Shown here: positions 1 through 64,000 of the stretch, piece by piece
Layout: each line of letters starts with the position of its first letter
How positions within the stretch are numbered: position 1 is the stretch's first letter
Assembly (NCBI GenBank): GCA_963777955.1
Contig: CAVZSQ010000022.1
Coordinates: forward strand, 928,001 to 992,000
Direction: 5' to 3'
DNA: 64,000 bases
From: Calditrichia bacterium
GTDB taxonomy: Bacteria > Calditrichota > Calditrichia > JAJRVZ01
The notes under the pieces: generated by a model
Database searches by the model: none
Told to the model about the DNA's origin: nothing
The model's input: only the letters and a program-made list of their open reading frames with translations
Translations under genes and position numbers: made by a program

Positions 1-1837
1 CCACCATTTTTATCGGGTCATAGCCGCCAATGGTCTGATGGTAATAGGCCCAGCGGTTATCGGCAAATAACCGGCCGGCCGGAAAGATCCTGCAGATCTC
101 GCTATCCTGATTCAGGAATTTATCTGTATCCGTGAGCCGGAAGTATTGTTTTTCAACGACTGCGGATTTACTGAACTCTTTCTGATAGCGGCTCTGAATC
201 GAGGCCATATCAACCAAGGAAATCAAAGCAATAGTGCCGGCCAGCAGCACAAATTTTATCCGCCGGGTCAGATAAAGCAAAATACCGGTACAACAGAGGA
301 TTAAAAGTACAAAGTAGCGCAGCAGATCATCATTGAAAAACTCCTGGCGGAATTTTATTACCAGTTCCTGAATTTGCGGCTCGTAAGTTTCTCCGGCTTT
401 TATAAAAGAAAAATTATAACCGGCGATCCAGATCACTGCACCCAGCAGCAGGAATCCGGCACAGATCAGCAGGACATTCCGATGTGCTTTCAGTGTTTTG
501 GCCAGATCGAGTTCTGACAACGATTTGAGTCCGTATGCGGCAAAAATACTGACGATGAAAGAAGTAATGGTCACGCTCATCATCGGTGCGCGGAATTTAT
601 TGAAATAGGGAATATAATCATAAAATAAACTATAGAATGATTGAAAGTGTTGACCAAAGGAGAGTAAAATATAATAGACCGTTACGATCAATAAACTGAT
701 TATCAATGGTTTTTTACGAAAAGCGAAGATCCCCAGGATTGCCAACAACAGGGTGATCACCCCCATATACTCGTAACTCTGTGTAAACGGCATAGTGCCC
801 CAGTAACCGGGAACCTGCCGGTTGCGTAACTGCGGGACAGCGTCCCCTTCATATTTTTCACCGGACATGCCGCCGTAAAAGCGCGGGATGATCCAGGTAA
901 GCAGTTCAGCAGGATGAGTTGACCACTGAGTGGCATATTCCATGGTCACCCCGTCTCCGCTGGTCATATTAGGTTGTGCCTGGCTGGTCGACAAATCAAT
1001 GCTGGTTTTTCCCCGTTTGGAATAGGGTAAGTATTCCCTGGCCAGGAATAACGGTTGGGCAGCCATCAGCAGACCAAGAAAAACGGCGATGAAAAGATAC
1101 AGGCTGGATTGGGCCAGGCGGCGATACCTTTTCTTTAACAGATCCTGCAACAGAGGATAAATCCCGGTAGCCAGAATCAGGACGCCGGTGTAAAATATTA
1201 TCTGGTAATGCTGGGTGCGGATCTGACAACCAAAGGCCAGGGCAAACATAGCAGCAGTAAAAAGGGTACGTTTGTCCAGAAAATAAATGAAGGATAAAAA
1301 AACCCAGGGCACGAACATGATCGCCCTGAATTTCGCAAAGTGGCCTTCCAGATAAAGAGATTTATAATGAGGCATCAGGATAAAGATCAGTGTGGCTATA
1401 AAACTGATCAAAGGGGACATTTTTAAATAGCGCAGCAAGGCGTACATACCGACGGCAGCCAATAAATAATAGAGAAAAATGGAATTAACTAATTTGCCCA
1501 GCAGGTTGATCAGGGTATCTACCGAGAAAGTTTCGGGACCCAGGATATGGTAGATGGGCATACCGGAAAAAACATATGGATTCCACAAGGCCGTTTCGCC
1601 GGTCTTATTTTTATATTCGGTAATCTGATGTTTCGCTCCCCGGTTGGCGATCGAATCCGATCCCTCGGGTGATAATCCGTCCAGTACCATCGGTTTTAAC
1701 AGGATGATCAGAATGATGGTCAGTATAACCAGGAACAGTATATCCTGCGTGGTGTTATTTAAACTAAATGCGAAGACAGGTTTTTTCGTCTGGGATTTGA
1801 TCTTTTTGGAATTTGGAATTTGTCTGACTTTAGTCAT
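1..1837 (-). CDS. YfhO-like (GT-C type) polytopic membrane protein, runs off the window edge
   Basis: Manual translation from ATG 1837 (upstream GAGGA): MTKVRQ...ALWNPYVFSGMP...GYWGTMPFTQSYEYMG...FNKFRAPMM; many TM segments; open to position 1. Confidence 0.75.
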   Translation of the reverse strand, partial: MTKVRQIPNSKKIKSQTKKPVFAFSLNNTTQDILFLVILTIILIILLKPMVLDGLSPEGSDSIANRGAKHQITEYKNKTGETALWNPYVFSGMPIYHILGPETFSVDTLINLLGKLVNSIFLYYLLAAVGMYALLRYLKMSPLISFIATLIFILMPHYKSLYLEGHFAKFRAIMFVPWVFLSFIYFLDKRTLFTAAMFALAFGCQIRTQHYQIIFYTGVLILATGIYPLLQDLLKKRYRRLAQSSLYLFIAVFLGLLMAAQPLFLAREYLPYSKRGKTSIDLSTSQAQPNMTSGDGVTMEYATQWSTHPAELLTWIIPRFYGGMSGEKYEGDAVPQLRNRQVPGYWGTMPFTQSYEYMGVITLLLAILGIFAFRKKPLIISLLIVTVYYILLSFGQHFQSFYSLFYDYIPYFNKFRAPMMSVTITSFIVSIFAAYGLKSLSELDLAKTLKAHRNVLLICAGFLLLGAVIWIAGYNFSFIKAGETYEPQIQELVIKFRQEFFNDDLLRYFVLLILCCTGILLYLTRRIKFVLLAGTIALISLVDMASIQSRYQKEFSKSAVVEKQYFRLTDTDKFLNQDSEICRIFPAGRLFADNRWAYYHQTIGGYDPIKMV

Positions 1838-1845
1838 ACCTATCC

Positions 1846-2890
1846 TCATTTATAATATGTTTTGGTGAATCCCACTTTTTCTTCTTTACCCAGGATCACC
1901 CTGCGGAAATAGTTGTTGATAAAACCCAGTCCATAACCTATAACCTGGGCGGGCATAATCAGCGGCAACAGCAGTGCTGGTCTTATTTCGCCGTACTTCC
2001 TGGCTGCATCGAACATGGAGTAGAGTATGATCAGCAGCAGAAGTGCCAGTCCGCATAACAACAGAATACGGAACTGTGAGAAAAAAATCGGCCAGCAGGC
2101 AGGTACATATGAAAATCAGCGTCAGCAGTGCAGGTATCACGTGCAGTGGTTCCAGCATCGAGTTATCGATTTTATACAGATTAACCCTGGCCACGCCCCA
2201 ATTGAAAACCTGGCGATAAAAACGTCGTAACGAGGTTCTGCGTTTATGATATACGAATGCCTCGGCGATATAGATCACCCGCGCGCCGCTTTTGATGATA
2301 CGATTACTGAACTCGATATCCTGGCCATGGCGCAGCGATCCAAAACCGCCGATTTTTTGCCACAACTCCCGGCTTAAGCCCATGTTAAATGACCGTGGAT
2401 AGAATTTTGCCAATTTTTTACCCCTGCGGCCGCGCAGACCACCGGTGCTTATAAACGAGGTCATGGAATAGTTAATAGCCTTGAGTAACGGCGAAAAATC
2501 CTGATGGTAGGAATCCGGCCCGCCGCAGGCCTCGGCATGCTGCTGGTTAATCTGAATATCGATCTCCTTTAACCAGTGCGCAGGAACATAGCAGTCGGAA
2601 TCAATGAACAGAAAAAAATCCCCTTTAGCCTGTTTCATACCGGTATTGCGGGCTGCACCAGGTCCCATATTCTTCTGGGTATAAAAATTGAAATTGAAGC
2701 CGGCCTGCTTTCTGAATTCTTGCAGAAAGGGTAAAGTCTGATCGCTGGAGCCGTCATCGACAACGATCACTTCAAATTTTTCCCGCGGGAAATCCAGTGT
2801 TTTCATAGAAGCTAACAATTCGACCAGTTCTTCCTGGCGATTAAAAGAAGGGACGATTATTGAATAATTAATATAGTGCCGGTCATTCAT
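1846..2890 (-). CDS. Family 2 glycosyltransferase with C-terminal TM helices (frameshift ~2085)
   Basis: SIIVPSFNR, VVDDGSSD, GPGAARN, FIDSD motifs; C-terminus continues in ORF 1846..2061 after an A7 run. Confidence 0.85.
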
Positions 2891-2979
2891 ATTTTTCTGA
2901 ATTTAGGAAAAGACTTAAAGTCATGAAATAATAAAGATTTAAAAGATTGAATTTATACATATTAAATTTACCGGAGTCA

Positions 2980-5830
2980 TCATTCAGGCATTCCGATAAC
3001 CTTACGGTACTGTGAACTGACCGTGGGCATGGCCAGCCCGACTTTCAGATACACGCTGTGGTCCATTGGAGTTCCGGGTAATTTACTCCAGGCATATCCC
3101 GCGCCCAGGCGCAGATAAGTTGAACCAAAGGTCAGTTCGTAACCGTAACTGTAAATTTCCTGAGCATTAATGTCCTTCAGCCAGGCATAATCTACAAAAC
3201 CGTGCACAGCTAAGTTTTCCACCGGCAGGATCAACAGTACGAAGGGAGTACGTTCCATCAGGTAAAAAATGAGTTCATGGGAAGTCCAGCAAAGTTCCTT
3301 GCCGCGGATATCCTGGTTAATACCGCGTACCGGACGGGTATAGCCAAGATCACGCGGAAAATCATATTGGTAAAACCGGTCGATACCCAGAATTTGATAG
3401 GGAGGATCGTCGCCGGTATTTTTCAGGTAATGAATCCGGCTGCGCAGGCCCAGACTGGACAGGAATAAATCGGTGGCAGCTTCCAGGCCCACATCCAGAA
3501 TCTGAAACTTGATCTGGGACTGGAGTGACTGGTGAATATAAAAATAGCCTCCTACACTTTTTTCGGCCAGCAAGGGATATAACCGTGTTGGCAAATGATA
3601 TTCGCAGCGCATCCCGATCCGGCCCATGGCATACTGCGCTGGATCGCCGCCATTTACCTGTTGCCGAAGGTCTGCGATTGGTTTAAATCGATCCCAGATC
3701 AAAGCCAGCGAAGGGCTGATACCGTACCTGTTATTACCGCGCAGAAAAAAATATTTATTAATGACCAGGCCCAGGTAATCGCGATTCAACTCGAATTGAG
3801 TTTCTTCGTCCGTGTTAAAAATGACCGGACCGTGATAGTAGAAGGAGGAAATGTACAGATTCTGCCAGGCCAGCATGTGGTTGAATATTATCAGCGACCT
3901 GTCCAGATTGGCCGGATAAACCAGGAACATGCCCCAGAGCATCTGACGACGCAGAACTTCAAACCAGATAGTTGTGCCGTATAAACCGGTTTTATATCGT
4001 TCGTCATATACCGGCAGAACGAAAGAGAATCCGTGGACCATCGGGAAATAGGGATTGACACTATTCTTTTTAGCGGGGGTGAATTGAACCTGGTTCAGAG
4101 AACTAGCAGATTGCCTTAACAGATTTGGCGATGGGATTCTCCGGGTCCAGCGGGAATATAATTCATTTGATCGTGGTCACTCCGCTGTCAGCATTGACCG
4201 GCTGCAAACTGTCGGAATTGACTTTATAAAAATTCCTGCGGCTTTCGACCTGCCATGAAGTCAAATACAACGAACCGGTACGCGTATCAAAATCGTGCAG
4301 CCAGTAATCATACTGGTCGTTCAGCAGCAGGTCATATTTTTTTTGGCGCAAATTATACCTGCACAAAACAGTTTTATCGGCGATAAAACGATTGAAGTAG
4401 AAAAGAGAATCATTGATAAAAGCAGGCCGCCGGTCATCCACTGAATCATCGGTTACCGCGGTCAGTTCGCTGTCATGCAGCAGAAACAGATCGCGATTAC
4501 CATTCGGGCGCTGTGCCTCCAGCAGGTAGTTTTCTGCTGGTCCGCGGGTGATTTGTCCCAGCGGCATCGAACAGCGGTAAATGTCGGCCACACTGCCATT
4601 CAGCACATTTATTCGCCGCAGCACGGAGACGTCCGGCCGGATTTCAATCAGAATCAGTTCATTATTAGTGGTGAATGCAGCCTGGCGGGCATGGATGTTG
4701 CTGATGATCCTTTTTTTCTTACCGGTTTTACGATCAAAAACAAACCAGTCAAAAGCGAAGGTTTCCAGGTTATTATGCTGACCCAGGTGGTACCGGCCGT
4801 AAGCGATTAAATTATGATCCGGACTGAGTACCAGTTCAGTCTGGTGATCGTTAAAGAGTCTGGAGACGGTCTTAAATTTGCCTTTTTTTAGACTGGCCAC
4901 CACAGCACTGAAATAGAGATGATTCTGACTGAGTCTGGCCGAGATAAGATAGGTGCTATCCGCATCGGCAACGTTGAGCGGAATCAGCTGCTCGGTCTGG
5001 TATCCGAAATCGGGTAATTTTTGACCAAGACGGATCCGGGAATAGTCGGCATATTTATCACCATAAAACAGGATCATATGCCGCAGAAAGCGTTTAAATA
5101 CGACAGGTATTGATTCCTTATACGTATCTTTGAAGGCGGCATCGAAATCATAAAAAAATCCCTTTTCTTTATAAGAAAGAAGTTTAATGAAGGATGAATC
5201 TCCGAATTGATCGGCCAGGTAGCGCGTAAAAGCATTCGCGGCAGCGTACAATAAATGGTAATCTTTTGAAGATTCCAGATCGTCCAGGTTTAAGTTTCCT
5301 TCCAGCAGTGCCCTTTTCAGATACATGTCACCGCGGTAGGCATTCCATGACTCGGAAAAATACTGGGCCAGGCCCTCCCATAACCAGCGCGGCACTCCGA
5401 CATAACCGATAGTGCCGAAGATGTTGACAGTGCGGCGCAATTTCCGGTAAGTAACCAGGTGGACCAGTTCATGATTCAGAACCTGGATATACCAGGTCTG
5501 GTTACCGGTCCAGGAGGTGAGATAGTCTGAAGACACACTGAATATGACCGTTGTATTCTCGATAGCAAAACCATTGGAAACATCCAGTACGTCAGTAACG
5601 ATAATTCTGGCCTTTTTTTTCTGGTACGATTCCGGCGGAACGCCCACAAGTTTGCAGATAGTCGGAATGGAATTGTCGGCAATTTTCAGTATCGAGTCGG
5701 CAATAGTTTCCAGGGCCGGTTCGTATTCCACGGTGGAGTATCTGCCGGATAATTGATGCCAGTCGCCGGCAGTCAGGTATGGTGTCATTAATGACAGGAC
5801 CAGGAATGAGATAAGAAATTGAGTTTTCAT
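2980..5830 (-). CDS. Secreted zincin (peptidase MA-like) + TolB-like propeller + probable C-terminal beta-barrel (frameshift ~4165)
   Basis: Signal peptide; HELVH...PRWLWEGLAQY; DDRRPAF repeat-like motif; removing one A at ~4165 joins ORFs 4163..5830 and 2980..4041. Confidence 0.6.
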
Positions 5831-5930
5831 TATTACCTGCTATATATTGATATATTTTAATTTATATAATCAACTAATAAGAAAAAAGAATTGTTAGAAG
5901 TGAAACGACACCTGAGTTATAACCAAGTAC

Positions 5931-6002
5931 TGTCATCCCGGCTCGACCCGGGATCTATCAATACTTTTACAAAGAGATCCCGGCTCTTCGGCCGGGATGA
6001 CA
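5931..6002. repeat. REP-like palindrome, GTCATCCC...GGGATGAC family
   Basis: tgtcatcccggctcgacccgggatct ... agatcccggctcttcggccgggatgaca. Confidence 0.8.
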
Positions 6003-6119
6003 AAACAAGGCATATCGTTCAGGCACTCAGGGTCTGAATTATTATTTATGACCTTTGGCCCAATTTTTTTATATTTATGCAATATTAATACATGGTTCAT
6101 ACTAATGAAGAGAGAATTA

Positions 6120-6710
6120 ATGTTCCTCGGAAAATTTACAATCATTGTTATGCTCGGCTTGCTGATTACCCCGCTTCGGTCCCAAACTGGCCTGGGAGTT
6201 GCCGGAACTTTATATTACCCGGGCTTTTTTAGTTCTGAACTGAACAACAGCCGGTTTGGCCTGGGGGGAGGATACGAATTATTCGCCCGCCATAAATTAT
6301 TGGAAATAAATCCTGATATCGTGTTGCAGGCCAGATATAATTATCGAAAATTCTATGACAAAATTAATCTGCCCGCCACCGGTACGACAAGTTTCAATTT
6401 CACCTATCTGTCGATTTCGATATTATCCCCGATCAAACAGTATGATACTGTAACGATCTATGGCGGCGCTGGTATCAGTATGGCTACTATTACCTCGACA
6501 GTGAACAGCTATTATTTTAAGAAGGTTGCCGAGGTCAGTTTGCTGCCTGATCTTATCTCCGGCGTCGAATGGTACCCGGGTAAAAATTATAATATCTTTG
6601 CTGAAATATGTTTTCAATATGGCCAGGTACGGGTCAGTCATGACCTTATTCCGCTCAGCGGTCTGCGCTTCAGCCTGGGAGCGACCATGTTTTTAATTGC
6701 CGAAGAATAA
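6120..6710 (+). CDS. Outer-membrane beta-barrel-like protein
   Basis: Signal peptide, alternating beta-strand pattern, YGGAG and GLRFSLGATMF near the C-terminus; start uncertain (6105 or 6120). Confidence 0.55.
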   Translation: MFLGKFTIIVMLGLLITPLRSQTGLGVAGTLYYPGFFSSELNNSRFGLGGGYELFARHKLLEINPDIVLQARYNYRKFYDKINLPATGTTSFNFTYLSISILSPIKQYDTVTIYGGAGISMATITSTVNSYYFKKVAEVSLLPDLISGVEWYPGKNYNIFAEICFQYGQVRVSHDLIPLSGLRFSLGATMFLIAEE

Positions 6711-6722
6711 ACCTGGCCGACA

Positions 6723-7580
6723 ATGATGGAAAACCTGGACAATTTTAAATCCTCAAAGCCAGCACTTGATCCGGCACAAAATTCAGGCAAACATATCGGA
6801 GTGATCGACACGCTGGAATTCCAACCATTGCTGTATGGGATCAAAAATAAGTTGATCAAACATCCGTTCGAACTGCTGAACACAGATCTCGCAGGGTCAG
6901 CCAGATCTTTAAGGGATGGAGCGACGGAACTGAGTTTGATCCCTTCGGTTGAATATGCCCGGACCAGGGAAACCTGGAATATCATACCGGGAATATGTAT
7001 CAACTGCTCCGGCAGTGTTCTGAATGTGCAGTTATTTTTCAAAAAAGGATTGAAAGATCTGAAGAAAATTGCTGTCGATAACCAGGCTCCCTCAGCTGCA
7101 ATCTTGTTGAAAATCCTGATGCGCGAGAAGTACGTAATGAGTCCGGACTATCTGGAAATGCCGGCAGACCTTCGGCATATGTTAGAGCAGGCCGATGCAG
7201 CCCTGATCAGCGGTGATAAAGCCCTGGAATATTATCAGCAGCACCAGAGTCGTCTGGATCTGAACGAGGAGTGGGTGGATCTGACCGGGCTGCCATTTAT
7301 ATATTCTTTCTGGGCCGGACGTGAATTTACCATCACCACCGATGAAGTTCGCCTGATCAGGAAATCATTCGATCTGGGCCTGAGAAATGTGGAACATATT
7401 TGTAAGGATTATGCGGCTCAACACGGTGCAGACTGGGTGTATTACCATGATTTTTTAACTAAAAACATTTCTTATAATTTTGATGAGCGGGGGAAAGAAG
7501 GATTAATGGAATTTTATAATTACGCTTTCTTTTTCGGCTATACAGAATTTATTCCGGATCTACATTTTTATTCCTTCTGA
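6723..7580 (+). CDS. mqnA: Chorismate dehydratase-like protein (futalosine menaquinone pathway)
   Basis: PLLYG, LIPSVEY, GSVLNVQLF, ADAALISGDKAL, LNEEWVDLTGLPFIYSFWA. Confidence 0.8.
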   Translation: MMENLDNFKSSKPALDPAQNSGKHIGVIDTLEFQPLLYGIKNKLIKHPFELLNTDLAGSARSLRDGATELSLIPSVEYARTRETWNIIPGICINCSGSVLNVQLFFKKGLKDLKKIAVDNQAPSAAILLKILMREKYVMSPDYLEMPADLRHMLEQADAALISGDKALEYYQQHQSRLDLNEEWVDLTGLPFIYSFWAGREFTITTDEVRLIRKSFDLGLRNVEHICKDYAAQHGADWVYYHDFLTKNISYNFDERGKEGLMEFYNYAFFFGYTEFIPDLHFYSF

Positions 7581-7596
7581 GAGTGCCTAAGTCCAC

Positions 7597-7718
7597 CCTT
7601 AGTCCCTGAGTTCCTGAATCCCTTTGTACCTGAGTTTCTAATCCGCTCCTTTCATTCCTTTCCTTATGATAAGGGAGGGGAAAGAGGAGTGGGTTACTCA
7701 GGGACTAAGGAACTCAGG
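7597..7718. repeat. Composite palindrome: 8-mer repeat arms around a C-rich/G-rich hairpin
   Basis: ccttagtccctgag is the reverse complement of ctcagggactaagg; central ccttatgataagg hairpin; lies between convergent genes. Confidence 0.65.
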
Positions 7719-8361
7719 TTCTTAGATATACCCTTCTGATAAAAACCGCCGAGCCCAAAACAATACCCGTCGCGAACAACCACCAATGATAGTTCTGCGG
7801 TATTTGCTGCAAAGGGATCGTCTGCACTTCAGTGAAGAAAGATAGGAGGATCAGCAGGCCGGCCAGAATTTCCAGAGCTGATTCCAGGCGGCTGAAGTGC
7901 AGCGGTAGTTCCCTTGATTCAAAAAAGAGCATGACCAGCGCGGCTGTGATCAGGGCAATTGATACCAGCAGCGGTGCCAGCACGGGTCCAAGCCAGGGTA
8001 GCGGTATCAGAAATAAAACATCCCAGTCCAGGAATGATGCCGGCCAGTTTAATAATATCTTTAACCAGACATAATACCAGATATCCCAGATACCAAAAGA
8101 ATAACAAAAATAAGCCAGGACTGTTTGTCTGCGACCGGCGATCAGCTTAGCCAGGGCATAGAGCATAATAATCGTGGCCGCCTCGCGTCCAGCCTCGATC
8201 AGCAGTACAGAGCGCGGTATATTGACCAGCGGAAAATGGAAGCCGGCCGGGTAATAAATTTTTCGCAGGTAAACTACAATAGTGGCCTCCAGATAGGCCA
8301 TGGCCACAGCGAAGAGGGCAGTAATCACCAGGGTTTGAACTGTTTTTTTGGAATAGAGCAT
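7714..8361 (-). CDS. Conserved hypothetical membrane protein
   Basis: 215 aa, multiple TM; MAYLEA..VVYLR, EAGREAATIIML, GIWDIWYY, WDVLFLIPLPW. Confidence 0.7.
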   Translation of the reverse strand: MLYSKKTVQTLVITALFAVAMAYLEATIVVYLRKIYYPAGFHFPLVNIPRSVLLIEAGREAATIIMLYALAKLIAGRRQTVLAYFCYSFGIWDIWYYVWLKILLNWPASFLDWDVLFLIPLPWLGPVLAPLLVSIALITAALVMLFFESRELPLHFSRLESALEILAGLLILLSFFTEVQTIPLQQIPQNYHWWLFATGIVLGSAVFIRRVYLRT

Positions 8362-8380
8362 CGCTGGATTTTCCGAGCAA

Positions 8381-8415
8381 ATAAAAAAGCCCGAATGGTC
8401 TATTCGGGCTTTTAT
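8381..8415 (-). terminator. Rho-independent terminator after clpC
   Basis: aaaagcccgaat-ggtct-attcgggctttt with U-tract on the minus strand. Confidence 0.8.
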
Positions 8416-8431
8416 TGAAATTGTGTTTGTC

Positions 8432-10897
8432 TTAGTCTACCTGTATATCCGACGGCTTGTCCTCTGTTTTACCGATCTCGAAGAAACCAAGTTCGGTTTT
8501 GCTTTTCATTTTTATCTGGATAATGCTGCCCTCGCCGAAGGTGCCTTTGAGTATTTCATCGGCAATGGGATCCTCGATGTATTTCTGGATGGCGCGTTTG
8601 AGCGGGCGTGCGCCATTAACCGGATCAAAACCGTTCTCGGCGATAAATCTTTTGGCTCCGTCGGTTAGCACAAACTGTATTTTACGGTCCGCCACCTTGT
8701 CTGACATTTCCCGCAGTACGATATCGACGATATTAACCATATGCTCGATTTGTAAGTGGTTAAAGTAGACAATATCGTCGATGCGGTTTAAAAATTCGGG
8801 ATTGAAAATCCGTTTCAGTTCATCGGATATTTTGCTTTTCATTTTTTCAAAGTCATCCAGCTGATCATTACCGGTGAAACCGTAATTCATATTCTGCTTT
8901 ATTTCCCGGGTACCGACATTGGAGGTCATGATCAGGATGGTATTCTTAAAATCAACCCGGCGGCCGAGACTGTCGGTCAGATGTCCTTCATCCAAAACCT
9001 GCAGCAGGATATTGAATACATCCGGATGGGCTTTTTCAATCTCGTCCAGCAGAACCACGGCATAAGGTCGGCGCCGTATTTTTTCGGTCAGCAGGCCACC
9101 TTCTTCATAACCCACGTATCCGGGCGGAGATCCGACCAGGCGGGAAACATTGAATTTCTCCATATATTCGCTCATATCAACGCGGACCAGGGCGTTGGGC
9201 GATTCGAATAAATAATTGGCCAGTACTTTAGCCAGATGGGTTTTGCCGACACCGGTGGGTCCCAGGAAGATAAACGAGCCGATAGGACGATTGGGATCTT
9301 TCAAGCCCGCGCGGGTGCGGCGGATCGCTTTGGTTATTACCTTGATTGCTTCATCCTGTCCGATAACTTTTTCCTTCAGCACATCTTCCATTTTGAGCAA
9401 CTTGTGCGTTTCCGTTTCGGTAATGCGCTTGGTCGGGATACCGGTCATCATCGATACGACTTCAGCCACATCATCGACTTCGACCACCGCCACGCGTGAT
9501 TCCTCTTCAATTTCCCATTTCTCCCGGGCGGCATCCAGTTTATCCGTCAAGTTGCGTTCCATATCGCGCAGTTTGGCTGCCCGCTCAAAGTCCTGTAATT
9601 TCGCCAGGGATTCCTTTTCAGATTTAAGGCGTTCGATTTCATCTTCCATATCGATAATATCCTGCGGTACCACGATATTGGCGATATGCACCCGTGAACC
9701 GGTTTCATCCATCACGTCGATGGCTTTATCGGGAAAATTTTTATCGGTGATATAACGATCGCTCAGGGTAACCGAAGCCACCAGCGCTTCATCGGGGAAG
9801 ATCACATGATGATGTTCTTCATATTTATGACCGATCGAGCGCAGGATTTCCAGGGTTTGTTCGGAGGTAGTCGGTTCAATCATCACTTTCTGGAATCGTC
9901 TTTCCAGCGCACCGTCTTTTTCGATATACATGCGGTATTCATCGAGAGTAGTGGCGCCGATGCACTGCAATTCGCCGCGGGCCAGGGCCGGTTTGAACAT
10001 GTTGGAAGCATCCAGAGAACCGGAAGCACCGCCGGCACCGACAATGGTGTGCAGTTCATCGATGAACAGTATAACGTCATCGGCTTTTTCCAGCTCGGTC
10101 ATGATCGCTTTCATCCGTTCTTCGAACTGACCGCGGTATTTGGTACCGGCCACAATTGAACCCATATCCAGGGCCACCACGCGTTTGTTGTGCAGTACAC
10201 GCGGCACTTTTTTCTGCACGATTCGCAGGGCCAGACCTTCGGCGATGGCTGTTTTACCTACCCCGGGTTCGCCGATCAGTACCGGATTATTCTTCTTGCG
10301 GCGGCTGAGGATCTGGGCCACCCGCTGAATTTCTTCATCCCGGCCGATGATCGGATCAAGTTTACCCTCGGTGGCCAGATTGGTCAGGTCGCGGCCAAAA
10401 TGATCCAGGGCCGGTGTCTTGGTTTTCTTTATGCTTGGTCTGGGCCGGGGAGCCGTCGGTTTGCCGGCCAGGATATTTTCCAATTCCTGGTAACAGGCGT
10501 TATAATCGATATTGAAAGTGAGCAATATCTGGGCGGCCAGACTGTCTTTCTCTTTCAGGATTGACAGCAGCAGATGCTCGGTGCCGATGACATCGTTCTT
10601 GAAGTTCTTTGCTTCGATATAGGTCATTTTCAGGGCTTTTTCGGCGCGTTTGGACAGGGGCAAATTCCCGATGGTCATGGTTCCGCCGGAAGGCGCCGTG
10701 GAATCTTCAATGGCTTTTTTGAGTTTAGTCAGTTCACAATTAAGATTCTGCAATATCTTTATGGCAATGCCTTCGCCTTCCTTTAACATACCAAGCAGCA
10801 GATGTTCCGTACCGATATAATCATGGCCCAGACGCATCGCTTCTTCCTTGGAATAGCGAATGACCTTTTGTACGCGACTTGTAAAATTATTTCTCAT
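8432..10897 (-). CDS. clpC: ATP-dependent Clp protease ATP-binding subunit ClpC
   Basis: Two Clp-N repeats (GTEHLLL), Walker A GEPGVGKT and [11 protein letters not shown]-like [24 protein letters not shown]. Confidence 0.95.
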
Positions 10898-11142
10898 TAA
10901 ACCTTATCCTGAAATCAAAATTAAACCGTTTTGCTTCTCAAGCAAGATAAATTTACTTAAATATTCATTAAAACTCAATCCACACATTATTATTTAACGT
11001 ACCAGCATAGTCATAATATTCCACTTTATAATAAATGTGATAAACTGTAAATTGTTCCCCGACAGTCTTATTAAGGCTTGATTATAAGTATTAATCGGCC
11101 TATTTTGCAGAAATTCAAGGAAAATCCGGAGATAATTTTAAG

Positions 11143-11886
11143 ATGAAGAAGCTTATATTTTTATTGATGTTACCTATACTGATTTTTGCACAGGAAGAAG
11201 CGGTGCTGGAACCTACTACCTTAATTGATGTTCCGACGGCCGGGATGCTGATGCGGGGTAGTTTTCAACTGCAGTTACGGGCCTATGCCCAGGGCGGCTT
11301 GCTGGGCAGTATTGATGTGGGTATTCTGGATCGCTTCATGATCGGCATCTCTTATGGCGGGACCAATATAGTTGGCCGGGGCAGGATCCACGGGAATCCC
11401 CAGCCGGGGGTTCAGGTTCGTTACCGTTTATGGGAAGAGCAGTTGACCGTTCCGGCGCTGGTGCTGGGTTATCATTCCCAGGGTTATGGCGCTTATATTG
11501 ACAGTACGAACCGCTATCTGGTCAAATCGATGGGTGTTTTTGCGGTGGCCAGTAAAAATTTCAATTTCTTAGGAAACCTGGGTTTCCATGGCGGGACTAA
11601 TTTAAGTCTGGAACGCGGTGACGGGGATAAGGACATTAACTTTTTCGCCGGCATCGACAAAAATCTCAATCCCGAATTATCGCTGATTGCGGAATATAAT
11701 TTTGCCATAAATGATAATGATCATCGGGCTGTCGGTAGCGGGGAAGGGTATCTGAATGCCGGTTTGCGCTGGATATTTGCCGGAAAGTTAGAAATTGATT
11801 TCATGTTCAGGAATATACTTAAAAATAAAAATGAATTTGAGCAGGTCTCCAGGGAAATAAAACTTACCTATGCGGTGATTTTTTAA
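11143..11886 (+). CDS. YjbH-like outer-membrane beta-barrel protein
   Basis: Signal peptide, LIDVPTAGML, beta-strand pattern, terminal Phe. Confidence 0.55.
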   Translation: MKKLIFLLMLPILIFAQEEAVLEPTTLIDVPTAGMLMRGSFQLQLRAYAQGGLLGSIDVGILDRFMIGISYGGTNIVGRGRIHGNPQPGVQVRYRLWEEQLTVPALVLGYHSQGYGAYIDSTNRYLVKSMGVFAVASKNFNFLGNLGFHGGTNLSLERGDGDKDINFFAGIDKNLNPELSLIAEYNFAINDNDHRAVGSGEGYLNAGLRWIFAGKLEIDFMFRNILKNKNEFEQVSREIKLTYAVIF

Positions 11887-11928
11887 TTCCGCCTTCGGCG
11901 GCATGGTCGAATCATGATTCACCTTTTA

Positions 11929-12012
11929 TGTAGGCACAATCCTCGGATCTGTCCCTACATAAACGTGTATTATGGGAGAGCATCGTGGGACAGGTCGCGA
12001 CCTGTCCCTACA
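11929..12012. repeat. Two GTAG-type REP palindromes
   Basis: tgtaggcacaatcctcggatctgtccctaca and gtgggacaggtcgcgacctgtccctaca; a perfect copy lies at 27439. Confidence 0.8.
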
Positions 12013-12014
12013 CT

Positions 12015-12880
12015 TTAATTCTTTCTTTCAAAATACACCAGCAATCCCACCGCCAGCAGGATCGTGCCTGCCCCGGCGTAAAAACTAACCTCCGGAAATT
12101 CCGCAAAAAATAGCATACCGCCCAGTGTGGCCAGCACCGGTTCCAGCAGCATGCTCATGTTGACCTTGAAAATCTGTAAATGACGCGAAGACCAGTTCAG
12201 CAGGGAGTGACCGATAAGATTTGGTCCCAGGGCCAATAAGATCATCATCAGCCAGCTTTGTAATTTGTAATTGGTAAAAGAATTGTTATTGGCGATCATG
12301 TATACGGCGCAGAATATAGCGGCGGAGCCGTAGATATAGATCAGGTATTTTATGAAATCCTGTTCTGATTTGTGTCGCCGGGCGATTGACAGATAGAGTG
12401 CCACGCAGAGGGCTGACAGAACCGCCAGGGCATCACCGGTAATCCGGGTGCCGCTCCGGCCGAGATCCGGGTAAACGATCAGGGCCATCCCGGCGGCGGC
12501 CAGCAGAAACAGCGGGATGATGTTTCTATTCGGATATTCTTTCAGAAGTAGCGCCGAAACGATGACAGCGAAGATGGGGTGGGTGCCTTCCAGGAAGATG
12601 GAGTGGGCGATGGTGGTCATCTGCAGCGAGGCGATCCAGCTGATGAAATGCACCGCCAGGAAGATTCCGGCCAGCACGTAATTCCAGTGGAACTCCAACA
12701 GTGATGATTTTTTTGTCCTGGGCAGAGAGGAGTGGTAGACCAGCAGGATAACAGCACTGATAGCCAGGCGGTAGAAAGAAATCACGGTAGGGGGCACGTC
12801 CCCGCACCAGCGCACCAGGATGGAACTGACGGCGGTGATCAGGACACCGGTTAGAAGTAAATATAAATACGAAACATTTA
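12015..12880 (-). CDS. DMT/EamA family transporter
   Basis: About 10 TM in two EamA repeats (AGIFLAVHF..WIASL, ALGPNLIGH, LLEPV); frame stays open upstream of 12815 to ~12880; start uncertain. Confidence 0.85.
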
Positions 12881-13170
12881 TGGTTCAGTTATCACTTTTA
12901 CAAAATTTATAAATTCTATACTTAGAAGTACATTCTTTATTATTAGATGATTAAAAATTGTATTGGGATACATTTTACCTAAAAAGTTAACATATAATAA
13001 ATTATTGGTAATAAGAAATATATTTTCAGTTAATATATATTTGTTCTAATTACTTTGACCTTATTTCTTCTTTATCTTCAATTTATTTATATCTATAAAT
13101 ATTAAGAAAAAAATATTCCATATCATTTTTGCAAAATAATTGATATATTATTGAGATTAAAAAGGAGGGT

Positions 13171-13746
13171 ATGAATATGAGTTTACCAAAACATTGGTAT
13201 ATTTTTATTATTCCCGGAATGATTTATTTACTTGCTTTTTATATTTTGTTCGGAACAACACTTTTCACTACTACTCCAGTTCCTGAAATTAAGATTATTC
13301 ATAGACACTTTAAAAGATTATAGCGTTGTAAGTATCTTGTTATTGACTATTTGCTTATTTATGTTGCAGGCAATATGGTTGACAATATTATTAGAATTAT
13401 TTATAAAATATGTTGCGATAAAGAAAATGATTTTACTGCTGAACAAGAAATAAAATATTATGATACACAGTAACCCCAAGTTACAACTGATTTTGACAAA
13501 TAAAAATATATTCAATTAGTTTTTGTCAGAGGTGTATGTCTTGAACTAATCATGCTATTTGTATTATATTTCATTTATTTGTGTAAGGAAACAAAATTTC
13601 ACAGAGCATTGTTGGCAGTAGTAGTTTGAATTACTATAATATTTCGATTCCTCGTTCTTTCATTTTCTTGGCTTCATTGGTGTGATGTTAGGCAACATTA
13701 TAAGAGAGCTCAAGTAAAAGGATTAAAAACAGATTTAAAATGTTAA
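13171..13746 (+). pseudogene. AT-rich decayed membrane-protein gene
   Basis: AAGGAGGG RBS then MNMSLPKHWYIFIIPGMIYLL; hydrophobic coding continues through frameshifts and several in-frame stops. Confidence 0.55.
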
Positions 13747-13758
13747 ATTCTGTATAAG

Positions 13759-13865
13759 TGGACAAAGTGAATTATTTTATGGAAAAAGATCATTGAAACA
13801 TGGGACTCGTGATAATGACGACCGCGAGTTACAGGCAGTTTTGACCGATCCCATTCCTTATGGGG
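13759..13865 (+). repeat. Diverged copy of an internal pepC segment (14527-14631)
   Basis: Core gacgaccgcgagttacaggca[g/a]ttttgaccgatcccattcc is 40/41 identical; flanks align with substitutions and indels. Confidence 0.85.
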
Positions 13866-13880
13866 AATTGAGAAGTTCAA

Positions 13881-13970
13881 TCCCGTAAACGATTATCTGA
13901 AAATAGCCTCACCAATTTATTGGTGGGTAATATGGTTGGAGGCAATATCAACCGTCCCGGCGGGACGGTG
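13881..13970. repeat. REP-like element (GTCCC...GGGAC / aaaatagccc family)
   Basis: aaaatagcctcaccaatttattggtggg and ccgtcccggcgggacgg; matches the reverse complement of 32963-33052. Confidence 0.65.
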
Positions 13971-13992
13971 TGATTCTGGGCGAGAGCAGTAT

Positions 13993-14075
13993 CTCACACC
14001 CCTCTGATCCCCCTCCCCGAACTGGGGGAGAGGGGCAGGACCCCGACTCCGCTCGGGGAACGGAATAGGGGAGAG
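13993..14075. repeat. C-rich/G-rich palindromic repeat
   Basis: ccccctccccgaactgggggagagggg; ccccga...tcgggg; similar to 28669 and 44480. Confidence 0.6.
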
Positions 14076-14135
14076 AAGGCATATAAATATTCGATAAGAT
14101 ATGTTTCTAAAAGGATTAAAACAGAAAGGAATGTC

Positions 14136-15545
14136 ATGAAAGCAAAACTGATATCTAAGATACTATTCATCATTCTTTACATCGCACTATCATGCTTTTT
14201 GTGCACGGCAGCGGAAAACAAACAATTGGATCAGCAGGCGATTGCCCAATTGCAGGCTGGTTTTCAACTGGATAATACCAACAAAGCCTTGATGAATGCT
14301 ATTACGAATAATGATATCGATAACCTGGTGCTCAATCGTGAATTAATCAATAAGCATAATAATGTTTTTAATCTGAATATTGCCGTCGAGGGAATCACCG
14401 ATCAGCAAAGCACCGGCCGTTGCTGGATGTTTGCCGCCCTGAATTTAATGCGTCCAATTGTCAAGGATAAATTTAATCTAAAGTCCTTCGAATTTTCAGA
14501 GGTTTATTTGACCTTCTGGGACAAACTGGATAAGGCGAACTATTTTCTGGAATCAATCATTGAAACCCGGGATCGTGATATCGACGACCGCGAGTTACAG
14601 GCAATTTTGACCGATCCCATTCCCGACGGGGGCTGGTGGAATTATGCCGTTAACCTGATCGAAAAGTACGGCGTGATTCCCAGGGAACTGATGCCCGAAA
14701 CCGTTAACAGCAATAAGACGTACCGGATGAATAAAGCACTGCTTAGCCTGGCCCGGCAGGATGCGGTAGAATTGAGAGATTTGGCCAGGCAGGGTAAAAG
14801 TGAAAATTCTCTCAGGATCCGGAAAATGGAAATGCTGCGGGATTTTTACCGGCTGCTGGTGCTGCACTTCGGGATACCGCCGCAAAGTTTTACCTGGCGG
14901 GTGGAAGATAAGGATAACAAACTGATCGAAAATAAATATACCCCGCTTGAATTTTATAAGGCTGCAGTCGACCTGGATTTAACCCGGTATGTGATCCTAT
15001 GCGAGTACCCGTCATTCCCGCTCAATGATTTTTATCAGGTTAATTTCTGCACCAATATGACCGAAAAACCGGATATGAGTTTTATTAATGTGGACAGTGA
15101 AAAATTAAAAAAATACGCTCTGGCCTGTTTGACTGACTCGACTCCGGTCTGGTTTGCCGCCGATGTCGGCTGGCAAATGGAACGCGATCTGGGTATCATG
15201 GCTGCGGATATTTATGATTATAATGCGCTGTTCAATATTTCCGATAAAATGAATAAGGCAGACCGTATCCGCTACCGGGCCAGCAATGCCAACCATGCCA
15301 TGCTTTTTGTCGGCGCCGATACCAGCAATGGCCAGGTCCTCAAATGGCGCGTGGAAAATTCCTGGGGCAGCGACAAGGGGAATAAAGGTTACTGGTCAAT
15401 GTATGATAACTGGTTCGACAAATATGTTTTTACGGTTATTATAAATAAGAAATATTTAAAGTCAGAAGAACTGAAACTGCTGGACAGGAAACCCAAAAAG
15501 ATTCCGGCCTGGGATCCCTTGCGGAGCAGTTTTCTAGGCAATTAG
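14136..15545 (+). CDS. pepC: Aminopeptidase C / bleomycin hydrolase (C1B cysteine peptidase), secreted
   Basis: QQSTGRCWMFA, DGGWW, NHAM, WRVENSWG catalytic motifs; N-terminal signal peptide. Confidence 0.92.
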   Translation: MKAKLISKILFIILYIALSCFLCTAAENKQLDQQAIAQLQAGFQLDNTNKALMNAITNNDIDNLVLNRELINKHNNVFNLNIAVEGITDQQSTGRCWMFAALNLMRPIVKDKFNLKSFEFSEVYLTFWDKLDKANYFLESIIETRDRDIDDRELQAILTDPIPDGGWWNYAVNLIEKYGVIPRELMPETVNSNKTYRMNKALLSLARQDAVELRDLARQGKSENSLRIRKMEMLRDFYRLLVLHFGIPPQSFTWRVEDKDNKLIENKYTPLEFYKAAVDLDLTRYVILCEYPSFPLNDFYQVNFCTNMTEKPDMSFINVDSEKLKKYALACLTDSTPVWFAADVGWQMERDLGIMAADIYDYNALFNISDKMNKADRIRYRASNANHAMLFVGADTSNGQVLKWRVENSWGSDKGNKGYWSMYDNWFDKYVFTVIINKKYLKSEELKLLDRKPKKIPAWDPLRSSFLGN

Positions 15546-15603
15546 TCAGGTAGGTTTAATTTAAATCTGAATCGAACCTGCAAAACAAATAGTTATTAAT
15601 TTA

Positions 15604-15650
15604 GCACCATGACAAAACATGGGGCTATTAGCGAGTGTCCCTGCGGGATA
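15604..15650. repeat. Partial REP of the 32963 family
   Basis: ccatg..catgg hairpin then gggcta...tgtccctgcggga, as at 33020-33050. Confidence 0.55.
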
Positions 15651-15705
15651 GACATAATATTTCCACACTACTAATTACTGAAAATATTAATTACAGGAGG
15701 GCAAA

Positions 15706-16311
15706 ATGCGTTTTTTGATATTCATTGTCATGTTGTTGACGATTACGGCTATTGCATCTGCGCAGGAAGAAACACTTTTTAAAGGGGATGGTGAAAAAGG
15801 GGGATTCGGCGGGCCGGTGGTCAAATACACCACTATCTTTGATCAGAGTGCATTGCTGATCGGCGGGCGCGGCGGCTGGATCATCAATCATTCACTGATC
15901 ATCGGCGGCGGGGGGTACGGCATCGTCAATGAAATCGATGCGGCCGCAGGGGTACTGCCGGGCGAAGGACCGCTGGATATCGAATTCGGTTACGGCGGAT
16001 TCGAAGTGGAATATATCATTAATCCCATGTCCCTGACGCACTACAGTCTGTATGCTCTGTTCGGGGTCGGGGATATTCACTATGTCAGGGATATAGGTTC
16101 CAGTTTTGAGAGCAACCAGACCACCGGTGAATCCGATTTTGTGTTCGTGGTGGAACCGGCTATAAATGCCGAACTGAATATCATAAAATGGTTCCGGGTG
16201 GATGCCGGATTGTCCTACCGCCTGGTCCTGGATGTGAGTCAGGTCGGACTGGACAGCGGTGATTTCAGTGGGTTGACGGCGATAGTGACTTTAAAATTCG
16301 GAAATTTCTGA
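15706..16311 (+). CDS. Outer-membrane beta-barrel-like hypothetical protein
   Basis: Signal peptide; GGRGGWIINH, FGYGG, VVEP, terminal KFGNF. Confidence 0.7.
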   Translation: MRFLIFIVMLLTITAIASAQEETLFKGDGEKGGFGGPVVKYTTIFDQSALLIGGRGGWIINHSLIIGGGGYGIVNEIDAAAGVLPGEGPLDIEFGYGGFEVEYIINPMSLTHYSLYALFGVGDIHYVRDIGSSFESNQTTGESDFVFVVEPAINAELNIIKWFRVDAGLSYRLVLDVSQVGLDSGDFSGLTAIVTLKFGNF

Positions 16312-16342
16312 AAATCCGGGTCGTACCGGCAACGATCCCTGG

Positions 16343-18782
16343 ATGGTGAAAATGAAAAAAGCACTTCTTGTTTTGATTTTCATACTATATGCAATAAACG
16401 ACATCCCTGCCCAATCCCGGCAGCGTACCTTGCTTGACTTTGACTGGAAATTTATCCTGGCCGATTCAGTTCAGGCTGAACGCCCCGATTTTGATGACAG
16501 CCGCTGGCGCACACTGGATTTGCCGCACGACTGGAGCATAGAATATCCGTACGATGAGCATGCCCCGACAGGCGGCAGCGGCGGATATGTACGATCAGGA
16601 ACCGGCTGGTACCGCAAACACCTGACTCTTTGATCAACACATAAAAGGAAAAACTGTCTGGCTGGAATTTGACGGTATTTATATGAACAGTGATGTGTGG
16701 GTAAATGGACGTCATCTCGGCAACTATTCCTATGGATACACAAGTTTCTATTATGATTTATCGTCTTTTTTAAATGTTGGTGACAATGTCGTGGCTGTGC
16801 GGGTGGATAACTCAAAGCAACCCAATTCACGCTGGTATACGGGATCGGGTATTTACCGGCATGTCTGGTTGACTATAACCCAGCCAGTCCATATCGGGCA
16901 CTGGGGAACGTATATCAGTACCTCAGGCATTACCGATACCAGCGCCATCATTTCTATAATCACCACTATAAAAAATAATTCAAATAGCCGGCAAAATAAA
17001 AATCTTGTGACAACTATTGTCGATCCTGCCGGGACCAGTATAGCAGCAGATAATATAAAATTCATTGTGGCGGCTGATGACAGCACGATAATTGAACAAA
17101 AAATCCCGATTGCCGAACCCCAATTATGGTCCCTGGAACACCCCTTACTGTACAGAGCTGTTCAGGAAATTAAAAATGGCAGCCTTAGTTCTGAAAAGTA
17201 TGAAACCACCTTTGGTATTCGCGCTATCGCCTACGATGTCGATCGTGGTTTTTTTCTGAATGGTGCACAGGTTAAAATGAACGGAGTGAATTTACATCAT
17301 GATGGTGGTTGTGTCGGCGCTGCGGTACCTGAGCGAATCTGGGAACGCCGTCTCGAACTCCTGAAAGCGATGGGCTGCAATGCCATACGCACGGCACATA
17401 ATCCACCGGCAGCGGAATTTCTGGATTTGTGCGATCGATTGGGATTCCTGGTCATGGATGAGGCTTTTGATGAATGGCGCCTGGGAAAACGCGAGTACGC
17501 TTATCATCTGTATTTTGACGAATGGGGCCGGAAAGATTTAATTTCCATGCTACGGCGGGACCGGAATCATCCATCAATCGTGCTGTGGAGCATCGGTAAT
17601 GAAATACCCGAACAGAAAACGGATAACGGGCATTTATTATTGGATACATTACAGGATATTTGTCATCGCGAAGATCCCACACGTCCCGTTACGCTCGGTT
17701 GCGACAATATTGCTGCCGATGGCGGCTCCACTACCTTACCATTCCTGGAAGCACTCGACATCGTCGGCTATAATTACGTTGATCGCTGGCATGAGCGTCG
17801 TGAACTCTTTTTCAGCATTGATCGCCATAACCATCCGGATTGGAAAATGATCGGAACTGAAAGTGTCTCCATTAGTGGTATTCGCGGAGAATACGACCTG
17901 GGAAACGATTCTGCTGTCGTGCAGATGCGAATGCCGTCTAATCTCATTCGTGTCCAGGAATTATGGAAAACAGTTAAACTCAATGAGTATGTAATCGGTG
18001 ACTTTATGTGGACTGGTATTGATTACCTGGGTGAAGCATTCTGGCCGAATAAACACGCGTCGTCCGGAGTTATCGATGTATGCGGTTTCCCCAAGGACGC
18101 CTATTATTTCTATAAAAGTCAATGGTGCGAGGAACCGCTTATTCATTTGTTCCCGCACTGGAACTGGCCTGATCGAATTGGACAGGTTATACCCGTTTTC
18201 TGTTATACCAATTGCAGCGAAGTGGAATTGTACCTGAATGGGAAGTCGTTGGGTGCAAAGCGGATTGAATTACCGCGGCAAGGTAATTCCGGCAGCTGGA
18301 ATAAATATGCGCGTCCGCAAATACATCCGACCACAGCTGATCTTTTCCTGACCTGGGATGTTCCCTATGAACCTGGAATCGTGAAAGCTATTGGTAAAAA
18401 AGACGGCAGGATTGTCTGCAGCCGGGAAATCCGTACAACCGGTGCACCGGCTGCAATCAGGCTTGGCCTTGATCGCCCGGTTATCAAGGCGGACAAGCAT
18501 GATTTAGTACACCTGACTGTTGAAATCGTTGATGAGGCGGGCAATGTCGTACCCACGGCAAACAATGCGGTTAAATTCTCAATCACAGGTCCGGGCCGGT
18601 TACGGGGCGTTGATAATGGTGATCCCCGGGATCATTCTTCATATCTGCTGAATGAGCGTCGTGCCTTTAACGGATTATGTCTGGCCATTATACAGTCGAA
18701 TGGCCGCGCAGGGGCTATTCGCGTAACAGCGACCTCGCCCGGTTTACCAGAGGCAATCGTCGAGTTTGAAACAAAACGGTGA
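16343..18782 (+). CDS. GH2 glycoside hydrolase (beta-galactosidase-like), frameshift ~16630
   Basis: LPHDWSIE, EFDGIYMN, RWYTGSGIYR, GVNLHHD, NAIRTAHNP, RNHPSIVLWSIGNE; removing one T joins the ORFs. Confidence 0.9.
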
Positions 18783-18911
18783 TATAAAGATATATAATTG
18801 TAAAAACGCCTGATTTAGGATAATTCTATTATTCCGGATCGAACCCGGAAATTATATCGTTTTTATGGTAACCCTGCGTTTTGACATGGGGTAAGCAAAA
18901 AGGAGTAAATC

Positions 18912-19601
18912 ATGTCCTGGATTTGTCCACTATGTAATCAGAGCAATTCTGACGATTCAATGATCTGTATATGCGGGCATGCTCATAGTAAAACTCAGGA
19001 CCTGCCTGCAAAATCTATCAGCAGTGACGTTAAAATCACTGTCCCTTTAAAATCCTGTCCTTCTTGCGGCAGAGAAGTGCCTGTCGTTGATAAATTTTGC
19101 CCGTTTTGCGGTAAATCGATCGTGATCTTATCAGCAGAAACCAAAAAAGCAATAACTACTGCAGCAAAGTGGATATTAGCCGTATCAATAATGTTTGTAA
19201 TTTTTGGAACTATAATTGGCTTTGTACAGAAATCGCAGGCAAGTAAGGCGATGGAAAATCTGGCGCAATATAGCGACTCTGAAGTATTACAATTACCGAA
19301 CGATGCTAATGAATATACTGTTGCAGAACTCAAATCCAAAATAAACCAGGAAGTTATATTTGTATTTCTCAGTAATTATTTCCTTGCTCTGGTCATGTTT
19401 GGTTTATATCTCTGGGCCCGCCGTTCACCATTTCCGGCCATGATCACAGCACTCTGTGTGTATCTGGCGGTTATGGTACTCAGCGCAATGGTTGATCCTA
19501 AAACTCTTTTTCAGGGTCTAATCATTAAAATAATCTTCATAGGTGCCTTGATTGCCGGAATCAAGGCCTCGCTGGTTACGCGCGGCGTTACGAGGATATA
19601 A
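18912..19601 (+). CDS. Double zinc-ribbon membrane protein
   Basis: WICPLCNQSN...CICG and CPSCG...FCPFCG followed by 4 TM helices; AAGGAG RBS. Confidence 0.75.
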   Translation: MSWICPLCNQSNSDDSMICICGHAHSKTQDLPAKSISSDVKITVPLKSCPSCGREVPVVDKFCPFCGKSIVILSAETKKAITTAAKWILAVSIMFVIFGTIIGFVQKSQASKAMENLAQYSDSEVLQLPNDANEYTVAELKSKINQEVIFVFLSNYFLALVMFGLYLWARRSPFPAMITALCVYLAVMVLSAMVDPKTLFQGLIIKIIFIGALIAGIKASLVTRGVTRI

Positions 19602-19639
19602 ATAGTTATCAGCACCTCGATACAAGTTTAATGGACTAA

Positions 19640-20456
19640 TTGGAAAATCTTTATTCAAATATTCCTGCTCACCCTGACTGCTGTCCCGATTGTGGGAATA
19701 GATTACCGGATAACGCTCTCTATTGTGGCAATTGCGGTCACCCTGTTTCGGCATGCGATCCGAATACTCCTGTCAATGATCAGACTGTAAGTATTCACAA
19801 TCAGCAATCCCCCTGGGAATGTATTTCACCTGCCATAAGTCTTTGGATTGGTCTGTTGGCGATTAATGGTATTCTGGGCCTTTGTGGTCATATATTTGAT
19901 ATAAGCTCACCTCGTTTTGATCTGGGTGGCTCAAATCATATCAGCATTGGTAATACTGATTTTCTGGATAAAATCCCGTCAAGAATTAAATCCATTGGTA
20001 TGCAGATCAGGCTTTAAGGGAATTTTCACTATCCTTGAAATAATAGCTGTTATTTTATTTATATATATTTTCATGTGGTTCTATCTAAAGCTGGCATCAT
20101 TTATTGGCATTAAAAATATATTGTATCTGACTGATTTTAAGAAACATAATTGGCCGCTGTGGAGTGCATTTATTCTTATCAGTATATGCCCCGGTATTTT
20201 TGAAGAACTCGCATTCCGTGGTTTCATTATGACACGACTGGAAAAAGTAGGCAGTACCACAGAGGCTTTAATTATTCAGGCAGCTATGTTTTCAATTTTA
20301 CATATGCTGCCCACAATTTTCATAAGCCATTTTATTATAGGCTTGACGCTCGGAGTTGTTCGTGTCAGAAGTAAAAGTTTATACCCTGGTATGATAATCC
20401 ATGCTGCCTGGAATGCAATAGTCCTTTTAGAAGAACTGTATACTAGGGGAATTTAA
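19640..20456 (+). CDS. Zinc-ribbon + CPBP (Abi/CAAX) intramembrane metalloprotease, frameshift ~19925
   Basis: CPDCG...YCGNCG; EELAFRG, FSILH, HAAWN. Confidence 0.8.
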
Positions 20457-20638
20457 ATCCGGGCTGGACCTGCAGAATAGAATGGATTCATCATAGCATC
20501 CTGTCTTAATATGGTGCCAGACGCGGATCGCCCCCACTTTTTAAATTCAGCTTTTGCTTGTGAATGAGAATATTTAATATTAAGATATTTTAAAAATATT
20601 GAATCTCAATCAACGTTCATACCAATTGGAGTTTTAAT

Positions 20639-22288
20639 ATGAGGCTTACGATGATACTTCGATTCATTTTCTTTCTTGTTTTAATATTTTGTTGGTCGTT
20701 TAATAATTCCCGGGCCTGCACCATCGTCGGTGTCGGCAAAAAGGCATCGGTCGACGGTTCGGTGATGGTCTCGCATACCGACTGCGGGCCTGATTCGCGT
20801 ATCCGCGTGGTGCCGGGACGGACATATGCTGAGGGCGAGCAGGCGCCGGTTTACTGGGGTTTGCAGGAACCTGTAGAACCGCTCGATCATCCCCGCGAAA
20901 TTCTGGGATATATTCCCCAGGTGCGCAGGACCTTTACATATTTCCGTTCTGCTTATTCACATATGAACGAAGTTCAACTGGGCATTGCCGAGAGCAGCAC
21001 CAGTCAGCGCCCGGAATTGGTTAACGAAAAAGGTAAATGCGAGCAGATCATGTCCATCGAAGCTGCGCAAATCTTTGCCCTGGAACGCTGCCGCACTGCC
21101 CGCGAAGCGGTTGTATTGATCGGCGACCTGGTGACCCGCTACGGATTTCTCTGCTCCAGCGGCGATGCCTCCGAAGCGCTGTGCATAGGAGATACCGGCG
21201 AAGTATGGGTGATGGAGGTACTCGGTGTGGGTCCGGGTTGGAAAAAAGATAGTGGTAAGCCCGGGGCTGTCTGGGCGGCACAGCGTCTGCCCGATGACCA
21301 TGTGACCATGATTCCCAACTGGAGCATTATCAAGGAAATCAATCCGCAGGACCATGAACAGTTTATGGTTTCGGCAAATTATATGCAGGAGGCCGTTGAC
21401 CGCGGCTGGTACGATCCCGCCGCCGGCAAACCGTTCATCTGGCAGGAAATTTATGCCCCCATGCCGCAGGAATTCGCCACCAGCAGATTCTGGCTGTTCT
21501 ACAGCACCTTTACTCCCAATTTATACCCCTGGCCTGACCGGAAAATGGGCGATGATCCGTTTAAAGGTATTATCCCTTATTTTCAGTTTGTGGAACCGGT
21601 ATCCGTGTATCCTTTTTCGGCCAAGCCCGAGCGTAAACTTTCAGTGCGTGATGTAATAGCCTTCCAGCGCTCCGTATTCGAGGGTACAATCTATGATATG
21701 ACCGCTGATCCAAACTGGCTGGTGCCTGACGGAAAGGGTGGGTATAGCAAGAGCGTTCTGGCCACGCCGTTTCCCGGCCGGGATTTACGGGCCCTGTTGA
21801 AAATAACCTATCGCCGGCCGGTGGCCCGTCACCGCGGCCATTACGGCATGGTCTGTCAATTGCGTTCCTGGCTGCCGGATGCCATTGGCGGTATTTACTG
21901 GGTGTACCTGGATAATCCCTATTTCAGTCCCTATGTGCCCATGTACGCCGGAGCGCAGACAACCGCGTCCTGCTATCAGATTTATGATCCGGAACAATAC
22001 AGCGAAAAATCTGCCCGCTGGGCCATCGATTTTGTCGATAACCTGGCCGGCCTGAAATTTCAGCAAGCCATCACAGATGTACGCGCGCTGCGGGATCCCT
22101 GGGAGGAGGCTATTTTTCAACGCCAGGATTCGATTGATACCGAGGCAGTCCGGCTGTATGGTAAGAATGTTAAAAAGGCGCAGGAATATCTGACGAAATA
22201 TTGTAACGGACTTCAGGAAGAAGTGCTGGTAATGTTTCAGCGGCTGCGGAATGAGTTGATTACCAAGTATACCAATAATCGGGAATAG
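20639..22288 (+). CDS. C69 family dipeptidase (Ntn hydrolase)
   Basis: Signal peptide then ACTIVGVGKKASVDGS; MNEVQLGIAES; ALERCRTAREAV. Confidence 0.88.
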   Translation: MRLTMILRFIFFLVLIFCWSFNNSRACTIVGVGKKASVDGSVMVSHTDCGPDSRIRVVPGRTYAEGEQAPVYWGLQEPVEPLDHPREILGYIPQVRRTFTYFRSAYSHMNEVQLGIAESSTSQRPELVNEKGKCEQIMSIEAAQIFALERCRTAREAVVLIGDLVTRYGFLCSSGDASEALCIGDTGEVWVMEVLGVGPGWKKDSGKPGAVWAAQRLPDDHVTMIPNWSIIKEINPQDHEQFMVSANYMQEAVDRGWYDPAAGKPFIWQEIYAPMPQEFATSRFWLFYSTFTPNLYPWPDRKMGDDPFKGIIPYFQFVEPVSVYPFSAKPERKLSVRDVIAFQRSVFEGTIYDMTADPNWLVPDGKGGYSKSVLATPFPGRDLRALLKITYRRPVARHRGHYGMVCQLRSWLPDAIGGIYWVYLDNPYFSPYVPMYAGAQTTASCYQIYDPEQYSEKSARWAIDFVDNLAGLKFQQAITDVRALRDPWEEAIFQRQDSIDTEAVRLYGKNVKKAQEYLTKYCNGLQEEVLVMFQRLRNELITKYTNNRE

Positions 22289-22315
22289 GACCTGGTTTTG
22301 GAAAGGAATCCGGCT

Positions 22316-22669
22316 ATGAATGATCTGGAAAAATACTTTACGGAAAATAAGAGCGGGTTGATACACAAGTGGAAACATTATTTTGAAATATATGATAAGC
22401 ACTTTTCGCGTTTTAGAGGCACTGCTGTCCATATTGTCGAATTTGGAGTATCACAGGGCGGTTCCCTGCAAATGTGGAAACAATATTTTGGATCCCGATC
22501 GAAGATATTCGGAATTGATATAAATCCGCATTGCCGGCAGCTGGAGGAAGAACAAATCAAAATATTCATCGGTGACCAGGGAGACCGGAAATTTTTAAAA
22601 GAGATCGCAGCAAAATTCCGGATTATTTTCCCAAAAGGAGTTTCGTCCAGAAGCTCAAGAGTCGGTTAA
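22316..22669 (+). pseudogene. 3'-truncated class I SAM methyltransferase
   Basis: IHKWKHYFEIYD, EFGVSQGGSL, GIDINP, IGDQ; family resemblance ends ~22618 before the expected DDG motif. Confidence 0.65.
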
Positions 22670-22694
22670 AGTCGCCAGGGGAGAGGGGGCAATC

Positions 22695-23435
22695 ATGCAG
22701 CTCGAAAAATCTGTAATCATTGCTTCCTGGAAACGGATTTTGCTGGCCGCCTATATTGATTATCTGATTTTTTCTGTATTCTGGGAGGTTGTCTGGCACT
22801 TTATCGGTCCGAGTGAAGGGCCCTTTCTTCTCAAATTTTTGTTTTTCACTATGTTTGAATTGTTGTCTTTCTGGCGTATCGGATCTCCCGGACAATATTT
22901 TGTGAGTATATACTCATCCGAACAGGAATGGAGGATGAGTCAGTTCAGGTATAATCCCGCCAGCAGCAGATTGCTGGTAAGTCCGGAAATTTTTAATAAT
23001 GAATCCTGGCTAACTATTTTATTAGGGATTTTATTCATCCTGGATGGAAGTAAAGAATGTGTTCGCTGGACCATGTGGACTCCGGCCACTCCTTACTTTG
23101 GCCTGGAACCTAATTTTGTGACTTCGATAATTATATCTGTGATTTTTGGAGTAGTATATATCTATATTGGTTATCTGCTATTAAAATTGAAGAGGTCAGG
23201 TTTCATTGCAGGTATCGGGACATTAATAATTTATATTGTTTCAATTGTATTAAGTTGGAAATATTGGGATGATTATGTCACGAAATATGTTATTCAAAAA
23301 CGGGCCTTTCAGAATCTGCCGGTGCGGGAAGGTGAAATTGAAATGATGAAAATGATCATGCCGGAAGGAGTAATAATTTTCTCTATAATTATTTTATTCG
23401 TGCTTTTATTGGTTGGAAAAAAACTTAGCAGATGA
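22695..23435 (+). CDS. RDD-like membrane protein
   Basis: ASWKRILLAAYID N-terminal motif, SPG, multiple TM. Confidence 0.55.
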   Translation: MQLEKSVIIASWKRILLAAYIDYLIFSVFWEVVWHFIGPSEGPFLLKFLFFTMFELLSFWRIGSPGQYFVSIYSSEQEWRMSQFRYNPASSRLLVSPEIFNNESWLTILLGILFILDGSKECVRWTMWTPATPYFGLEPNFVTSIIISVIFGVVYIYIGYLLLKLKRSGFIAGIGTLIIYIVSIVLSWKYWDDYVTKYVIQKRAFQNLPVREGEIEMMKMIMPEGVIIFSIIILFVLLLVGKKLSR

Positions 23436-23556
23436 ACTGGTGAAGATCAATTCTGCGCTTTATGCTCAACGCCAATTAACCTGTATGAATTTACAATAAA
23501 ATAAAAATGTCACCATTCGTAATATGGTAGCATTGGTAATTGGGAGGAGAATCGAA

Positions 23557-24081
23557 ATGAAAATTTATCAGGCGTTAACCCTTACATTTCTGTTTATTGT
23601 TCTCACGGCTATGGTGTTAAATCCTGCATCTCAGTTTGGCCAACTCAAAGATGTAACTAAATTGAAGATTGTTGATTATGGAATTTATGAAAAACAGGAA
23701 TTAATGAGACCCAAAGATAAAACCACAGTCGCAGGAGAAGTAAGTGTGGTGAAAAACGAAGTGTTGGTTATACAAACGGATACAATTCCATTGAAAGTCG
23801 GCCAAACATTTGGGTTGAGATATGAAATCGTTACGTCAGAAAAGGGTGAAAAGTTTTATCCCGTCACATATCATGTCAGTTATCCAAGAGAAATGGTGAA
23901 TCCAGAAACTGGAAAAAGGGAGAAAGATTGGACATTCAAGACGCGAAGCATCGGAAACAGCCCGCGTTATACCGGTTTTGGATTCGATGAGGAGTGGGAG
24001 TTACTGGAAGGTGACTGGATTTTCGAAATTACTGTTGGCAAACACGTGGTAAGGCAAAAATTCCATCTCATCAAATCCTGA
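23557..24081 (+). CDS. DUF3859-like secreted protein
   Basis: IVDYGIY, TDTIP..GQTFGLRY, GFDEEWELLEGDWIFEI; GGGAGG RBS. Confidence 0.7.
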   Translation: MKIYQALTLTFLFIVLTAMVLNPASQFGQLKDVTKLKIVDYGIYEKQELMRPKDKTTVAGEVSVVKNEVLVIQTDTIPLKVGQTFGLRYEIVTSEKGEKFYPVTYHVSYPREMVNPETGKREKDWTFKTRSIGNSPRYTGFGFDEEWELLEGDWIFEITVGKHVVRQKFHLIKS

Positions 24082-24263
24082 ATTAAAGACGAAACCAGGG
24101 TAAAGCAGCATAAGATGTTCCATAAAAATATATAGAATATTCACTTGTCACCTGATTATTGCGCTAACCGGCCGTCAGAAGAATCAAGCACCCTGCGCTC
24201 GGGCCTGCTTGGAAAAATTATTTGACACAAATAGTAATGTTTGAAACATTTATTGGTGCAACT

Positions 24264-24605
24264 ATGAAAATAATCTATTCTTCAAACAATCTTCAATATT
24301 GCTTATTTCTTAAGGAGATATTAGAGTCAGAAGGTATTCAATGTATGATCCGGAATGAATATCTCAGTAATTTAGCCGGCGAACTGCCGGTAGAACAGAC
24401 CTGGCCGGAGTTGATTATTCTGGATGATTCTGATATTTTAAAAGCGGAAAAAATACTGGCGGAGAATAAAGCAAGTTTCAATGAAATGCCCTCTTTTTGT
24501 CCAAAATGTGATTCGGAAGAAATTGATCTGGTCAAAGAAGCAAATCTAATAAGACTTACCACGTTTAAATGCAGAAAATGTAATTATACTTGGAATAAAA
24601 GGTAA
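24264..24605 (+). CDS. DUF2007 putative signal-transducing protein with zinc ribbon
   Basis: LESEGIQCMIRNE..LAGELP..WPEL; CPKCDS...CRKC. Confidence 0.75.
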   Translation: MKIIYSSNNLQYCLFLKEILESEGIQCMIRNEYLSNLAGELPVEQTWPELIILDDSDILKAEKILAENKASFNEMPSFCPKCDSEEIDLVKEANLIRLTTFKCRKCNYTWNKR

Positions 24606-24693
24606 AAACTGACTGGATTTTTCTTAATACTTTAAAAATTATTATACAGGTATTTCTGCAGAGTTTAATAATGTTTACATAGAAGGGAAAAGG

Positions 24694-25449
24694 ATGAAAG
24701 TATTAACACTGACTGCAATTCTGGTTATTCTTTTCATTTGTCCCGGCCTGGCACAACAAGCACAAATATATGATAATCGCCCGAAGATAACAGTGAACGG
24801 TGAAGCCGTCGTTCGCGTGAATCCTGACAAAATAGTTGTATCGCTGGGTATCGAGACCTGGGATGCAGATATCATGCTGGCTAAACAGAAAAACAGCAAT
24901 ATTTTAAAGAAGGCCATAGCAGCAATCAAAGAGCTGGGCATTGCGGATAAGGACATCCAGACAGACTACCTATCAGTTGAACCCCGCTACAAGGATGAAT
25001 ACGACAAGGAGCATTTTATCGGCTATTTTGTACGGAATATATTTGCGGTGACCATTTCCGAACCAGGCAAAGTTGAGGAACTGGTCACCAGGATTCTGCA
25101 AACAGGTGTGCAATATATCCACGGTATCGATTTCCAGACAACTGAATTCAAGAAGTATCGTGAAAAGGCCAGGGATCTGGCGCTAAAGGCCGCCAAAGAA
25201 AAGGCGGAAAAAATGGCCGGTGCGCTTGAGCAATCCGTCGGGGCGCCAATTGAGATAAATGAGAACTATAGCGGATCTCCCTGGGGATATTATTCCAGCT
25301 GGTCTGGCTGGGGCTACAACCGCAATTATGGTATGTCGCAGAATGTGCTGCAGGAAGTTCAGGGCGGCGGCAGCGAAATATCGGATACAATTGCCTTGGG
25401 GAAAATCTCCATCCGGGCCAATGTGTCGGTCACCTTTGGATTGAAATAG
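24694..25449 (+). CDS. SIMPL (DUF541) domain protein
   Basis: ITVNGEAVVRVNPD, DIQT, ALKAAKEKAEKMA, I.ANVSVTF. Confidence 0.88.
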   Translation: MKVLTLTAILVILFICPGLAQQAQIYDNRPKITVNGEAVVRVNPDKIVVSLGIETWDADIMLAKQKNSNILKKAIAAIKELGIADKDIQTDYLSVEPRYKDEYDKEHFIGYFVRNIFAVTISEPGKVEELVTRILQTGVQYIHGIDFQTTEFKKYREKARDLALKAAKEKAEKMAGALEQSVGAPIEINENYSGSPWGYYSSWSGWGYNRNYGMSQNVLQEVQGGGSEISDTIALGKISIRANVSVTFGLK

Positions 25450-25708
25450 ATAATTTCCGGAGGGAATGGCCATGCGGACATCGAGCCTGGTCTGGATGTC
25501 CGGAGAATAGAGCAGGCAGGCACGGATTTTATATCTAAAATTCCCCTGACCTTTGACAAAACAGACCACTTGACGCCAGGCTGGTGAATATGCTCAGGTT
25601 TCAAAATAATTTTAAGTTTATTGAAATTGGATATTACTTTGATTTTTATTATAATCATATCATATCATCTATCGCCAGTATCAAAATTAAGATAAGGAGA
25701 ATCAGAAA

Positions 25709-26089
25709 ATGGCAGCTTATGTCGGTTCCATCGAGAGGGCCAGCGAAAAGAATAAATACTTCCGCCAGGTTTTATTCACCGGTGAGCATCTGCAACTCGT
25801 GGTAATGTGTTTGCAACCGAAAGAAGAAATTGGCAATGAAGTGCACTCTGATGTCGACCAGTTCTTTCGCATCGAAGAGGGTGAGGCCCGATTCATCTTT
25901 GAGGAAAAGGAGAAGCATGTGGTCCAGGCCGGCGATGCGGTGGTGGTGCCGGCCGGTACTTTTCATAATGTGATCAACACTTCAGCGACCAAACCGCTGA
26001 AACTATACACCATATACACTCCGCCAAATCATCCGGAGGGGACGGTGCATAAGACCAAAGCCGAAGCGGAATCTGCCGAGCATCACTAA
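25709..26089 (+). CDS. Cupin domain protein
   Basis: FRQVLFTG, IGNEVH..DQFFRIEEG, VPAGTFHNV, LYTIYTPPNH. Confidence 0.9.
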   Translation: MAAYVGSIERASEKNKYFRQVLFTGEHLQLVVMCLQPKEEIGNEVHSDVDQFFRIEEGEARFIFEEKEKHVVQAGDAVVVPAGTFHNVINTSATKPLKLYTIYTPPNHPEGTVHKTKAEAESAEHH

Positions 26090-26196
26090 AGATATCGGGT
26101 TCGGCGCTACCTGCCCCTAAGAACATTATGCGGGAAACAGCATAGGACATATATCCTGCACTGTTTTCCGTGCTGGAAGAATTACCCGCAAAAGCA

Positions 26197-26306
26197 AGAT
26201 TCCCGATTGCCTGCGGTCATACTTGTGTTCTGGAGGTCGGGAATGACACAGCACTGTCATCCCCGCAAAACGTGCGCTTTTTCTGATTATGATACAGGCG
26301 GGGATC
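26197..26306. repeat. Paired GTCAT(C/T)CC-family REP palindromes with long loops
   Basis: agattcccga...tcgggaatgaca then tgtcatccccgc...gcggggatc. Confidence 0.65.
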
Positions 26307-26367
26307 AAAAAATCATGACGTAGGTCTTTAGCACCTGCGAATTTATTCTAAAAAAAAATATGTAATA

Positions 26368-26396
26368 TTGACCTGCGGAATAAATCCTGATATATT
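26368..26396 (+). promoter_or_regulatory. Putative sigma70 promoter
   Basis: TTGACC-17 nt-TATATT upstream of 26547. Confidence 0.5.
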
Positions 26397-26546
26397 ACCC
26401 CCACGAACATCATGCGTACCCCATTTGTGCCCTTATACTTTTGTTTAATAAAAAACCTGGCAAATTTTGGATTCATATCACGCTGTGAATGTACTTTTAG
26501 CAGGCAGCGTTGAAATTAAATACATTTTAAACAATAGGAGAAAAAT

Positions 26547-27428
26547 ATGAGAAAATTTTTATTGTCTTCAATGGCCTTTTACGCACTGTTTTTTATTATG
26601 AGCCACCCATTAAGTGCGCAGATAAATCCAAACGGAGGATTCGAGACCGGAACGCCCGGTGTACATACTGGTACTGAGGTAACCGGCTGGAATTTTCAAC
26701 TGGGTGGTACGGCTGCCGCCACGTTCAGAATAACCGCAGAAGCAGATTCTGTCCATTCAGGCAGCCAGGCCCTGCTGGTTACGGTAACCGCACTGGGCGG
26801 CAACGCCTGGGAACCGCAAGTTTTCAATACGGACTTTCCGGTAGCCTCCAATACCACCTATGCCGTTTCGGCCTGGGCTAAAGTCGACATCGAAGGAGCC
26901 ATGGCCAGTTTTACCATGGGCAGTCTGTCCCCCAATTATTACGAATGGGGCAGACAGGGTAATGTGGAACTGGGTTATGAATGGCAGCAAATCTCTTTTC
27001 AGGTTACTACCCGCGATCCCGAATCAGAGCCGCGGGGTGGTATTCCCATTCATTTCGGTCTGAGCGACAACCAGATTTATCTGCCGATTACATTTTTTCT
27101 GGATGATGTAGAGGTCAGCGTAGTCGGCGGTATGGATGAGGCCGAAGATAATGCTGAGGTACCTGATAAATATTTGCTGGCCCAGAATTATCCCAATCCG
27201 TTCAATCCGCAGACCACGATTGAATTCTCCCTGCCGGTAAGCGGGAACATCCATCTTTTACTTAGCGATATGTTGGGGCGGGTTGTTCAGGAAATAGCCA
27301 GCGGTAGTTACGATGCAGGTACACATCAGGTTACATTAAACCTGTCAAATCTGTCCAGCGGTATCTATTTCTATACATTGGAAGCGGGTTCGTTTATCAG
27401 TACAAAAAAATTGGTGCTGATGAAATAG
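26547..27428 (+). CDS. Secreted CBM4/9-like domain + C-terminal sorting (T9SS/Por-type) domain
   Basis: Signal peptide, NGGFE, HSGSQAL, AWAK, FFLDDV; LAQNYPNPFNP...GIYFY..KKLVLMK. Confidence 0.75.
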   Translation: MRKFLLSSMAFYALFFIMSHPLSAQINPNGGFETGTPGVHTGTEVTGWNFQLGGTAAATFRITAEADSVHSGSQALLVTVTALGGNAWEPQVFNTDFPVASNTTYAVSAWAKVDIEGAMASFTMGSLSPNYYEWGRQGNVELGYEWQQISFQVTTRDPESEPRGGIPIHFGLSDNQIYLPITFFLDDVEVSVVGGMDEAEDNAEVPDKYLLAQNYPNPFNPQTTIEFSLPVSGNIHLLLSDMLGRVVQEIASGSYDAGTHQVTLNLSNLSSGIYFYTLEAGSFISTKKLVLMK

Positions 27429-27438
27429 GATTGTATCT

Positions 27439-27515
27439 GTAGGGACAGGTCGCGACCTGTCCCTACTCTACAACCATTATACAAAGTGTCATCCCGGGCT
27501 TGACCCGGGATGACA
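27439..27515. repeat. Adjacent GTAG-type and GTCATCCC-type REP palindromes
   Basis: gtagggacaggtcgcgacctgtccctac (perfect palindrome) and tgtcatcccgggcttgacccgggatgaca. Confidence 0.85.
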
Positions 27516-27640
27516 ACTTTGGGCTATTGTTTGCATTGTTAATGATATGGGATTAATTTCCTGGATCATTTCCAGTGTTGGAACCGTAGATCTCCAGCAT
27601 GATCGATGTCTATTATTTAGGGAATAAGAGGAGGAATTTC

Positions 27641-28597
27641 ATGAAACGTCGTGAATTCATTAAAACGGCAACGGCCATTCCTATGCTCGGTACTTTACCG
27701 GCGAATCTGACCATGCTTAATAAAGATAAAACTAAGGGTGTACTGGAAAAACGTATTTTGGGTCGCACCGGTGAAAAATTATCCCTGCTTGGATTCGGCG
27801 GTATAGTTGTAATGGACGCCACCTCTGCCCAGGCAGACGAGCGCGTGGCCCGGGCCATTGAATACGGCGTGAACTATTTTGATGTGGCCCCCTCTTACGG
27901 CGATGCTGAAATAAAATTAGGTCCGGCACTGCAACCCTACCGTAAAAACGTTTTTCTGGCCTGCAAAACGCAGGAGCGCTCTAAAGAAGGTGCCCGTAAA
28001 GAATTGGAGCAGTCTTTAAAACATCTGCATACCGATCATCTCGATCTGTATCAATTGCATGCGGTGACCAATCTCGATGAAGTCGATACCATTTTCGCTG
28101 CAGGCGGAGCGCTGGAAACTTTCCAGCAGGCTAAAAAGGATGGCCAGATCAGATATATCGGCTTTTCAGCTCACTCGGTTGAAGCAGCAATGGCGCTGCT
28201 GGATCGCTTCGACTTTGATACCATCCTTTTTCCGCTTAATTTTCGTACCTGGTACGCCGGGAATTTTGGTCCGCAGGTACTGGACAAGGCCAAAGCAAAA
28301 CAGATGGGCATCCTGGCCCTTAAAGCCATGGCCAACGGTCCCTGGCCGGAAAATGCCGAAAATAAAACTCCCAAGTGCTGGTACGAACCATTGCAGGATC
28401 CGGAGCAGGCCTTGCTGGCCTTGCGCTTCACCCTGTCCCTGCCGGTGACGGCAGCACTGCCGCCGGGCAACGAAAATTTATATAAAATGGCGCTTGACCT
28501 GGGATTACGCTTTTCGCCATTGAATGATTTGGAATTGGAGACCATCAAAGAAAAAGCAAAAAACAGGGAACCGCTGTTTAAATATCCTCAGATATGA
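27641..28597 (+). CDS. Aldo/keto reductase with Tat signal
   Basis: MKRREFIK; LGRTG, NYFDVAPSYG, LACKT, DLYQLH, IGFSAH. Confidence 0.9.
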   Translation: MKRREFIKTATAIPMLGTLPANLTMLNKDKTKGVLEKRILGRTGEKLSLLGFGGIVVMDATSAQADERVARAIEYGVNYFDVAPSYGDAEIKLGPALQPYRKNVFLACKTQERSKEGARKELEQSLKHLHTDHLDLYQLHAVTNLDEVDTIFAAGGALETFQQAKKDGQIRYIGFSAHSVEAAMALLDRFDFDTILFPLNFRTWYAGNFGPQVLDKAKAKQMGILALKAMANGPWPENAENKTPKCWYEPLQDPEQALLALRFTLSLPVTAALPPGNENLYKMALDLGLRFSPLNDLELETIKEKAKNREPLFKYPQI

Positions 28598-28668
28598 TTT
28601 TGCGTGTTTGCTGTGTGGTTATTCAGTATTTCGATAAAAAATAGTAATATCAATTTAATAGGAATATG

Positions 28669-28750
28669 TTCCCCCTTAGAAAAGGGGGTAAGGGGGTTGT
28701 TTTATCTAATAAAAAAAACATCCCCCTAATCCCCTTTATTAAGGGGGAAT
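28669..28750. repeat. C-rich/G-rich inverted repeat pair
   Basis: ttcccccttagaaaagggggtaaggggg ... ccccctaatcccctttattaagggggaa. Confidence 0.7.
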
Positions 28751-28867
28751 TAAATCGCTGTCAAAAAGTGCAAAATAAAAATCAAAGCTTACATTTATTC
28801 TAATTAAATAAAATTATAAAGTCAGCGTCTTACTTTATTTTTAAATCTAAACCTGAAGGAAAATGAA

Positions 28868-30790
28868 ATGAGGTCAAAGTACCCTGAAAAATCCGCCTGT
28901 CAATCACTCAGCCGTTGCCGATCATATTTCCGGACCGGATCATTGATTAAGTTGTCTTCTGTCAGTTTTTTCATTTTTTGTATGTTTTTAATTTCATTAC
29001 CTGCAACCGCCCAGCCGTCCGGCGGACCTTATGGTCCGCTGCAGCAAACCTATGATTTGCCGAAGGTGCAGGGCAAAATATATTTTGTTGCTGCCGATGG
29101 GCAACCGGCTGAATCCGGAGAAACACTAAGCAAACCAACCTCACTGGAAGCGGCCATTGAACGGGTCAAAACCGGCGATGCCATAGTGATGCGCGGCGGT
29201 ACCTATCGTACCGGTAACCTGTTGTTGAACCAGGGCATTACCATCCAGCCTTATCAGGACGAACAACCTGTATTGAAAGGCACCCTGGTGGCCAGAGAAT
29301 GGAGAAGGGTGGGGAACGGATTATGGAGCACCCCATGGTCGCATTTTTTCCCATCCCAGCCGGCAGACTGGTGGCAACGGGAAAGGTGGAGCGATATACC
29401 TTTGTACCGTTTCAACAACGATATGGTGTTCGTGGATGGACGGTTTCTGCAGGCAGCCGGCCGGGAAGGTGAAGTGGATGAGAACTCCTATTTCATCAAC
29501 TACGAGGCCGGACTGGTTTACATTGGTGTTGATCCGGCCAATCGCCTGGTGGAAATCACCGCCTTTGATGCCGCGCTGATCAGGACCACCGGGGAATGTC
29601 ATGGTAAAACTTCTGACGGTAAAGGACCGGTAATTCGCGGGATCACTTTCACCCAGTATGCCCACCGGGCCATCGAAATCGAGGGAACCGAACCGGAAGG
29701 TATATCTGCCGAAGTCTGCACATGGTAAAGAAGTGATAGGTGCCGTCTTTGAAAATTGCACTATTTCCTATTGTTCCCGGGTTGCAGCTTTCCTGCGGGG
29801 CGATAAGTTGATCATGCGGCATTGCAGGGTAAGCGATACCAGTACCGAAGGTGTTTACCTGATTGCTTCGAATGATGTTCTGCTTGAAAAAAATATCTTC
29901 ACCCGCAATAATATTGAAAATATTGACGGTTATTTTCCTGCGGCGGTGAAAATTTTCAATCAATGTCACCGCGTCACCTGCCGGGATAACCTGGTCATCG
30001 ATCTGCCCAATTCAAACGGTATCTGGTATGATGTGGGTAATGTCGATGGCGTGTTCATAAACAACTGGGTTCAGGACGTGGGTCGTATCGATCGGGAATT
30101 CCGCAATAACAGTTTGTGGCCCAGCGACAATGGTTTCTTTTTTGAAATCTCCACAGGGGCCATTTGCGCCGGAAATGTATTTGTGAATTGCGATCATGGG
30201 ATATTGGTACTCAACAGTTCCAATGTCCAGATGTACAATAACACGCTGGTCAACAGCATGGCCTGTATCGGGCGTACGGGCCGGGTAGCGGCCGGGGATG
30301 TTTTCGGCTGGCATGCCAGCAGCGGTCCGGATCTGGATAAACGCGATGGTCACATCTTTGTCAACAATCTGCTCAGCGGCGATGAGAATTTTAACAAACC
30401 ATTGCTGATGGTTTGGCAGCCGGCGCCGTTGTGTGAACAACTGAAAAATCCGCAGGTCAGGCAAATCGACAATAACATATATGTGCGCAGCACAATTAAA
30501 GATGTGCCCTTGATGTTATGGAGTCCCGCCGCCAATGAAAACTGCCAGCAGTTTTTTGGATCGCCGCAGGATTTAGCAGCAATTCATTCCGAATTCGAAG
30601 TCACATAGCCGTAATTTTGCCGGTTATGATGGATCGGTGTTCAAAAGCAGCGAGTTAGGCAATTACGAGTTATTGAAGTCGTTTCCTGGCGCGAAGTGCA
30701 GCCGCCGCGGTTCCCGCGGCAATCAGGAAAGTGCTTGGTCAGACTCAAAAGGATCTGCGTTATGTGGGAGCGTATCCGCCGCTGCCCTGA
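28868..30790 (+). CDS. Right-handed parallel beta-helix secreted protein (frameshifts ~29712, ~30600, ~30693)
   Basis: GDAIVMRGGTYR, GIWYDVGN, FFEIS and N-rich repeats; three single-base removals give one ORF ending YVGAYPPLP*. Confidence 0.7.
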
Positions 30791-30813
30791 AACAAATTAA
30801 AGAGGAGGAACAA

Positions 30814-31251
30814 GTGATGATAAAAAGAATATTGCGCTATGGTATAGTGTCGGGTATTATCATGGGCGTAGTTCTTTTTATTGGCGGAGCAATATTTTCA
30901 AGAATTATATATGGTCCTCAATTCGCTCCTCCAGGCAAATTCCAACCCGAACAAATAAATGCATTCTATTTTATCTGGACAAAAATTCTTATTGGTATTT
31001 TCTTCGGAATTTTATTTACATTTTTTTATGAAAAACTTCCTTTAGCAAAAAGATTAAGCAGTCCCTTTCAGGGTCTGCAGTATGGTTTCTGGTTATGGTT
31101 AATCATTACTCTCTGGGATATTTCTCATCCATTTGTTTATGGATCAATAAATAATAAGGATCAGCTATTCTGGTTGTTATACTCATTATGTGGTTTCCTG
31201 GCGTTAGGATTTGCCCTGGGTGCTTTTTATAAGCAAAGAAAATCAGGCTAA
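30814..31251 (+). CDS. Small 4-TM membrane protein
   Basis: GAGGAGG RBS; hydrophobic helices; stop lies in GGCTAAC. Confidence 0.7.
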   Translation: MMIKRILRYGIVSGIIMGVVLFIGGAIFSRIIYGPQFAPPGKFQPEQINAFYFIWTKILIGIFFGILFTFFYEKLPLAKRLSSPFQGLQYGFWLWLIITLWDISHPFVYGSINNKDQLFWLLYSLCGFLALGFALGAFYKQRKSG

Positions 31252-31315
31252 CACTATTTTGCACGGGATGCTGCCGAACGCACTTGCGGTTACCAAATCT
31301 AATAAATCAAGAATA

Positions 31316-32867
31316 ATGTTAAACAATACACTTTCCAAAGATTTACATTATTTCCATCCTTCATTCTCAGTTATACTTGCCTGGTGCATATTATTGAGTG
31401 CCGGGAGTCTTTGGAGTCAGTCAAACGCTGATTCAACAAAAAAATGGGTGGGAACCTGGAGCACGGCACCACAGCTTGTGGAAACAGGAAATATGCCTCC
31501 TGCACCGGGTTTGACCAACAATTCATTGCGACAGGTCGTCCGGGTTTCAATCGGTGGAGACACTCTACGGGTAAGATTCTCCAATGAATTCAGCACAAGC
31601 CCCGTTACAATGAAATCTGTACAAATTGCCGTCTCAACCGGAGGCTGACACCATTAACGTATCCACCAATAAAGAATTGAAATTTAATGGTAACTCCGAG
31701 GTCACCATGAATGCAGGTGTTGCGGTTACTTCAGATCCAATTGCGTTCAATTTGACACCAAGGATGGATATAGCAATCACCATCTACTTTGGCCAAACCT
31801 CTACCACCGTGACCGGCCATCCCGGGTCTCGCACCACTTCCTATTTGTTAGCCGGAAACACGACTACTAGAACCGATTTTACTGGTGCTGTCACGACAGA
31901 TCATTGGTACAACATCAATGCGATTGATGTACTGGCACCGTCATCTGCGGCTTGTGTTGCAATTCTTGGCAACTCCATTACCGATGGACGAGGTTCAACA
32001 ACAAACATGCAAAATCGATGGCCGGATGTATTTTCAGAATCTCTTCTTAAAGATTCAAGTACTCAGCATGTAGGAGTTCTCAATCTGGGTATTGGAGGTA
32101 ATTGCGTGCTTTCAGGCGGTTTAGGCCCCACTGGAGTAAGCCGATATGAGCGAGACATTCTTGATCAACCAGGGATACGTTGGGCTATCATTTTTGAAGG
32201 GGTTAATGATATTGGCGGGGTCAAGACTGCTGATGCTGCAACTACGACTGCCAATAATCTTATTGCTGCCTACAAGCAGATGATTGTTAAAGCTCATACT
32301 AAAAATATCAGGATTTACGGTGGTACCATTCTGCCCTTTAATGGCAATTCTTACTATAATCAATACAGTGAATTATGCCGAAATACCGTTAATCAATGGA
32401 TTCGTACCAGGGGCAATTATGATGGGTTCATTGATTTCGATAAGGTGATGCGAAATCCACAGGATACTACGAGACTTGTGTCATCATATCAGAATGATGG
32501 TCTGCACCCTGATGCCGCAGGGTATAAAATGATGGGTGAATCCATTGATCTGAATTTGTTTACCGATTCTTTGGCGCTCGGGGTAAATTCAATAAAAGAA
32601 ATTGATGGTTATGCCTTAGGACAGAATTATCCAAATCCGTTCAATCCAGCGACGACAATTTCCTTTAGTGTTCCGACTCAATCTTTTGTGTCATTGAAAG
32701 TATTTGATGCTTTGGGCAGGGAAGTGTCGATTCTCCTCTCCGAACGGTTGTCTGCTGGAACGCACTTACAGCAATGGGCCGCGGCAGGTTTGGCCAGCGG
32801 AGTTTACTTCTACCGTTTGCAGGCCGGTTCATTTATCGAGACCAAGAAGCTTATTCTACTTCGATAA
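31316..32867 (+). CDS. SGNH/GDSL hydrolase with C-terminal sorting domain (frameshift ~31646)
   Basis: WVGTW, GNSITDG, GIGGN, EGVND, DGLHP; QNYPNPFNP tail. Confidence 0.88.
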
Positions 32868-32962
32868 TGAGCATCCGCAACCAGCACCACACACAATGGT
32901 GCACAGGCCGCATTGTTTACATTGCCAATATCCAAGGCGTTCAGATTAAAAACATATCATTT

Positions 32963-33052
32963 CAACCGTCCCAATGGGGACGGGATGATTATTTGAAATC
33001 GAAATCCCGGCAATAAATTGCCGGGCTATTTTCGGTTGTCCCTGCGGGACAA
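32963..33052. repeat. REP-like element (GTCCC...GGGAC family)
   Basis: ccgtccc..gggacgg; cccggcaataaattgccggg; gtccctgcgggac. Confidence 0.75.
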
Positions 33053-33085
33053 ATAAGTTATATTTTAATAAATAATAAGTATAAA

Positions 33086-33153
33086 TTCTAACAACAGTGC
33101 CAACCCGATGCCCAGCCGAATGGCTGGTCGCAGTTTATACTTAATCGTTGGCA
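33086..33153 (+). mobile_element. Degenerate integron attC-like site
   Basis: TTCTAAC...GTTGGCA, 68 bp, with a central ccagcc-gaat-ggctgg hairpin and imperfect L boxes. Confidence 0.55.
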
Positions 33154-33197
33154 ACCTCCACGAATAGATTTTAAAAAAGTAATGCCAGGAGTGACTT

Positions 33198-33968
33198 ATG
33201 AAACCATCAAAATCGGAAGTTAATTTGGCATTTGACTACCATGCCATTCGCTTGATGATAGGGCTTATTGCATTGTTATTTCCGTGGATCGTCAGTATTC
33301 TTTCATCTCACATAAATGACTCGATCAGTTGGTCATATCATACTGATGCTCGCAATTTTTTCGTTGGTTTATTATTTGTTATTGGTGCTTTCTTAATGAG
33401 TTACAAGGGACATAAACCTGTACTCGATGAAAAAGATGTCGGAAAATTCTGGAACTCGCTGAGTAGATTCTGGAAAGGGGCGATCAATTTCCGCATATGG
33501 GAAAGAAAACATGAAGAAGATTTGGTTGGGTGGGCGGGAGGAATTGCTGCATGGATCACCGCAGTCTGTCCAACGGCACGTTGCCTCGGAAATGAATGTC
33601 CTGACGATCCAATTTCGTACATCCACTACTTTGGTGCAATCATCTTGTTTTCAACGACTGTATATTTTTGTTTAATTGCTTTTAGTTCTCAGGCAAAAGC
33701 AAAAATAATGATTGATAAAAGAACAAACGGGAAAAGCCAAATTGGCCCGAAACAACTAAGAGTCGGACTCTATTCATTCTGCGGCTGGGGGATTGCAGTG
33801 ATTATGCTGGGTTTAGTTTTTGTGAAGTTTACACAATCTGACACAATAACTAATGTAACATTTTGGGCGGAGGCTTTCGCCTTAGAATTGTTTGGTGTCG
33901 CTTGGCTGATTGCGAGCCAATACCTGCCTTTTTTTACTGATGAAGCGGAACGTCAAAAACTCTTTTAG
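33198..33968 (+). CDS. DUF998-like membrane protein (putative cassette gene)
   Basis: RLMIGLI..SISWSYHT..FVGLL..SYKG, HYFGA, WAE..AL..FG..WL; about 6 TM. Confidence 0.65.
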   Translation: MKPSKSEVNLAFDYHAIRLMIGLIALLFPWIVSILSSHINDSISWSYHTDARNFFVGLLFVIGAFLMSYKGHKPVLDEKDVGKFWNSLSRFWKGAINFRIWERKHEEDLVGWAGGIAAWITAVCPTARCLGNECPDDPISYIHYFGAIILFSTTVYFCLIAFSSQAKAKIMIDKRTNGKSQIGPKQLRVGLYSFCGWGIAVIMLGLVFVKFTQSDTITNVTFWAEAFALELFGVAWLIASQYLPFFTDEAERQKLF

Positions 33969-34031
33969 AACAAGCGACCTTCAAAAGAAATGGTGTGGTG
34001 AACATAATAGAAAGCATGTTGTCTCTTAGTC

Positions 34032-34084
34032 GGTTGCCCAACCCCGCATACAGGCTACGGCGCTCCGCTTAGATGTGGTTCGCA
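34032..34084 (+). mobile_element. Decayed attC-like site closing the 33198 cassette
   Basis: GGTTGCCCAAC (contains RYYYAAC) is complementary, with one bulge, to GTTGGCAACC at 33147; ccgcat/atgtgg arms. Confidence 0.45.
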
Positions 34085-34181
34085 GCTAATACAGGTAAAG
34101 AAATTGGGTAAAGAAACACTTTAAGGCATTTAACCAGGCATTTAACCGTCTGGCCGTCAGATGATGGCAAGGAGAGTAATT

Positions 34182-35606
34182 ATGCGTGCAATCGGTAATT
34201 TTCTCTGGTTCATTCTGGGTGGCGTGTGCATGGGATTGGCCTGGTGGTTAATCGGCCTGCTGGCATATATAACGATCCTTGGAATTCCCTGGGGTAGATC
34301 CTGCTTCGTAATCGGAAAGTTCACGTTTTTTCCATTTGGCAGAGAGGCGATCAGCCGCAAGGAACTCAGAAACAAGGATGATATCGGAACCGGTGGTCTG
34401 GGTGTTATCGGAAATATCATATGGTTCATCTTCGCAGGTATCTGGTTGGCCATTGGCCATGTTTGCTCGGCAGTGCTTAACTTTGTCACCATCATCGGTA
34501 TCCCGTTTGGTATTCAACACTTGAAACTTGCAGGCATTGCGCTGGCCCCAATTGGGAAAACGATCGTGACCAAGGAGATTGCAGCCGCTGCCAGAAAGGT
34601 AAATACTGAGGCCACGATATCTTCTCTACGGTTATCTTTTTATATCTTACTCTCTCTATCTTTATATAATTGTGACCAGGGGGAAAGCACATTCTTCCCC
34701 TTGATAAATCCAAGGCTACAAATATATAATATAGCAGAACTGCCTCCGGCTGATAGATATTATTCTTTTTCTTTTATTGATCTCAACCAGGGCTGGGTTT
34801 TGTGCGACAGCAACATTATATACCGTACTATGGACGGTGGAAAGAACTGGGAAGAACAATTCTGTACCGCGGATTCTCAATTATTAAGAATCAGATTCGC
34901 CAGTGCCGATCGGGGATGGATCCTGGCCAGGGGCTCTGTTTACCGGTCAGATAACGGCGGGGAAGACTGGCATATTATTTATACGGACTCTAATATAACC
35001 CAATTTGAAAAAATAGCCTTTGTAAATGAACAAACCGGATGGATCACGTATTCTTCTAAGGGTAATCTGCTGCATACCAATGACGCTGGGAATAGTTGGA
35101 CAGTCCAGGAAACAGGACTGCCCTTGCACGTCCTTGGTTTTTCTTTTCTAAATTGTAACATTGGGTATGCTATCGATGCTCTCTCCTCGGTGGCCTCGAC
35201 ATCCGACGGAGGGAATAATTGGAGTATGAAAACAAAAGTACTTTGGCCTTATACGATATTTTTTCTGAATGAACAAACCGGTTTCATAGGCAATTTTACT
35301 TACCTGTCCAGCACCAGAATGGCGGCTAATATCTTCCGAACCGACGATTATGGGAATTCATGGCGGACCCTGGAAATACCTTTTTGTCAATTGGTAGGGA
35401 AAATAAGATTTATTGATACATTCCATGGCATGGCCGCGACAAGTGATGAGGAGACTGGTCAAATTATTTATACATGCAACGGAGGGGAAACCTGGAAAAT
35501 ATACAATGAATTAGATAGTTATCCGATGGATATTATTACAGTGGATAATAATTACATTTTTATTTTCTGCCAGAGCGGGAAAATTTATAAATTATATTTT
35601 GATTGA
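34182..35606 (+). CDS. In-frame fusion of YccF membrane protein and a YCF48/BNR-repeat propeller
   Basis: GNFLWFILGG..TILGIPWG..PFG twice (YccF); then LSLYNC and repeated TxDGGxxW motifs. Confidence 0.75.
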   Translation: MRAIGNFLWFILGGVCMGLAWWLIGLLAYITILGIPWGRSCFVIGKFTFFPFGREAISRKELRNKDDIGTGGLGVIGNIIWFIFAGIWLAIGHVCSAVLNFVTIIGIPFGIQHLKLAGIALAPIGKTIVTKEIAAAARKVNTEATISSLRLSFYILLSLSLYNCDQGESTFFPLINPRLQIYNIAELPPADRYYSFSFIDLNQGWVLCDSNIIYRTMDGGKNWEEQFCTADSQLLRIRFASADRGWILARGSVYRSDNGGEDWHIIYTDSNITQFEKIAFVNEQTGWITYSSKGNLLHTNDAGNSWTVQETGLPLHVLGFSFLNCNIGYAIDALSSVASTSDGGNNWSMKTKVLWPYTIFFLNEQTGFIGNFTYLSSTRMAANIFRTDDYGNSWRTLEIPFCQLVGKIRFIDTFHGMAATSDEETGQIIYTCNGGETWKIYNELDSYPMDIITVDNNYIFIFCQSGKIYKLYFD

Positions 35607-35630
35607 AGCAAACCTGGTAAGGTTAGAATA

Positions 35631-35681
35631 AGATTCCCGCCTAAGTATGCTCAAGCGTGCCATCCGTTTTGCGGGAATGAC
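35631..35681. repeat. GTCAT(T)CCC-family REP
   Basis: agattcccgc...gcgggaatgac. Confidence 0.6.
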
Positions 35682-35700
35682 CTCCGGACTTTACTTTCTT

Positions 35701-35752
35701 AGGTACTCAGGACACTAAGGTACTCAGGAACTCAGGAACTAGGGTACTAAAG
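35701..35752. repeat. Tandem degenerate 8-mer array
   Basis: aggtactc aggacact aaggtact caggaact caggaact agggtact. Confidence 0.75.
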
Positions 35753-35759
35753 CATGGAA

Positions 35760-35951
35760 TTATACCTGCGGCTGGCGGGATAAACCCTGCAGTTGATCGC
35801 GGATTTTTTTTACCGTTCTTTTGACGATCTTATTCCTGATATCATCAGAGATCATCAGGTTATCTTTATACTCGGCAAAAGCGTCATTCATAATATCTTC
35901 AAATGGCTTCCGCTCAAGTTTTTCATTGATCATGCGTTTATTTTTAGGCAT
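35760..35951 (-). CDS. Small basic hypothetical protein
   Basis: 63-aa ATG ORF with helical charged character filling the gap between repeat arrays. Confidence 0.45.
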   Translation of the reverse strand: MPKNKRMINEKLERKPFEDIMNDAFAEYKDNLMISDDIRNKIVKRTVKKIRDQLQGLSRQPQV

Positions 35952-35979
35952 GGCAGCAACCCTGAGTTAGATATGTTTT

Positions 35980-36026
35980 AATTACTAATTACTATTTACT
36001 AATTTGTAATTAGTAATTGGTAATTG
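35980..36026. repeat. Inverted tandem 7-mer array
   Basis: aattact aattact atttact / tgtaatt agtaatt ggtaatt. Confidence 0.7.
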
Positions 36027-36226
36027 CCATAATTATATTAAATTTTACCGTAAAATCAAGGTAAGAAATAAGATTTGTCCGATTTCTGCAGAATTTACCG
36101 GACCGAATTATGCCGGCCTGTTTTACTCTAAAAAGCCATACAATACATTGATTATATTAAATTAATTTGAATTTGATCAATAGCACGTCTTAAATTACAT
36201 GCACATCAGTTAGGGGAGACTTCACC

Positions 36227-37690
36227 ATGAGACCAAAATCATTTTTGCTGATTTTCAGGTTACTGGTCGTTCTGCTTTTAATGAGTTGGCTGACTACCTG
36301 TGCAATCAATCCCGTTACCGGTAAACGGGAACTCATGCTGCTCTCGGAAGCAGATGAAATAAGCCTGGGCCAGCAGTCTGATCAGGGGATCATACAAACC
36401 TATGGCCTGTACCCGGATAAGAACTTGAATGGTTATGTCAGTAACATAGGACAGGTGGAGGCCAGAATATCCCACCGTCCCAATCTTAAATTTGAATTTA
36501 AAATAATGGACAGCCCGGTCATAAATGCTTTCGCCGTTCCGGGCGGTTATGTCTATGTCACCCGCGGAATCCTGGCCCATCTGAACAATGAAGCAGAACT
36601 GGCCGGAGTAGTGGGGCACGAGATCGGGCATGTCACCGCCCGGCACTCGGCCATACAATATACCCGGGCACAACTTGCTAACCTGGGGCTGGGCATTGGT
36701 GCGGCACTCTCCCAGGAAATAGCCCAGTATGCTAATCTGGCCGCCCAGGGGATTGGCCTGTTATTCCTCAAATTCAGCCGCGATAATGAACGCCAGGCGG
36801 ATGATCTGGGGATCGAATATTCAACCAAGGTAGGTTACGATGCCCGTGAAATGGCCAACCTGTTCATAACCCTGAATCGTATTCAGGTTCAGTCCGGAGG
36901 GGGCAGCGGATTGCCTGACTGGTTATCCACTCACCCCAATCCGGTCGACCGGATTGGAACGGTACGGAGAAACGCTGAAAATCTGCAAAAAACCCAGGGT
37001 CTGACCAATCTAAAAATCAATCGCAACGAGTTCCTGAATAAATTGGCCGGCATGGTCTACGGTGATGATCCCCGCCAGGGTTATGTGCAGAATGATGTCT
37101 TTTATCATCCCGAATTAAAATTCAGTTTTCCGGTACCCGGCGGCTGGACCCTGAATAATACTCCGGCGCAGGTTCAGATGGCCACCAGTGATGGCAGAGC
37201 AGCCATTATTTTTTCACTGGCGGCCGAAAAGGATCCCCAGTCGGCGGCCAATCAGTTTGTAAACAGTAACCAGGCCCAGGTCCAATCCCAGAATAGTATC
37301 AGGGTCAATAATCTGAATGCGGTGAAATTAATTTCCGTACTGGCCGGCGAATCACAGACACTGCAACTGGTTTCTTATTTTATTGCCAAAGACGCCATGG
37401 TTTATGTTTTTCATGGATTTTCCGCTCAAACAGATTTCAGTCAATTTCAAAATGTTTTGCAGGTTCCCATGCAGGGTTTTGCCAATCTTAGCGATGCCTC
37501 CAAAATAAATGTAAAACCCGACCTGCTGCAGATCAAACGCGTCAGTTCCACTACTAACCTGCGCCAGGCGTTGAAAGCCAATGGCGTGGCCGACAAATAT
37601 CTGGATGAACATGCAATCATCAACGGTCTGGAGTTGACCAGTACGCTGCCGGCGAATACCCTGATAAAAGTAATAGAGCGGGGAAGATAA
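36227..37690 (+). CDS. M48 family metalloprotease lipoprotein (BepA/YfgC-like)
   Basis: C-AINPVTGKRE, NAFAVPGG, HEIGH, ERQAD, STHP. Confidence 0.9.
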   Translation: MRPKSFLLIFRLLVVLLLMSWLTTCAINPVTGKRELMLLSEADEISLGQQSDQGIIQTYGLYPDKNLNGYVSNIGQVEARISHRPNLKFEFKIMDSPVINAFAVPGGYVYVTRGILAHLNNEAELAGVVGHEIGHVTARHSAIQYTRAQLANLGLGIGAALSQEIAQYANLAAQGIGLLFLKFSRDNERQADDLGIEYSTKVGYDAREMANLFITLNRIQVQSGGGSGLPDWLSTHPNPVDRIGTVRRNAENLQKTQGLTNLKINRNEFLNKLAGMVYGDDPRQGYVQNDVFYHPELKFSFPVPGGWTLNNTPAQVQMATSDGRAAIIFSLAAEKDPQSAANQFVNSNQAQVQSQNSIRVNNLNAVKLISVLAGESQTLQLVSYFIAKDAMVYVFHGFSAQTDFSQFQNVLQVPMQGFANLSDASKINVKPDLLQIKRVSSTTNLRQALKANGVADKYLDEHAIINGLELTSTLPANTLIKVIERGR

Positions 37691-37692
37691 AA

Positions 37693-38142
37693 TTGGATCC
37701 GGCAAAGGTAAAATCAATCTGGTTTGTACGCCCGACCGTCGCTGATCTGCAGCGGTTGGTAAGTAACACGATGGTGGATCATCTGGGTATAGAATTTACA
37801 GAAGTCGGAGATGATTTTCTTAACGCCAGGATGCCGGTTGACCGGCGCACGGTGCAACCCGAAGGTCTGCTGCATGGCGGAGCCTCGGCGGCCCTGGCCG
37901 AGACGATCGGCAGCGTGGCTGCGAATTTATGCGTGGATCACACCAAACGGGTCTGCGTCGGATTGGAAATTAATGCCAACCATATCCGTTCGGTGCGCAG
38001 CGGTTATGTTCACGGGCATTGCCGGCCGCTGCACCTGGGACAATCTACCCAGGTGTGGGAAATCGAGATCCGCGATGAACAGCAAAAACTGGTCTGTGTA
38101 TCCAGATTGACCATGGCGGTTGTGTTGCGGAATAAAACCTGA
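37693..38142 (+). CDS. Hotdog-fold thioesterase (YdiI/EntH/PaaI-like)
   Basis: QPEGLLHGGASAALAET, VGLEINANH. Confidence 0.9.
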   Translation: MDPAKVKSIWFVRPTVADLQRLVSNTMVDHLGIEFTEVGDDFLNARMPVDRRTVQPEGLLHGGASAALAETIGSVAANLCVDHTKRVCVGLEINANHIRSVRSGYVHGHCRPLHLGQSTQVWEIEIRDEQQKLVCVSRLTMAVVLRNKT

Positions 38143-38164
38143 CCTGTTGTTACGGAGAGCATAG

Positions 38165-39883
38165 ATGCAAAATTTCAGTACTCATTTCGGTAAATATAAT
38201 CAGAAGGTAAACAGTACGGTCCAGCAGTTACAGCAAGATCGCTGCCTGGCCAGGATTGCTGAGCATGATTACACGCTCTGGCAGAATAAACCGGCTGAAA
38301 TAACCAACCGGCTGGGCTGGCTTAAAAGTCCGGAAGTTATGCTGCCGGCAGTCAATGATATAAATCAATTCACGGCCGAAGTGCGGGCGGCAGGTTTTAA
38401 GCAGGTTTTGCTTTTAGGTATGGGCGGATCGAGTCTGGCCCCGGAGGTTTACAGCCGTTCGTTCGGTACCAAGGCCGGATTCCTTAATCTTTCTATTTTG
38501 GATAGTACTGATCCCGGGGCAGTTCTGGCCAGGGAGCACAGCCTGGACCTCGAACATGCCTTGTTCATTGTCGCCACAAAATCCGGAGGTACGGTTGAGA
38601 CCTTTTCCTTTATGAAATATTTTTACAACCGCATGTGTTCGGTGGTGGGTACGGAACAGGCGGGAAAACACTTTATGGCCATCACTGATGCCGGCAGCGG
38701 ATTGGAAAAGTCTGCTGTAGAATTGAAATTCCGAAAAATATTCCTGAATGATCCGGAAATCGGCGGTCGTTATTCAGCGCTGTCTTATTTTGGATTGGTA
38801 CCGGCAGCGTTGACCGGCATCGATATCAAAGAATTACTCAACCGTGCTGAACAGATAAAGCAACAGACTTTTAAGGATAACGACAGCGAAGCCTTGCAGT
38901 TGGGTGCGGCTATGGGAGTGCTGGCCGCCCAGGGCATCGACAAACTGACGCTGATCCTGACACCGCTTATCGCTTCATTCGGCGCCTGGATCGAACAACT
39001 GGTAGCGGAAAGCACCGGCAAGGCAGGGAAGGGTATCCTGCCTGTCGATGGTGAAGAATTGCTCACACCGGGGCTTTATCCGGCAGACCGGTTATTCGTA
39101 TACCTGCGACTGACCGGTGATGAGCATCATGACGATCATATCAGCAATCTGATCAATGCCGGTAAACCGGTAATTCAAATTCAACTGCGCGATGTCTATG
39201 ATCTTGGCCGGGAAATGTTTCGCTGGGAACTGGCTACGGCCATTGCCGGTGTGGTGCTCGGCATCAATCCTTTCGACCAGCCCAATGTGGAATCAGCCAA
39301 GGTCCTGGCCCGGCAAATGGTTGCGACTTTTCAACAGACCGGAAAACTTGCGGAAACCGCGCCGACTTTAGTGCACCAGGGTATGAAAATATATGCCGGC
39401 ATTAATGCCGGCCAGCCACCGGCAGAAAACTTTTCGCAACTTATTTCGTCATTCTTTAAATCAGCACAAACAACAGACGATAAATCTAAACCGCGGAGTT
39501 ACTTGTCGCTGCAGGCATATCTGAAACCGACTGAACAGGTCGACAATGCCCTGCAGGGATTGCGGAATAAAATTCAATTAAAATATAACCTGGCTACCAC
39601 CACGGGTTACGGTCCGCGTTTCCTGCATTCAACCGGACAGTTACATAAAGGGGACAGTGGCCACGGGCTGTTTATCCAGCTTTTAGCCGGTATGCCCGAA
39701 GATCTGGCCATCCCGGATACACCGGGACTTCGGCCGGAATCGTCGATCAGTTTTGGTATCTTGAAGAATGCCCAGGCCATGGGGGATCGACAGGCTTTAT
39801 TGAATGCCGGTCGCCAGGTGATCAGTATCGATCTGGGAAATGATATCTTAAAAGGACTTAAGACTTTATCAGACGTTATCTGA
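38165..39883 (+). CDS. pgi: Glucose-6-phosphate isomerase (type found in Tal-Pgi fusions)
   Basis: RLGWL, GMGGSSL, TKSGGTVET, IGGRYS, QLVAESTGK, NPFDQPNVE, HSTGQLHKG. Confidence 0.88.
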   Translation: MQNFSTHFGKYNQKVNSTVQQLQQDRCLARIAEHDYTLWQNKPAEITNRLGWLKSPEVMLPAVNDINQFTAEVRAAGFKQVLLLGMGGSSLAPEVYSRSFGTKAGFLNLSILDSTDPGAVLAREHSLDLEHALFIVATKSGGTVETFSFMKYFYNRMCSVVGTEQAGKHFMAITDAGSGLEKSAVELKFRKIFLNDPEIGGRYSALSYFGLVPAALTGIDIKELLNRAEQIKQQTFKDNDSEALQLGAAMGVLAAQGIDKLTLILTPLIASFGAWIEQLVAESTGKAGKGILPVDGEELLTPGLYPADRLFVYLRLTGDEHHDDHISNLINAGKPVIQIQLRDVYDLGREMFRWELATAIAGVVLGINPFDQPNVESAKVLARQMVATFQQTGKLAETAPTLVHQGMKIYAGINAGQPPAENFSQLISSFFKSAQTTDDKSKPRSYLSLQAYLKPTEQVDNALQGLRNKIQLKYNLATTTGYGPRFLHSTGQLHKGDSGHGLFIQLLAGMPEDLAIPDTPGLRPESSISFGILKNAQAMGDRQALLNAGRQVISIDLGNDILKGLKTLSDVI

Positions 39884-39898
39884 GCGATTTCTGATATT

Positions 39899-42800
39899 CT
39901 AATCGGTTGCTGCCAGTTCGCGCATACCCTGAATTTTGATATTCAGCCGGTTTTCCAGGGTAGTGATGTTGGCCAGGTCTTTTTCAGTAACGAAGTGCAC
40001 ATCCAGCAATCCGCCCGCTTTATAACCGGTACGCTGGAAATTCATTTCATCCAGTGCTAAACTCCACCCTTCCAGCCAGGTCAATAAACCCTGCTGCTGA
40101 GTTTTATTACCTTTGAAATTAATTAACAGATCGATATCGCTGCCGGCCTGGGCAGTAGCATTCTGGGTACTGCCCACGACGTAAATGGCTTTAACTCCGA
40201 AGCGTTTTTTATCCAGTTGTGAGGCAAGTTTTTCGGTCATATTCATCCGCCAGCGCCAGTGTTCTTCTTTGGAGACGATACCGTACAGGGTTACCGGCAA
40301 TGGTTGGATTCGCAATGCTTCTTCACGGTTACTGAGCAAGCCCAGGGCCTGGTCCAGATCGGCATTCATCAGAATCTGCAGCACCATACCATTTGTTATC
40401 TGGGGAACTTCCAGCACATGAATAATATGACTGAGATGCTGAAACTGGGGTAGAATCTTGCCCAGTGAATTATGCGACTCGTTCAGAAAGCCGGAATTGA
40501 AAATAATTCCTTCATCATCGGGATAAAGGGGCAGATAGCGGATACCGGCTTCCACCAGGTCCTGGAAAAAGTGAGTTCCAAAAGAAAGATCAGGTACATA
40601 ATTTCCCTTTTTGCGGGCGATCTCGATTAATACCGCGCAATTATTAATCTCTGAATAGGTAACATTAACACCCAGTTTAATATCGCCGCGACTGCCCCAG
40701 CGTCCGGGTCCCATCAGGATGAATTGCCGCCTGGGTAAAATTTGATTGAGTTTCCCGACCACCCTGCCGATGGTGGCCAGTTCCGGTAATTCGACGATGG
40801 CGTTGTATTGCTCCGGATCCACATAAACGATATGGCTGATATTGGGTACGGTTCCATTGGATATAAAACGGTTGGCATTGAAAATAATCCGCTCCTGTGG
40901 AATATCCACCGGGATCTGGGAGGGGGCATCATAATGGGAATAACTTTGCGGCCGGCATTGTAACAGATAAAAATCTTCACCGTCTGAAGCAAATTCAATA
41001 TCTACCGGTGTGGCCAGGGCATTCTGCAGGGTTTTCATGATGGTGTACATTTTTTTGACAAAGTCGGTATCATTGCTCAATCCATCAAAAGTCACCACGG
41101 CATCGACATTGGAAAAATCCAGGTTGATGCTGAGCGGTTTACGTAAATGTTTGTCGGCATGCAATGAGATAATTTTTTCAATAGCCGGGTACTGGTTGCC
41201 GAATTTTGTCAGCAGTTCATCGATGTTGATGGTTTCAAAGCAATTCGCTTTCAGATTAAGCACATCAATTTTGTGCGGAGAATAGCGCAGCCGTTCTTCC
41301 AGGCCGACGGTTGCACGCAGGGCCGGTTGGCCCGGTGCGATCAGGATCGGATAGTCATCGCTGAGCCGGTCCACAGCCCGGGTACCCAGGCCCGGTACCA
41401 GGCGGATCAGGCCGTCTTCGCGTTTGATCCGCGGCGACCAGCAGAATTCATTGTTGCTGAAAGCCACACCGGCATAGGCAGGGAAAAAGTAATCTCCCAC
41501 AGTCCGGCCGACCACTTGCTGGATCATGATGCCCATTTCTTCATGGAAATCGGTCAGGCCGCGCTCAGCCCGGTATTGCATTGGATCAGGTCCGAGAGTC
41601 GAAGCATAAACTTCGGCGATGGCATCTAACAGTGCGTCGAGTCGTTCGTTTTTGGAACCCTGATTGCCCAGGAACAGACTTTTATATTTTCCCGAAAAAG
41701 CCGATCCCAGCCGGTCTTCCAGTAAACTCGAACTGCGCACAATCAGCGGTACTACCCCAAAATCGTCCAGAGCCATGGAAAGTCCCTGTACAATTTCCGG
41801 CGGAAAACTGGAGTTTTTGAATAACACGATCAACTGCGGATATTCTTTACGGATATCGTCGATCGATTTATATTTCTGATCGGTCATGTCTTCAAGATTA
41901 TTATAATGCATAAACTGGATCATGGTATCGGAGGTGAGATACCAGGTTTTAGGAATTTTGATATCGCGCAGAATATTATCCAGCTTGGCATTTTGTTCCA
42001 GAACCCGCCGGGCCAGAAAGACACCGGCGCTTTTACCGCCCAGTTTACCATGACTGCCGACCGGACAAACCAGGTGTTGGACCAGTTCATGAAAATCGCT
42101 GATCCGGATAAAATTTTTGGCAATGGTAACAAATTCCAGTTGATCGGTGAAGAAGCGGCGGATCAGGGCTGCCCGCACTCCGATACGGGCCGAAGGGGCC
42201 AATTCCAGCCCTTCGGGAGCGAGTTTGTAATAGCGGCGCAAGGCTTCGCTGACTTCGGGCAGGGAAGAACTGTTACTGGCAGTCGTACGTACCAGGAAAT
42301 TGGTTTTATCATTCTTGACCCATTCCTGGATCAGCGCCATTATATCCGCATCGCTGAGGTGGCGTGCAGCGATCTCAAAAACACGCTGGCTGAACAGACT
42401 GGAATCCTTGGACATTTGCCTTCTGCATGGGGGAATTGGTTTCGGACAAAAAGTCCTGCGAGCCATAACGGAGCAAAGGAATAAAATCCTGCAATACTTT
42501 TTCGGCATCGACAATTCCCCGCCAGATCAGGTGATTCAGCATTCTCCGGGATACTCTGGTGAATTCATCCGGATCGGTCCGCTGCAGCAGATCCAGTACC
42601 GCCTGCCAGTCGGTCGATCGGTTCTCGGCGATTACCCGCCTGGTTGAAGCCATTTTATCGTATACCAGTTTCAGTTGCTGAAACATGATATAGTGTCCAA
42701 CCCGTTTGGCAATCGAATTCAGTACCCGTCTTTCCTCTTTTAAGAAAGGGGCCTTCATCGGCCACAGGTTTATCATCCAGGTAAAAAATTTTGATCCAGC

Positions 42801-43087
42801 CAACCACCCTGTCCTGAACGGCGATATCTTCGCTGATAAACCAATGGGTTTCCTTGAAGTTTTCTGAAGTGTAGGTAAAATCCTGGTAGACGATCTTGAC
42901 GCAACTTAGTTCAGGGAATTGCATGCCCGATGGCAGGATTTTAATTATTTTATTAAAAATATCATCTATACTGGAAGCGGTATTCTGCAGTGCTTCCTCG
43001 ACAGCATACATGCAGTTTAATTCCTTGGCCCTTTCTTCAAGGATATCCAGCAGTTTATCTTTGGATTTGATTAATGGGATCAGGCAT
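39899..43087 (-). CDS. Multidomain protein: GAF-like N-terminus + PEP-synthase/PPDK N-terminal ATP-grasp + C-terminal nucleotidyltransferase (frameshifts ~43060, ~42738, ~42415)
   Basis: ERAKELNCMY..GPFLKEE; GKLGGK, IVRSSSLLED, FSGKY, IQQVV, GLGTRAVD, DIEFA, LQCRP; GPGRWGS, GTHFF; VVGST..GSDIDL..LLDVH. Confidence 0.8.
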
Positions 43088-44373
43088 TAGATCCACCCGC
43101 GGTCTTTGCAGGCCTGGGCTACGCGACTGATGGCGATGACGTAGGCCGCATCACGCATATACAATTTGCGGGATTTGGCCAGGTCGGAAACGGCATGGAA
43201 CGCTGCGGTCATTACCGTATCCAGGCGCTGTAGAACCTCATTTTTTTCCCAGTAGTAATTCATATTGCTCTGCACCTGCTCGAAATAACTGCAGGTCACT
43301 CCGCCGGCATTGGCCAGGAAATCGGGGATGACAAATATGTTATTTTTTTCCAGGATCTTATCGGCTTCAGGGGTGGTAGGACCATTGGCACCTTCGGCAA
43401 TAATACGCACTTTTTTATGGAGCCTACCGACATTTTCACCGGTAATCTGATTTTCAATTGCAGCCGGCATGAGAATATCGACTTCCTGTTCAAGCCAGGC
43501 TTCAGCAGGTAAAATTTCATAACCCAGTTCCCTGGCTTTGGTTTTATTGATCCCGCCAAAGCGGTCGGTAATTCCACGCAACTCGTCCAGTTTAATTCCG
43601 CTTTTGCGGCGGTAGGTATAGGAGGTCTGGTCGGTCTGATCCCAGCAGGCCACACATAACGTATTGCCCCCCAATTTTTCGAATAATTCGATGGCATACT
43701 GGGCCACATTACCGAATCCCTGCACGCTGGCAGTGGTGTTTTCCGGTTTTATACCCATATTTTTGAGGGCTTCCCGTAATGTAAAGACCAGACCATAACC
43801 GGTGGCTTCGGTGCGGCCTTGCGAACCACCCATTCCTACCGGTTTTCCGGTGATCAGACCCGGATATTTAGCACCGTGGATTATTTCATACTCATCGAGC
43901 ATCCATAACATATGCTGGGCATTGGTCATCACATCCGGCGCAGGCACATCCTGTAAAGGACCCACATTGCGGGCCAGTTGACGAATCCAACCGCGGCAAA
44001 TCAATTCCTGTTCACGTTGACTGAGATTATGGGGATCACAGATCACGCCCCCTTTTCCGCCGCCGAGAGGGATATCTACTACGGCACATTTCCAGGTCAT
44101 CCAGGTGGCCAGGGCGCGAACTGTATCAATCGTTTCATGAGGATGGAAACGGATACCCCCTTTACTGGGGCCCCGGGCATCATTATGCTGGACCCGGAAT
44201 CCGCGGAAGACCTTGACTTTGCCGTCATCCATCCGTACCGGTATGGAAAATTGAAATTCACGCATCGGATTGCGCAACAATTCTCTGGCTGCAGGATCAA
44301 GGTTTATCTGATCAGCTACTTTATCAAACTGAGCCTGAGCCATTTCAAAAGGATTAAAAGACTTTCCTTGCAT
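43087..44373 (-). CDS. gdhA: Glu/Leu/Phe/Val dehydrogenase, most likely glutamate dehydrogenase
   Basis: RGPSKGGIRFHP, MTWK, GGGKGG, DVPAPD, ITGKP, RTEATG, QGFGNV, AEGANGP, NAGGV.CSYFE. Confidence 0.93.
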   Translation of the reverse strand: MQGKSFNPFEMAQAQFDKVADQINLDPAARELLRNPMREFQFSIPVRMDDGKVKVFRGFRVQHNDARGPSKGGIRFHPHETIDTVRALATWMTWKCAVVDIPLGGGKGGVICDPHNLSQREQELICRGWIRQLARNVGPLQDVPAPDVMTNAQHMLWMLDEYEIIHGAKYPGLITGKPVGMGGSQGRTEATGYGLVFTLREALKNMGIKPENTTASVQGFGNVAQYAIELFEKLGGNTLCVACWDQTDQTSYTYRRKSGIKLDELRGITDRFGGINKTKARELGYEILPAEAWLEQEVDILMPAAIENQITGENVGRLHKKVRIIAEGANGPTTPEADKILEKNNIFVIPDFLANAGGVTCSYFEQVQSNMNYYWEKNEVLQRLDTVMTAAFHAVSDLAKSRKLYMRDAAYVIAISRVAQACKDRGWI

Positions 44374-44479
44374 ATCAAAATATCCTTTCTACTCTATTAT
44401 AGAGATAACTTTATTTATAGCCTAAATGTAAAAAATAAAATCAAATTACTCAAAGGGTCTTTTGACTCATCCCCCAATT

Positions 44480-44550
44480 ACCTATCCCCCATCCCCCTTC
44501 CCTTATGTATAAGGGAAGGGGGTTAAGGGAAGGGGACCGGGGGAATGGGT
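44480..44550. repeat. C-rich/G-rich palindromic repeat
   Basis: cccccttcccttatgtataagggaaggggg with outer ccccc/ggggg arms. Confidence 0.7.
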
Positions 44551-44636
44551 CATGGTTATTTCTTAAAAAAATGTAGAATTAGTAAAAAAAAATTGCGAAA
44601 TTGACCAAAATTTTATCAACCGAAGGGATTTACTAA

Positions 44637-45221
44637 ATGACCTATACTACCTATGCCGATATTTTTCGTCCAGGTGTGACGAGGAATGCACCCGTTGCCC
44701 GCATTTATGATTTTGTTCTAATCGTTGCTGCCTCAGTTTTTATCGCCCTGTGTGCTCAGATTGCTATCCCGCTGCCCTATAGTCCGGTCCCGATTACCGG
44801 CCAGACCCTGGCAGTATTATTGACCGGTATTTTACTCGGCAGCAAGCGGGGAAGTGCAGCCGTTGTGGCCTACTGTGCCGAAGGTGCAGCAGGGCTCCCG
44901 GTATTTGCCGGCGGCGGTTTTGGAATACAACATTTTATCGGACCGACCGGTGGATATTTAGCCGGATTCATACTGGCTGCTTATGCCTGCGGTTATCTGG
45001 CAGAGAGAGGCTGGGATCGTACTTTCATACTGACCTTACTTACCATGATCACCGGTAAAGTGATTATATATACCTGCGGCTTGCTCTGGTTGGCAAAATG
45101 GGTGGGATTTAATCAGGTACTGATCATGGGTTTATATCCGTTCATACCCGGAATGTTGATAAAAATTGCCTTGGCCACCGTATTGTTGCCGCTGGGCTGG
45201 AAGTTTTTGGGTGTAAAATAA
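44637..45221 (+). CDS. bioY: Biotin ECF transporter S component BioY
   Basis: PVPITGQTLAV, GLPVFAGG, GPTGGYL.GF, PFIPG. Confidence 0.92.
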   Translation: MTYTTYADIFRPGVTRNAPVARIYDFVLIVAASVFIALCAQIAIPLPYSPVPITGQTLAVLLTGILLGSKRGSAAVVAYCAEGAAGLPVFAGGGFGIQHFIGPTGGYLAGFILAAYACGYLAERGWDRTFILTLLTMITGKVIIYTCGLLWLAKWVGFNQVLIMGLYPFIPGMLIKIALATVLLPLGWKFLGVK

Positions 45222-45306
45222 CCACCTCCGAGGTTGATTTCTCACCTTCGAGGTCACTCTTAATATTTCGTCACAGATGTTGCTACCAGAACCTCGGAGG
45301 TGGTTA
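45219..45306. repeat. 17-bp perfect inverted repeat (CACCTCCGAGGT family) between convergent genes
   Basis: taaccacctccgaggtt ... aacctcggaggtggtta with an internal caccttcgaggt copy. Confidence 0.8.
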
Positions 45307-45312
45307 ATATCA

Positions 45313-46119
45313 TCACAGAAAGAATTTTACCGCTTTATACCCCATAAAAATACCAAGCAGGATCAAGGCGAAACCCAGCGATTTTATAATACCCTGAAGA
45401 ACAGCAAGATTCAATTTAGCCCGGTGCTTAACCAGGAAACGTGCATAACCGGAAAGATACACCAAACTGCCCAGAGAAACAGCCAGAGCAAACGTGGCGC
45501 TTAAACTCAGTTTGGATAGATTGGAAATATTGTCATCCTTATTGGCGGATTCCACTTCCGGCTGGACCGGAGTTTGAACCTTATCCTCGGAATAGGTTTC
45601 TTCCATCTTTTCTAATTCTTTCACTGTCGCCCCCAACCGTTTATCGAATCCGGAAGTGGACAGGCCCAGAGATGAAAGCGAAGAAAGAATTAAAAAACTG
45701 GTAATCAACCAGCTGAACATTACGGATGGATTGGTAAGATTAATCAGCAGACCGGTACGCAAGCCGCCTTTATTTTTTAATTTATCGGATACAATACCAC
45801 TGTCATCCACATGGCTGATATCCAGTTTGGTGTAAATAATTTTAACTCCGGTAACCAGCAGTACGATCGTTCCGATAATCAATAAATAAGGGATGAAAGG
45901 TTGATAGAATGCAAAGAGGGCTGACACACCATAGACCACGATAAATACATAGAAAAACTCACTGATCGCTGCCCCTAATGCTGTGCGGGTACAAAAACGC
46001 AATCGTCCGCGCAGGGCATTGGAAGTGATCAGGATTCCGATCGGTCCGACAATCGGCATGGAAAGAACAAAGCCGGCCAGAAAACCGGCAATGGAAAAAA
46101 TAAAATAACTCAACCACAT
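45313..46119 (-). CDS. LysE family translocator
   Basis: SMPIVGPIG, GLLINLTNP, TM pattern. Confidence 0.8.
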   Translation of the reverse strand: MWLSYFIFSIAGFLAGFVLSMPIVGPIGILITSNALRGRLRFCTRTALGAAISEFFYVFIVVYGVSALFAFYQPFIPYLLIIGTIVLLVTGVKIIYTKLDISHVDDSGIVSDKLKNKGGLRTGLLINLTNPSVMFSWLITSFLILSSLSSLGLSTSGFDKRLGATVKELEKMEETYSEDKVQTPVQPEVESANKDDNISNLSKLSLSATFALAVSLGSLVYLSGYARFLVKHRAKLNLAVLQGIIKSLGFALILLGIFMGYKAVKFFL

Positions 46120-46297
46120 CTTTAGCTGAAATATACTCTTATTTTATACGCATTATATGACTATATTTAAATATAATATTTCTGATAAGAAAAGTCATTA
46201 AAGATAATTTATATTTTTAATTCAGTTTGATTATTAGTACTATATTTTAGATGAATATAAATTGAAGGCATATTGATTTTATTGCGGAGAAGAGGAG

Positions 46298-47305
46298 ATG
46301 GCCAAAAAAATATATCTACCGCCGATTTTAAGTTACCTGATCGGCGCAGCCTGTGTGGTGCTCATCATCGCCGGTTTTAAACTGGCGGCACCGCTGGTAA
46401 ACCTGATCCTGATTTCCCTGCTGCTGGCTTTTTCGATCAGCCCTATCCAGAATTGGCTGATTAAAAAGCGATTCCCCAAAGGCCTGGCGGTATTTCTAAC
46501 GGTTCTGCTGATACTGATCGGCGGATCAGGGCTGATCTCGATACTGGCCGTTTCTGTAGCGGGACTGATTGATAGATTGCCAAGTTATGAAGCCAGTCTG
46601 ACCAGTTTATGGAATACCATCAATTCTTTTTTCAGCAGCCAGGGCATAAATATTTCCGGTTTATTGTCCCTGCAGGAATTCGAACCAAAGCAGGTGATTG
46701 CCTTTGCCGGCAATCTACTGGGAGTTATACTGCAGGGATTAAGTAATAGTTTTCTGGTGGTGATTGTCATAGTATTTGTATTGATTGAACTGGCAGCACT
46801 GCAGTTCCGTAATTTTAAAGGCAAAACTCCAAGTACTGAATTTCAGGACCGGATAAATCAAGCCGTGGGTGATGTGGGTAAATATATCTCCATCACCGGC
46901 TGGAATGGATTTTTGAATGCCATGGTGAATTATATTTATCTGCTGATCCTGGGTGTCGATTTTGCCCTGACCTGGGCCGTAATCAGTTTTCTGTTTAATT
47001 TTATTCCAAATATCGGATTTGTCATGGCCGTGATCGCTCCGGCGACGATTGCCCTGCTTGAATATGGCTGGCTGCGGGCCTTACTTGTCGTTGCCGGTTA
47101 TGTTCTGTTTAATTTCATTGCTGAAAACGTTTTCAAACCGCGGACCATGAAGGCAGGTCTGGATATATCTCCCCTGATGACAGTACTATCGGTGGTATTC
47201 TGGAGTTGGGTTCTGGGTGCTGCCGGTACTATTCTCGCCGTGCCGCTGACCATCACTTTGCAGAAACTGGTCAAAGAACAAATGAGTCAAAGTGAAGCAG
47301 CCTGA
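46298..47305 (+). CDS. AI-2E family transporter
   Basis: FLFNFIPNIG, ENVFKPR, LSVVFWSWVLG..G.ILAVPLT. Confidence 0.9.
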   Translation: MAKKIYLPPILSYLIGAACVVLIIAGFKLAAPLVNLILISLLLAFSISPIQNWLIKKRFPKGLAVFLTVLLILIGGSGLISILAVSVAGLIDRLPSYEASLTSLWNTINSFFSSQGINISGLLSLQEFEPKQVIAFAGNLLGVILQGLSNSFLVVIVIVFVLIELAALQFRNFKGKTPSTEFQDRINQAVGDVGKYISITGWNGFLNAMVNYIYLLILGVDFALTWAVISFLFNFIPNIGFVMAVIAPATIALLEYGWLRALLVVAGYVLFNFIAENVFKPRTMKAGLDISPLMTVLSVVFWSWVLGAAGTILAVPLTITLQKLVKEQMSQSEAA

Positions 47306-47340
47306 GTCAGGAAAGACCGGGCGCTGGTACGATTTTATAA

Positions 47341-49312
47341 ATGAAAGTATTATACAACACACCCGCCATACTTCTGCTGATCCTGATCAATATCAGCACT
47401 GTAACTTTGGTACGGGCACAGGAACACATAGGCCGGATCCAACGGGCCGATACGGTCCGGGTTCAGGCAGGAAGTATCATCTGGATTGCCGATTCTACTT
47501 TTATGGTGCTGAAAGACACGACGCTGGTATTTCCGTATACCAAGGTCTACCGGATTGAAACGAGTCCTTACGCCAGGTCTGATTCTTTTTATAAATCGAT
47601 TCGCACACGGGCGGATAAAAATTTTTTTACCAGAACACTGGGTGACCTGGTTCTGATCCCGGATGACCGGCGCCGGCGTCAAAGATCTGCGCCGTACAGA
47701 TACCGTGGATTTTCGCACCAGTGTGGAATATTTTATACCCTATACCGGTAAACGTCTGTCCCAAATCAGGTTTAAACAGGTCGATATTCTAGCCGGTTCG
47801 GTCTGGGATACCTCACTCGTCTCCGGTTCATTTGTAAGTAATACTCTTAATGCTCTGCATACTAAAACCAGGGACCAGGTTGTCGCCGATAACCTGCTTT
47901 TTCAATCAGGCGATTCTCTCCAGCCAAACGATCTGGCCGATACGGAACGGATCCTGCGTGCGTTGCCTTCAATCGAGGATGCGAGGATATATGTATCACC
48001 TGCTGCCCGGGATTCGGATGCCGTCGATCTGCTGATCGTGACCCAGGACCGTTTTTCCTGGGGACTGGGGATGACAGTGCTGACAGCCGACAAGTACAGG
48101 TTGCGTTTAATCAACCGCAATGTGCTGGGCTGGGGCGCAGAATTAAATTATGCAATGCTGTATGACCGGCAGGCACATCCGCTGCTGGCCCATGATTTCA
48201 AGTACAATGTATATAATATCAGGGGTAGTTTTATTTCCAGCGTGTTTAACTATATTTATTCGCAAAAAAGGCAGTCGTTCTGGCTGTCTTTTAACCGTCC
48301 ATTCATCTCGCCGCATATTTCCTACATCGGCAGTCTGGATCTGGGCAGTGTCAGAAATTTAATGACTTTTAATAACGAGGGGATCAGTATCAGTGAGTAT
48401 GTTAAAGTATTTAATCAGGACCTCTGGATCGGTCGGATTTTTACACTTGGTAAACCACAGGAACGTAACAACCTGATTCTTTCCGGCCGGGTAAGCCGGA
48501 CCCGTTTCAGTGAACGCCCCGGGATAGAGGTTGTGAATACTTATCTATATAATAATACCTTGCTGCTCGGCCGCCTCTCCCTGGCTCAGATCAAGTATTT
48601 TAAAAGCAGGATGATCTATTCTTTCGGCCGGACAGAAGACGTGCCCTATGGTCTGCTGATCCAGGGTACTTCGGGATATGAAGTCGGTGAATTGCAGAAC
48701 AGATACTACTTCGGTTCCGACTTTTCCTGGGCCAACACTATAGGTCATTTGGGCTACCTGGGACTATCTGCAGAATTTGGTATCTTCAGGCATGCAAAAG
48801 ATTTTGAACAGGGGGTACTTAACCTGCAGCTGCTGTATTTCAGTCCCCTGCTGGAATTGCGCCGTTTTAACATCCGCCAGATAATTAAAATGGCTTTTAC
48901 TAATGGGATCAATCGTTCAACCCTTGAAACAATCAATCTTAAAGATAAGTTGAAAGGCTTTTCCAAAAGCGAACCGGCCGGAAGAGGCAATTTGATCGTA
49001 AATCTTGAAACAGTAACATTTGCTCCCTGGTATTTCTATGGTTTTAAATTTGCCTTGTTTACCTACGCTGATTTTGCATTATTGTCAGAACGATCGGTTT
49101 TTACTTCCCGGACTGAACTCTATTCAACGGTTGGTCTGGGCTGCCGTTTCAAAAATGAAAGTTTGGTTTTTAAAACCTTGAACTTGCGGATTGGTTATTT
49201 TATTCGTAATCCCCTGGGCTCAGGGCCATGGGGTTTTGAGATCAGCGATGATGGATCAGAAATTTCCCAGGGATTACTGGGATTAAAACCGGCCGTCCCG
49301 CAGTATAAATGA
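47341..49312 (+). CDS. POTRA-like/Omp85-type outer-membrane protein (frameshift ~47662)
   Basis: Signal peptide; LH.KTR..V..NLLF..GD, ERILRALP.IEDA, NVLGWG, FGRTEDVP, GLG.R..NE.L. Confidence 0.65.
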
Positions 49313-49333
49313 GCAGAAGCGTGGAGAATCCGG

Positions 49334-49789
49334 ATGAAAAATTTAAAAATACTCCTGACAGTCATATTGACCTCAGCAGGCCTGGGTGTGCTTTTTGCCC
49401 AGGATGGAAGTGAACCTGCCCTGCCCAGGGGCGATCTATACGTAGTAATAACTGGCTATCCAAGCACACAGGGGACGATAAAGATTGCGCTCTTTGGTTC
49501 CGAAAGGAGTTATCAATCCAACATTTCTCCCCTGCGGGGTGACTCGGTACAGGTTGAAGCGCAGCGGACATTGGTTCCATTCGAAGATATATCATATGGT
49601 GATTACGCTGTCAAGGTATATCACGATCAGAATAACGACGGGAAATTAAATACTAATTTTATGGGTAGGCCTACGGAATTTTATGGTTTTTCCAATAATG
49701 TCCGCGGGATATTTGGCCCCGCTTCCTGGTCGGCCGCAAAATTCAAATTTGCGGCAGTGAGAGACAGTATTCATATTGTTTTAAAATAA
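49334..49789 (+). CDS. DUF2141 domain protein
   Basis: GDYAV..YHD.NNDGKLNTNFMG.P.E.YGFSNN. Confidence 0.88.
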   Translation: MKNLKILLTVILTSAGLGVLFAQDGSEPALPRGDLYVVITGYPSTQGTIKIALFGSERSYQSNISPLRGDSVQVEAQRTLVPFEDISYGDYAVKVYHDQNNDGKLNTNFMGRPTEFYGFSNNVRGIFGPASWSAAKFKFAAVRDSIHIVLK

Positions 49790-49801
49790 GGGTAAAATCT
49801 G

Positions 49802-51401
49802 ATGAATCCGCAGCAGAATTATGATGTTATCGTTATCGGTTCCGGGATAGGTGGATTGACCTGTGCCAGTATCCTGGCCCAAATCGGGGGGAAAAAGGTA
49901 CTGGTTATAGAGAGACATTCCAAAGCCGGAGGATTTACCCATACCTTTAAACGTGAGACGAAATACGAATGGGATGTGGGCTTGCATTATGTGGGGCAAA
50001 TGCAAAAAGGTTCTCCCGTCCGAGCTCTATTTGATCTGATCACTTCCGGCCAGGTGAAATGGAACCGCATGCCGGATCCGTATGATGTTTTTATTTATCC
50101 TGATTTCAAGTTCGGGGCCCGTTCCGGCCGGACTAATCTAGAACAGGACCTGGTAGCCCGTTTTCCGCAGGAAGAACAGGCCATAAAAAAATATTTTAAT
50201 GATCTGAACAGGCTGAGTGCCTGGTCGTCCCGTTTTGTGCTTGGCGAGCACCCTGCCCGGTTGGCTGCATTTTATTTCTCCTGTGTTTACTGCCAGAGGA
50301 TCAGATCTGGCAGCACAAACGACGGGTGAGTACCTGCTGCGCAACATCAATGATCCGCACCTGCGGGCGGTCCTGGTCTCACAATGGGGAGATTATGGCT
50401 TACCGCCGGTCAGCAGTTCACTGGTAGTTCATGCTGCAATTGTCAATCATTATCTGGATGGCGGTTATTATCCGGCCGGAGGCTCAAAAACGATTGCCGA
50501 TTCAATTATTCCGGTTATTGAACAGGCCGGCGGCCGGGTGCTGCTCAATCATCAGGTGACCGGAATTCTGATTCAAGACAAGCGGGCAACAGGTGTTACT
50601 GCTATAAAGAGAAAAAGTGATGACAGCACTGAGCAAATATTTTTGGCCGCACAGGTGGTTTCGGATGCAGGAGCCTGGATAACCTATGGACAACTTCTGC
50701 CTGATAGATATCAACATCCCTTCGTTAAACAGGTGAAGAATTATCCGGGAGGTGTTGCCAATGTCACTTTGTATGTCGGATTCAAAGAGGATCCGCGCGG
50801 GATTTTACCTGTTCAGGGTGAAAATTATTGGATTTATGATGGATACGATCATGATGATTTGTACGAGCGGCGGAATGCATTACTAAAGGGGGAAGCCCGG
50901 GCGGCATTTCTTTCATTTCCTTCACTGAAAAGGGGGGAGGTACAAAGCCATACTGCTGAAATTATGTCCTTTGTGGATTATGAACCGTTTAAACGCTGGG
51001 CCGACCAGCCGTTAAAAAAACGGGATCAGGAGTATCAGCAACTTAAAGAGAAAATATCACAGGCGCTGCTCGACCTGGTAGAAAAACACCTGTCGGGATT
51101 TAAGCAGCAGGTGGCTTACTATGAGTTATCCACTCCTTTAAGTACCGAGTATTATACCGGTTTTCCCGAAGGTAATATTTACGGCATCCCGGCCACACCG
51201 TCCAGGTATAGGCAGAAATGGATCGGCCCGCGGACACCGTTAAAAGGATTATTTCTGACCGGTACGGATGCTGTGGGACACGGGATTGTCGGAGCCCTGC
51301 TGGGTGGGGTGGTGACAGCAGCGTTGATACTGGGTCTGCCATGGAGTATGATCAAGATATTCAGAACTGCTCTCAAATACAGCAAGAATTTACCGGAATG
51401 A
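49802..51401 (+). CDS. Phytoene desaturase / all-trans-retinol 13,14-reductase-like FAD oxidoreductase (frameshift ~50240)
   Basis: VIGSGIGGL, GGFTHTF, WDVGLHYVG, GGYYPAGGS, LSTPLS, LFLTG.D..HGIVGAL. Confidence 0.8.
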
Positions 51402-51440
51402 ACCTGCAATAGTACCAGGGCAGTCAAAAGGAAAGGGGAT

Positions 51441-52073
51441 ATGCGAGTTATCGATTTAAGTCATTTGATTACGGAGAATATGCCGGTATACCCGGGGACA
51501 GCAAGCCCCGGCATTGTCAGCAACAGTTCGGTGCTTGCCGATGGTTATGCCGAAAAGCAATTGCACCTGCATACTCATACCGGGACGCATGTGGACAGTC
51601 CGGCGCATATGATCAGTGCTGGAATTACCCTGGATAACCTGCCGCCGGATAAATTTATGGGTGCGGCCCTGCTGTTGGATTGCCAGGGAGTGAAAGTGCT
51701 GGACCAAAAGTTCCTGAAACCATTTCAAAACCGGATACTGGAATGTGAATTTGTAATTTTAAACACGGGCTGGTCTAAGTACTGGGGACAGGCAAAATAT
51801 TATCAGGATTTCCCTGTGCTGACCCCGGAGGCGGCACAGGTATTGAGCGGATTTAATTTAAAAGGAATTGGAATTGACTGCAGTTCCGTTGACGCTGTCG
51901 GTTCGAAAACCTTTCCTATTCATAAAACATTCTTTAATAAAAACCTCCTGATCATTGAAAATCTTACTGATTTAGATCAAATCAAAGCAGACAAGTTCAC
52001 CTTCTGTTGTTTTCCGCTGAAAATTCATCAGGCCGATGGATCGCCGGTCCGGGCTGTGGCTATAGTAGGTTAA
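51441..52073 (+). CDS. Cyclase family metal-dependent hydrolase (kynurenine formamidase-like)
   Basis: DLSH, MPVYPG, HTGTHVDSPAH, IGID, IIENL, DGSPVRAVA. Confidence 0.9.
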   Translation: MRVIDLSHLITENMPVYPGTASPGIVSNSSVLADGYAEKQLHLHTHTGTHVDSPAHMISAGITLDNLPPDKFMGAALLLDCQGVKVLDQKFLKPFQNRILECEFVILNTGWSKYWGQAKYYQDFPVLTPEAAQVLSGFNLKGIGIDCSSVDAVGSKTFPIHKTFFNKNLLIIENLTDLDQIKADKFTFCCFPLKIHQADGSPVRAVAIVG

Positions 52074-52148
52074 AGGGAAAAGGTCAAAGGCAAAAGGTTA
52101 ATGGAAAAAGATTTTACCTTTAACCTTTAACCTTTGGCCTCTTACCTA
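52067..52148. repeat. Inverted tandem 7-mer array
   Basis: aggttaa agggaaa aggtcaa aggcaaa aggttaa / ttttacc tttaacc tttaacc tttggcc. Confidence 0.75.
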
Positions 52149-52231
52149 AGTTTTCTATTTTTTCATTCAATGTATTGCCTAAAGATGTTAAATTAGACTT
52201 TATTGAATAATAAACAGAACAGGGAGTCAGA

Positions 52232-53489
52232 ATGGTTAATCATGAAGTAAAAGATTTAAAATTGGCAGCCGAAGGCAAGCGGCGCATTGAATGGGCTGAT
52301 GGCGATATGCCGGTACTGAAGAAAATCAAAGAGCGGTTTAGCAAAGAAAAACCGCTCAAAGGTAAGAAATTATCGGCCTGTCTGCATGTTACATCCGAAA
52401 CCGCCAATCTGATGCGTACTTTACAGGCCGGCGGAGCAGAAATAATACTGGTGGCGTCCAATCCGCTCAGTACTCAGGATGATGTGGCCGCCGCCCTGGT
52501 GGCCGAATATGGTGTGTCGACCTATGCTGTCAAAGGCGAAGATCATCAGACTTATTACAATCATATCCATATTGCCTTAAAACAGGATCCCGCGATAACA
52601 ATGGATGATGGTGCCGATCTGGTTTCAACCATGCATGCGGATTATCCCGCCAAGTGTACGCAGGTCATTTGTTCCATGGAAGAGACTACCACCGGTGTGA
52701 TCCGTCTGCGGGCTATGGCTAAAGATAAAGCCCTGCGTATTCCGGTAATCGCGGTCAATGATGCTGAAACTAAATATTTGTTTGACAACCGTTATGGTAC
52801 CGGTCAGTCTACGGTGGATGGTATCATTCGGGCTTCTGATTTTCTGGTGGCCGGAAAAAAGATCGTGATTGCCGGTTACGGCTGGTGTGGTAAGGGATTT
52901 GCTATGCGCATGCGCGGCATGGGCGGCAATATCATTGTCACCGAGGTAAATCCAATTCGTGCATTGGAAGCAGACTATGGACGGTTTCTCAGTCATGCCC
53001 ATGGTGGAAGCAGCAAAGATTGGCGATCTGTTTTGTACCCTGACCGGTGATATTCATGTTCTGCGCCAGGAACATTTTGCCGTGATGAAGAACGGTGCGA
53101 TCGTAGCCAATTCCGGTCATTTCAATGTGGAAATTAATATTCAGGAATTGGAAGCCATGGCGGTCAAAAAGACCAGGGGTGTGCGCAATTTTATCGATGA
53201 GTATGAAATGAAAAACGGGTGCAAGATCTATTTATTGGCTGAGGGACGTCTGATTAATCTGGCGGCCGCAGAAGGGCATCCGGCCAGCGTGATGGACATG
53301 AGTTTTGCCACGCAGGCTCTGGCTACCGAGTATGCCCTTAAAAATAGACTGGAAATAGGGGTATATAATGTTCCGCGTGAGATAGAACAATGGATCGCTA
53401 TAGCTAAACTGGAATCCATGGGTGTGCAAATTGATCAACTCACGGCTGAACAGAAGGCCTATCTGACTTCCTGGGAAATGGGCACCTGA
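52232..53489 (+). CDS. ahcY: Adenosylhomocysteinase (frameshift ~52973)
   Basis: [66 protein letters not shown]. Confidence 0.95.
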
Positions 53490-53581
53490 GCTATTTAATT
53501 TTACCCTAAAGTCGGAATGACAGTTCCTGCTTGTCATTTCTCCTGCCCGGTTTAATAATAAATGTTTACTTTGCTAAAAGC

Positions 53582-53625
53582 TTGACCTGCATATTATTAT
53601 CAATTATATTTGAACATATGTTCAA
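53582..53625 (+). promoter_or_regulatory. Sigma70 promoter with ArsR/SmtB-type operator
   Basis: TTGACC-17-TATATT overlapped by perfect palindrome TTGAACATATGTTCAA (53610-53625). Confidence 0.75.
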
Positions 53626-53652
53626 TTATTAACTATATCAGGACGAAGGTAT

Positions 53653-54009
53653 ATGAAAATAAATACTGCCCGGGCCACTGCCCGGCATGACCGCAGGCGG
53701 ATTGCCGCAATCAAAAAAGAAATCCCGGAGCAGGGCAGACTAATCCGTCTGGCGCAACTCTTTGCCGTGCTGGCTGATCCGACCAGACTTAAAATTATGA
53801 TCAGTTTGCGCAATGAGGAACTTTGCGTACATGAAATAAACGAACTAGTCGGACCATCACTTTCGGCAGTTTCACACCAGTTGCGTATTTTGAAAGCCAT
53901 GCATCTGGTCAAATTCCGTAAGCAGGGTCAGGAAGTATACTATACCCTGGATGATGATCATATTAAAAAGTTGATCGATCTGGCCGGAGAGCATATAAAT
54001 GAACTCTAA
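53653..54009 (+). CDS. ArsR/SmtB family metal-sensing repressor
   Basis: LADPTRLKI, ELCV, SAVSHQLRIL, alpha5-type DDDH...HINE. Confidence 0.92.
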   Translation: MKINTARATARHDRRRIAAIKKEIPEQGRLIRLAQLFAVLADPTRLKIMISLRNEELCVHEINELVGPSLSAVSHQLRILKAMHLVKFRKQGQEVYYTLDDDHIKKLIDLAGEHINEL

Positions 54010-54042
54010 ATCCCGGGTTATTCAGGGGGAAATCCAGAGTCT

Positions 54043-56183
54043 ATGAACGATTCGATCATCCGTAACCAGTACGCTGTTGCCGGCATGGATTGCGCGGAGT
54101 GTGCAAGCCATGTGGAACAGGAAATATCTAAAATCGCAGGGATAACCTCGGTGCAGGTGAATGCTGTGACCGGTAAAATGCATATCTCCTCACGCCAGCA
54201 CATAGCCGAACAGGTTATCCAGCAGGCAGTAAGTCTGGCCGGTTATACTCTTATAGCCCAGTCCGGCGCAGCGGACCCGCAGGCCGGGCAGGAAACCAAA
54301 AATATACCCCTGGCCGCAAATAATGGTAAAGTGCTCTTACCTGCTCTATTATCCGTATTTTTTATTCTGGCGGGACTAGCTGCTGATCATCTTTTTCAAT
54401 TTCCGGATCTCAGCGCAGCTCTGTATCTGGCAGCAATCATCAGCAGTGGTTATCACATGGCTGTCAAGGGAGTTAAAGAAGCTCGTTCGATTCAGGCTGG
54501 GAATGAACTTTCTGATGACGGTGGCGGTCGGCGGCGCCGTGATTATCGGCGACTGGCTGGAAGGGGCCACGGTTGTTTTCTTATTCGCGCTGGCCCGCTA
54601 TCTGGAAGATCGTACCATGGACAAGGCCCGGCGTTCTATCGGAAACCTGATCGAGCAGAAACCCAGGACTGCCACCCGGATTATCGATCAGCAGCATGTA
54701 CTGGTACCGGTCGAAGCGGTCGCAGCCGGGCACCTGCTGGCGGTTAAGCCGGGTGAGCAAATTCCGGTAGACGGAAAGATCGAACAGGGAAATTCCACGG
54801 TAGATCAATCCAGTATTACCGGTGAAAGTATGCCGGTGGCATTGGCAGTGGGCGATGCGGTATATGGCGGCACCCTGAATCAGAACGGTTTTCTGGTTAT
54901 CCGTGCTGAACGTTCGTTCAGCAATTCGACTTTTTCGAAAATAGTCGAACAGGTAGTTGAGGCGCAGGCTCAAAAAGCTCCCCGGCAGAAGTTTATCGAT
55001 ACGTTCGCGAGTTTTTACACACCTGCCGTACTGGTGATCGCAATTCTGATTTCCTTGATACCTCCGCTGTTTTTTGCCGCACCATTTATGGACTGGTTCT
55101 ATCGCGCACTGGTCATGCTGGTGATAGCCTGTCCCTGTGCCCTGGTAATTTCGACGCCGGTGACAATAGTCAGTGCCCTGACCGCAGCCATGCGCCGCGG
55201 TATCCTGATCAGAGGGGGTCTGCACCTGGAGAATTTTGCGCACCTGCGGGCTATAGCTTTTGATAAAACCGGTACACTGACCGAAGGTAAATTCAAGGTG
55301 CAGCAGGTTTTTCCGGTCGGGGAGCATAGCCCTGAACAAGTGCTGCAGATAGCTGCTTCCCTGGAAAATAAATCAAACCATCCTATCGCCCGGGCCATCT
55401 GCAAGCAGGCCGACCTGAATAATATCCGCCCGGCTGAAGTGCGTGATTTTTCATCACTCGCCGGGCAGGGGCTGGAGGGTGTGATCGACAACCAGCGCTA
55501 TGTGTTAGGGAATCATAAATTATTCGAACAGCGCAACCTGTGCAAAACTGAAATTCATGGATTATTAGATAACATCGAGGATCAGAATCACACGGCTGTG
55601 CTGGTAGGTAACCAGACTACCGTTCTGGGTATTATCAGTATCGCCGATTCCGTCAGGGCGGAGGCTGCAGTCTGTCATACAGCAATTGAAGAAACAGGGC
55701 ATCCGTAGAATGGTCCTGCTGACCGGGGATAATCATCGCACCGCGGCAGCGGTAGCCGAAGGCCTGCGGCTGGACGATTATGCGGCCGAATTATTACCGG
55801 GTGATAAAGTCGAAATCCTGAAAAAATTAAAAACTGAATTTCGTAGCATCGCTATGGTTGGTGACGGAGTAAATGACGCTCCGGCTCTGGCCAGTGCCGA
55901 TATCGGCATTGCCATGGCTGCCGCCGGCTCGGATGTGGCTATTGAAACGGCCGATATCGCTTTGCTGGATGATCATCTGGGCAAACTGGGGGTGCTGCGA
56001 AAATTGAGCACCATGACCCTGCGTCTGATCAAGCAAAATATTGCAGTGGCCCTGGGTCTCAAATTGATTTTTCTGATCCTGGCCGCCCTGGGCCTGGCCA
56101 CTTTATGGATGGCCGTTTTCGCCGATATGGGCGCCAGTCTGATTGTTATTCTTAATGGCCTGCGGGTGTTATCCCCCAAATAA
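54043..56183 (+). CDS. cadA: P1B-2 heavy-metal (Zn/Cd/Pb) ATPase, CadA/ZntA-like (frameshifts ~54490, ~55667)
   Basis: GMDCAEC HMA, TGES, ACPCAL, DKTGT, HP, TGDN, GDGVNDAP, KQNI, FADMG. Confidence 0.88.
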
Positions 56184-56321
56184 TAAACTTGCTGGTCCGA
56201 AAGTCCCCAATTTTTCCTTGCAACAATTTTGATATTTTATTACTTTCTTTTTCTATATTGCGACCGTTTGTAAGTCACTATAATTGATAATATTTATCTC
56301 TGCTGTGATAAAGGAGGGAAT

Positions 56322-58412
56322 TTGAAAGTTTACAAGTCTGATCAATTAAGGAATATTGCCTTGGGGGCGCATGGCGGTGCAGGAAAGACCAGTCTGGTTG
56401 AGGCCATGTTATTTAATATGGGGGAAATCACCAGAATTGGTAAAGTCGAACAGGGCTCCACGGTATCTGATTACAATGATGAAGAGATTGAACGGCAGAT
56501 CTCGATCGGGGCATCTTTACTGCACGGCGAATGGGAAAACTTCAAAATAAACGTGGTGGATACGCCGGGATATACCGATTTTTTCGGCGAAGTAGTCGGC
56601 GCGTTCCGTGCGGTTGACAGTGTTATGGCGCTGGTATCGGCCACGGGCGGGGTGGAGGTGGGCACTGAACTGGTTTGGGAAGAAGCCGAAAAGCAGAAAT
56701 TACCGCGAATTATAGTGGTTAACCGCCTGGATAAGGAAAATGTAAACTTTGATTCTATTTTTGCCGCTTTACAGCAGAGTTTTGGACATAAAGTGGTGTT
56801 GGCTCAAATCCCTATTAAAACGGGACCCGGCTTCAACCAGATAGTCGACCTGATCCGTATGAAAGTTATGAAGTATACTACCGATGGCAGCGGTAACTAC
56901 AGCGAAGAAAACATACCGGCTGATCTGCAGGCAAGATCTGCCGAATTACATTCAAAATTAATCGAGGCAGTGGCTGAAAGCGATGATACCCTGATGGAAA
57001 AATATTTTGCCGCAGGGCAGCTAACCGAGGATGAATTTAAAATCGGTCTGCGCAAAGCTATCCTCCGCCAGGAGGTTTTTCCTGTTTTTTGTACGGCAGC
57101 TGCGGATAATGTGGGGATCAGACGGCTGAACGATGTTATCGTCAATTTTATGCCCGCTCCTGTTGATATGCCGCCGGTCAGCGGCAAAGATGACTCCGGG
57201 AAGGAAGTCCAGCGTCACTGTGATATTACCGCACCTGCCTCGGCGCTGGTGTTCAAGACCGTATCGGAAGCCCATGTCGGCGAATTATCCTATCTGCGCG
57301 TTCTTTCCGGTGCCGTGAAAACAGGCGACGATCTGTACAACGTTGACCGCGGCCGTTCCGAACGAATCGGTCAACTCTTCGTGCTGAACGGCAAGAATAA
57401 AAAGAATGTGGAACGTATTCTGGCCGGAGACCTGGGGGCCGTGGTGAAATTGAAGGAAACGCATACCAGTAATACACTATGCGACAAAAGCAAGGTGATC
57501 ATTTATCCGCCCATTGACTTTCCCAAACCCAAAATCCGTACGGCCATTGTCCCCAAAGCTAAAGGGGATGAAGAAAAAATCAGTACCGGCCTGCATAATC
57601 TGCATGAAGAAGATCCTACTTTCATCGGCCAGTATGATGCAGAATTAAAACAAACCATAGTCTCCGGCCAGGGTGAACTGCACTTACAGAGTATCCTGAA
57701 ACGGTTGAAAAACAAGTATCATGTCGAGGTGGTGGAAGAGGAGCCCAAGATTCCTTACCGTGAAACAATCAGAAGCAAATCCGAAGCTCAGGGTAAATAT
57801 AAAAAGCAGTCGGGCGGCCGCGGACAATACGGTGATTGTCATCTGCGTCTGGAAAAAATGGAACGCGGTAAGGGCTTTGAATTTGTCGATGCCATCGTAG
57901 GCGGCGTAATTCCCGGCAAGTACGTGCCTGCGGTCGAAAAAGGGGTAGTGGAACGTATGGCCAGAGGGGTTCTGGCCGGGTATCCGGTCGTGGATGTGCG
58001 GGTATCCTGTTTCTATGGCAGTTATCATGCCGTGGATTCTTCGGAAATGGCTTTTAAAATTGCCGGTTCTATGGGCTTTCAAAAAGCTTTTTTGGAGGCC
58101 AAGCCGGTATTACTCGAGCCGATCTACACCCTTTCGGTAAAAATCCCCGAGGAGTTCATGGGTGATATAATGGGTGATATTTCCAGCCGCCGTGGTAAAA
58201 TCATAGGTATGGACAGTGATGGGCGTTTCCAGGTGATCAATGCTCAGGTTCCCCTTTCCGAACTGCATAAATATTCGACTTTATTGAGATCAATGACCCA
58301 GGGACGCGGTATTCATACTCAAAACTTTTCACACTATGAGGAAGTACCTACAGAAATCGCCGAAAAAATAATTTCCCTGTCGAAAAAGGAAAAAACTGTA
58401 GAGGAAGAATAA
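56322..58412 (+). CDS. fusA: Elongation factor G (EF-G2-like paralog outside the str operon)
   Basis: GAGKTSL, DTPG, NRLD, GQGELHL, KQSGGRGQYG, GSYHAVDSSEMAF; TTG start after AAGGAGG. Confidence 0.9.
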   Translation: MKVYKSDQLRNIALGAHGGAGKTSLVEAMLFNMGEITRIGKVEQGSTVSDYNDEEIERQISIGASLLHGEWENFKINVVDTPGYTDFFGEVVGAFRAVDSVMALVSATGGVEVGTELVWEEAEKQKLPRIIVVNRLDKENVNFDSIFAALQQSFGHKVVLAQIPIKTGPGFNQIVDLIRMKVMKYTTDGSGNYSEENIPADLQARSAELHSKLIEAVAESDDTLMEKYFAAGQLTEDEFKIGLRKAILRQEVFPVFCTAAADNVGIRRLNDVIVNFMPAPVDMPPVSGKDDSGKEVQRHCDITAPASALVFKTVSEAHVGELSYLRVLSGAVKTGDDLYNVDRGRSERIGQLFVLNGKNKKNVERILAGDLGAVVKLKETHTSNTLCDKSKVIIYPPIDFPKPKIRTAIVPKAKGDEEKISTGLHNLHEEDPTFIGQYDAELKQTIVSGQGELHLQSILKRLKNKYHVEVVEEEPKIPYRETIRSKSEAQGKYKKQSGGRGQYGDCHLRLEKMERGKGFEFVDAIVGGVIPGKYVPAVEKGVVERMARGVLAGYPVVDVRVSCFYGSYHAVDSSEMAFKIAGSMGFQKAFLEAKPVLLEPIYTLSVKIPEEFMGDIMGDISSRRGKIIGMDSDGRFQVINAQVPLSELHKYSTLLRSMTQGRGIHTQNFSHYEEVPTEIAEKIISLSKKEKTVEEE

Positions 58413-58428
58413 TTATTATCTACCTGCG

Positions 58429-58459
58429 TAAAGCCCGGGGTTAAAACCATCGGGCTTTA
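58429..58459 (+). terminator. Stem-loop after fusA
   Basis: taaagcccg...cgggcttta. Confidence 0.5.
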
Positions 58460-58480
58460 TGCTCAAAGCAGGGGTTGATT

Positions 58481-58984
58481 ATGGATCATCTATGGGCGCC
58501 CTGGCGCATGGAATATATTCTGGAATCGCAGGAACCTAATCCGGTTTGCATATTTTGCAGTTTCCCTGCAGAAAACAGGGATTCTAAAAACCTGATTTTA
58601 TACCGTTCCGAACTTTGCTTTGTGATGCTTAATAAGTTCCCCTACAATAACGGCCACCTGCTGATCATTCCCTTCAAACATGAAGCAGATCTGACCCGGT
58701 TTGCTGACGACATAGTAGTCGATCTTCATCATACCCTCAGCAAATCCATACAGGTTTTACAGCAGGTGATGAGTCCTCATGGCTTGAATATCGGCATCAA
58801 CCTGGGCCGAACCGCCGGAGCAGGGATAACTGAACATCTGCATTACCATCTGGTACCGCGTTGGAATGGCGATACGAACTTCATGCCTGTATTGACGGAC
58901 ACTAAAGTTCTATCCGAGGCATTGACAAAAACCTGGGAAAAACTGAATCAGGCCTTCGGCAATCATACAGATCCGGCCAAATAA
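58481..58984 (+). CDS. HIT family protein (Ap4A phosphorylase/hydrolase-like)
   Basis: LWAPWR, CIFC, LNKFPYNNGHL, HLHYHLVPRW.GDTNFM. Confidence 0.92.
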   Translation: MDHLWAPWRMEYILESQEPNPVCIFCSFPAENRDSKNLILYRSELCFVMLNKFPYNNGHLLIIPFKHEADLTRFADDIVVDLHHTLSKSIQVLQQVMSPHGLNIGINLGRTAGAGITEHLHYHLVPRWNGDTNFMPVLTDTKVLSEALTKTWEKLNQAFGNHTDPAK

Positions 58985-59049
58985 CAGGGCTGTACCTTTT
59001 CTGTTTTCAAGATCTGGATTAATCTGGCAACCACTATTTTAAGCAAGCA

Positions 59050-60282
59050 ATGGCGATTCTAATCCACAACATTTCAAGATTATATACTCCCGACGAACAA
59101 CAGGGCTATGGTGCGCTACAGGAAATCAGAAATCCGCAAATTCTGATTCGTGAAGGTCTGATCGAGGAAATCCGCACTGATCACGGTAAAGCAGGGCATT
59201 ATTCCGAAGTACAGATGCTGGATGGCCAGGGCTGCTGTATTCTGCCGGGATTTGTCGATGCTCACACGCATCCGGTATTCTGGAAAACCCGGGAGCAGGA
59301 ATTCATTATGCGTCTGAGCGGCAAATCGTATGAAGAAATTGCAGCAGCCGGCGGTGGAATCCGTAACAGTGCCCGCGAATTCCAGAAAGCCGCTAAAGAG
59401 GAAATCAAACAGGTCACGGCGAAACGCCTGCGAACTTTTCTGGAATATGGTACCACCACCATCGAGGCTAAAAGCGGATATGGTTTAACCGTAACTGCCG
59501 AAGTAAAGTCTCTGGAGATTATCGCCGAGTTAAACCGGGAACAGCCGTTGCAGATGATTCCCACCTTTATGGGTGCCCATGAAATACCCGATGCCTACCG
59601 GAATCAACGCGGGGAGTATATCCGGCAGATTGTCGAGGAAATGATCCCATTGGTAGCACGGCGCGGACTGGCTGAATACTGTGATGTGTTTTGTGAACAG
59701 GGGGTTTTTACCGTTGCCGAGTCGCGTCATATTCTGGAAACGGCCAGACAGCATGGGTTACTGGCCAGGATACATGCCGATGAATTGCACGCCTCCGGCG
59801 GAGCAGAACTGGCTGCCGATCTGGGGACGGTAACCGCTGACCATTTGCTTAAGGTTACCCCCGAAGCTATCATCGCTTTGAAACGCGCCCGGGTAATTCC
59901 GGTCCTGCTGCCGCTGACTACATTTTTCCTGCGTAAGGATCAATATGCTCCGGCCAGAAATTTTATTGACCAGGATTGTCCGGTGGCTCTGGCTACCGAT
60001 TTCAATCCCGGCAGTTCCATGAGTCAAAATATGCAACTACTCTGGTCAATTGCTGCGCTTAAAATGGGCTTGTTGCCTGCTGAACTGCTGTGGTCTACAA
60101 CCATCATTCCGGCACGTAGTATAAACCGCGCTGCCCAACTCGGCAGTATCGAGCGGGGAAAACAGGCTGATTTAATTTTTCTTGATATTCCCAATCTGGA
60201 TTACCTGGCCTATCATATGGGCATCAATCATGTTATCCTGACTATGAAAAAGGGCGAGGTAGTATTTCACAGGAAATATTGA
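59050..60282 (+). CDS. hutI: Imidazolonepropionase
   Basis: PGFVDAHTH, YEEIAAAGGGI, EAKSGYGL, FMGAH, DVFCE, HADE, ADHL, ATDFNPGS. Confidence 0.93.
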   Translation: MAILIHNISRLYTPDEQQGYGALQEIRNPQILIREGLIEEIRTDHGKAGHYSEVQMLDGQGCCILPGFVDAHTHPVFWKTREQEFIMRLSGKSYEEIAAAGGGIRNSAREFQKAAKEEIKQVTAKRLRTFLEYGTTTIEAKSGYGLTVTAEVKSLEIIAELNREQPLQMIPTFMGAHEIPDAYRNQRGEYIRQIVEEMIPLVARRGLAEYCDVFCEQGVFTVAESRHILETARQHGLLARIHADELHASGGAELAADLGTVTADHLLKVTPEAIIALKRARVIPVLLPLTTFFLRKDQYAPARNFIDQDCPVALATDFNPGSSMSQNMQLLWSIAALKMGLLPAELLWSTTIIPARSINRAAQLGSIERGKQADLIFLDIPNLDYLAYHMGINHVILTMKKGEVVFHRKY

Positions 60283-60386
60283 ACGATAAAATTCTGACTT
60301 TTCGGCAGAGGCCGGCTGTTGACTTTAAACAGACCTTTTATTATTTTAATCAGTTAAAAATAAATAAGTTATCTCATCTCGCATAA

Positions 60387-61547
60387 ATGGAAACGAATCC
60401 GGATCTCAAATATAACGACATAAAAACAGAAATCGGGTTTTATGGTTCGTCACCCGAAATAGAGGAGATTGTCCGGATTGTAACAACAATCGCTCCTACC
60501 GACATTTCTGTGCTGATTGTGGGCGAAAGTGGAACGGGTAAAGAACTTGTGGCGCGGGCGATCCATCGTCTGAGTAAACGGGCAGAGCAACCGCTGATTT
60601 CTGTCAATACCGGTGCTATTCCGGAAGGAATCCTGGAAAGTGAACTATTCGGGCATGAGAAAGGATCCTTCACCGGAGCAGTAGGACAGCGCAAGGGTTA
60701 TTTTGAGTCTGCCAATCATGGTACGATATTCCTGGATGAAATAGGAGAAATGTCCTTGAACACCCAGGTCAAACTGCTGCGTGTACTGGAAGAAAATGAA
60801 TTTATGCGGGTTGGCGGTACTCAAACGCAAAAAGTCGATGTGCGGATTATCGCCGCCTCCAATAAAAATTTAGAGTTGGCGGTAAAGAATAATGAATTCA
60901 GACAGGATCTGTATTTTCGCCTGAAGGCGATAAAAATAGATGTACCCCCTTTACGCAGGAGAAAGACCGATATAGCGGTACTGGTAAAAAAATTTGCAGC
61001 CGATTTCTGTACCAGCCAGAATATCCGTTTTAAGGGATTTTCTCCAGATGCTCTGCAGAAAATGCAGGAATATGATTGGCCGGGGAATATACGCGAGTTG
61101 AAAAATTTTGTGGAGACCGCTATTATTATTAATAAAGGGGAAGTAGTAAACTCCGCCTATGTTCTGGCTAATTTATCGTTTTACCAGGATGAGGGCGGTT
61201 CCAAAAACTTACCGGTACCCCTGAACATGTCTCCGGAGCGCGCCGAAAGGGAGATCATCTACCGGACCCTGTTATCGCTGAAATTGGATATTGCGGAAGT
61301 CAAAAAAATAGTAATGGCCATGCAACCCGGACCGGCCAACGAGCAGGCCTATGAAATTCCTCCGGGGCCGGAAGTGATTGCGTATGATGATAAAAATGAA
61401 TTAAAACCGACTACCCTGGCTAACATGGAGCGGGAAATGATCAAGCAGACCCTGAAAGATTTTGAAGGTAGCCGGCGCAAAACAGCCAGGGCTCTGCAGA
61501 TCAGTGAACGTACTTTATACCGGAAAATCAAAGAATATGGTCTTTAG
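60387..61547 (+). CDS. Sigma54-interacting AAA+ activator with Fis HTH and no N-terminal sensor domain
   Basis: GESGTGKE, ESELFGHEKGSFTGA, FLDEIGE, FRQDLYFRL, WPGNIREL, ISERTLYRK. Confidence 0.92.
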   Translation: METNPDLKYNDIKTEIGFYGSSPEIEEIVRIVTTIAPTDISVLIVGESGTGKELVARAIHRLSKRAEQPLISVNTGAIPEGILESELFGHEKGSFTGAVGQRKGYFESANHGTIFLDEIGEMSLNTQVKLLRVLEENEFMRVGGTQTQKVDVRIIAASNKNLELAVKNNEFRQDLYFRLKAIKIDVPPLRRRKTDIAVLVKKFAADFCTSQNIRFKGFSPDALQKMQEYDWPGNIRELKNFVETAIIINKGEVVNSAYVLANLSFYQDEGGSKNLPVPLNMSPERAEREIIYRTLLSLKLDIAEVKKIVMAMQPGPANEQAYEIPPGPEVIAYDDKNELKPTTLANMEREMIKQTLKDFEGSRRKTARALQISERTLYRKIKEYGL

Positions 61548-62046
61548 ACGTCTCGCGCTGGGAACGATTCTGCTGCTGGCTGGAATCATGGCCGGTTGTA
61601 TCTATTCATTTAAAGGATCGCTGCCGTCATATATAAGAAATGTAGCGGTACCCCTGTTCGATGATAATACCGCTTATCCGAACGTTCGTGAAAATCTCAC
61701 CAATTCAGTCATTGCCGGTTTCACCAATGATAATACACTAAAGGTAAGCTCAGAAGCGAATGCCGATATAATCATCAGCGGTACCATTATGTCCATTTCC
61801 CGGCGGGCGGCTGTACTGACCAGCGGGGAAGAGGTGGAAAGTTATCAAATGTTTGTCAATGTAAAGGTAAAATGCGAGGATATTAAAAATAATAAAACCA
61901 TGTGGGAGAAGAATCTGAGTGCCTTCGGCATTGTGTCGGACACGGCCACGCAGGATGAAATTGATACCGCCATCAAAGAGGCCATCGAAAAAATATCGGA
62001 AGATATTCTGAATAACACCTTAGCTGAACTGGTAATAAGATGTTGA
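61537..62046 (+). CDS. lptE: LptE-like lipoprotein
   Basis: Lipobox MAGC-IYSFKG, overlaps the activator stop; 3' end probably ...LANW* after removing one base. Confidence 0.7.
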   Translation: MVFRRLALGTILLLAGIMAGCIYSFKGSLPSYIRNVAVPLFDDNTAYPNVRENLTNSVIAGFTNDNTLKVSSEANADIIISGTIMSISRRAAVLTSGEEVESYQMFVNVKVKCEDIKNNKTMWEKNLSAFGIVSDTATQDEIDTAIKEAIEKISEDILNNTLAELVIRC

Positions 62047-63488
62047 ATGAGCTTGTCCTGAATCTATACTTGATAGCTCTGCTGGTACTGGGCATCTTCA
62101 GTGTTGAAGCGCTCTACCTGGTCTACAGGTATTTGCGGGGGCGTAATAAAAAGAAAGCACAGCCAAGCGCCGATCACTTTCCACCGGTCACTATTCAGTT
62201 GCCTATTTACAATGAAGTATATGTAGCCAAACGCCTGATCCAGGCGGTGTGTGAATTGGAGTATCCTAAAGACAAACTGGAGATCCAGGTACTGGATGAT
62301 TCAACCGACCAAACCCGCCGGATCTGCCGGGAACAGGTGGAGTTTTTCAGCCAGGCCGGTTTTGATATCCATTACCTGCACCGGCAGTTGCGCCAGGGCT
62401 TTAAAGCCGGTGCCTTGCAGGATGCACTCAGGGTAGCCCGGGGGGAGTTTATCGCGATCTTTGATGCCGATTTCCTGCCGCAAAAGGATTTTTTAAAAAA
62501 GACTGTTCCTTTTTTCAACGATGAAAAAGTGGGCATGATCCAGACCCGCTGGGAGCATCTCAACGAAGAATTTTCATTTGTTACCAAAGCACAGGCCTTC
62601 GGGCTGGCCGGGCATTTTGCCATTGAACAAAACGGACGCAATGCGGCGGGGTATTTTATAAATTTTAACGGCACCGCCGGTATCTGGCGTAAAAGTTGTA
62701 TCGAAGATGCAGGCAGCTGGCAGGCTGACACCCTGACTGAAGATCTTGATCTGAGTTACCGGGCCCAATTAAAGGGCTGGAAATTTCTGTTTCTGGATGA
62801 TGTAGTTACTCCTTCAGAACTGCCTGCCGAAATTAATGCCTTAAAAAGCCAGCAATATCGCTGGACCAAAGGTGCCGTGGAAACAGCCCGCAAGATCCTG
62901 CCGCGTCTGTGGAAAAGCAAACTGCCCTTCGGCTTGAAAATACATTCCACCTTGCATCTGACCAGCAATATGAGTTATCCCTTTTTACTGATTTTAGCAT
63001 TATTGAATTTACCTTTCGTGATCATCAAACGGCATTTCCCTGACTCATCGCTTTATACTTTAATCTTCACTTTCTTTGCGATCTCTTTCACCGCCTCATT
63101 CATTTTTTATGCTGTCTCGCAAAAGTCCCTGTACAACGATTGGAAAAAGCGCTTACTGTTGTTCCCGGTATTCATGTCCGGCAGCATGGGATTTTCTGTC
63201 AACAATACCAAAGCGGTGGTAGAAGGATTATTAAAACTCAGTACACCTTTCATTCGTACGCCCAAATATAAATTAATCGGCCGGGATGGAACGATTCATA
63301 ATAAATCTTACCGGCCCACCCTCGATAAAACAGTGATCGTCGAAATTATCATGGCTATCTATAGTTGCATCGGCATTATTTTTTCGCTTTATTATCGCGA
63401 GTTGGGAATACTGCCGTTTATGCTGATGTTTTTTACCGGTTATAGTTTGATCGGCTATCTGTCAATCAAACATGCTTTGAAACATTAA
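62040..63488 (+). CDS. Processive GT2 (cellulose synthase-like) glycosyltransferase
   Basis: VTIQLPIYNE, DDSTD, GFKAGAL, IFDADF, LTEDLDLS, QQYRW. Confidence 0.9.
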   Translation: MLNELVLNLYLIALLVLGIFSVEALYLVYRYLRGRNKKKAQPSADHFPPVTIQLPIYNEVYVAKRLIQAVCELEYPKDKLEIQVLDDSTDQTRRICREQVEFFSQAGFDIHYLHRQLRQGFKAGALQDALRVARGEFIAIFDADFLPQKDFLKKTVPFFNDEKVGMIQTRWEHLNEEFSFVTKAQAFGLAGHFAIEQNGRNAAGYFINFNGTAGIWRKSCIEDAGSWQADTLTEDLDLSYRAQLKGWKFLFLDDVVTPSELPAEINALKSQQYRWTKGAVETARKILPRLWKSKLPFGLKIHSTLHLTSNMSYPFLLILALLNLPFVIIKRHFPDSSLYTLIFTFFAISFTASFIFYAVSQKSLYNDWKKRLLLFPVFMSGSMGFSVNNTKAVVEGLLKLSTPFIRTPKYKLIGRDGTIHNKSYRPTLDKTVIVEIIMAIYSCIGIIFSLYYRELGILPFMLMFFTGYSLIGYLSIKHALKH

Positions 63489-63505
63489 TTAAGGGGAAAG
63501 ATGCG

Positions 63506-64000
63506 GTGCAGAAACGCATAGAAAAAATAGAGAAAATTCTGGCCAGTAAAAATCTGGAGGTCATGTTTGCCCGGATTGCCTCCAATTTGTTGAAGCGTGA
63601 GAATCTGGAGGAAGCCATTCAGATTTGTGAACATGGCCTGAAGAAATTTTCTACTTATGCCCAGGGTCATTATATCCTGGCCAAATGTTATCAACGCAAG
63701 GGCCTGACTGAAGATGCCCGGGCTGAATTTGAACGCGCCCTGAAATTTGATTTCACGCATATCAATAGCATGCGGGAACTGGCTAAAATCTATAAGGCAG
63801 CGGGTCTTGAAGATTATTATAAGGACTATTTGTTAAAACTTTTTGTGATTGATCCTCTGAATAATGAAATCGCCACTGAAGTTAAAGCGGCCGGTGTATA
63901 TGATGCCTGGATTACCCAGGAGGATGCTGCGCACCGGGTGAAACCTCTGCAGTCCGGACCGGCTGAGGAGGCATTACCGAACCCGGAACAAAATACTGCC
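63506..64000 (+). CDS. TPR protein, runs off the window edge
   Basis: Manual translation from GTG: ...EEAIQICEHGLKKFSTYAQGHYILAKCY..EDARAEFERALKFD; open to the end. Confidence 0.7.
   Translation, partial: MQKRIEKIEKILASKNLEVMFARIASNLLKRENLEEAIQICEHGLKKFSTYAQGHYILAKCYQRKGLTEDARAEFERALKFDFTHINSMRELAKIYKAAGLEDYYKDYLLKLFVIDPLNNEIATEVKAAGVYDAWITQEDAAHRVKPLQSGPAEEALPNPEQNTA

Follow-up and report, generated by a model that had tools for sequence, protein, structure and literature searches.

A sensor-linked, dikinase-like protein encoded beside glutamate dehydrogenase in Calditrichia and other bacterial lineages: a candidate regulator of the dehydrogenase

The stretch of DNA analyzed here (the window, 64,000 nucleotides from a Calditrichia bacterium) encodes a glutamate dehydrogenase (GDH) gene, gdh, followed on the same strand by a long gene that we refer to as the partner gene. 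The features of the two genes are as follows.

43087..44373, minus strand: gdh, an intact 428-aa open reading frame for a Glu/Leu/Phe/Val dehydrogenase
43085..43089, minus strand: TAATG, overlap of the gdh stop and the partner start, read directly
39899..43087, minus strand: partner gene (GAF, helical, ATP-grasp, His and nucleotidyltransferase parts), ~1061 codons with three +1 insertions
43071..43073, minus strand: frameshift 1, one extra base, absent in the same-genus genome G043 and in contigs of the independent runs X1, X2 and X3
42744, minus strand: frameshift 2, one extra base beside a homopolymer run, absent in G043 and in a contig of run X4
42418..42419, minus strand: frameshift 3, one extra base, absent in G043 and in contigs of X1 and X4
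42648..43056, minus strand: GAF sensor domain, residues 11-146, from a predicted-structure match
42065..42620, minus strand: helical region, residues 156-340, from DSSP on the model
40940..42064, minus strand: ATP-grasp domain of the PEP-synthase/PPDK/rifampin-phosphotransferase type, residues 341-715, matched by PPDK_N
40325..40939, minus strand: diverged His-bearing domain, residues 716-920, with motifs GRWG and SxG[TS]HFF
40571-40573, minus strand: codon of His838
39902..40264, minus strand: minimal Pol-beta-type nucleotidyltransferase (NTase), residues 941-1061, matched by Pfam NTP_transf_2
40169-40174, 40130-40138 and 40001-40003, minus strand: NTase motif sites GS, DxD and third Asp

The GDH of the window matches both ELFV_dehydrog and ELFV_dehydrog_N in Pfam, is nearest to archaeal-type GdhA (483 bits to GdhA_Arch, cut-off 750), has PDB entry 1euz as its best match and belongs to a conserved clade (66-80% identity) found next to the partner gene. 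Its stop overlaps the partner ATG at 43089-43085, as the initial annotation had described, and contigs of independent runs span this junction (X1 record 4, X3 record 18); we infer that the TAATG couples translation of the two genes. The overlap was rejected as a conserved feature, since ~170 bp separate the genes in G043, and gaps among 23 direct neighbors range from 7 to 613 bp. A scan of the stretch for promoters and terminators returned chance-level counts (9 versus 8.2 and 6 versus 5.8).

Read from its ATG, the partner frame meets a stop after 10 codons and the gene carries on in three further frames. An intact homolog, P0001, is 1061 aa long and 93-96% identical to the pieces of the window's gene, in agreement with the ~1060-aa product originally proposed, and its residue numbering is used throughout. 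Relative to G043 (84.5% nucleotide identity), the window holds three extra single bases, which are probably assembly or sequencing errors. Each is missing from near-identical contigs of other runs (one contig per run, depth 2.8-4.7), and the contig X3 record 18 does not otherwise differ from the window. Programmed frameshifting was rejected because relatives do without the extra bases. A separate question from the function of the family is whether the window's copy is a true pseudogene or an intact gene broken by mis-assembly. We consider a pseudogene quite unlikely: the clustering of the insertions inside 660 bp (three breaks in 3.2 kb against an assembly background of 0.11 per kb, P ~0.006) and an in-frame TAG in the G043 copy would fit local decay, but besides the contigs that lack the insertions, frameshifts occur in 7 of 58 other genes of the same assembly and every catalytic codon of the partner gene is intact.

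The N-terminus, earlier described only as sensor-like, has a GAF fold in the predicted structure, aligning to 3cit with a VIA Z of 13.2 (rmsd 2.5 over 126 residues; rmsd 2.2-2.5 across 123-126 residues overall) and resembling the GAF domains of NifA and PtsP with Z ~11; Atlas rows with Pfam GAF score 0.88-0.89 for this part, which we take as a lead only. The helical region that follows has no Pfam match, and neither it nor the NTase was matched among the listed rows of whole-model fold searches. The PEP-synthase/PPDK ATP-grasp module of the initial annotation is borne out by a PPDK_N match (E 2e-58, Pfam) and by VIA Z of 22-26 to RPH and PEP synthase. Together with the His-bearing region it aligns in the model onto PPDK 1dik (residues 308-933 to 12-523, Z 17.6, rmsd 6.0), PEP synthase 2ols (Z 25) and RPH 5hv3 (Z 26.4). 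All 97 sequences compared, from three subtypes, have K351, R450, E697, Q709, R711 and His838. The partner shares with PEP synthase, PPDK and RPH an ATP-grasp domain (Z 17-26), the Lys/Arg/Glu/Gln/Arg residues of the ATP site and a similarly arranged His-bearing domain; unlike them, it lacks a pyruvate or rifampin acceptor domain, falls far under the family cut-offs and has a sensor and an NTase added.

The conserved His-bearing domain had been missed by the initial annotation. It is modeled with a pLDDT of 94.9, with His838 at a helix N-terminus, and this residue is invariant in 70/70 sequences of one alignment and 180/181 of another. The domain alone gives weak VIA Z of 5.0-5.5, under the tool's mark of 8, to the His domains of RPH, enzyme I and PPDK and to pyruvate kinase; five phospho-His carrier chains stand among the first nine rows, together with the pyruvate kinase C-terminal domain. 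Its pattern G-T-H-F-F-x-x-L-x-x-x-x-I parallels T-S-H-A-A-I-L-A-x-x-L-E-I of a PF00391 domain from the same genome. Searched by itself, the domain found nothing at E <= 0.001 in Foldseek, nothing below E 0.04 in Pfam (PF00391 was not matched) and nothing significant by sequence in the PDB; a match to Crov588 was rejected as a repeat artifact. Residues 716-920 are probably a swiveling phospho-His carrier.

Minimal NTases of the Pol-beta superfamily carry the motif hG[GS]x9-13DxD and a third carboxylate. The C-terminal NTase claimed at the outset is real by this measure, with NTP_transf_2 above cut-off (E 7.5e-7 for the window and 6e-6 for P0001) and as the top Atlas match (0.97-0.98), but the spacing is GS-x10-DxD rather than x9 (G971, S972, D983, D985, third Asp D1028). 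Among 181 sequences, G971 is conserved in 181, S972 in 175, D983 in 178, D985 in 179 and D1028 in 172. GlnE adenylyltransferase and GlnD uridylyltransferase are Pol-beta NTases of nitrogen metabolism with the same GS...DxD...D signature, and the partner resembles them in this motif and in its association with nitrogen metabolism; unlike them, it joins a minimal NTase to a dikinase core and has neither a second NTase nor HD/ACT domains, and the NTase is optional in its family. No Pfam or NCBIfam family with paired NTases or an NTase-HD-ACT architecture was matched. In size and motif the domain is also like MNT/MntA, with weak matches to MntA (E 6e-4), 2rff and 1wot, whereas here it is fused to a 940-residue enzyme and no HEPN gene is among the recurring neighbors.

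The linkage to gdh, read at first from a single locus, holds in both directions. A gdh of at least 55% identity lies inside 69 of 80 GTDB loci from >10 named lineages; nine loci are broken off upstream, and the two that have none come from genomes that encode a GDH of this type at another place (70% and 74%). Conversely, 64 of 80 GDH-centered metagenome loci contain a family gene, 13 being incomplete and 3 without one, in a reverse test whose query alignment was built from linked GDHs and so sampled that clade alone; in all these counts related genomes are not independent. The gdh lies within 1.5 kb in 30 of the 30 best loci of the window's own phylum and in 24/30 loci of the paralogs of REC type, and a single contig (L231) holds three gdh genes and three partners. 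Family genes without a nearby gdh include L018, L047, Prevotella L234 and 6/30 REC loci at 1.5 kb. Pairwise identities of GDH and partner correlate with a Spearman coefficient of 0.34 over 43 loci, whose pairs are not independent and which we do not count as coevolution, and a predicted complex of GDH with just the His/NTase half of the partner scored 0.00, evidence neither way. Adjacency alone would look the same under protein regulation, shared metabolism or coregulation.

The family comprises thousands of proteins (7965 matches among 7999 candidates scored), and a search of largely open-access literature found no characterization of it. The N-terminal part is GAF in some members and receiver-like in others, as expected if the enzyme is regulated. 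The NTase is carried by 24 of 150 cluster representatives (many of the 150 being fragments). Paralogs without it, of a short type and the REC type, keep the invariant ATP-grasp and His residues and also adjoin gdh, gut Bacteroidales included, which makes the predicted phospho-His core, not the NTase, the constant of the family. A 580-aa paralog consists of the ATP-grasp and His domains only, and 23/150 representatives combine the GAF, helical and ATP-grasp parts without a His domain and are probably natural, since many measure 700-723 aa. The short paralog lies immediately upstream in 40/80 loci, often overlapping and sometimes fused (P0121, P0123), with none in the window's genome. A calcineurin-like phosphoesterase adjoins in 33/80 loci (32 of the 64 with >= 1.2 kb downstream), and 30 of these 33 have it on the opposite strand; none lies beside the window's gene, and the window's genome has only a distant relative. 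The cultured Melioribacter sp. Ez-97 (L034) carries an intact gdh/partner pair along with both the short paralog and the phosphoesterase. At L010 and L021, a HisKA_3 kinase beside gdh contains the same GAF-like module. Setting aside the short paralog and this phosphoesterase, every neighboring gene family occurs at ~8/80 loci or fewer. One neighbor cluster of 8 loci is an antisense frame of gdh.

Because the two genes stay adjacent in many bacterial lineages, the partner is probably an on/off control of GDH. The post-translational switch first proposed is still the likeliest reading, as we infer it, although its emphasis on the NTase is weakened by the rarity of that domain among the representatives and by the NTase-less paralogs beside gdh. 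We tentatively propose that the partner is a sensor-gated histidine (di)kinase, analogous to VadK, that controls the adjacent GDH. Binding of a metabolite to the GAF domain would gate ATP-dependent phosphorylation of His838, which, if the parallel to PEP synthase and rifampin phosphotransferase holds, would take the beta-phosphate with release of AMP. Phosphorylated His838 may then alter GDH activity, the phosphate being passed to GDH or phosphorylation governing binding, as proposed for VadK. The NTase, confined to the window's branch, could provide a second output by placing an NMP on GDH, on the enzyme itself or on a partner, and the often-adjacent metallophosphoesterase might erase this mark. 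VadK (Rv1127c) is a truncated PPDK that acts as a regulatory histidine (di)kinase, phosphorylating itself on His422 and interacting with metabolic enzymes, and it resembles the partner in having an ATP-binding and a phospho-His domain (the latter predicted in the partner) without the pyruvate barrel (PMC13400623). VadK, too, is proposed to control metabolic enzymes by interaction; it is described as PPDK-derived and ~50 kDa and is linked to methylcitrate enzymes, with no mention of GDH (PMC13400623). The partner has an ATP-grasp nearest PEP synthase and RPH, and its gene is linked to gdh. The partner further differs in its larger, highly diverged His domain and its GAF, helical and NTase domains.

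An alternative nearer the initial annotation makes the NTase the writer, adenylylating or uridylylating GDH in the manner of GlnE/GlnD, with the GAF domain and dikinase as its gate and the metallophosphoesterase as its eraser. The catalytic triad (172-179/181), an additional invariant surface (W-x2-GWS...N-x2-RTG) and the phosphoesterase adjacent in 33 of the loci speak for it. The linked GDH clade conserves Tyr252, Tyr285, Tyr411 and a WDQ insert, in a weak comparison where 1/6 family-II comparison GDHs was truly unlinked, and a precedent exists in SelO, whose AMPylation of mammalian Glud1 lowers its activity, with Y464 in the antenna (PMC12375108). We nevertheless regard this reading as unlikely, as the domain is restricted to a minority of representatives and NTase-less short and REC paralogs also adjoin gdh, the phosphoesterase mostly sits on the opposite strand and is missing next to the window's gene, and the NTase is a 120-aa minimal domain without the partner domains of GlnE/GlnD. 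The antenna that holds Y464 in Glud1 is, to our knowledge, absent from bacterial GDH, which counts against the precedent.

It is similarly improbable that the partner acts on small molecules, as a dikinase or ligase comparable to rifampin phosphotransferase, PigC or phenylphosphate synthase, and activates a GDH-tied metabolite, with the shared pathway explaining the adjacency; 2-oxoglutarate, glutamate and a nicotinamide cofactor are metabolites suggested for such a role. Its best structural relatives are phosphotransferases of this kind (RPH Z 26, PEP synthase Z 25, HpeI Z 18), weak NCBIfam matches include PigC, RedH and RPH, and the helical region (residues 156-340) offers a possible acceptor site. 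Against this, the 580-aa paralog has no acceptor domain, the variable N-termini are sensor types, and several paralogs each beside their own gdh on one contig fit cognate regulation better. A signaling enzyme with another protein as its target (PII-like, a response regulator or its own paralog), gdh merely sharing a nitrogen/carbon regulon, seems less plausible again: the short paralog directly upstream in half of the loci is an obvious partner and the GAF-like module is shared with the HisKA_3 kinase, but no other family recurs as a neighbor beyond ~8/80 loci, and the window's genome has kept the gdh overlap with no short paralog. That the partner is simply a PEP synthase or a pyruvate phosphate dikinase, as implied by the PPDK_N match and by JGI and UniRef labels ("pyruvate, water dikinase," "phosphoenolpyruvate synthase"), is very unlikely and was rejected, as neither Pfam nor the model has the pyruvate-binding C-terminal barrel of PEP-utilizers, whose place the NTase occupies, and the NCBIfam scores lie far under the cut-offs (PEP_synth 50 against 740, pyru_phos_dikin 11 against 843).

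GdhA activity in Bacteroides thetaiotaomicron reportedly depends on one or more genes downstream of gdhA, to go by the title of a 1996 paper by Baggio and Morrison. We hypothesize that the REC-type paralog is this trans-acting factor. In two Bacteroidales records, a 3-kb paralog of this type, without an NTase, lies convergent and 3.5-4.1 kb downstream of a PRK14031-type gdh (the type was scored for L232), with other genes between. A broader scheme, which we consider doubtful, would make this a widespread post-translational control of GDH, in which a cognate dikinase-derived enzyme for each GDH passes a phosphate from ATP via the diverged swiveling His onto GDH. In this scheme the window's branch would add reversible nucleotidylation (NTase as writer, phosphoesterase as eraser), the reverse reaction would fall to the tandem paralog, and the Bacteroides GdhA factor would be the REC-type member.

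Carbon and nitrogen metabolism meet at GDH, for which we know of no dedicated covalent regulator in bacteria of the kind that glutamine synthetase has in GlnE. The family described here, often labeled as PEP synthase, lies beside gdh across >10 lineages, and it offers a specific type of gene that can be tested as the candidate downstream factor of Bacteroides GdhA. If the partner regulates GDH, many PEP synthase annotations and metabolic models would be corrected, and a protein-directed role would be added for the swiveling-His dikinases.

The gdh-linked partner gene is real and widespread. Among the best 80 GTDB loci of its family, gdh (counted at at least 55% identity) was present in 69: directly upstream in 23, upstream with an insert in 41 and on the other strand in 5. 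Of the remaining 11, nine have upstream DNA shorter than 3 kb; the other two have no gdh and come from genomes carrying the same GDH type elsewhere. These loci span Calditrichota, Ignavibacteria, Bacteroidota, Acidobacteriota, Aminicenantes, Zixibacteria, Planctomycetota, Spirochaetaceae, Bacillota, Cloacimonadota, Myxococcales and others. Conversely, 80 metagenome loci centered on GDH contained a family gene in 64 cases, with 13 cut short and 3 having none, a frequency that speaks for the linked GDH clade only because the query was built from linked GDHs. Within its own phylum, 83 of 86 genomes had a family match of some kind, and gdh lay within 1.5 kb in 30 of the 30 best loci. Calditrichia supply the closest named relatives and are the window's probable source group. 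The window's genome encodes one family member in total, and no partner lies beside its second GDH (44% identity, contig C3). Linked GDHs share a conserved WDQ insertion and Tyr252 beside the cofactor-binding strand (43624-43644, GDH residues 244-250), absent from that genome's other GDH; this is a possible docking or modification site.

Features of the gdh-partner junction in the window
44373-43087, minus strand: gdh, glutamate dehydrogenase, 428 aa, intact (ORF and family matches)
43089-43085, minus strand: TAATG, gdh stop overlapping an ATG (sequence)
~43071-43073, 42744 and 42418-42419, minus strand: extra single bases relative to a same-genus genome

The stop/ATG overlap is present as the initial annotation described it, and two contigs from other runs cross the junction; the proposed downstream protein of ~1060 aa corresponds to an intact homolog, P0001, of 1,061 aa. 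The window's own copy is in four reading-frame pieces with 93 to 96% identity to P0001, and comparison with the same-genus genome G043 located the three extra bases, which are absent from low-depth contigs of four other runs (one to three runs covering each break). The window's assembly is error-prone: of 58 genes with G043 orthologs, 7 are frameshifted in it. The partner gene's breaks nevertheless exceed that rate (P about 0.006) and the G043 copy has one in-frame TAG near residue 731, so we retain real local decay of the window's copy as an improbable reading. In G043, ~170 bp separate gdh from the partner start; a 12-bp direct repeat of junction sequence borders this spacer. Judged by eye, an FAD oxidoreductase-like gene (49802-51401) and an outer-membrane-like gene (47341-49312) are each split into two ORFs by apparent frameshifts, and a small membrane protein runs into a repeat protein (34161-35606, apparent fusion), consistent with an error-prone assembly. 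A phosphoglucose-isomerase-like gene (38165-39883) converges on the partner, 15 bp from its stop, and bioY (44637-45221) is divergent from gdh, as in two other loci (L001 and L002).

Domains of the partner protein (P0001 numbering)
11-146: GAF domain (Z 13.2 to 3cit)
156-340: helical region, no family matched
341-715: PEP-synthase/rifampin-phosphotransferase-type ATP-grasp (PPDK_N E 2e-58; structural Z 22-26)
941-1061: minimal Pol-beta nucleotidyltransferase (NTase), GS-x10-DxD plus third Asp

The whole-protein model (pLDDT 82, pTM 0.64) bears out the sensor-like N terminus, here a GAF domain, and the ATP-grasp module first read from sequence. We take K351, R450, E697, Q709 and R711 to be the counterparts of PPDK K22, R92, E323, Q335 and R337; K22A and R337A mutant structures of PPDK are on record. 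The NTase also stands, its motif residues being kept in 172 to 181 of 181 full-length relatives, with a spacing of x10 rather than x9. The initial domain list overlooked residues 716-920, which had no match in Pfam or PDB-sequence searches and contain the invariant motifs GR[W]G and SxG[TS]HFF. Modelled alone (pLDDT 94.9), this region has His838 at the start of a helix and a strand after that helix, in a motif pattern resembling TSHAAILA of the same genome's PF00391 domain. Foldseek returned nothing at E ≤ 0.001, and the best of 48,161 chains compared reached Z 5.0 to 5.5 (under the tool's mark of 8; rmsd 3 to 4 over about 110 residues); these included the His domains of rifampin phosphotransferase (RPH), enzyme I (two entries) and PPDK (two entries), together with the pyruvate kinase C-terminal domain. 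The swivelling beta/beta/alpha fold is also that of many other matches. In the whole model, ATP-grasp and 716-920 superpose jointly onto PPDK (1dik), PEP synthase (2ols) and RPH (5hv3). On these models, 716-920 is likely a diverged phospho-His carrier.

What accompanies gdh consistently is the dikinase core, as indicated by paralogs beside gdh, by ATP-site residues and His838 kept in 97 of 97 sequences of three subtypes, and by the restriction of the NTase to 24 of 150 cluster representatives, a set that includes many fragments. A 580-aa paralog with ATP-grasp and His domains only lies just upstream in 40 of 80 loci, sometimes fused, and in 24 of 30 loci of a 990-aa receiver-domain (REC-type) paralog there is a gdh, usually of family I, no more than 1.5 kb away. 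One 15-kb cluster (L231:2713-17956) holds a phosphoesterase and three gdh genes, two of which adjoin a REC-type family member and the third an NTase-type one. GAF, helical and ATP-grasp parts occur without the His domain in 23 of the 150 representatives; such relatives, including P0167, P0168 and P0203-P0208, are often 700 to 723 aa. Of 80 loci, 33 have a neighbouring gene for a calcineurin-like phosphoesterase, which in 30 of them is on the opposite strand; none lies beside the window's partner gene, where the isomerase-like gene converges. The same clusters also contain a third paralog, of 555 aa (L052:13001-14671, L056:411-2069, L043:11719-13386); it is more diverged, carries a TQGTHFL motif and matches Pfam little or not at all. 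Just upstream of gdh in L010:2-2207 and L021:120-1853 are a response regulator and a HisKA_3 histidine kinase whose N terminus resembles the partner's GAF module.

We tentatively favor, at a little short of an even chance, a scheme whose every step we infer: a ligand on the GAF domain would gate ATP-dependent phosphorylation of His838, whose state would control the cognate GDH via phosphotransfer or binding; the NTase would be a second output specific to its branch. The initial annotation's switch could instead have the NTase as primary writer on GDH, which is unlikely given how few representatives carry that domain beside a constant dikinase core. A small-molecule dikinase linked to GDH metabolism seems about equally unlikely, and a signalling enzyme with another target is more doubtful still. 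PEP synthase is highly improbable: the protein has no pyruvate-binding barrel and scores 50 of 740 against the PEP synthase model and 11 of 843 against that of PPDK.

Precedents for such regulation are known. VadK of M. tuberculosis, described as a truncated PPDK, phosphorylates itself on His422 and has methylcitrate-cycle enzymes as interaction partners (PMC13400623), and mammalian Glud1 is reported to be AMPylated by SelO, lowering its activity (PMC12375108). According to its title, a 1996 study by Baggio and Morrison found that B. thetaiotaomicron GdhA activity needs downstream trans-acting gene(s) (cited in PMC4539542). The partner resembles a regulatory dikinase of the VadK type, yet falls outside the VadK family as defined; likewise, its NTase is a GlnE-like add-on, yet the protein is outside the GlnE family as defined. 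The open-access literature searched yielded no description of the partner family, which is apparently uncharacterized so far.

Bacteroidales gdh / REC-type / gdh loci
L232:4435-13727
L233:4385-14356

The 1996 work reportedly concerned a 3-kb segment involved in GdhA activity. In Parabacteroides distasonis and Phocaeicola massiliensis, a 3-kb REC-type gene lies between two family-I gdh genes (types PRK14030 and PRK14031, as scored in L232), divergent from one and convergent with the second, 3.5 to 4.1 kb downstream of it with other genes intervening; a Prevotella record has no gdh closer than 6 kb to the REC-type gene. Its position between two gdh genes in two gut Bacteroidales records makes the REC-type paralog no more than a candidate for the factor named in that title.
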